This document shows positions 1 to 64,000 of a stretch of DNA of 64,000 bases, piece after piece (position 1 is the stretch's first letter; the number at the start of each line of letters is the position of its first letter). The notes below the pieces were generated by a model. The model ran no database searches and was not told where the DNA came from. It worked only from the letters and a program-made list of their open reading frames with translations. A program made the translations under genes and the position numbers. The stretch covers positions 144,998-208,997 of the forward strand of contig CAYHIS010000001.1 of the NCBI GenBank assembly GCA_964356785.1. The letters run 5' to 3'. The DNA is from an uncultured Rickettsiales bacterium. Lineage in GTDB: Bacteria > Pseudomonadota > Alphaproteobacteria > Rickettsiales > CANDYO01.

Positions 1-819
1 GCTGCTGAAAATAATTTATCATCAAACCAAATAAATGCCTCTGGTAAGGATGGAAGAATTACAAAAGGTGATGTGTTAAGTGCTATGGAAAATAAGACTT
101 CTGAAGTTGTTATTTCTGATCGTAGTGAAGAAAGAGTAAAAATGAGTCGTTTGCGTAAAAAGATTGCAGAAAGACTAAAAGCCTCACAAAATACTGCGGC
201 TATTCTTACTACCTTCAATGAAGTTGATATGAGCAATATATTAGCCTTGCGTAACAATTACAAAGATGCTTTTGAGAAGAAACATGGTGTGAAATTAGGT
301 TTTATGTCATTTTTCTTAAAAGCTTCTATTGCAGCTTTGAAAGAAATTCCAGCGGTTAATGCGGAAATTGATGGTGAAGATATAGTTTACAAAAACTATT
401 GCGATATTGGTGTTGCAGTTGGAACAGAGCAAGGATTAGTTGTTCCAGTGTTACGCAATGCAGAAAAAATGAGTTTTGCTGAAATTGAGAAATCAATAGC
501 AAATTTTGGTAAAAAAGCGCGCGAAGGCAAGCTTACTATGTCTGATTTAACAGGTGGAACTTTCTCGGTTTCAAATGGTGGGGTTTACGGATCCTTACTT
601 TCAACGCCAATTATTAATCCACCACAATCAGGTATCTTAGGAATGCATAAAACACAAGAAAGACCAGTGGCTATAAATGGTAAAGTTGAAATTAGGCCTA
701 TGATGTATCTAGCTCTTTCATACGACCATAGAATTGTTGATGGAAAAGAAGCGGTAACTTTCTTAGTTAGAATTAAAGAATCTATTGAAAATCCAGAAAG
801 ATTATTATTTGATTTATAG
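1..819 (+). CDS. sucB: Dihydrolipoamide succinyltransferase, E2 of 2-oxoglutarate dehydrogenase; 5' end lies outside the window
   Basis: Frame 1 is open from base 1 ([25 protein letters not shown] looks like a peripheral-subunit-binding domain). C-terminal 2-oxoacid acyltransferase catalytic domain with the DHRIVDG active-site motif. Followed by lpd. Confidence 0.9.
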
Positions 820-829
820 GAGAGCATAA

Positions 830-2233
830 ATGACAGGGAGTTTTGATGTAGCAATTATTGGTGGTGGTCCAGGTGGTTATGTGGCAGCGATTCGTGCAGC
901 TCAATTAGGTATGAAAGTAGCATGTATTGAGAAGCGTGGTGCATTGGGTGGTACATGTTTAAACGTAGGATGTATTCCTTCAAAAGCTTTATTATACTCT
1001 TCTGAACTTTATGAAAAAACAAATCATGAACTTGCAGATCATGGAATCAAAATTTCAAAAGCTGAATTAGATTTAAGCATAATGATGAAACGCAAAGAAG
1101 ATGTGGTCTCTAGCTTGAACAAAGGTATTGAAGGCTTGTTTAAGAAAAATAAAGTGGCATATTTTAAAGGCTTGGGTTCATTTGTAAATAATACGACTAT
1201 TAAAATTACAGGTGATGAAGGTGAAAAGCAAATAAGCGCTAAGAATATTATTATAGCTACCGGTTCCGAAGTAATGAGTTTACCTGGTATTGAAATTGAT
1301 GAAGAAAAAATTATTTCATCAACCGGCGCTTTAGCTTTAAAGTCAGTTCCTAAAAAAATGATTGTTATTGGTGGTGGTATAATTGGTTTAGAGTTAGGAT
1401 CAGTATGGCGTCGCTTGGGAGCTGAAATAATTATTGTTGAGTATTTAGATAGAATCGCTCCAGGAATAGATGGTGAAATTGCTAAACAATTCCAAAAAAT
1501 ACTAGAGAAGCAAGGCTTTAAATTTATGTTAAACCAAAAAGTTTTGTCTGCAAAGCGTGATGGTAAGGGAGTAAAAGTCACTTTAGAATCAGTAGCGGAT
1601 CAAACAAAACAAGAAATAGATGCAGATGTGGTTCTTGTTTCTATTGGAAGAAGGCCATATACAGATAATTTAAATCTTGAAAATGCTGGGCTTAAAGTAG
1701 ACGAAAGAGGAAAAATACCTGTAAATAATCATCTTCAAACCTTTATCAGCAATATTTATGCTATTGGCGATGTTATAGCCGGTCCTATGCTTGCTCATAA
1801 AGCGGAAGAAGAAGGTGTAGCTGCTGTAGAAATAATAGCAGGGCAAAAACCTCATGTTAACTATGATGTAATCCCTGGAGTGGTTTATACCCATCCAGAG
1901 GTGGCAACCGTTGGAAAAACAGAAGAAGAGTTGAAAAAATTAGGTATAGAATATAAAGTTGGAAAATTCCCATTCATGGCGAATAGTAGAGCTCGCGCTA
2001 TCGGTATAAGCGAAGGTATGGTTAAAGTTATTGCTCGTAGCGATAATGATGAAATACTTGGTTGTCATATAATAGCCCCTGAAGCAGGAACTATGATAGA
2101 GCAAATGGTTGTTGCAATGGAATATAAAGCAGCATCAGAAGATATTGCAAGAACAGTGCATGCTCATCCAACGCTTAATGAAGCTGTAAAAGAAGCCGCT
2201 TTAGCAGTGCTTGGAAGAGCTATACATATTTAA
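830..2233 (+). CDS. lpdA: Dihydrolipoamide dehydrogenase (E3)
   Basis: GGGPGGY FAD-binding motif, redox-active disulfide CLNVGCIPSK, C-terminal HAHPTL dimerisation/active-site motif. AGGAG RBS just upstream of the ATG. Confidence 0.93.
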   Translation: MTGSFDVAIIGGGPGGYVAAIRAAQLGMKVACIEKRGALGGTCLNVGCIPSKALLYSSELYEKTNHELADHGIKISKAELDLSIMMKRKEDVVSSLNKGIEGLFKKNKVAYFKGLGSFVNNTTIKITGDEGEKQISAKNIIIATGSEVMSLPGIEIDEEKIISSTGALALKSVPKKMIVIGGGIIGLELGSVWRRLGAEIIIVEYLDRIAPGIDGEIAKQFQKILEKQGFKFMLNQKVLSAKRDGKGVKVTLESVADQTKQEIDADVVLVSIGRRPYTDNLNLENAGLKVDERGKIPVNNHLQTFISNIYAIGDVIAGPMLAHKAEEEGVAAVEIIAGQKPHVNYDVIPGVVYTHPEVATVGKTEEELKKLGIEYKVGKFPFMANSRARAIGISEGMVKVIARSDNDEILGCHIIAPEAGTMIEQMVVAMEYKAASEDIARTVHAHPTLNEAVKEAALAVLGRAIHI

Positions 2234-2366
2234 TATATTAATAAATTAAAATTTTTCTTGCAATTTTAAATTTTAATTTTATTATAGCTCAACTACTTTT
2301 TTATAATTTCATTTGAGCATTTTATGCGAAGTAAAAAGACTAATCAGATTCTTTTATCATTTATAG

Positions 2367-2390
2367 AAGCCAGCTTTGCTGGCTTTTTTT
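2367..2390 (+). terminator. Rho-independent terminator candidate downstream of lpdA
   Basis: Hairpin aagccag-ctttg-ctggctt followed by a T run (ttttt). Confidence 0.6.
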
Positions 2391-2415
2391 CATATCCATT
2401 CAAAGGAGCATTTTA

Positions 2416-3399
2416 ATGATCGATCGCCCTACTGCATTACGTGGCATATTATTTATGTTAATAAATATGCTTGCTATGACTTGCATTGATGGTACAAGTA
2501 AATTGCTAAGAGAAACAATGAGCTCAGCTCATATAGTATTGTTATATAAATTTTCATTACTTCTTGGGATGTTGCCTTGGGTTTTAAGTAAAGGAATTAG
2601 CGCATTAAAAACTCAAAAAATTCATATCCATATAATTAGAAGCTTTATGAGTGTTCTAGGGCTTTTATTCTTTGTTCAAGGGTTATATTATGTTGATATG
2701 GCGGATGCAGCAGTGCTTGAAAATATTCAATCAATATTACTTGTTTTTATAGGAATAATATTTTTTGATGAGAAAAAAACCTTTACTAAAATCTTATCAG
2801 TATTTTTAGGTTTCATAGGCGCGATAATTATAGTGAATCCTGATATAATCAATTTAGTTTTTAAAATTGATAGTAATCTTATTAAAGATAAATATTATGG
2901 CTTTACTTTGATAGGAATAGGCTTCTGGACCTTAAATTCAGTAGTAGTAAAAATTCTTGGAAAAACAGAGAGAAACAAAACGCAAATGTTTTACTTGGTT
3001 TTCTTTTCATGCATTTGGGCAGCGCCGATTGCTTTAATTAAGTGGGATAGCATAAATATATTAGGAATGAATCTTAATTTGATTCCACAAGGAATAATCA
3101 GTCTTTCAGAATTTGAGATAAACAATGAACAAATAAAATATATTATATTTATGGCCTTCTGTCATTTCATCCATGGAGTTGCTTATTTTAGAGCATTACA
3201 GACAGATATTTCAGTAGTCGAACCATTTAGATATAGTAAGTTTATTTTCAGTGCAATCTTCGGTTATTTTATTTTTGGTAATATACCTAGCACCGCTTCA
3301 TATATAGGGTTCGCGCTGATAATTTTTTCTGGATTAATTTTATTATGGAAAGAAGTTCGCAAATCTTGGAAAAAAATAGAAGCAGTAAGAGCTTGGTAG
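2416..3399 (+). CDS. EamA/DMT-family membrane transporter
   Basis: 327 aa, about 10 hydrophobic helices in two repeated halves typical of the drug/metabolite transporter superfamily. AGGAG RBS upstream. Confidence 0.7.
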   Translation: MIDRPTALRGILFMLINMLAMTCIDGTSKLLRETMSSAHIVLLYKFSLLLGMLPWVLSKGISALKTQKIHIHIIRSFMSVLGLLFFVQGLYYVDMADAAVLENIQSILLVFIGIIFFDEKKTFTKILSVFLGFIGAIIIVNPDIINLVFKIDSNLIKDKYYGFTLIGIGFWTLNSVVVKILGKTERNKTQMFYLVFFSCIWAAPIALIKWDSINILGMNLNLIPQGIISLSEFEINNEQIKYIIFMAFCHFIHGVAYFRALQTDISVVEPFRYSKFIFSAIFGYFIFGNIPSTASYIGFALIIFSGLILLWKEVRKSWKKIEAVRAW

Positions 3400-3411
3400 A
3401 CCATATAAAGA

Positions 3412-3486
3412 TGGTTGGGGCGGAAGGATTCGAACCTTCGCATGACGGTATCAAAAACCGTTGCCTTACCGCTTGGCTACGCCCCA
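3412..3486 (-). tRNA. tRNA-Gln (anticodon UUG), CCA encoded
   Basis: Reverse complement reads TGGGGCG-TA-GCCAAGCGGTAAGGC-A-ACGGT-TTTTGAT-ACCGT-..-GAAGGTTCGAATCCTTC-CGCCCCA-ACCA. It has a 7-bp acceptor stem, a T-loop GGTTCGAATCC and an anticodon loop with TTG. Confidence 0.9.
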
Positions 3487-3548
3487 TTCAGAATAGAGAT
3501 ATTATTTATAGCAGTATTTTATTTTAATACAATAAAATATTTTATATT

Positions 3549-3591
3549 GTTAGCGCAATTTAGAAATACCTGGTTTTTAAATTGCGCTAAC
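3549..3591. promoter_or_regulatory. Perfect 14-bp inverted repeat (gttagcgcaattta / taaattgcgctaac) with a 15-nt spacer in the divergent tRNA-Gln / PBP1A intergenic region
   Basis: Read directly from the sequence. It lies upstream of both flanking genes, so it does not look like a terminator for either. Possible operator or structural element. Confidence 0.4.
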
Positions 3592-3630
3592 AGGTTAATG
3601 GGATTGCTATAACATGGTTGATGGTATCGC

Positions 3631-6054
3631 TTGACGAAAAGCAAATATACTATAGAATCTTTTGGAATTAATCGAGAGGAAATTTTGCGCAATATTTTCA
3701 GGATACTCTTCTGGACTGGGTTTAATTTGGCAATTATCGCAGCAATAGCTGTAGCCTATTTGTTTTTTTTGAATTCTAAAGACTTACCAAGCTATAAGCA
3801 ATTAGAAGAATATCATCCTCCTATAGTTACTAGATTCTATTCAGCAAATGGAAAGCTGCTTGAGGAATATGCAAAAGAGCATCGTTTATTTTTACCCATA
3901 ACTGATATTCCGGAGTTAGTGAAAAATGCTTTCATTGCAGCAGAAGATAAAAATTTTTATGAACATCCAGGTATAGATTTCACAGGAATTCTTCGTGCAG
4001 CAATTAAAAATATTATATCTAGCAGCCAAGGTAAAAAATCCTTAGTTGGTGGATCCACCATTACCCAACAAGTTGTAAAAAACTTCCTTTTAAGCAATGA
4101 AAAATCTATAAATAGAAAAGTTAAAGAAGCGATATTATCTTTTAAAATTTCTAAAACATTATCTAAAGATAAAATACTAGAATTATACTTAAATGAAATA
4201 TATTTGGGGGCTAGGAGTTATGGCGTTGCGTCTGCGGCCCTAAATTATTTCAATAAGTCACTCAATGAATTAAACCTTGAAGAAGCGGCGTTCTTAGCGG
4301 CTCTCCCACAAGCCCCTAGTTATTATAATCCTTATAAAAAAAATGATCGCGCTCTTCATCGCCGTAATTGGGTTATAGAAAGGATGTATGATGAGGAATT
4401 TGTAACAAAAGAAGCTGCACTAGCAGCAATTGCGGAGCCTATTAAATTACAAAGAAGGGATAGAGAAGAAGTAGCTGAAGCAGATTTTTTTGCTGAAACT
4501 GTAAGACAAAATATTACTGAACTTTATGGTGACAAGGCTTTGTATGAATCTGGCCTGATGGTGCGTACAAGCTTAGATCCGAAGCTTCAAACTATTGGTA
4601 AAACAGCTCTGAGGAATGCTATTATCAATTACGATCATCGTCACGGATATAGAGGATCAGTTGCTAAAACCAACTTAAAAGACTGGCAAAATAAACTTAA
4701 AGAATTAAGTAGTAATGGATTTGATATTAATCCTTGGCAATATGCTGCTGTTGTAAATATTAATAATAGCGTAGTTAAGCTAGGGTTTAACAGTGAAAAA
4801 TTTGCAAATCTGAATCTGGAATGTAGTAAATGGACTGGAAAGAATTTGCTCAAAACTTTATCGCCTGGAGATATTATTGTTGTAAATAACCAAAATTGTT
4901 TAGAGCAAATCCCTAAAATTAACGGAGCTTTAGTTGCTATGGATCCGCACACTGGCAGAGTGCTAACTTTAGTTGGGGGTTATAGTTTTGATAATAGTAA
5001 ATTTAATCGCGCAACTCAAGCTTACCGCCAACCTGGTTCTTCATTTAAACCTTTTGTATATTTAGCTGCATTAGAAAATAATTTAACACCTTCTTCTATT
5101 TTTGATGACAGTCCTATAGAAATGGAACAGGGGCCTGGTCTCCCCGTATGGAAACCTAAGAATTTTTATAATGATTTCTTAGGACCTATCACCTTAAGAA
5201 GAGGGCTTGAACTATCACGTAACCCTATAACCGTTAGAATAGCACAAGATATAGGAATTCAGAAAGTTGTTGAAATTGCAAAGCGTTTTGGTATTAACCA
5301 TAATCCACAACCATATTATTCAATGGTTCTGGGTGCTATGGAAACCACCCTTCTTCGCCTTACAAATGCATATTCAATTATAGCTAATGGTGGACATAAA
5401 ATTACCCCAAGCTTTATAGATAAGATTCAAGATAGAAATGGTAAATTGATTTATAGTGGAGATAAAAGATCTTGTATAAATTGTTCATCAGAAATTCTAG
5501 TTCCGTTTATTCAAAATAATAATCAATTTGTTACAGATCCTAGATCAGCATATCAGCTAACATCCATACTTGAAGGAGTTGTCGCTCATACCAAAACCGC
5601 AGCTTCTATTAGAGCATTAGGTCGCACTATGGCTGGTAAAACAGGAACTAGTAATGAAGCGAAAGATGTTTGGTTTGTAGGATATACACCAGATTTAGTT
5701 GTGGGTGTATTTTTAGGTTTTGATGAACCTAAATCTTTAGGTAAGCATGAATCCGGAGCAAGAGTTGCGATGCCGGCTTTTGTTGAATTTATGAAAAATG
5801 CATTAGTAGATCAACAAGATAAACCATTTAAAATGCCGGGTGGGCTAAAATTAGTTAAAATTAACTATCTTACTGGTGAGCCAACAACAAGTAGAACTGA
5901 TTCTATTTATGAAGCATTCAAAAAATCAAACTATAAAGAAGCTGAGGATTTTGAGAAAGTTGCAATTGATACAATTCCAGAACCAAAAGAAAACGAAGCA
6001 GAAGATCTTAACCAATATGATCTAGAGGAAATTCAAGATGAAGGAATTTACTAA
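3631..6054 (+). CDS. mrcA: Penicillin-binding protein 1A (bifunctional transglycosylase/transpeptidase)
   Basis: N-terminal TM anchor. GT51 motifs EDKNFYEHPGID and GGSTITQQ. Transpeptidase motifs SSFKP (SxxK) and KTGTS. TTG start. Confidence 0.92.
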   Translation: MTKSKYTIESFGINREEILRNIFRILFWTGFNLAIIAAIAVAYLFFLNSKDLPSYKQLEEYHPPIVTRFYSANGKLLEEYAKEHRLFLPITDIPELVKNAFIAAEDKNFYEHPGIDFTGILRAAIKNIISSSQGKKSLVGGSTITQQVVKNFLLSNEKSINRKVKEAILSFKISKTLSKDKILELYLNEIYLGARSYGVASAALNYFNKSLNELNLEEAAFLAALPQAPSYYNPYKKNDRALHRRNWVIERMYDEEFVTKEAALAAIAEPIKLQRRDREEVAEADFFAETVRQNITELYGDKALYESGLMVRTSLDPKLQTIGKTALRNAIINYDHRHGYRGSVAKTNLKDWQNKLKELSSNGFDINPWQYAAVVNINNSVVKLGFNSEKFANLNLECSKWTGKNLLKTLSPGDIIVVNNQNCLEQIPKINGALVAMDPHTGRVLTLVGGYSFDNSKFNRATQAYRQPGSSFKPFVYLAALENNLTPSSIFDDSPIEMEQGPGLPVWKPKNFYNDFLGPITLRRGLELSRNPITVRIAQDIGIQKVVEIAKRFGINHNPQPYYSMVLGAMETTLLRLTNAYSIIANGGHKITPSFIDKIQDRNGKLIYSGDKRSCINCSSEILVPFIQNNNQFVTDPRSAYQLTSILEGVVAHTKTAASIRALGRTMAGKTGTSNEAKDVWFVGYTPDLVVGVFLGFDEPKSLGKHESGARVAMPAFVEFMKNALVDQQDKPFKMPGGLKLVKINYLTGEPTTSRTDSIYEAFKKSNYKEAEDFEKVAIDTIPEPKENEAEDLNQYDLEEIQDEGIY

Positions 6055-6058
6055 TTAC

Positions 6059-6157
6059 ACCTTTAATATTTCAAAAGTTGGAAGGAGCTAGGAACAAAGT
6101 GTATAAATTAATACATGAGCGACGAAGTGACGCTCCAAATCTTAAAATATTAAAGGT
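6059..6157 (+). repeat. Palindromic interspersed repeat, family R1, copy A (about 99 bp)
   Basis: Matches 19391-19489 through the core ttcaaaagttgg..aggag..catgagcgacgRagtgacgc.ccaaatctt. The terminal arms acctttaatatttcaaaagttgg / ccaaatcttaaaatattaaaggt are inverted repeats. Confidence 0.8.
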
Positions 6158-7328
6158 ATACATCAAGAAAGTTGCAATTTTTGGATCAACAGGGTCTATT
6201 GGCAATAATACAATCAATATAATAAAAAAATTTCCTGAGAAATATAAAGTTGAAATTCTAGTTGCTCATAATAATGTTGAAAGTTTAGCAAAGCAGGTTA
6301 AAGAACTTAGACCAAGTTACGCCTGCATTATAGATGAAACAAAACTAGAAACTTTAAAGATTTTACTAAAAGATGAAAATATAAAAATCTTTTCTGGAGT
6401 TAATGGTCTTTTAGAACTCGCTCAAATAAAACTAGATATAGTAATGATGGCGATTATGGGAGCAGCTGCTATATTACCAACAATCAGAGTAATTGAAGCT
6501 GGCAACAATATCGCTTTAGCTAACAAAGAATGCTTGGTTTGCGCCGGTAATATAATTACGAAGTTAGCTAAAAAGAATAATGTACAAATAATACCTGTTG
6601 ACTCAGAGCATAATGCTTTATTCCAGATTTTTGATTTTAAAAATCCAGAACTTATTAAAAATGTAACATTAACAGCTTCTGGTGGTCCGTTCAGAGATTT
6701 CTCACTAGAGCAAATGAAATCTGTAACTAAAGCACAGGCCTTAAAACACCCTAATTGGTCAATGGGCGCAAAAATTACTATAGATAGCGCAAGTCTTGTA
6801 AATAAATGTTTAGAGGTTATTGAAGCTTATCATCTTTTTCCGATAACTACTAACCAAATCAAGATAGTAATTCATCCAGAGTCTATTGTTCATGCTATGG
6901 CAACTTACAAAGATGGATCAGTTTTAGCAGCCTTAAGCAAACCCAATATGCAAATACCGATTTCTTTTGCATTATCTTACCCTGACAGAAATTATTTAGC
7001 AGAGTTTAATGAATTTGATTTAACAGAAATAAGTAAACTGCATTTTTATACTCCTGATAAAGAAAAATTTGGATCATTAAAATTATTAGACTCTGTACTT
7101 GCATCTATTGAGAGCAATTCTTCTTTAATTTTTAATGTTGCAAATGAGATAGCTGTTGAAGCTTTTTTAAATGATAAAATAAATTTTTCTCAAATTATTC
7201 AGGTAATTGATCATCTGCTTAATAAAATACCACTTAAAAAACTAGACAGTCTTGAAGAGACATTAGCTGAAATAGAAAAAGTTAGAATTGAAACACAAAA
7301 ATATATTAACCATCATTCATCAAGCTAA
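6078..7328 (+). CDS. dxr: 1-deoxy-D-xylulose-5-phosphate reductoisomerase (MEP pathway). The N-terminal roughly 20-27 codons are encoded by repeat R1-A; an alternative start is GTG at 6099.
   Basis: GSTGSIG NADPH-binding motif (at ORF residue 36 rather than the usual position around 8), plus the LANKE, DSEH and NWSMG motifs characteristic of Dxr. Confidence 0.9.
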   Translation: MEGARNKVYKLIHERRSDAPNLKILKVYIKKVAIFGSTGSIGNNTINIIKKFPEKYKVEILVAHNNVESLAKQVKELRPSYACIIDETKLETLKILLKDENIKIFSGVNGLLELAQIKLDIVMMAIMGAAAILPTIRVIEAGNNIALANKECLVCAGNIITKLAKKNNVQIIPVDSEHNALFQIFDFKNPELIKNVTLTASGGPFRDFSLEQMKSVTKAQALKHPNWSMGAKITIDSASLVNKCLEVIEAYHLFPITTNQIKIVIHPESIVHAMATYKDGSVLAALSKPNMQIPISFALSYPDRNYLAEFNEFDLTEISKLHFYTPDKEKFGSLKLLDSVLASIESNSSLIFNVANEIAVEAFLNDKINFSQIIQVIDHLLNKIPLKKLDSLEETLAEIEKVRIETQKYINHHSSS

Positions 7329-8934
7329 CAGCCGCCGCAAGAGCTGAATCACTAATATTTATACCAGCTAACATTCTAGCAATTTCTTTGATTCTTTCTT
7401 CTTTATTTAGGTCCTTTATTATTGACTGAGATATTGTATCATGAGATTTTTCAACCAGTAAATGTTGATCAGCTTTAGATGCAACCTGAGGCTGATGCGA
7501 TATGGAAATAATCTGATTACTTTGCGCTAGTTTTTTCATTCTATTGCCAATAGTTTCAGCTACAGCTCCACCGGTTCCTGAATCAATTTCATCAAAAATA
7601 ATTGTAGTTTTTTGATTTTTCTCCGCCAAAGCAACTTTGAATGCTAGCATGATTCTCGACAATTCTCCGCCAGAAGCTATCTCATTTATTGGTGCAAATT
7701 CAAATCCCTTATTAGTTTTAATTAAGAAACTTGCTTGATCTATTCCCTTAGAAGATATTGGTCTTAGATTATTTGAAGTAATTTCTATATTTAATTCAAT
7801 ATGCTCTAATTTTAGCTGCTTTAATTCCTTTACAATATTATTTTCTAGTATCTTAGCTGCAGCTTTTCGTACATTGGATAAAGAGTCTGCGAAAGTAAAA
7901 TAATCTTTAAGCAACAAATTTTTTTCTTTAATTTCTTTTGCTATTTCAAAATCTATAGTTTCTAATTTTTTTAATTTTTCTTCTGCATTATGTGCAATAT
8001 CAACTAATTGATCTGAAGTACAGCGATATTTTCTTGAAAGTTCTTTTAACTTAGAAAGTCTTTCTTCTATATTATCTATACTATCTCTTGAATCAAAATC
8101 TTTTAGTTTATTTTCTGCCTGAAAATTAAGCTCATTTAAACTCATAATCGCATTATCTATTAATTCGTTAAGACCTAAATCATTTTCTAATCTTTCTATA
8201 TTTCTTTGTACTCTTATGAGTTTATTTACAAGATTCTCATCCCTAGAAAATAATGCTAATATTTCTTCAATTGAATGAATTACTTTTACCTTATCATTAA
8301 ATAATTTTTTTTGCTCAATTAAATCCAACTCCTCTCCTGATTTAGGATTTAGTGATTTAATCTCTTTGAAACTATATTCTAGATGATCCTTATCTAAATC
8401 AAGGGTTTGTTTTTGCTTTTGTAGAGTTTCAATATTATGAGATATTTCAGTTATTTTTTGATATAAATCATAAACCTTACTTAATAAATCTTTTTCATTA
8501 ATAAACTGATCTATTATTTTCAAGCTATTAGCTGAGCTGAATGCATCCAATTGCTTATGTTGAGAATGGAACTCAACTAATTCCTCGCTTATTTTTTTTA
8601 GTAATTTTAACGTAACCGGAACATCATTAATAAAAATTTTTTTGTTTTGGATTCTTCGAATGAGCAAAACATTATTTTCTACTTCAATATCATTTTCATC
8701 CAAAATCTCTAATAATTGATTATTTGCATTAGATATCTTGAATTCGGCAATAACAGTATAATCTCCATCTGGTAGATCTTGTTTTTCTCCTAAAACAAAA
8801 CGTAATGCCTTAATAAACATAGATTTACCAGAACCAGTTTCTCCAGTTATCACGGTAAAGTTTCCATCTAAAGAAATTTCTAAGGACTTGAATAGTAGAA
8901 AATTATTTACTTTTAAAAATTGTAACATAATCAA
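7306..8934 (-). CDS. recN: DNA repair protein RecN
   Basis: Walker A GETGSGKS at the N-terminus, long coiled-coil middle, C-terminal SGGELSR signature and FDEIDSG Walker B. Its 3' end overlaps the dxr 3' end (convergent). Confidence 0.9.
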   Translation of the reverse strand: MIMLQFLKVNNFLLFKSLEISLDGNFTVITGETGSGKSMFIKALRFVLGEKQDLPDGDYTVIAEFKISNANNQLLEILDENDIEVENNVLLIRRIQNKKIFINDVPVTLKLLKKISEELVEFHSQHKQLDAFSSANSLKIIDQFINEKDLLSKVYDLYQKITEISHNIETLQKQKQTLDLDKDHLEYSFKEIKSLNPKSGEELDLIEQKKLFNDKVKVIHSIEEILALFSRDENLVNKLIRVQRNIERLENDLGLNELIDNAIMSLNELNFQAENKLKDFDSRDSIDNIEERLSKLKELSRKYRCTSDQLVDIAHNAEEKLKKLETIDFEIAKEIKEKNLLLKDYFTFADSLSNVRKAAAKILENNIVKELKQLKLEHIELNIEITSNNLRPISSKGIDQASFLIKTNKGFEFAPINEIASGGELSRIMLAFKVALAEKNQKTTIIFDEIDSGTGGAVAETIGNRMKKLAQSNQIISISHQPQVASKADQHLLVEKSHDTISQSIIKDLNKEERIKEIARMLAGINISDSALAAAVSLMNDG

Positions 8935-34817: not shown

Positions 34818-35100
34818 TTTTTTCCTTTTTTATCTAAAAAATTAATAATTATATTATAAGAGTTGGAGCGATATTAGCCAAGAAAAAAATATGAAACTAT
34901 AGTTTAATAATTTTATTGGCAGCTCCAATCCTTAGTTATTATTAATATATTGAGGGCGAATATATTGCGTTATATTATTAAATCTGATAAAAATAGGTTA
35001 TGAAATTAACTTGTATCAAAATTAAGGTGGTTCGTATTAAAATCTAATAATTCAGCATTATTCAAATTTTACAGTTAATAACTATAGGGAGAATATTGTT

Positions 35101-36747
35101 ATGATAAAAGTAAATGAACAAGAGTTAGACACTCTATTAAGCAATAGCGGTCTGTTGTCATCAACGCCAGAATCTGTAGGGCGTTATAACAGTGTTGAAT
35201 TTAAAATTTTAGATGCCCTGGTGAGCGCAATTGGAAATCATAGTAATGTCTCTTTCAATAAAATTCTTGAGTTTTTATTTAAAAATAAAGAAGATACGAT
35301 TTTTAAAGATAATCTTGTAATGAAATCTTTATTTGATTTCTTAATATCGGTATTTCATTTTTATAAAGAAGATAAATTAGAAACAATCTGGTCCTTTAAC
35401 GATTTTATTTCTATACTTAGAAAATATGGATTTGATCCTTCTTCTATCAATGTTGATGAGCAGGATAGTATACAATTTCTTGCAAAATATGTAGCGCATA
35501 ATGACAGAATAGAAAAAATCAACTTTTTTGTTGAAAATGGCGCTGATTTAAATATTAAAGACAAGCATAATAATAATTTATTGCATCTACATGCCTCAAG
35601 TAATAATGATAATACAACTCTGACTAAATATTTAATAGAACATAAATTAGATATAGAATCTAAAAACTTGTGGGGCTACTCTCCATTTCACGTGGCTATA
35701 CAAAATAACAAAATAAACATTGTTAGATATTATATAGAGCATCATTTAGATAAACTTAGCTTCAAGGATATAGGTCCCTTTTCATTATCAATTTATCATC
35801 TTATTGCGCTTTCTAAAAACAAGGATATTTTATTATTACTTAATGATTTAAATGTAAATATACAGACTTCTATAAATGATCTTGCGGAGTTTAAGGTTCA
35901 TCCAATACATTTTGCAGCTATGTCTGAAAATATAGATTTTATAGATTATGCTTTTAAGTATTATAATGTTCCTTTGAATATAAGAGATACTCATGGAAGC
36001 ATCCCTCTACATTATGCTGCAAGATATCAAAAAATTAACGCCATTTCTCACTTAGAGAAGTTATCACCAAATATAAATACAACTAATTTATATGGTTTTA
36101 CAGCGTTACATAGTGCAATTCTGCATAATAATCTTTTATCTTTAATCTATTTGTTTGAACATAGCGCTATCATACCTAAAGATGTCTATGGAAATGATGC
36201 ATATACGATTGCTAAACTTGTCAATAATGTAGAAATTGATAGGGCGCTATTTTACTATAATACAAAATCTTCAGCTTCTTTTTTTCCTGATCCAGGTCCA
36301 TTACTATATACAAAATTAACTTATGATACTCGTAAAGCTATATGCGCTGAACAGATCATAAATGGTATAAAATCAGCTATTGATAATAAGGATTCAGGAG
36401 TGTTAAGTATAATAAAATCACAAAACAATAACTCATCAGTAATTGAGTCAATAATCTCAGAGCTACGTGAAAAAGCAATTAAATCAGCAGTCTCTAGTAC
36501 TTCTTCAGCTTTATATAATATTGTTTGTAAAAATATAAATGAGATCTCTCTATATAATCACCCTCTATACATGAGCTACTACACCATAAGTAATGTCACA
36601 GATAAAATCTCTTGTAAATATAATTATTCTATAGTAAAAGAAACCAATAGTAGCGATGCGATTTGTATTCGCGAGGTCATCGGGCTTGAAGCTTATTATG
36701 AATTGTTAAGGACTCACTGGGGGAATGCATGTCTCATGTTGATTTAA
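35101..36747 (+). CDS. Ankyrin-repeat protein (548 aa)
   Basis: Repeated ANK consensus elements: NGADLNIKDKHNNNLLHLHA, GYSPFHVAIQNNKINIVRYYI, HPIHFAAMSENIDFIDYAF, GSIPLHYAARYQKINAISHL, GFTALHSAILHNNLLSLIYL. Non-ANK N- and C-terminal regions. Confidence 0.85.
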   Translation: MIKVNEQELDTLLSNSGLLSSTPESVGRYNSVEFKILDALVSAIGNHSNVSFNKILEFLFKNKEDTIFKDNLVMKSLFDFLISVFHFYKEDKLETIWSFNDFISILRKYGFDPSSINVDEQDSIQFLAKYVAHNDRIEKINFFVENGADLNIKDKHNNNLLHLHASSNNDNTTLTKYLIEHKLDIESKNLWGYSPFHVAIQNNKINIVRYYIEHHLDKLSFKDIGPFSLSIYHLIALSKNKDILLLLNDLNVNIQTSINDLAEFKVHPIHFAAMSENIDFIDYAFKYYNVPLNIRDTHGSIPLHYAARYQKINAISHLEKLSPNINTTNLYGFTALHSAILHNNLLSLIYLFEHSAIIPKDVYGNDAYTIAKLVNNVEIDRALFYYNTKSSASFFPDPGPLLYTKLTYDTRKAICAEQIINGIKSAIDNKDSGVLSIIKSQNNNSSVIESIISELREKAIKSAVSSTSSALYNIVCKNINEISLYNHPLYMSYYTISNVTDKISCKYNYSIVKETNSSDAICIREVIGLEAYYELLRTHWGNACLMLI

Positions 36748-37613
36748 AAAAAATATCTGAAGTTTTAGCTACTATAGTAACTAATAAAATAGCTGTTTTC
36801 TTAATTGGAGCTGGAGGGGTTGCAGGGGTATATTTACATGGAAATGCCGCCTCTCTTTTAGTAAGAGATATCGTCCTTACAGTATTTAAAACTACTTTGT
36901 CTGGAGTGATTCCGGCGTACATTGGTAGCAAAATTAATCTCAAGGGCTACACAGGAAGGAAAGAAATAGAGGATTTAGAGAAATTAGTTGTATATAAACA
37001 AAAAGAAGCAATGGATGCTATTGTTGAGTTTCATAAGCATTATCCTATAAAGTGGCTGTATATGGTGCAATCACCGGCTAGATGTCTAGATCATGAAGAA
37101 AATGGAGATAAGCTGCCTGGACAAAAAGAAGAGGTAAGAACATATAGCGACAATAATAGTACTTGGTATATTTGTTTTAGAGCTGAGCCTACTCCTAAGG
37201 AGATTATCGATGGATTTACTGGGGTTAATCTAGAAAAATCGCTTGTTATTACAGCCACTAGCACATTACTTGGCGCCGCAGCTTACGCACTTATAACAAA
37301 TTATTTTCCTACTATTTCTGTTGCAATAAAAATTGGTTTAAGTTTAGGAACTCTTTATGGATCTTGGGATTTTATTGAAAATTCATGGCCAATGCATCAT
37401 GTTATAGATTTTGAGCAGCTTTACGCTAATAAATATATAGAAGAACATAAGCATGAAAAGGATTTATACTTAGCCCAAGCACCAGGATCATGCAGTAAAA
37501 AAGATTTAGCTGCTGAATATTTTAATGATGACAATCATATATTAAAATGGACTGTTTGTGAGATAGTTGGAAGCTCTGCTAATGTTTGTGATAATACTGA
37601 GATTTGTAACTAA
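36729..37613 (+). CDS. 294-aa hypothetical membrane protein with an internal two-fold repeat; overlaps the ankyrin gene by 19 nt
   Basis: Two hydrophobic regions, each followed by a similar Cys-containing module (EFHKHYPIKWLYMVQSPARC... vs EEHKHEKDLYLAQAPGSC...). GGGGA upstream of the ATG. No family recognised. Confidence 0.55.
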   Translation: MSHVDLKKISEVLATIVTNKIAVFLIGAGGVAGVYLHGNAASLLVRDIVLTVFKTTLSGVIPAYIGSKINLKGYTGRKEIEDLEKLVVYKQKEAMDAIVEFHKHYPIKWLYMVQSPARCLDHEENGDKLPGQKEEVRTYSDNNSTWYICFRAEPTPKEIIDGFTGVNLEKSLVITATSTLLGAAAYALITNYFPTISVAIKIGLSLGTLYGSWDFIENSWPMHHVIDFEQLYANKYIEEHKHEKDLYLAQAPGSCSKKDLAAEYFNDDNHILKWTVCEIVGSSANVCDNTEICN

Positions 37614-37637
37614 AATAATTGGTAGAGTTAACTTTTT

Positions 37638-38441
37638 ATGGCCCTCTCATTTCCTGATATAAATCCTGTTTTATTACAATTTGGAGAAACCCCTTTTAAA
37701 ATAACTTGGTATTCTTTGTCCTATGTAGTTGGAATTATACTTGGTTGGATATATGTGAAGCATATAAATAAAATTGGCTCTGTTCAGCCTCCAATTAAAG
37801 ATAAATCAATAGACGATCTTATTACCGCATTAATTCTAGGTATTATATTAGGAGGAAGACTAGGATATGTATTATTCTATGATCTCGATTATAATTTATC
37901 AAATCCAGCTAATATAATTAAAACTTGGGAAGGCGGGATGTCTTTCCATGGAGGATTGCTAGGAGTAATCATAGCTATATTTATTTATTGCAAAATTAAT
38001 AAGCTCAAGTTTTTTAAAATCATGGATCTCTTAGCCTGCGCAACACCAATAGGTTTATGTTTTGGCAGAATCGCTAATTTTATAAATGCTGAATTATATG
38101 GAAGATACACCAATAGCTCTTTAGGAGTGATTTTTCCAGGGGACGTAACAGCAAGACATGCTAGTCAATTATATGAATCTGCGCTAGAAGGTGTTTTATT
38201 ATTTATAATATTATACTTACTCTATACTAGAACAAAGATTCAGCAATATTGTGGCATGCTATCAGGCTTCTTTTTACTATTTTACGCAATGTTTCGAACT
38301 ATATTAGAAAATTTTCGTGAACCAGATGCTCATATTGGGTTTGTTTTTTTTGAATATACTATGGGACAATTGCTTTCCCTTCCAATGATAATTGCTGGAC
38401 TAATAATAATATTTTATAGTTTAAAGACTCATAAAAAATGA
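37638..38441 (+). CDS. lgt: Prolipoprotein diacylglyceryl transferase
   Basis: Conserved Lgt motifs WYSLSYVVG, GGRLGYVLFY, GGMSFHGGLLG and GRIANFINAELYG. Confidence 0.92.
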   Translation: MALSFPDINPVLLQFGETPFKITWYSLSYVVGIILGWIYVKHINKIGSVQPPIKDKSIDDLITALILGIILGGRLGYVLFYDLDYNLSNPANIIKTWEGGMSFHGGLLGVIIAIFIYCKINKLKFFKIMDLLACATPIGLCFGRIANFINAELYGRYTNSSLGVIFPGDVTARHASQLYESALEGVLLFIILYLLYTRTKIQQYCGMLSGFFLLFYAMFRTILENFREPDAHIGFVFFEYTMGQLLSLPMIIAGLIIIFYSLKTHKK

Positions 38442-39505
38442 AACATATTAGGCAAATAATCGAAGAGAAAGGTTCCATCACTATAGCGCAATTTATGGAA
38501 CTTGCAATGTATGACTTACATAATGGTTATTATATAACATCTGATCCAATTGGAAAAAATGGAGATTTTATTACCGCGCCAGAGATAAGCCAATTATTTG
38601 GAGAAATGATTGGTGTATATTGCGCTAGCGTTTGGGAGAAACTTAGAAAACCAAAAGAATTTAATTTAGTGGAACTGGGACCTGGCAGGGCCACTTTAAT
38701 GCTAGACTTAATTAGAGCTACAAAAAATTTAAAAGAATTTACTAATGGAATGAATATTCATTTAGTTGAAACAAATGAGAAATTAATTCATCTACAAAAG
38801 GAAAAATTAGCAAATTACCCAGTAACTTGGCATAAAGATGTTATGAGCTTGCCAGATGATCTTCCATTAATTATAGTTGCTAATGAATTTTTCGATTGCT
38901 TACCAATAAATCAATATATAAAAGATCAAAATATTTGGCATGAACAAGCAGTTTCAATTATTCCTAAAAGCGAAGAATTTTGTTTGATTAAAACTCCTAT
39001 TTTATCCCATTTTGGTGCAAGCTTAAATCGCGAACATCCAAATTCTAAGCAAGGCGCCATTTTAGAAGTAAGTTACCCTGCTATAAATATAATTCAAACT
39101 ATTTCTAATATCCTTTGTAAAGTTCCAGGATATTTATTAGCCATAGATTATGGATATGATATAGATCCTTTATCCAGAAACAGCTATAATTCTAGCTTAC
39201 AAGCTGTTAAAGATCATAAATTTCATCCAATGTTTAGCGATATTGGAAGAGCTGATCTCACTTCTCATGTTGATTTTCTTGCTTTAAGACAAACAGCAAA
39301 GGCTCATTTTTGTAAAGCTTCTGAAACCATCTCCCAAAGAGAGTTTTTAAATTATCAAGGAATAAACTTAAGAGCGGATATACTAAAGAAAAAAGCAACC
39401 ATTCAGCAAGCCATAGAAATTGATGAGGGATTAGATAGACTAATAAACCCTAAATATATGGGCAATCTTTTTAAAGTGGTAGAAATTAGTAACTTAAATA
39501 GTTAA
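38438..39505 (+). CDS. Class I SAM-dependent methyltransferase, NDUFAF7/MidA (DUF185) family
   Basis: GDFITAPEISQLFGEMIG and ELGPGRATLM motifs, ANEFFDCLPI, and C-terminal MGNLFKV, all typical of the MidA family. Confidence 0.8.
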   Translation: MKHIRQIIEEKGSITIAQFMELAMYDLHNGYYITSDPIGKNGDFITAPEISQLFGEMIGVYCASVWEKLRKPKEFNLVELGPGRATLMLDLIRATKNLKEFTNGMNIHLVETNEKLIHLQKEKLANYPVTWHKDVMSLPDDLPLIIVANEFFDCLPINQYIKDQNIWHEQAVSIIPKSEEFCLIKTPILSHFGASLNREHPNSKQGAILEVSYPAINIIQTISNILCKVPGYLLAIDYGYDIDPLSRNSYNSSLQAVKDHKFHPMFSDIGRADLTSHVDFLALRQTAKAHFCKASETISQREFLNYQGINLRADILKKKATIQQAIEIDEGLDRLINPKYMGNLFKVVEISNLNS

Positions 39506-40377
39506 TTAAATACACTCATAATTGTGTTTTTAATTTTATGATAATAGTTTGCTAATACTGTATTAATAGTTTCTAATTTTGTTTCTCTATCATATTTAGT
39601 TAGTTTGGATATAGCTGTAGGACCGCTTTCTTCAATGGGAAGAATAACCGGAGGAGGAGGTGGTGTAATGTTATTTACCACAACAGGCTCCACAGGAGCT
39701 GGAGCGGCCACCGGCTCTGGTATGTTCGGAGCTATAGGTTGAGCAGGCGTATTAGCTACATTATTTTGCACTGGAGATATAACGCTAGGGTTGACAGCTG
39801 TGAAATCTTTTACTTGATTCTCTTCTAATTTTTGTTGAATAATTTTTGTTTCCTTAGCGACTTCAACAGGAGTTACAGTTTTTGGAGCAGTCTTTGCAAT
39901 TTTTTGGGCGGGATCTTTTTGCTTAGGCGCGTTTTTAACAACTTTCTTTTGAGTTTTAGCTTTATTATATTTTATGACTTCTTTTAAATCGCAATTCTCA
40001 TCTTCACAAGTCACTTTTTCTATATTCTGAGGTTTTTTATCTTTACGCGTTTTCTTAGCATACTGATTATCCATTATATCATTTAATTCTTGGATATTTA
40101 AAACTGGACGACGTCTTACTTGTTTTAAATCAGATAATCTTACTGGAGCATCATTAGATTCATATTCTTGATAAGCGTCAAAATCACTATTATATTTTTT
40201 AGGAGGAGTAGAAAATCTATTAGAAGAAACAGTGTTATTTTGATCATTTTCTCCAGGATTTTGACTAGGAGCTCTACGTGTAACAGCAGAAGTATCATTG
40301 CTGTAGCACCCTTGAAGAGCAAACGCAAATGTAATGATCAATATTTTAGAGCAAATACTGAGAGTGATTTTATTCAT
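39502..40377 (-). CDS. Pro/Lys-rich putative lipoprotein
   Basis: Signal peptide ending in the lipobox-like LQGC. Low-complexity K-rich and P-rich (PPPPPVILP) regions. No family recognised. Confidence 0.5.
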   Translation of the reverse strand: MNKITLSICSKILIITFAFALQGCYSNDTSAVTRRAPSQNPGENDQNNTVSSNRFSTPPKKYNSDFDAYQEYESNDAPVRLSDLKQVRRRPVLNIQELNDIMDNQYAKKTRKDKKPQNIEKVTCEDENCDLKEVIKYNKAKTQKKVVKNAPKQKDPAQKIAKTAPKTVTPVEVAKETKIIQQKLEENQVKDFTAVNPSVISPVQNNVANTPAQPIAPNIPEPVAAPAPVEPVVVNNITPPPPPVILPIEESGPTAISKLTKYDRETKLETINTVLANYYHKIKNTIMSVFN

Positions 40378-40497
40378 AGTTCCTAGCTAAAAAAGCTTAA
40401 TTTCTAAGGATAAGAGTAAAAGAATAAAGTTAATAAAATATTAAAACTCAAACTCTTTCCTCTTCTGATCTTAAAAATGGAGCTAGCAAATTTGATA

Positions 40498-42192
40498 TTA
40501 ATTATTTCTTAAGCTAGATAAAAATTTATTCACTTCATCTTGCAATGCACTTACCTGTTTAAGAAGATCATCGGTTGCAATAGCCATTTGTTCTGTAGCA
40601 GTTCCAGAATGAATTGTTGACTGCCCAACTTTCTCAATATTTTTATTGATAGAATTTGAAAAGGATGCAACTTGCGCCATACTTTCGGCAATATAAGCAG
40701 AAGTAGCATTTTGCTCTTCTACGGCAGAAGCTATGGAGGCAGTAGTTTGATGAATTGTCTTAACCGATTCAGTAATGCCTTGAATCGATGATACAGCTTG
40801 CTCTGTTGAGGACTGAATACCAGAGATTTGAATATTTATTTGTTCTGTAGCTTTAGAGGTTTGTGTTGCCAGAGCTTTAACCTCATTTGCAACAACAGCG
40901 AATCCCTTACCCATCTCACCTGCTCTTGCGGCTTCAATCGTGGCATTAAGCGCTAATAAATCTATTTGAGATGTGATATTATTAATAATATCAATAATTC
41001 CTGTAATAGCTTTAGCTTTGCTTTCTAACTCTAATACTACTGAGTTAACTTTCTCTGTCTGCTCGGACGCTTTTCTAACATGCTCTCTTGAATTAGTTAT
41101 TTGTGTAGTAATTTCACCTATTGCACCAGAAAACTCGTTTGTGGCCTTTGAAACACCTTGCAGATTATTATTACCTTGAATAAATGTAGTAGAAAGCTGT
41201 TGAATTTCCTCTGAAGCTTTTGAAGAATCTACTTCCAACTCTTTAGCGGTAGCTTCCATCTCAGCTGTGGCAGCTGCTACCATATCAACAATCATTTTCA
41301 CTGTTTTTTCAAAGTTATCAGCAAAACCTAATATTTCCTTGCGCTTCTCTTCCGCAGATATAGCAGCTTGCTTTTGCGCCTGTTCTTCAAGTTCTTTATT
41401 TTTTATAAGACTCTTCCTGAATATGTCTAACGATCTGGCCATTATTCCAATTTCATCAGATCTATTCTCACCTTCAATTACAGTACTGAGATCCCCTGAA
41501 CTCACCTGTTCCATATTAGTAGATAAAGATAATAGAGCTTTGATAACATTTTTTTCAAGCAAAACTAATAGAGTTATACAAATCATTAGTATAATAATTA
41601 ACATTGGCTTCATATTGTTAATGGTACTTGCAATATATCCGGCTAAATCATTATTAGCAATTTTTTCTAAATACCGAATATCTTCAGATACTTTTTCTAA
41701 ATCTTTCATTAATTTAGTGAATTCATTAGCACTTTGATTATTATAGATTGCGCTAGATTTATTAATTGATCCAATATTTTCAGAAGAATTATACTGTTTT
41801 GAAGCTGAAAGCAATTGCTGATTTATTAAGAAATATTCTTTTATATCTTCTTGAATTTCCTCCATATCCTCCATCACTTTATCAGATAATTTCATAGAAG
41901 TTAGTTTATTGACCTCATCAAACAATTTATCTTTTACACGCAACATATCTTGCTCTTTAGAGTTCATAGCGTCAGATGAGGTGGACAATAAGTGAGAGGA
42001 CTCAAGTAGCCTAAACTCTGTCATATTTTTATTAATTTGGGTTATGGCTTCCGATGCTGGAATATAAAGAGTGTCAAGAAGAACGTTATCTTTATCTATT
42101 TTGTGTAAATTATACTTAGTATATAAAGATATTCCCACTATTATTAGGATAAACCCTAAGAATAACAAACGTAATTTATGTTTTATAGTCAT
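40498..42192 (-). CDS. Methyl-accepting chemotaxis protein
   Basis: N-terminal TM, periplasmic helical sensor region, second TM, HAMP domain, and the highly conserved MCP signalling hairpin [32 protein letters not shown]. Confidence 0.9.
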
Positions 42193-42244
42193 ATGGACTC
42201 ACCCCTTAAAAAATCTCTTAAGAGAAATTATATAAGACAAAAGT

Positions 42245-43609
42245 TTATAATTTATTAATTCGCCAAGAACTTGTTCCATCCGGTTTATCTTCAAGAAGAA
42301 TAGCTTGCGCTCTTAACTCATCACGAATTTTATCAGCTAAAGCCCAATCTTTTTCTTGCTTAGCCTTGATACGCTGTTTAATTTTAGAATCTATTAACTC
42401 AATATCCATTTGCTCATTTATAAACCATTCTTTAGAAGATTTATTTAAAAAACCTATTAGATTTGCACAAGTTTTTAATTTTTTAGCAAACTCAGGATCC
42501 TTTGTTTTATTATATTGATGAGCGTAATCATGAAGAATCGCAAAACTTTGCGGTGTATTTAGATCATCTAATAAACTATTCATAAATTCTTCCGTAGGCC
42601 TTGGATTTACTCCATCCGCTTCTTGGATGATTCTATAAAAACTATTTAGCGCCTTAGTTGCGTCACTTAAAGCTTTTTCATTCCAGTCTAAAGGTTTTCT
42701 ATAGTGGGATGCAAGCAGAACGTATCTTATGGCTTCTCCATCAATGCCTTTTTTTAAGAGTTCATCAATAGTAACAAAATTACCTAAAGACTTACTCATT
42801 TTTTCACCATTAACTGTTAAGAATCCATTATGCACCCAAAATTTGGCATATTTACTACCAGGATTTGCACAGCAGCTTTGTGCAATTTCATTTGTATGAT
42901 GAGGAAAGATTAAATCCACCCCTCCACCATGAATGTCAAAATCATCACCTAAATATTTACTACTCATTGCAGAACATTCAATATGCCAACCTGGTCTTCC
43001 TTCGCCATAAGGACTAGGAAAGCTCCCAACTTCCCCAGGCGCCGGCTTCCAAAGAACAAAATCTTCTGGATTTTCTTTTTCTTCTGCCACCTCTACTCTG
43101 GCACCAGCGACTAACTCATCTAAATGACGACCAGATAAATTAGAATATTCAGCAAATTTACGCACTCTAAAATAAATATGATTATTTTTCTCATACGCAA
43201 AATCATTTGCTATTAATTTTTGAATAATTATTAGCATTTCTTCTATATGTTCAGTAGCTTTAGGTTCAAAATTAGGATTTAAACAATTAAGCTTAAACAT
43301 ATTATCATGAAATATTTCAGTGATTTTTTTTGTTAATTCATCAATAGTAATATTTTGCTCTTTAGCAGCGTGAATAATTTTATCATCAACATCAGTAATA
43401 TTTCTGGCGTAGGTAACCTTCTCACCTCCATATACAAACTTTAATAATCTATATAGCACGTCATAAATAACTACAGCCAATGCATTTCCAAGATGCGGAT
43501 AATCATATACTGTGGGACCGCATACATACATTCTTATATTATTTGGATCGATTGGTATAAAAGTTTCTTTACGTTTTGCAAGACTATTGTATAGTTGTAG
43601 TTGTTTCAT
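42245..43609 (-). CDS. cysS: Cysteine--tRNA ligase
   Basis: Class I motifs PHLGN (HIGH) and KMSKS, plus WHIECS zinc/cysteine-binding region. Confidence 0.93.
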   Translation of the reverse strand: MKQLQLYNSLAKRKETFIPIDPNNIRMYVCGPTVYDYPHLGNALAVVIYDVLYRLLKFVYGGEKVTYARNITDVDDKIIHAAKEQNITIDELTKKITEIFHDNMFKLNCLNPNFEPKATEHIEEMLIIIQKLIANDFAYEKNNHIYFRVRKFAEYSNLSGRHLDELVAGARVEVAEEKENPEDFVLWKPAPGEVGSFPSPYGEGRPGWHIECSAMSSKYLGDDFDIHGGGVDLIFPHHTNEIAQSCCANPGSKYAKFWVHNGFLTVNGEKMSKSLGNFVTIDELLKKGIDGEAIRYVLLASHYRKPLDWNEKALSDATKALNSFYRIIQEADGVNPRPTEEFMNSLLDDLNTPQSFAILHDYAHQYNKTKDPEFAKKLKTCANLIGFLNKSSKEWFINEQMDIELIDSKIKQRIKAKQEKDWALADKIRDELRAQAILLEDKPDGTSSWRINKL

Positions 43610-43678
43610 AAGATTAATAATTTTTGGCTAGAATATAATTATTATTAAAAAGTAAATCAATAATAAAAGACTAAAAGC

Positions 43679-43999
43679 ATGGAATATTCAATTTTTACAA
43701 AACTGGCTTCAGAAGAAATTAGAACTATTTACGATATAGTAGAAAAGTCTTTATTAAATGGTGATTGCGACTTAATCAATGAAGTATTGTATATTTATAC
43801 AGATAAAGGAGACTATGTAATAAACCAACATGGGCCAACTTCTCAAATCTGGCTTTCCTCTCCTATAAGCAACGCAGGTTATTTTAACTATGATCCTAAG
43901 ACCAAAGAATGGTTGGATAAAAACAATAAGTCATTAAGAAAAAGATTAGAAGAGGATTTAATACCAAATCTATCCTATAACTGGGCATTTAGAATTTGA
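43679..43999 (+). CDS. cyaY: Frataxin-like iron donor CyaY; the last 12 codons and the stop lie inside repeat R2
   Basis: 106 aa with the pattern GDYVINQHGPTSQIWLSSPISNAGYFNYD typical of CyaY/frataxin. The tail IPNLSYNWAFRI is repeat-encoded. Confidence 0.8.
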   Translation: MEYSIFTKLASEEIRTIYDIVEKSLLNGDCDLINEVLYIYTDKGDYVINQHGPTSQIWLSSPISNAGYFNYDPKTKEWLDKNNKSLRKRLEEDLIPNLSYNWAFRI

Positions 44000-44122
44000 G
44001 ATTTGAGCATTATACGGAAATATAAAAAGCTGAGAATATCGGTTATATTTAATGCTTTTTTATTTTTGTAGAATGCCAAAAATCGAATTAGTAAATGCCC
44101 AGTTATAAGATAGATTTGGTAT
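43961..44122 (-). repeat. Palindromic interspersed repeat, family R2, full copy (about 162 bp), inverted relative to 32753-32915
   Basis: Arms ataccaaatctatcctataactgggcattta / taaatgcccagttataagatagatttggtat. Interior is the reverse complement of the copy at 32.8 kb with scattered substitutions. Sits between the convergent cyaY and nadA. Confidence 0.85.
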
Positions 44123-44132
44123 AAGTAGTATA

Positions 44133-45110
44133 TCAATTACTAATCAAAGATGATAGATCTAGCATTTTAAGAAGAGGTTTTTTACTTAAGGCTACAAGCT
44201 CTTTGGGTAAATGGATTGATGGCGATTTATTGATCATTGATAAATATAATTTCTCTAGTGTATTTAGCTTCATATATGGACAGCTATTACACAAAGAACA
44301 GCCCGATTCATTAATACCCGGAACATCATAGAATTTAGCATTAGGAGCTACCTTTCTCATTTCATGAAATATTCCTGGTTCTGTTAAAACTATAAATTCA
44401 TCATTTGGTTTTTTACCCACATAATTTATTAAAGATGAAGTGGAGCCTATATGCTCTGCGTAATTTAATATAACTTCAGGACATTCAGGATGCGCAATAA
44501 TATGCGCTTTAGGATGAAGAAGTCTAAGTTTCAGTAATTCTTTTTCAGAGAAGTTTTCATGGACCTGACACGTGCCATCCCATAATACCATATCCCTTCC
44601 TGTTATTTTATTTAGATATCTTCCTAAATGCTTATCTGGAGCAAAAATAATTTTTTGATTCAATGGAAGCTGATTTATAATAGTTGCGGCATTAGTAGAG
44701 GTTACTATTATATCAGACAAAGCTTTAATCTCTGCTGAGCAGTTAATATAAGTAAGCGCTATATGATCTGGATAAAGCCTTCTAAAATCTGCAAATTCTT
44801 TTGGTTGACAGGAGGTTTCTAATGAACAGCCCGCTTCTAAGTCAGGTAGTAAAACTAATTTATCGGGATTTAAAATAAAAGCTGTTTCTGCCATAAATTT
44901 TACACCACAAAATACAATTACGTCTGCATCAGTTGCAGCAGCTTTACGCGATAGGTCTAAAGAATCACCAACAAAATCAGCAATTTCTTGAATTTCATCA
45001 TCTTGATAATAATGACTTAAGATTACGGCATTCAATTCTTTCCGTAATTTATTAATTTCATTTACAAGATCCAGATTAGGATCAATATCTTTAGTCGTTA
45101 AATATTTCAT
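44133..45110 (-). CDS. nadA: Quinolinate synthase A
   Basis: Typical NadA N-terminus (ILSHYYQDDEIQEIADFVGDSL), Fe-S cysteines and HPECP motif. Confidence 0.9.
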   Translation of the reverse strand: MKYLTTKDIDPNLDLVNEINKLRKELNAVILSHYYQDDEIQEIADFVGDSLDLSRKAAATDADVIVFCGVKFMAETAFILNPDKLVLLPDLEAGCSLETSCQPKEFADFRRLYPDHIALTYINCSAEIKALSDIIVTSTNAATIINQLPLNQKIIFAPDKHLGRYLNKITGRDMVLWDGTCQVHENFSEKELLKLRLLHPKAHIIAHPECPEVILNYAEHIGSTSSLINYVGKKPNDEFIVLTEPGIFHEMRKVAPNAKFYDVPGINESGCSLCNSCPYMKLNTLEKLYLSMINKSPSIHLPKELVALSKKPLLKMLDLSSLISN

Positions 45111-45118
45111 AATATATT

Positions 45119-46222
45119 TTATTTAGGTATGTTTTCTACAATTTCAAGCTCTGTATCAATCTCAAGAATTAAGGCTTCCTTCGCAGGTAATTTAACATCA
45201 GATGGAAAAAAACTTACTCTTTTATTATAAAGTAAACTACTTGGCAATAATATTGTTCTTTTACTATCAGATTTCATATTCTCAAATGCTTTATTTATAG
45301 CCGGCGGCACTTCAGCGCTACCTAAAATAAAACTAACAGGCCCTTTGCTTTTAGCTATTATTTTCTCATGAGTATTAGATAATTTATAATGAAAAAATAT
45401 TTCATTGCTACATAATAATCTTTTACTATCATTTCTAATTTGAGTCTGATAAATACTCATTTTATTTTTCCAATCAGAAAGAGCAAATTTTATATCTAGC
45501 AACTCAACGTCAATTGTAATAAATTCATTATTCCCAACTAAACCTTTTGAAAACTCATTGTTAATATAACCAAGTCTTGGAGGAACGATCAATCTTCTAA
45601 TGCCCCCTTTTTTCATTCCAATTAATGCATATTCTATACCTTTTATTACTTTTCTATTACCAATCTGAAAGGTCTTTGGCTTATTATTTAAGCGACTATT
45701 TTCAATTTCTTGCCCATTTACTAAGCGAGTAATGTAATGAATTGTTACGATGTCTCCACATTCTGCTGACTCTCCCTCACCATCTAAAATATTCAAAATA
45801 GAATTATTGCTATAAGGATTTGGTTCAATTTTATTACCATTTTTATCCTCTTCTTTGGGACTTGTTAGAATAGTATCCAAAATCTCACTGCCTTTGGAGG
45901 TATGGATTATATTATATATAGCATTATAAATTTTATTTTGAATAATATTCCATTTTTTATCACTGTCATCTTTATCTATGATAATAATTTTATTATCCTT
46001 ATCCCCAGGTTCTTGATCTTTTATAATAGGAGTACGCTTATCTATAAGATGCTCTGGATCAGCTGTAATAGATTCAACAGCAGCTTTTATCTTCTCTATT
46101 GTTTCAAACTTTTTTTCTAGAGCTGAATCAGTTGTAACAGCAATACCATGCTGCTTTTGAGTAACATATGCATATATCAGAAAACATATTATTAATATGG
46201 TAAACCATTTGCTTTTAAACAT
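45119..46222 (-). CDS. Membrane-anchored FKBP-type peptidyl-prolyl isomerase (one clear FKBP domain plus a degenerate second one)
   Basis: GDIVTIHYITRLVNGQEIENS...FQIGNRKVIKGIEYALIGMKKGGIRRLIVPP matches the FKBP_C consensus. N-terminal TM helix. Confidence 0.8.
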   Translation of the reverse strand: MFKSKWFTILIICFLIYAYVTQKQHGIAVTTDSALEKKFETIEKIKAAVESITADPEHLIDKRTPIIKDQEPGDKDNKIIIIDKDDSDKKWNIIQNKIYNAIYNIIHTSKGSEILDTILTSPKEEDKNGNKIEPNPYSNNSILNILDGEGESAECGDIVTIHYITRLVNGQEIENSRLNNKPKTFQIGNRKVIKGIEYALIGMKKGGIRRLIVPPRLGYINNEFSKGLVGNNEFITIDVELLDIKFALSDWKNKMSIYQTQIRNDSKRLLCSNEIFFHYKLSNTHEKIIAKSKGPVSFILGSAEVPPAINKAFENMKSDSKRTILLPSSLLYNKRVSFFPSDVKLPAKEALILEIDTELEIVENIPK

Positions 46223-46297
46223 AAAACTCTAAAATATTGTCAATTTATAGAAACAGTATATACTTTTGCGTGTGTTTAGTAAAATGGGAAAATAATA

Positions 46298-47689
46298 ATG
46301 AGCAATTTTGATGTAGCAGTAATAGGCGCCGGTCCTGGTGGTTATGTGGCGGCAATAAGAGCGGCGCAGTTGGGGTTAAAAGCAATAGTCATTGAAAAAC
46401 AACATCTAGGCGGCATTTGTTTGAATTGGGGATGCATCCCAACGAAAGCTTTGCTTAAATGCTCAGAAGTTCATCATCTTCTGCATAATTTAGACAATTA
46501 CGGATTTAGTGCTGATAATATAAAATTTGATTTTAAAAAAATCATTGAACGCTCAAGAAACGTGGCTAAACAATTAAATAATGGTATTTCTCATTTGCTT
46601 AAAAAGAATAAAGTTGAAGTAATAATGGGCGAAGGAAAGCTTATAAATAAAAATACTATTTCTGTTTCTCAAGAAGGAAAAATCACCAAAATCACAGCAA
46701 AAAATATAATATTAGCGACGGGCGCGAGAGCACGTATAATACCAGGGTTTGAATCAGATAATAAATTTATTTGGACTTATAAAGAAGCAATGACGCCTGA
46801 TTCCATGCCAAAATCAGTAATTATAGTCGGCTCAGGCGCAATTGGCGTAGAATTTTCTAGCTTTTACCATAGTATGGGCGCGGAAGTTACCTTAGTTGAA
46901 ATGTTTGATAGAATTTTACCAAGTGAAGATGAAGAGATAGCAGCTCTTGCACATAAATCCTTTGCTAAGCAAGGAATACAAATATACACTTCGGCGCAAA
47001 TAACTAAGTTCGCAAAAAACGCAAATAATGTTACAGCAACTATTACTACAAATGGCAAAGAGACTTTCGTTACTGCAGATAAAATAATTATGGCTGTAGG
47101 CATTGTTGCTAATGTAGAAAATATAGGCCTTGAAAATACAAAGGTAAAACTTGAAAATGGACGAATTAAAGTAAATGAATATTGCCTAACAGATGAAGCT
47201 AATATATATGCAATTGGTGACATTATCAACGGACCATGGCTTGCTCATAAAGCCAGCCATGAAGCAATTTTGGTTGCTGAGAAAATATCTGGAAAGAAAA
47301 AAACTCATCCTATAAAAAGAGAAAATATTCCTGGTTGCACTTATTCTTATCCACAAATTGCTAGCATTGGTATCACTGAAAAGCAGGCTAAAGAAAAGAA
47401 ACTTGATGTTAAAGTAGGTAGATTTCCATTTATGGCCAATGGAAAAGCAATTGCTTTAGGTGAAACAGATGGTTTAATTAAAACTATTTTTGATAGTAAA
47501 ACTGGCGAGTTGTTGGGCGCCCACATGATAGGAGCTGAAGTTACAGAAATGATTCAAGGCTTTGCAATCCATAAAACTATGGAAGGAACTGAAGAAGATT
47601 TAATCAATTGTATTTTTGCTCATCCAACACTTTCTGAAATGATGCATGAATCGGTGTTAAGCGCTTACGACAGAGCCATACATATATAA
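46298..47689 (+). CDS. lpdA: Dihydrolipoamide dehydrogenase, second paralog (probably the PDH-associated E3)
   Basis: GAGPGGY, CLNWGCIPTK redox disulfide and the HAHPTLSE motif. Clearly paralogous to 830-2233. Confidence 0.9.
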   Translation: MSNFDVAVIGAGPGGYVAAIRAAQLGLKAIVIEKQHLGGICLNWGCIPTKALLKCSEVHHLLHNLDNYGFSADNIKFDFKKIIERSRNVAKQLNNGISHLLKKNKVEVIMGEGKLINKNTISVSQEGKITKITAKNIILATGARARIIPGFESDNKFIWTYKEAMTPDSMPKSVIIVGSGAIGVEFSSFYHSMGAEVTLVEMFDRILPSEDEEIAALAHKSFAKQGIQIYTSAQITKFAKNANNVTATITTNGKETFVTADKIIMAVGIVANVENIGLENTKVKLENGRIKVNEYCLTDEANIYAIGDIINGPWLAHKASHEAILVAEKISGKKKTHPIKRENIPGCTYSYPQIASIGITEKQAKEKKLDVKVGRFPFMANGKAIALGETDGLIKTIFDSKTGELLGAHMIGAEVTEMIQGFAIHKTMEGTEEDLINCIFAHPTLSEMMHESVLSAYDRAIHI

Positions 47690-47701
47690 GACTGTTTAAT
47701 A

Positions 47702-48829
47702 ATGATAATAAGCCTTAATGATATTAGAAGCAAATTACCTAAACTTCCTTTTACTATTATTTTGCTTATTATTTTTATTTCTTGCCTCGGTTTTGTGTTA
47801 ATGTATTCTGCAGCTAAAGGCAATATCCACCCTTGGGCTTTTAAACAGATTTTACATTTTACAATCTTTTTTCCATTAATGATTTTTATTAGTATTACTG
47901 ATATAAAATTCTGGTATAAATCTTCTTATCTATTTTATTATTTAGTTCTTTTATTGCTTGTTTTAGTGCATTCACTCGGTTACACAGCAATGGGCGCAAC
48001 CAGATGGATAAATTTGAGTATAATAAAAATTCAACCTTCTGAACTTATGAAAATAGCAATAATACTTGCTCTAGCGCGTTATTTTCATGATTGTGGCAAA
48101 GAAAAACTAACTTTCTTTAATATCGTTATTTCTGGGGTTATGCTGATGCTGCCTGCAGCCCTTATTATTAAACAACCAGATCTTGGCACCGGTCTTATAC
48201 TTTTACTTCTAGGCATTATAATATTTTTTATAGCAGGAATAAATAGATGGTATTTTATTATTGGCTTTATTGGTGTAAGCGTAGCTTTACCCATAGCCTG
48301 GCGCTTTTTATATGATTATCAGAAAAATAGAATCCTAACTTTCCTAAATCCAGAGTTAGATCCTTTGGGCAGCAGCTATAATATTATACAATCTAAAATA
48401 GCTATTGGGTCTGGTGGATTCTTTGGCAAAGGAATGACTAAAGGAAGCCAAAGTCAATTACAATTTTTACCAGAACATCAGACAGACTTTATCTTTACCA
48501 TGCTTTGCGAAGAATTAGGCATGCTTGGTGGTGGAGTATTGTTATTAATTTATTCAATTCTAATTTTTTATAGCTATCTAATCGCTGCGCGTTCACACTC
48601 TATTTATGGAAAACTACTTGCTTTGGGAGTGGCTAGTATGTTCTTCCTGCATGTATTTATTAACATCGGTATGGTTATGGGAGTCATACCAGCTGTTGGC
48701 GTTCCACTACCCATTTTATCATATGGCGGCACTAGCATGATGACTATATTAATCGGCTTTGGACTTATTATGAACGTTCATGTACATAATCGAAGTAATA
48801 TTAATAGCAATCTTAGCAATTTTTTTTAA
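47702..48829 (+). CDS. SEDS-family peptidoglycan glycosyltransferase (RodA/FtsW)
   Basis: About 10 TM helices. Conserved motifs QPSELMK, PEHQTDFIF and VGVPLPILSYGGTS. RodA versus FtsW cannot be decided from context. Confidence 0.85.
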   Translation: MIISLNDIRSKLPKLPFTIILLIIFISCLGFVLMYSAAKGNIHPWAFKQILHFTIFFPLMIFISITDIKFWYKSSYLFYYLVLLLLVLVHSLGYTAMGATRWINLSIIKIQPSELMKIAIILALARYFHDCGKEKLTFFNIVISGVMLMLPAALIIKQPDLGTGLILLLLGIIIFFIAGINRWYFIIGFIGVSVALPIAWRFLYDYQKNRILTFLNPELDPLGSSYNIIQSKIAIGSGGFFGKGMTKGSQSQLQFLPEHQTDFIFTMLCEELGMLGGGVLLLIYSILIFYSYLIAARSHSIYGKLLALGVASMFFLHVFINIGMVMGVIPAVGVPLPILSYGGTSMMTILIGFGLIMNVHVHNRSNINSNLSNFF

Positions 48830-48923
48830 AAGAAGTACCGCTTGAGATTAAACAGTTCTTCTTGCTTTACTGATATATTTGGTTATTATAGAATGTACTA
48901 AATTTTTTTATAAAGGATTTAAA

Positions 48924-49600
48924 ATGGATTTTTTACCATCTATACATAAAGAAGGTTATATTTTTATACTTATATTTTTGGCAGTAACTATTTTGTTTTC
49001 TGTATTTTCGGACAAACTAGCCATTATTGGGATTATTCTAACTTTATGGTGTATATATTTCTTTAGAAATCCTGAAAGAATAGTTCCTATAGGTGATAAT
49101 TTAATCATAAGCCCAGCAGATGGTGTAGTGCAAAAAATAGAAGCTGTAGAGCCACCTGTGAATTTGGATATGGGGAAAAATCTAAGAGTTAGAGTAAGTA
49201 TTTTTTTAAATGTCTTTAATGTCCATGTTAACCGCATTCCTGCAACTGGTACTATAAAAAAATTATACTATCATCCAGGAAAGTTCTTTAATGCATCTTT
49301 AGATAAAGCAAGCATTTATAATGAGCGCCAAGAAGCTTCCATGATAATGAAGGGCGGAGAGGAAATAGCTTTTTCTCAAATAGCTGGCCTTATAGCAAGA
49401 AGAATAGTATGTGACTTAGAAGAAAAGCAAAAAGTTGAATCAGGAGAGAGATTCGGGATTATAAGATTTGGTAGTCGTATGGATGTTTATTTGCCTGAGA
49501 ATGTGCAGCCTCTGGTTACTGTTGGGCAAACAATGATAGGTGGAGAAACTGTTATTGCTGATCTTGATAACAAAGAAGGACGCAAAGGAGAGGTTCGTTA

Positions 49601-49601
<1 letters not shown>
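48924..49601 (+). CDS. psd: Phosphatidylserine decarboxylase proenzyme (short type); start moved to MDFLPS
   Basis: Motifs ISPADG, VHVNRIP and the FGSR self-cleavage-site region. Directly followed by pssA. Confidence 0.88.
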
Positions 49602-51320
<1,719 letters not shown>

Positions 51321-51333
51321 TCTGGGGAAATTA

Positions 51334-52491
51334 ATGAATATCCATGAATATCAAGCAAAATCTATACTTTCGTCATATATTCCTGTGCCGAAAGGAAAGG
51401 TCGCTTTAAACAAAGAAGAAATTAAAGCAGCAGTAGCTGAGATTTCTACTCCTATTATTGTTGTAAAAGCACAAATTCACGCAGGCGGAAGAGGAAAGGC
51501 TGGTGGAGTTAAACTTGCAAAATCAAAAGAAGAAGCCGAAAAAATTGGTGAATCAATGTTCGGCATGACTTTAATAACTCCTCAAACAAGCGCAGAAGGA
51601 CAAGAAGTTAGAAGAGTATATTTCGAAGAAGGTTCAAATATTGAGAAAGAATATTATCTTGGCGCTATTATTGATCGTAGTAGCAATACAGTCACCTTTA
51701 TGGCTTCATGCGAAGGTGGAGTAGAAATAGAAGAAGTTGCTCATCATAGCCCAGAAAAAATTATTAAAGTAAATATTGACCCTGTTATGGGTATGCAAGC
51801 ATTCCATGGTAGAAAAATGGCATTTATGCTTGGTCTTTCAAGTGATAAAGTTGGTAAATTCACTAAAATGGCGTTAGGGCTTTACAAGGCATTCATGGAT
51901 CATGATGCAAGTCAATTAGAGGTTAATCCTTTAGTTCTAACTAAAGAAGGAGATTTTATTGCATTAGATGCGAAATTCAACTTCGATGATAATGCATTAT
52001 TTAGACAAGCTAAAGTTGTTGCAATGCGTGACGAAGCGGAAGAAAATCCATTTGAACTTCGTGCTGCTAAATCTGAAATCAGCTATGTAAAGATGGATGG
52101 AACAATTGGATGTATGGTTAATGGTGCTGGTCTTGCAATGGCAACCATGGATATTATTAAACTTTATGGTGGTGAACCTGCTAATTTCTTAGATGTTGGC
52201 GGAGGGGCAAATAAAGAAAAGGTAACCGAAGCTTTCAGAATTATTTTCTCAGATCCTGAAGTTAAAGGCGTGCTTATCAATATTTTTGGTGGAATTACTC
52301 GTTGCGATGTAATTGCCGAAGGAATAATCGCTGCAGCAAAAGAAGTTGATTTAAAAGTTCCTTTAGTTGTAAGGCTTGCTGGTACCAATTTTGAATTAGG
52401 TAAGAAATTACTAGATAATTCAGATTTAGAAATTACAGCAGCTAATGATCTCGCAGATGCAGCAGAAAAAATAGTTAAAGCAGGGTGTTAA
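51334..52491 (+). CDS. sucC: Succinate--CoA ligase beta subunit
   Basis: [10 protein letters not shown]-terminus, ATP-grasp domain and the C-terminal [15 protein letters not shown] motif. Confidence 0.95.
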
Positions 52492-52492
52492 T

Positions 52493-53368
52493 ATGTCAAT
52501 TATAATAAATAGAGATACAAAAGTAATTTGTCAGGGCTTCACAGGAGCTCAAGGCACATTCCATTCAACGCAAGCTATTGAGTATGGAACTAAGATGGTT
52601 GGAGGGGTAACCCCTGGTAAAGGCGGAACTACCCATCTTGAACTTCCTGTTTTTAATACTGTTGAAGAAGCAATTGCAAGAACGGGTGCTACTGCATCTG
52701 TTATATATGTTCCACCAGCTTTTGCAGCTGATTCTATATTGGAAGCGATTGATGCAAAAATGCCTTTAGTAGTATGTATTACTGAAGGAATTCCAGTGTT
52801 AGATATGATTAGAGTTAAGAGGGCATTACAAGGCTCAGAAACTAGACTAATCGGTCCAAATTGCCCTGGTATTATTACTCCTGATGAATGTAAAATCGGA
52901 ATTATGCCTGGCCATATCCATAAAAAAGGTAGAATTGGCATAGTTTCAAAATCTGGAACCTTAACTTACGAAGCGGTTGCTCAAGTAACAAGCGAAGGTT
53001 ATGGACAGAGCACCTGTGTTGGTATTGGTGGAGACCCTATAGCTGGAACAAGCTTTATTGATATATTAGAGCTTTTCTTAAAAGATGATGGAACAGATGC
53101 TATTATAATGATTGGTGAAATAGGCGGCTCCGCTGAAGAGGAAGCGGCCGATTTCGTTAAGCATAGCAGACATAAAAAACCAATGGTAGGATTCATTGCT
53201 GGACGCACAGCGCCTCCAGGAAAAAGAATGGGGCATGCTGGTGCTGTTATTCTTGGTGGAAAAGGAACTGCCGAAGGTAAATTCGAAGCGATGAGAAGCG
53301 CAGGATTTGCAGTAGCTGATTCTCCTGCTTTGATTGGCTCTACAATGGCTAAATTGCTGAAAAAATAA
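52493..53368 (+). CDS. sucD: Succinate--CoA ligase alpha subunit
   Basis: [23 protein letters not shown] and the phosphohistidine region GHAGA. Confidence 0.95.
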
Positions 53369-53383
53369 GTCTAGATTTTAGCT

Positions 53384-53415
53384 ACCTCTGATTCTATCCC
53401 ATTAGGATCAGAGGT
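53384..53415. terminator. Hairpin between the convergent sucD and OMP genes (possible bidirectional terminator)
   Basis: 9-bp stem acctctgat / atcagaggt with a 14-nt loop, followed by ctatttt on the plus strand. Confidence 0.5.
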
Positions 53416-53420
53416 CTATT

Positions 53421-54212
53421 TTAAAATTTTATAGAAATACCTGTAATATAAGCCTCTACTATATATTCTTTCCTTTTTGTTATGTTGGTTGAATAACCCG
53501 TTTGCCAGGATATTTTATCATTAAATTTCCAAATGGTAGAAATCTCACCCTTATCAATATCTTGATTTCTATTTATCCCAATGTTTTTATAGCCGTAATA
53601 TTGCAATAAAAAGGATAATTTTGAAGTTATAGAAATTCCTAAACTAGTTTCTAACTTTGAACTTATGGTATTTGAATTATCTTTGATCTCATATTCTATA
53701 TTTATATAGCTATACTCCTTTCCAAGTAAAAAAGAATATCCATAAAGAAGAGATAGATTCAAAGCTTTGTCGATATCATTATTATAAATCTCTGGACCGA
53801 ATTTTACCGAAAAAATAGAATTGTCATTTTTCCAAATAGGTGTTTTTAAATATAATTTTGTTTCATATGGCTTGTTTTCAAATTTCTTGAAATGACTATC
53901 TAAGTATAATTCATTAGATTCAAAATTATTATAGGATTCGCTATTGTCTGTATAATTTTCTTCGTAAGACTTATAATTAAACCACTTCTCTTCTATACCA
54001 AAAGTTACCTTATCAGTTATTCCATATTCATAAAAACTGCTATAGAAATCCGATATAAATATTTTAGAAATTTTATTCTCATAAAAATCACTTAAAATAT
54101 TTTTCTCGAATTTAAAAATAAACTCAGATTCTCCCTTGTTCTTTACCCAAGCACCGGCATAGGAGTTATTAGAGAAAATAAAGATAAATAATATTATAGC
54201 TCTATATTTCAT
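53421..54212 (-). CDS. Hypothetical outer-membrane beta-barrel protein
   Basis: Signal peptide (SNNSYAGA), alternating aromatic/hydrophilic strands, C-terminal aromatic residue (..GISIKF). No specific family recognised. Confidence 0.5.
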   Translation of the reverse strand: MKYRAIILFIFIFSNNSYAGAWVKNKGESEFIFKFEKNILSDFYENKISKIFISDFYSSFYEYGITDKVTFGIEEKWFNYKSYEENYTDNSESYNNFESNELYLDSHFKKFENKPYETKLYLKTPIWKNDNSIFSVKFGPEIYNNDIDKALNLSLLYGYSFLLGKEYSYINIEYEIKDNSNTISSKLETSLGISITSKLSFLLQYYGYKNIGINRNQDIDKGEISTIWKFNDKISWQTGYSTNITKRKEYIVEAYITGISIKF

Positions 54213-54901
54213 TTAACAGTAATAAGTTCACCGTTTTCAATAGCTATTATTTTATCCATTTTTAAAGCCAGATGCTCATTGTGGGTGGCAACTATAGCGG
54301 AAAGATTCAATGATCTTACTAAAGAAAGAAATAGCTCAAAAACTATTTCTGAATTATGTGGATCCAGATTTCCTGTTGGTTCATCCGCTAAAATAATAGT
54401 TGGTTTTTTTACTAAAGCTCTTGCAATAGCAACTCTTTGTTGCTCTCCTCCAGACAACTGAGAAGGAAAATGATTTATTCTGGATTCTAAATTTAACATT
54501 TTTAATAGAGTTTCAGCCCTCTTTAGAGCGGTCTTTTTATCTATTCCAATAATAAGCTCCTGAAGCGCCACATTTTCAAGAGCTGTGAACTCAGGCAATA
54601 AATGATGGAATTGATAAATAAAACCAATATGTCTTCCTCTAATTTTTGTTAACATCTCTTCATTGGCTTTTTTTACGTTCACAGCTTTGATTATAATATC
54701 GCCAGAACTCGGCTTGTCTAATAAACCTATAATTTTTAATAAAGTACTTTTTCCAGATCCTGAAGGCCCTACTAACCCTGTTATCGTTCCAGATTCAAGT
54801 TTATAATTTACATTTTTAAGAACCTCTATTGATTCACCGCCTTGAACGAAGTTTTTGGAGAGGTTTTTTATTTCTAAAGATGTATTTTCATCCATAATCA
54901 T
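54209..54901 (-). CDS. lolD: Lipoprotein-releasing system ATP-binding protein
   Basis: Walker A GPSGSGKST, signature LSGGEQQRVAIARAL, Walker B ILADEPTG. Downstream of the LolC/E-type permease. Confidence 0.88.
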   Translation of the reverse strand: MIMDENTSLEIKNLSKNFVQGGESIEVLKNVNYKLESGTITGLVGPSGSGKSTLLKIIGLLDKPSSGDIIIKAVNVKKANEEMLTKIRGRHIGFIYQFHHLLPEFTALENVALQELIIGIDKKTALKRAETLLKMLNLESRINHFPSQLSGGEQQRVAIARALVKKPTIILADEPTGNLDPHNSEIVFELFLSLVRSLNLSAIVATHNEHLALKMDKIIAIENGELITVK

Positions 54902-56133
54902 TTAAGAATCCTAGCTGGATTAAGTTTAGCCGCTCTATATGCCGGATAAATCGTCGCTACAACAGACAATCCTGTAGACATGCTGGTTATTACCATAATA
55001 TCATTTATATATAGCTTAGAGGGCAAAAAAGACAAGAAATATATCAATGGGTCAAATATGGTGGTACCGGTAATATTTTGTAAAAACTGACGAATGGTTT
55101 CAATATTTTCTGCAAAACTTATTCCTAAAATTAACCCTAGAATTGTTCCAGATATCCCGATAGATGAACCACATATAAGAAAAATTCTTACGATAGATGC
55201 TCTAGTAATTCCCATTGTTCTTAAGATAGCAATATTTGATGTTTTATCTTTAACAAGCATTATTAGCCCAGAAATAATGTTAAATGCTGCAACGACCATT
55301 ATCAAAGTTAAAATCATAAACATAGCCATTTTTTCAATCTGCAAAGCATTCATTAATGATTCATTTCTTTGTTTCCAATTAACAATTCTATACTCATATT
55401 CCAAGTCTTTACTTAATTTTTCTGTATAATAATCAAGATTAGCATTTTTATCGAGAGTTACTTCTATTAGATTTACTCCTTTGGGTATTTTAAAATATAC
55501 TTGAGCTAAACTTAAAGGCATAAAAACTACTAAGCTATCTATTTCTTGGGTTCCAGAATCAAATATTCCAACTATATTACAAGTTTTTATTCTAGGTATA
55601 TTCCCAATTACAGTTGAGTTTGTTTGAGGAGACATTATTCTAATTTTATCCCCAATATGTACCCCCATTTGATTAGCTAAAGATAAGCCTATCAATATAC
55701 CATTATCTTTAAAATTATTTATATTCCCATGGATTATTTTATTGAATATCAAAGACTTTTTTTCTATATCAGAAGGACTAATACCTCGGACTTGAACACC
55801 TATATTACTTGAATTTGTAGCAAGAAGAGCTTGCTTTTCTATTACTGGAATAGCATCTATTACCTCTTCTTTTTTTATTTTTTTTATCAACTCTTCATAA
55901 TTTTCAATATTCCGGTCAGCTCTACTGTATATATTAATATCTCCAACTGCACCTATCATTAAGTTCGTCCATTCTTCTCTCACTCCAGCCATCATTGCCA
56001 TAACCACAATTAAAGCAGCAACTCCTAGAGCCGTTCCTATTAACGAAAATAAAGATACGACAGAAATAAATCCTTCTTCTTTTTTAGATTTTAAATATCG
56101 CCAAGCAATAAGGGCTTCAAGTTTTAGATTCAT
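54898..56133 (-). CDS. Lipoprotein-releasing system permease (LolC/LolE family)
   Basis: MacB-like/FtsX topology: TM1, large periplasmic domain, then three C-terminal TM helices ending in YPAYRAAKLNPARILK. Confidence 0.88.
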   Translation of the reverse strand: MNLKLEALIAWRYLKSKKEEGFISVVSLFSLIGTALGVAALIVVMAMMAGVREEWTNLMIGAVGDINIYSRADRNIENYEELIKKIKKEEVIDAIPVIEKQALLATNSSNIGVQVRGISPSDIEKKSLIFNKIIHGNINNFKDNGILIGLSLANQMGVHIGDKIRIMSPQTNSTVIGNIPRIKTCNIVGIFDSGTQEIDSLVVFMPLSLAQVYFKIPKGVNLIEVTLDKNANLDYYTEKLSKDLEYEYRIVNWKQRNESLMNALQIEKMAMFMILTLIMVVAAFNIISGLIMLVKDKTSNIAILRTMGITRASIVRIFLICGSSIGISGTILGLILGISFAENIETIRQFLQNITGTTIFDPLIYFLSFLPSKLYINDIMVITSMSTGLSVVATIYPAYRAAKLNPARILK

Positions 56134-56138
56134 ATTTC

Positions 56139-56576
56139 CTACTGAAATGGTTTTACAATAACTAGTATTACAGTAATTACCATTAAAATTGTAGGTATTT
56201 CATTTACTATTTTATAAAATTTTGCAGTATGCTTATTTTGCCCCCTTTCAAAATCCTTTCTTATTTTACCTAAAAAATGATGAAATCCCATAAGGATTAC
56301 TACACACGTCATTTTAATATGAAACCAAATTCCTAAATTCTTAAAACCATAAATATAAGCTAACCATAACCCCAAAACTAAACTTAATATCATGGAAGGA
56401 TTCATTATTATTCTCAACAATCTTCTCTCCATTGTTTGAAATAAAAAATCCTCTTTTGTTCCTTTTTTAACTTCACAATGATATACAAATAACCTAGGAA
56501 GATAAAATAGTCCAACCATCCAACTTATTACAAATATTAAATGAAAAGCTTTAATCCATTCATAATATTCAGCCAT
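56139..56576 (-). CDS. hemJ: Protoporphyrinogen IX oxidase HemJ
   Basis: 145 aa, 4 TM helices, N-terminal WIKAFHLIFVISWMVGLFYLPRLFVYH typical of HemJ. Adjacent to hemH and hemE. Confidence 0.85.
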   Translation of the reverse strand: MAEYYEWIKAFHLIFVISWMVGLFYLPRLFVYHCEVKKGTKEDFLFQTMERRLLRIIMNPSMILSLVLGLWLAYIYGFKNLGIWFHIKMTCVVILMGFHHFLGKIRKDFERGQNKHTAKFYKIVNEIPTILMVITVILVIVKPFQ

Positions 56577-56584
56577 ATTTTCTC

Positions 56585-57523
56585 CTATATAATTTGATCA
56601 ACTAAGCTTAATATAAAATTCTTATTTTCATTTAAAGCTGGCACCCTAACATATAAATTATTTGAAGCTTTTTTAAATAATTCCTTATATTCAATATCCA
56701 GTTCCACTAAGGTTTCTGAATGATCAGAAACAAAAGTTATCGGCACTACTAAAACAGATTTCTCTTTCGCAGCTTTAACAATCTCATCTTCCGTAGAAGG
56801 AGATAACCATTTTAAGTTCCCAACTTTACTCTGATAACAAATAATATAATCAGTGTTCTTTTTTAAATTATTTACTATTTCTTCAACGCATTCCTCAACT
56901 TGTTTTTGGTATGGATCTCCGTTTTTTATAATATATTCTGGTAAACTATGAGCAGAAAATAATATTCTATACTCCCCCGAAATTTTTTTTAAAGAAGCTT
57001 TTATTAAATCTACATGTGCCTTTATAAAGTTTTTATTTAAATGATAATTATATATAAATTTTAGCTTGATGTCTTTTATTTTTGATTTTTTTATTAATTT
57101 TGTAAATTCATCAAAAGAAGATTTGGTTGTGGTAGTTGAATATTGTGGATAAAGAGGTATCAAAATTAACTCATCTGGTTGATATTCTTCAATGTTTTTT
57201 AAAGTTTCAGAAGCAAAAGGATTAGAGTAACGCATTGATATAAAGACTTTATATTCTTTTTCTTTTCTTTTATTTAATTCCTCTTGTAAGAAAGCGGCTT
57301 GTTTTTGAGTAATTGATAAAATAGGAGAAGATCCACCTATTTTTTGATAAATTTCTTTAGCTATTTTTTCTCTTTTTGTAGCAATAAATTTAGCTAATAT
57401 CCATCTGAATGGATTAGGAAGACGAATAATTGCTGGATCATAAAATAAATTAAAAAGAAATTCTTTTACTGAAGATAAACTATCTGGTCCTCCCAGATTA
57501 AATAATACTATAGCTGTTTTCAT
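56585..57523 (-). CDS. hemH: Ferrochelatase
   Basis: LFNLGGPD N-terminus, PLYPQYS, and the FSAHSLP and SDHSETL motifs. Confidence 0.92.
   Translation of the reverse strand: MKTAIVLFNLGGPDSLSSVKEFLFNLFYDPAIIRLPNPFRWILAKFIATKREKIAKEIYQKIGGSSPILSITQKQAAFLQEELNKRKEKEYKVFISMRYSNPFASETLKNIEEYQPDELILIPLYPQYSTTTTKSSFDEFTKLIKKSKIKDIKLKFIYNYHLNKNFIKAHVDLIKASLKKISGEYRILFSAHSLPEYIIKNGDPYQKQVEECVEEIVNNLKKNTDYIICYQSKVGNLKWLSPSTEDEIVKAAKEKSVLVVPITFVSDHSETLVELDIEYKELFKKASNNLYVRVPALNENKNFILSLVDQII

Positions 57524-64000: not shown

Follow-up and report, generated by a model that had tools for sequence, protein, structure and literature searches.

R1, a palindromic element of RPE/MITE-like kind at the mrcA-dxr junction of an uncultured Rickettsiales-like bacterium and probable source of the dxr translation start

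Palindromic elements that contribute coding sequence are known from Rickettsia, where RPE-1 to RPE-10 (Ogata et al. 2000; summarised in PMC2229807 and PMC10969869) occur as internal, in-frame inserts. The Correia/NEMIS, ERIC, RUP and YPAL elements are comparable in build, being about 100-150 bp long with terminal inverted repeats and TA ends, and reside at gene boundaries. Correia/NEMIS elements and other MITEs are co-transcribed as hairpins, can alter the expression of the adjacent gene and are noted for carrying promoters, IHF sites and RNase III sites. Moreover, the N-terminal signal peptide of YPO1552 is partly contributed by YPAL, and the Correia form of 107 bp has fusable ORFs (PMC2229807). 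Donation of a Shine-Dalgarno motif (SD) and a start codon to conserved, probably essential, housekeeping genes is however not described in the two reviews (PMC2229807, PMC10969869).

Here we analyze an element, R1, that is present twice in the window, by which we mean the entire stretch of 64,000 nucleotides under study, with copy A located between mrcA and dxr (Table 1). R1 belongs to an uncultured Rickettsiales-like bacterium of Hainich groundwater that is not a Rickettsia; its XerD is 58% identical to that of a 'Rickettsiales bacterium' MAG and 45-46% to those of Rickettsia spp., the closest named matches. R1 shares with the Rickettsia elements the dispersed palindrome (105-146 bp), the long stem-loop and, as in some families, the TA termini (PMC2229807, PMC10969869). 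It further shares a single ORF that is fused in frame, and in the case of R1 presumably translated, with conserved housekeeping genes without destroying them, as well as multiple copies at intergenic and genic sites (two in the window and four more on contigs of the same population, a partial genome). The Rickettsiales-like lineage of the host is another likeness, as is RX, a palindrome in frame inside xerD of the same organism. On the other hand, the host is not a Rickettsia (XerD about 46% identical) and possesses dxr, and no sequence or peptide similarity to catalogued families was detected in searches of Pfam, NCBIfam and plasmids. Furthermore, the genic copies of R1 are N-terminal replacements that donate a start codon, in contrast to the internal inserts.

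Filled and empty sites, as expected of MITEs, exist for R1 as well: the dxr site is empty in three relatives (L003, L046 and L047) and the xerD start in a fourth (L049). Across lineages, nevertheless, conservation is higher in the interior core than at the termini, opposite to the typical MITE pattern. With REP/BIME sequences R1 shares intergenic hairpins in operons with compensatory stem changes, but REPs are 20-40 nt long, extragenic by definition and RAYT-linked, whereas R1 measures 105 nt and is read as coding sequence. Thus, with its size, hairpin, TA termini, subfamilies, overlaps with gene ends, empty sites and fusable frame, R1 matches the MITEs and most closely the RPEs. Our verdict, drawn from sequence features, is that R1 would represent a new RPE/MITE-like family, a known kind of element, that we cannot assign to any of the named RPE families. 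Its start-replacing consequence is noteworthy, not unprecedented.

Table 1. Features of the mrcA-dxr locus and of the second R1 copy (window coordinates), with the corresponding junctions of three relatives.
Feature	Coordinates	Strand	Remarks
mrcA (class A PBP)	3631..6054	+	stop TAA 6052-6054 at the conserved position (..DEGIY, then stop), 1 nt before the element
R1 copy A	6056..6160	+	fills the entire spacer between mrcA stop and conserved dxr body; 127 bits; in three assemblies
Outer helix, 5' arm	6056..6074	+	pairs with 6142-6160
TTG	6078..6080	+	alternative in-frame start in the element; without SD
Purine tract GGAAGGAGCTAGGA	6080..6093	+	holds AGGA 6090-6093, the likely Shine-Dalgarno of GTG 6099 (5 nt upstream)
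GTG	6099..6101	+	most likely dxr start; public gene call P0001 (409 aa) begins here
dxr (1-deoxy-D-xylulose-5-phosphate reductoisomerase)	6099..7328	+	as read from GTG; residues 1-20 element-encoded, (M)YKLIHERRSDAPNLKILKVY
Outer helix, 3' arm	6142..6160	+	contains AAGG 6153-6156, fully paired in the hairpin
ATC (Ile)	6162..6164	+	only plausible non-canonical start outside the palindrome; ortholog residue 2
R1 copy B (B subtype)	19388..19492	+	intergenic; same arms as L045
Window junction			..GGAATTTACTAAT, element, CATCAAGAAAGTT
L003 junction			..GGTATTTATTAGATGATAAAAAAAATT; mrcA and dxr adjoining, no spacer
L046 junction			..GGAATTTACTAATGGCTAGA; mrcA and dxr adjoining, no spacer
L047 junction			..GGGATCTATTAATGACTAAA; mrcA and dxr adjoining, no spacer

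The earlier note on this DNA had described two 99-bp copies of one palindromic element, and the sequences it quoted as well as the sites were confirmed: copies A and B match without gaps at 6059-6157 and 19391-19489, at about 80% identity. Two core patterns (24 and 30 nt) each have two exact matches in the 64-kb window and none in 100 shuffles, and a covariance model built on six copies and run with filters off recovers copies A and B only (127 and 125 bits; next match 20 bits). The 99-bp boundaries were slightly too tight, as the palindrome comprises 105 nt at both sites and ends in TA[C/T]ACC...GGTAT[A/G]. A repeat search returned 6052-6163 versus 19384-19495 (79% identity) as the longest direct repeat of the window. 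The terminal arms are indeed inverted repeats, but the contiguous outer helix amounts to 19 bp, plus inner pairs, rather than the 23 nt proposed. That the length is a multiple of three holds for 99 and 105 nt alike, however it is irrelevant, considering that the element sits at the start of a coding sequence and not within one.

The folding energies of copies A and B are -26.8 and -37.6 kcal/mol (z = -4.7 and -5.4 versus shuffled sequences), and on both strands the folds are clearly more stable than those of shuffled sequence. Across the six copies, five outer-stem pairs carry changes on both sides, and the RNAalifold consensus with pair counts gives about 95.5-96.5% of cells as paired. None of 500 shuffles attains the covariation score, which breaks down once partner columns are slid. 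The compensatory changes in the outer stem, such as ACC/GGT, ATC/GAT and AAC/GTT, or ATACTT/AAGTAT versus ATATTT/AAATAT, bear out the initial observation that the arms differ between copies yet remain complementary. R1 has terminal inverted repeats and, with 105 nt, is too short to contain a transposase; we infer that it is mobile by transposition. All six copies start with TA[T/C]A and five end with TATA (TATG in copy B), termini that are compatible with TA duplication, albeit in an AT-rich genome and with the compared empty sites being those of other species. AT is found at positions +5/+6 after GGT in 6/6 copies.

Genome representatives, in a collection without the window's own genome, were scanned with ATGAGCGACGNAGTGACGC. 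Among the 32 loci obtained, L024 from an alphaproteobacterial MAG of 47% GC is the sole true relative, the other 31 being chance matches in GC-rich genomes, typically at gene starts reading MSDEVT. A metagenome scan yielded four further loci, L041, L042, L045 and L044. The first three stem from the same Hainich H43 groundwater sample as the window, on contigs of 29-33% GC and 4-5x coverage that do not overlap it, and with L042 holding two copies (L042a and L042b), four copies are found beyond the window on low-GC contigs. Window genes recur at 100% protein identity on contigs of the same assemblies, and the simplest view of the low-GC contigs is thus that they come from elsewhere in the same population genome. 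Window copy A, L041, L042a and L042b constitute an A subtype, and window copy B and L045 a B subtype. L044 is a second relative of 47% GC; in L024 and L044 the core AGGAGCGATGTGTAC-loop-GTACATGAGCGACGNAGTGACGC of about 50 nt is kept inside long stems of unrelated sequence that still pair (covariance model scores of 61 and 50 bits, respectively). Hence, the scenario that the earlier note had set against its own proposal, of only two similar sequences in the genome and no hairpin covariation, does not apply: more copies as well as covariation were found. The covariance model gave 0 matches in 744 kb of unrelated viral DNA (negative control), viral scans for R1 returned chance matches only, and the 19 kb of flank beyond the window ends contain no further copy.

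The copies occupy intergenic, 5' UTR, gene-start and gene-end positions, and those besides dxr and xerD bear no special relation to gene starts, with the orientation being that of the nearest downstream or host transcript in five of the six. L041 lies between convergent genes and contributes the final codons of fmt along with its TAA stop, L042b is placed 46 nt upstream of a small gene (palindrome end to ATG) and has a scrambled core, and L045 is found 29 nt upstream of another small gene (likewise to the ATG). Copy B is flanked by two minus-strand genes, through the stop of a surA-like gene (19504-19502) and the ATG of a potC-like gene (19367), and being antisense to the transcription of both it is without coding consequence. 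The potC-like gene retains its own AAGAGG-N7-ATG.

The Rfam gathering score was reached in the window by two tRNAs only, with no relevant match at E = 10, and around the element the best match (E = 0.64) was to spurious miRNA hairpin models. All frames of R1 were compared to Pfam and NCBIfam at E up to 10, yielding no RPE or other domain, BLAST against plasmids gave nothing meaningful, and the core string had no match in a literature search. An exhaustive phmmer search of 1.84 billion representatives returned 0 matches, and no further proteins with the R1 peptide; a word-index profile search recovered one partial protein and missed even the Dxr of the window, and is hence uninformative.

That the element was inserted at dxr is apparent from the empty sites. 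In each of the three relatives the dxr ATG directly follows the stop of mrcA or overlaps with it (TAGATG, TAATG and TAATG), and L046 has GGAATTTACTAATG where the window has GGAATTTACTAAT plus the element. The covariance model detects no R1 in the dxr loci of these relatives, which are distant, at about 63-69% protein identity. BLAST alignment to L003 leaves off at L003 3999 (window 6053) and resumes at L003 4004 (window 6162); these joins, together with the junctions without spacer, place the element exactly at the ancestral stop/start junction. It is an insertion, and the ATG is gone: the ancestral position 6159-6161 now reads TAC, and 6162-6164 is ATC, aligned with Ile2 of the orthologs. Copy A is present at dxr in three independent assemblies, those of the window, L001 and L002, the only difference being a single SNP in L001 (AGGAAC to AGGAGC, with the SD reading AGGAG). 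As breakpoints we considered a 105-nt insert between the T and the G of TAATG (AT|G), one of 106 nt that duplicates AT and one of 101 nt that duplicates TA. Each of these models needs one extra substitution at dxr (G to C at 6161 or 6164), and thus none is preferred. The junctions of the relatives, and the parallel case of xerD described below, support the proposal that R1 insertion replaced the native translation start of dxr.

Which codon took over? From TGA 6039 to the GSTGSIG motif the dxr frame holds only two canonical starts (ATG, GTG or TTG), TTG 6078 and GTG 6099, both within copy A, which is how the earlier note had read this region; after the palindrome only the near-cognate ATC 6162 and ATT 6177 remain. 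GTG 6099 is preceded by AGGA at 5 nt, also as claimed, and further up by GGAAGGAG, while AAGG, at 5 nt, is the only SD-like motif before ATC 6162. In the predicted mRNA fold, P(unpaired) is 0.81 for AGGA and 0.00 for AAGG. SD 4-mers precede 33% of the first-ATG starts of the window versus 9.6% of random positions, suggesting that SDs are used in this genome, although not obligatory. Thus, GTG 6099 is favoured, with its AGGA unpaired in a genome that uses SDs, whereas the AAGG before ATC is fully paired. Furthermore, the SNP in L001 strengthens the SD upstream of GTG, and public gene calls choose the element GTG for both Dxr (P0001) and XerD (P0124). We therefore consider translation of dxr from GTG 6099 fairly probable, and the earlier suggestion that the repeat supplies the ribosome-binding site, start codon and N-terminal extension of dxr is supported, with the codon in use being deduced from these features. 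The open frame is also present in the non-coding L041 copy, and thus characterizes the A subtype in general; it is no sign of selection at dxr.

The alternative that survives best, though unlikely, is that R1 is merely intercistronic and that Dxr is made from the near-cognate ATC 6162, or through 70S/30S reinitiation after mrcA, at ancestral length and without the YKLIHERRSDAPNLK tail. ATC 6162 occupies the ancestral position in frame, aligned with residue 2 of the orthologs or residue 1 in those of MKK type, so low-level initiation or post-termination reinitiation is conceivable there. It may even be a former start, as an ancestral ATG at 6162-6164 would give the present ATC by a single G-to-C change following an insertion that initially spared the start; at the xerD junction, however, the equivalent ATA is a conserved Ile and not a former start. 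The AAGG 5 nt upstream is sequestered by the 19-bp stem, yet the mrcA ribosome would open it: when the footprint of the terminating ribosome is forced single-stranded, the outer stem dissolves and P(unpaired) of AAGG rises from 0.00 to 0.27. GTG 6099 is itself paired, in a 6-bp apical stem (P(unpaired) = 0.01), albeit a weak, A/U-rich one, and with SDs at only about one third of the first-ATG starts of the window an SD appears dispensable here. Nevertheless, a good SD and GTG are available 63 nt upstream in frame with no stop between, so that ribosomes from GTG traverse 6162 anyway. Additionally, AUC reportedly initiates at about 1% or less of the AUG level in measurements of all 64 codons in E. 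coli.

Initiation at TTG 6078, giving a 27-residue extension (MEGARNKVYKLIH...), would be the other option within the element. This is the first canonical in-frame start past the upstream stop, only 24 nt beyond the mrcA stop and so within reach of a reinitiating ribosome, and it is conserved in the xerD copy. It nonetheless has no SD-like motif from -18 to -4, most of the region 6063-6083 (15 nt before to 5 nt after the TTG), into which the 5' arm of the outer stem extends, is predicted to be paired (P(unpaired) = 0.29 on average), and public gene callers took GTG twice. Moreover, the L001 SNP would then be nonsynonymous (N-to-S). We regard a TTG start as improbable.

A second gene with the same arrangement is congruent with initiation at the element GTG. 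L042a lies at the 5' end of the gene for XerD in the same orientation and frame as copy A at dxr (MEGARSEVYKLIHERRSDAPNLEVSKLY-IDNFLEMLEAERAAS), and the frame ..QKLEGARxxVYKLIHERRSDAPNLxxLKxY is continuous with dxr in the window and with xerD in L042 and L048, both P0001 and P0124 including it. In both genes the element provides an in-frame GTG with an SD, and P0124, from the same assembly as L002, starts at this GTG. XerD models match the gene headed by L042a only from residue 25-30 on, and XerD orthologs begin M-x-x-I-[DE]-N-F-L-E-M-L; the element-free relative L049 reads TTG GCA AAT TTA ATT GAA AAC TTC at the xerD start. The native ATG of L042 (ATG ATA AAT) is found 9 nt upstream of the palindrome, out of frame, and meets a TAG inside the element. 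Removal of 103 nt from L042 restores MINYIDNFLEML and removal of 106 nt MINIDNFLEML, both lengths being found among orthologs. That one frame of the R1 family would head two housekeeping genes whose native starts R1 disabled is suggestive but not strong, as the chance of both genes sharing a single open frame is about 1/9.

The conserved core could also indicate that selection keeps R1 for a function of its structured RNA or DNA, such as a hairpin for RNase III processing or for stability, or a site bound by a protein, with a regulatory position at dxr. The core of about 50 nt (AGGAGCGATGTGTAC..GTACATGAGCGACGNAGTGACGC) is kept in L024 and L044 though the arms are entirely different and still pair, the outer stem shows compensatory changes, and five of the six copies are oriented with the nearest downstream or host transcript. 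Matched arm changes can however also result from co-evolution of terminal inverted repeats or from hairpin repair, copy B is antisense to both neighbours, and the core of L042b is scrambled. Similarly, the overlaps with gene ends are haphazard (fmt stop, xerD start, 5' UTRs), R1 is missing at the orthologous junctions of relatives, and Rfam has no match even at E = 10. A selected site is hence a doubtful explanation. The conservation of the interior core, with arms replaced across lineages, still allows the core to be read as functional. Its layout, with a strong SD followed by ATG or GTG and two small hairpins, is kept across alphaproteobacteria of very different GC. Conceivably, though we hold this to be unlikely, the core could serve as a portable translation-initiation or RNA-processing cassette that rescues or re-regulates genes whose starts R1 disrupts, the re-regulation occurring via hairpin opening by an upstream ribosome or via RNase III; such a role would explain R1 heading two housekeeping genes. 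Two other readings of the element were discarded. For a small protein encoded by the core (SD and ATG, MCT..YMSD.VTH), the ATG is absent in the A subtype, the ORF ends vary and substitutions lack a bias toward synonymous changes. For a promoter or terminator role, neither a terminator-like site nor a plus-strand promoter-like site exists inside the element.

At the protein level, ORF 6078-7328 encodes a complete Dxr, whose closest relatives are metagenomic proteins of 384-389 aa with at most 69% identity. Inspection of the N-termini of 70 homologs revealed that nearly all read M-x(0-3)-K-K/T-[IV]-A-[IV]-F-G-S-T-G-S-I-G. The earlier note had located the motif of typical Dxr proteins around residue 8; GSTGSIG is found at residue 8-12 in most orthologs. 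Several start MIKK[IV]AIFG, equivalent to Y-IKKVAIFG of the window from 6162, and the conserved N-terminus (M-I-K-K-[IV]-A-I-F-G) accordingly starts at 6159/6162, after the repeat. The extension is missing from nearly all 70 homologs, including every close one, and the same element-encoded peptide also heads xerD. Both findings, the first of them from the ortholog alignment that the earlier note had suggested, show that the Dxr extension stems from the repeat rather than from an ancestral N-terminus. Structure prediction with AlphaFold2 (62 aligned homologs), another of the checks proposed, gave a Dxr fold that is intact and preceded by a disordered tail: residues 1-20 form a coil of low confidence (pLDDT 44-65), and strand 1 begins at residue 23. 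The tail is predicted to be an appended, disordered N-terminal extension that should leave the Rossmann domain undisturbed. DXR enzymes with N-terminal tags are active, and natural extensions at the N-terminus occur in the DXRs of plants. That dxr is a decaying pseudogene inactivated by the insertion, as the loss of its native ATG might suggest, is highly improbable, considering that the ORF is full-length, intact and 69% identical to orthologs, keeps all columns invariant across 62 aligned sequences, is modelled at a mean pLDDT of 93.9 and recurs as the same sequence in three assemblies (in L001 with one SNP).

In the mechanism that we propose, R1 would be a non-autonomous, RPE/MITE-like palindrome of about 105 bp whose termini bear TA, whose outer stem has 19 bp and whose core is conserved and GC-rich. 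One copy inserted exactly at the ancestral junction of mrcA stop and dxr start (TAATG or TAGATG in relatives), the ATG has been lost, and dxr would now most likely be initiated at GTG 6099, using the AGGA of the element (AGGAG in the strain variant L001) as SD. The resulting Dxr would carry at its N-terminus a disordered tail of 20 residues encoded by the repeat. The ribosome terminating on mrcA would melt the 5' arm of the hairpin, and thus the coupling of dxr to mrcA translation is probably retained in part. At xerD, where the sister copy lies, the native ATG is cut off and no longer in frame, and the gene is fused to the element in the frame that is also used at dxr.

These findings suggest that 'coding palindromes' of RPE type extend beyond the genus Rickettsia, and that R1 may rebuild the translation start of conserved, probably essential genes rather than merely add an internal loop. 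The locus would then be a natural example of a gene that outlives the loss of its start codon via the pre-packaged SD and GTG of an invader, in the right frame. For annotation, the N-termini of Dxr and XerD in these MAGs are best treated as repeat-derived, and not as targeting signals or new domains. If the core-conserved, arm-variable architecture is functional, R1 would represent an unusual class of mobile regulatory module. The palindrome RX, of about 145 bp, belongs to a second family in the same organism and, in frame inside the very xerD that L042a heads, adds about 48 residues.

In all six low-GC copies of R1, the palindromic repeat found at the dxr start, the terminal TATA is directly followed by the trinucleotide N-A-T, which reads CAT four times, TAT once and GAT once; the left side of the copies holds no mirror image of this right-hand motif. 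The trinucleotide may belong to the element as an asymmetric component, or it may reflect a preference for certain targets. In dxr and xerD alike, the AT behind R1 furnishes the first two bases of the isoleucine codon at the junction.

R1 is accompanied by a second palindromic family, RX, of about 145 bp, with the terminal inverted repeat AGACTTCTTTCGAAACTC and the central sequence GTACATAGAAGTACATGAGGA; a GTAC..GTACATGAG centre is common to both families. One RX copy lies in frame in the interior of xerD, which gains some 48 residues (..SKLASGREFEGGPEHRTGMYIEVHEDLGLEPTYKLPAEVEFRKKS..), a classic internal insertion in the style of RPE. RX was also found in the relative whose xerD start is free of R1 (contig L049); the window holds no copy of it.

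Remodelling by R1 is not confined to gene starts. In fmt (methionyl-tRNA formyltransferase), the stop codon TAA and the three codons before it fall within an R1 arm, and therefore the family remodels C-termini too. A partial ORF of 70 aa (P0123), ending ..PKILQKLEGARNEVYK, runs into an R1-like copy; its source is a 248-nt contig labelled Klebsiella pneumoniae, presumably a contaminant from a related organism. Among the Dxr orthologs, P0007 (436 aa, 67% identical, JGI sample 3300059473) as called has 56 additional residues at its N-terminus; they are unrelated in sequence and overlap the gene upstream. The start of P0007 may thus have been remodelled as well, or it may have been called wrongly.

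Further palindromes occur in the window (see table). The near-perfect one of 158 nt is, together with the half copies of its arm (AATCCTCACCTATAATTGAACGTTTAGGATTTGAG..), a third repeat family, and the arm recurs also at the end of contig L042. A GC-richer palindrome is located a short way upstream of a gene that begins at 24492; NCBIfam gave no match, and the palindrome resembles those of the '..LRMT' type, which are common in Rickettsiales. The hairpin ahead of mrcA matches the R1 covariance model weakly (20 bits), and may act as a terminator or simply be one more small palindrome. Two pairs of window stretches, 72-77% identical, reflect ordinary paralogy of two dihydrolipoyl-dehydrogenase-type genes and are unrelated to the repeats.

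Coordinates of repeat-associated and similar features
Feature	Location	Detail
AT at +5/+6 after R1 terminal GGT	window 6162-6163	copy A
Same	window 19494-19495	copy B
RX	L042 600-760 (-)	
RX	L042 6360-6505 (-)	
RX	L048 359-475	
RX	L049 748-864	
fmt end in R1 arm	L041 12592-12602	
Palindrome, 158 nt	window 43963-44120	-74 kcal/mol
Half copies of its arm	window 24441-24486, 32759-32804	
Arm at contig end	L042 1-84	
Palindrome, 72 nt	window 24338-24409	TCGTCATCCTGA..GGATCCAGG..CCTGGATCC..TCAGGATGACAA
Perfect 21-bp hairpin	window 3547-3596	TTGTTAGCGCAATTTAGAAAT..ATTTTTAAATTGCGCTAACAG; between tRNA-Gln and mrcA start
Paralogous stretches	window 841-933 / 46306-46398	
Paralogous stretches	window 1751-1803 / 47201-47253	
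20-nt direct repeats	L024 5614-5633, 5806-5825	GGCTGATGGRTGCGTCACCA; spacing 192 nt

Finally, the distant R1 relative in a GC-47% alphaproteobacterial MAG (contig L024) is flanked by direct repeats and adjoins another inverted repeat, an arrangement that looks like nested repeats within one spacer.
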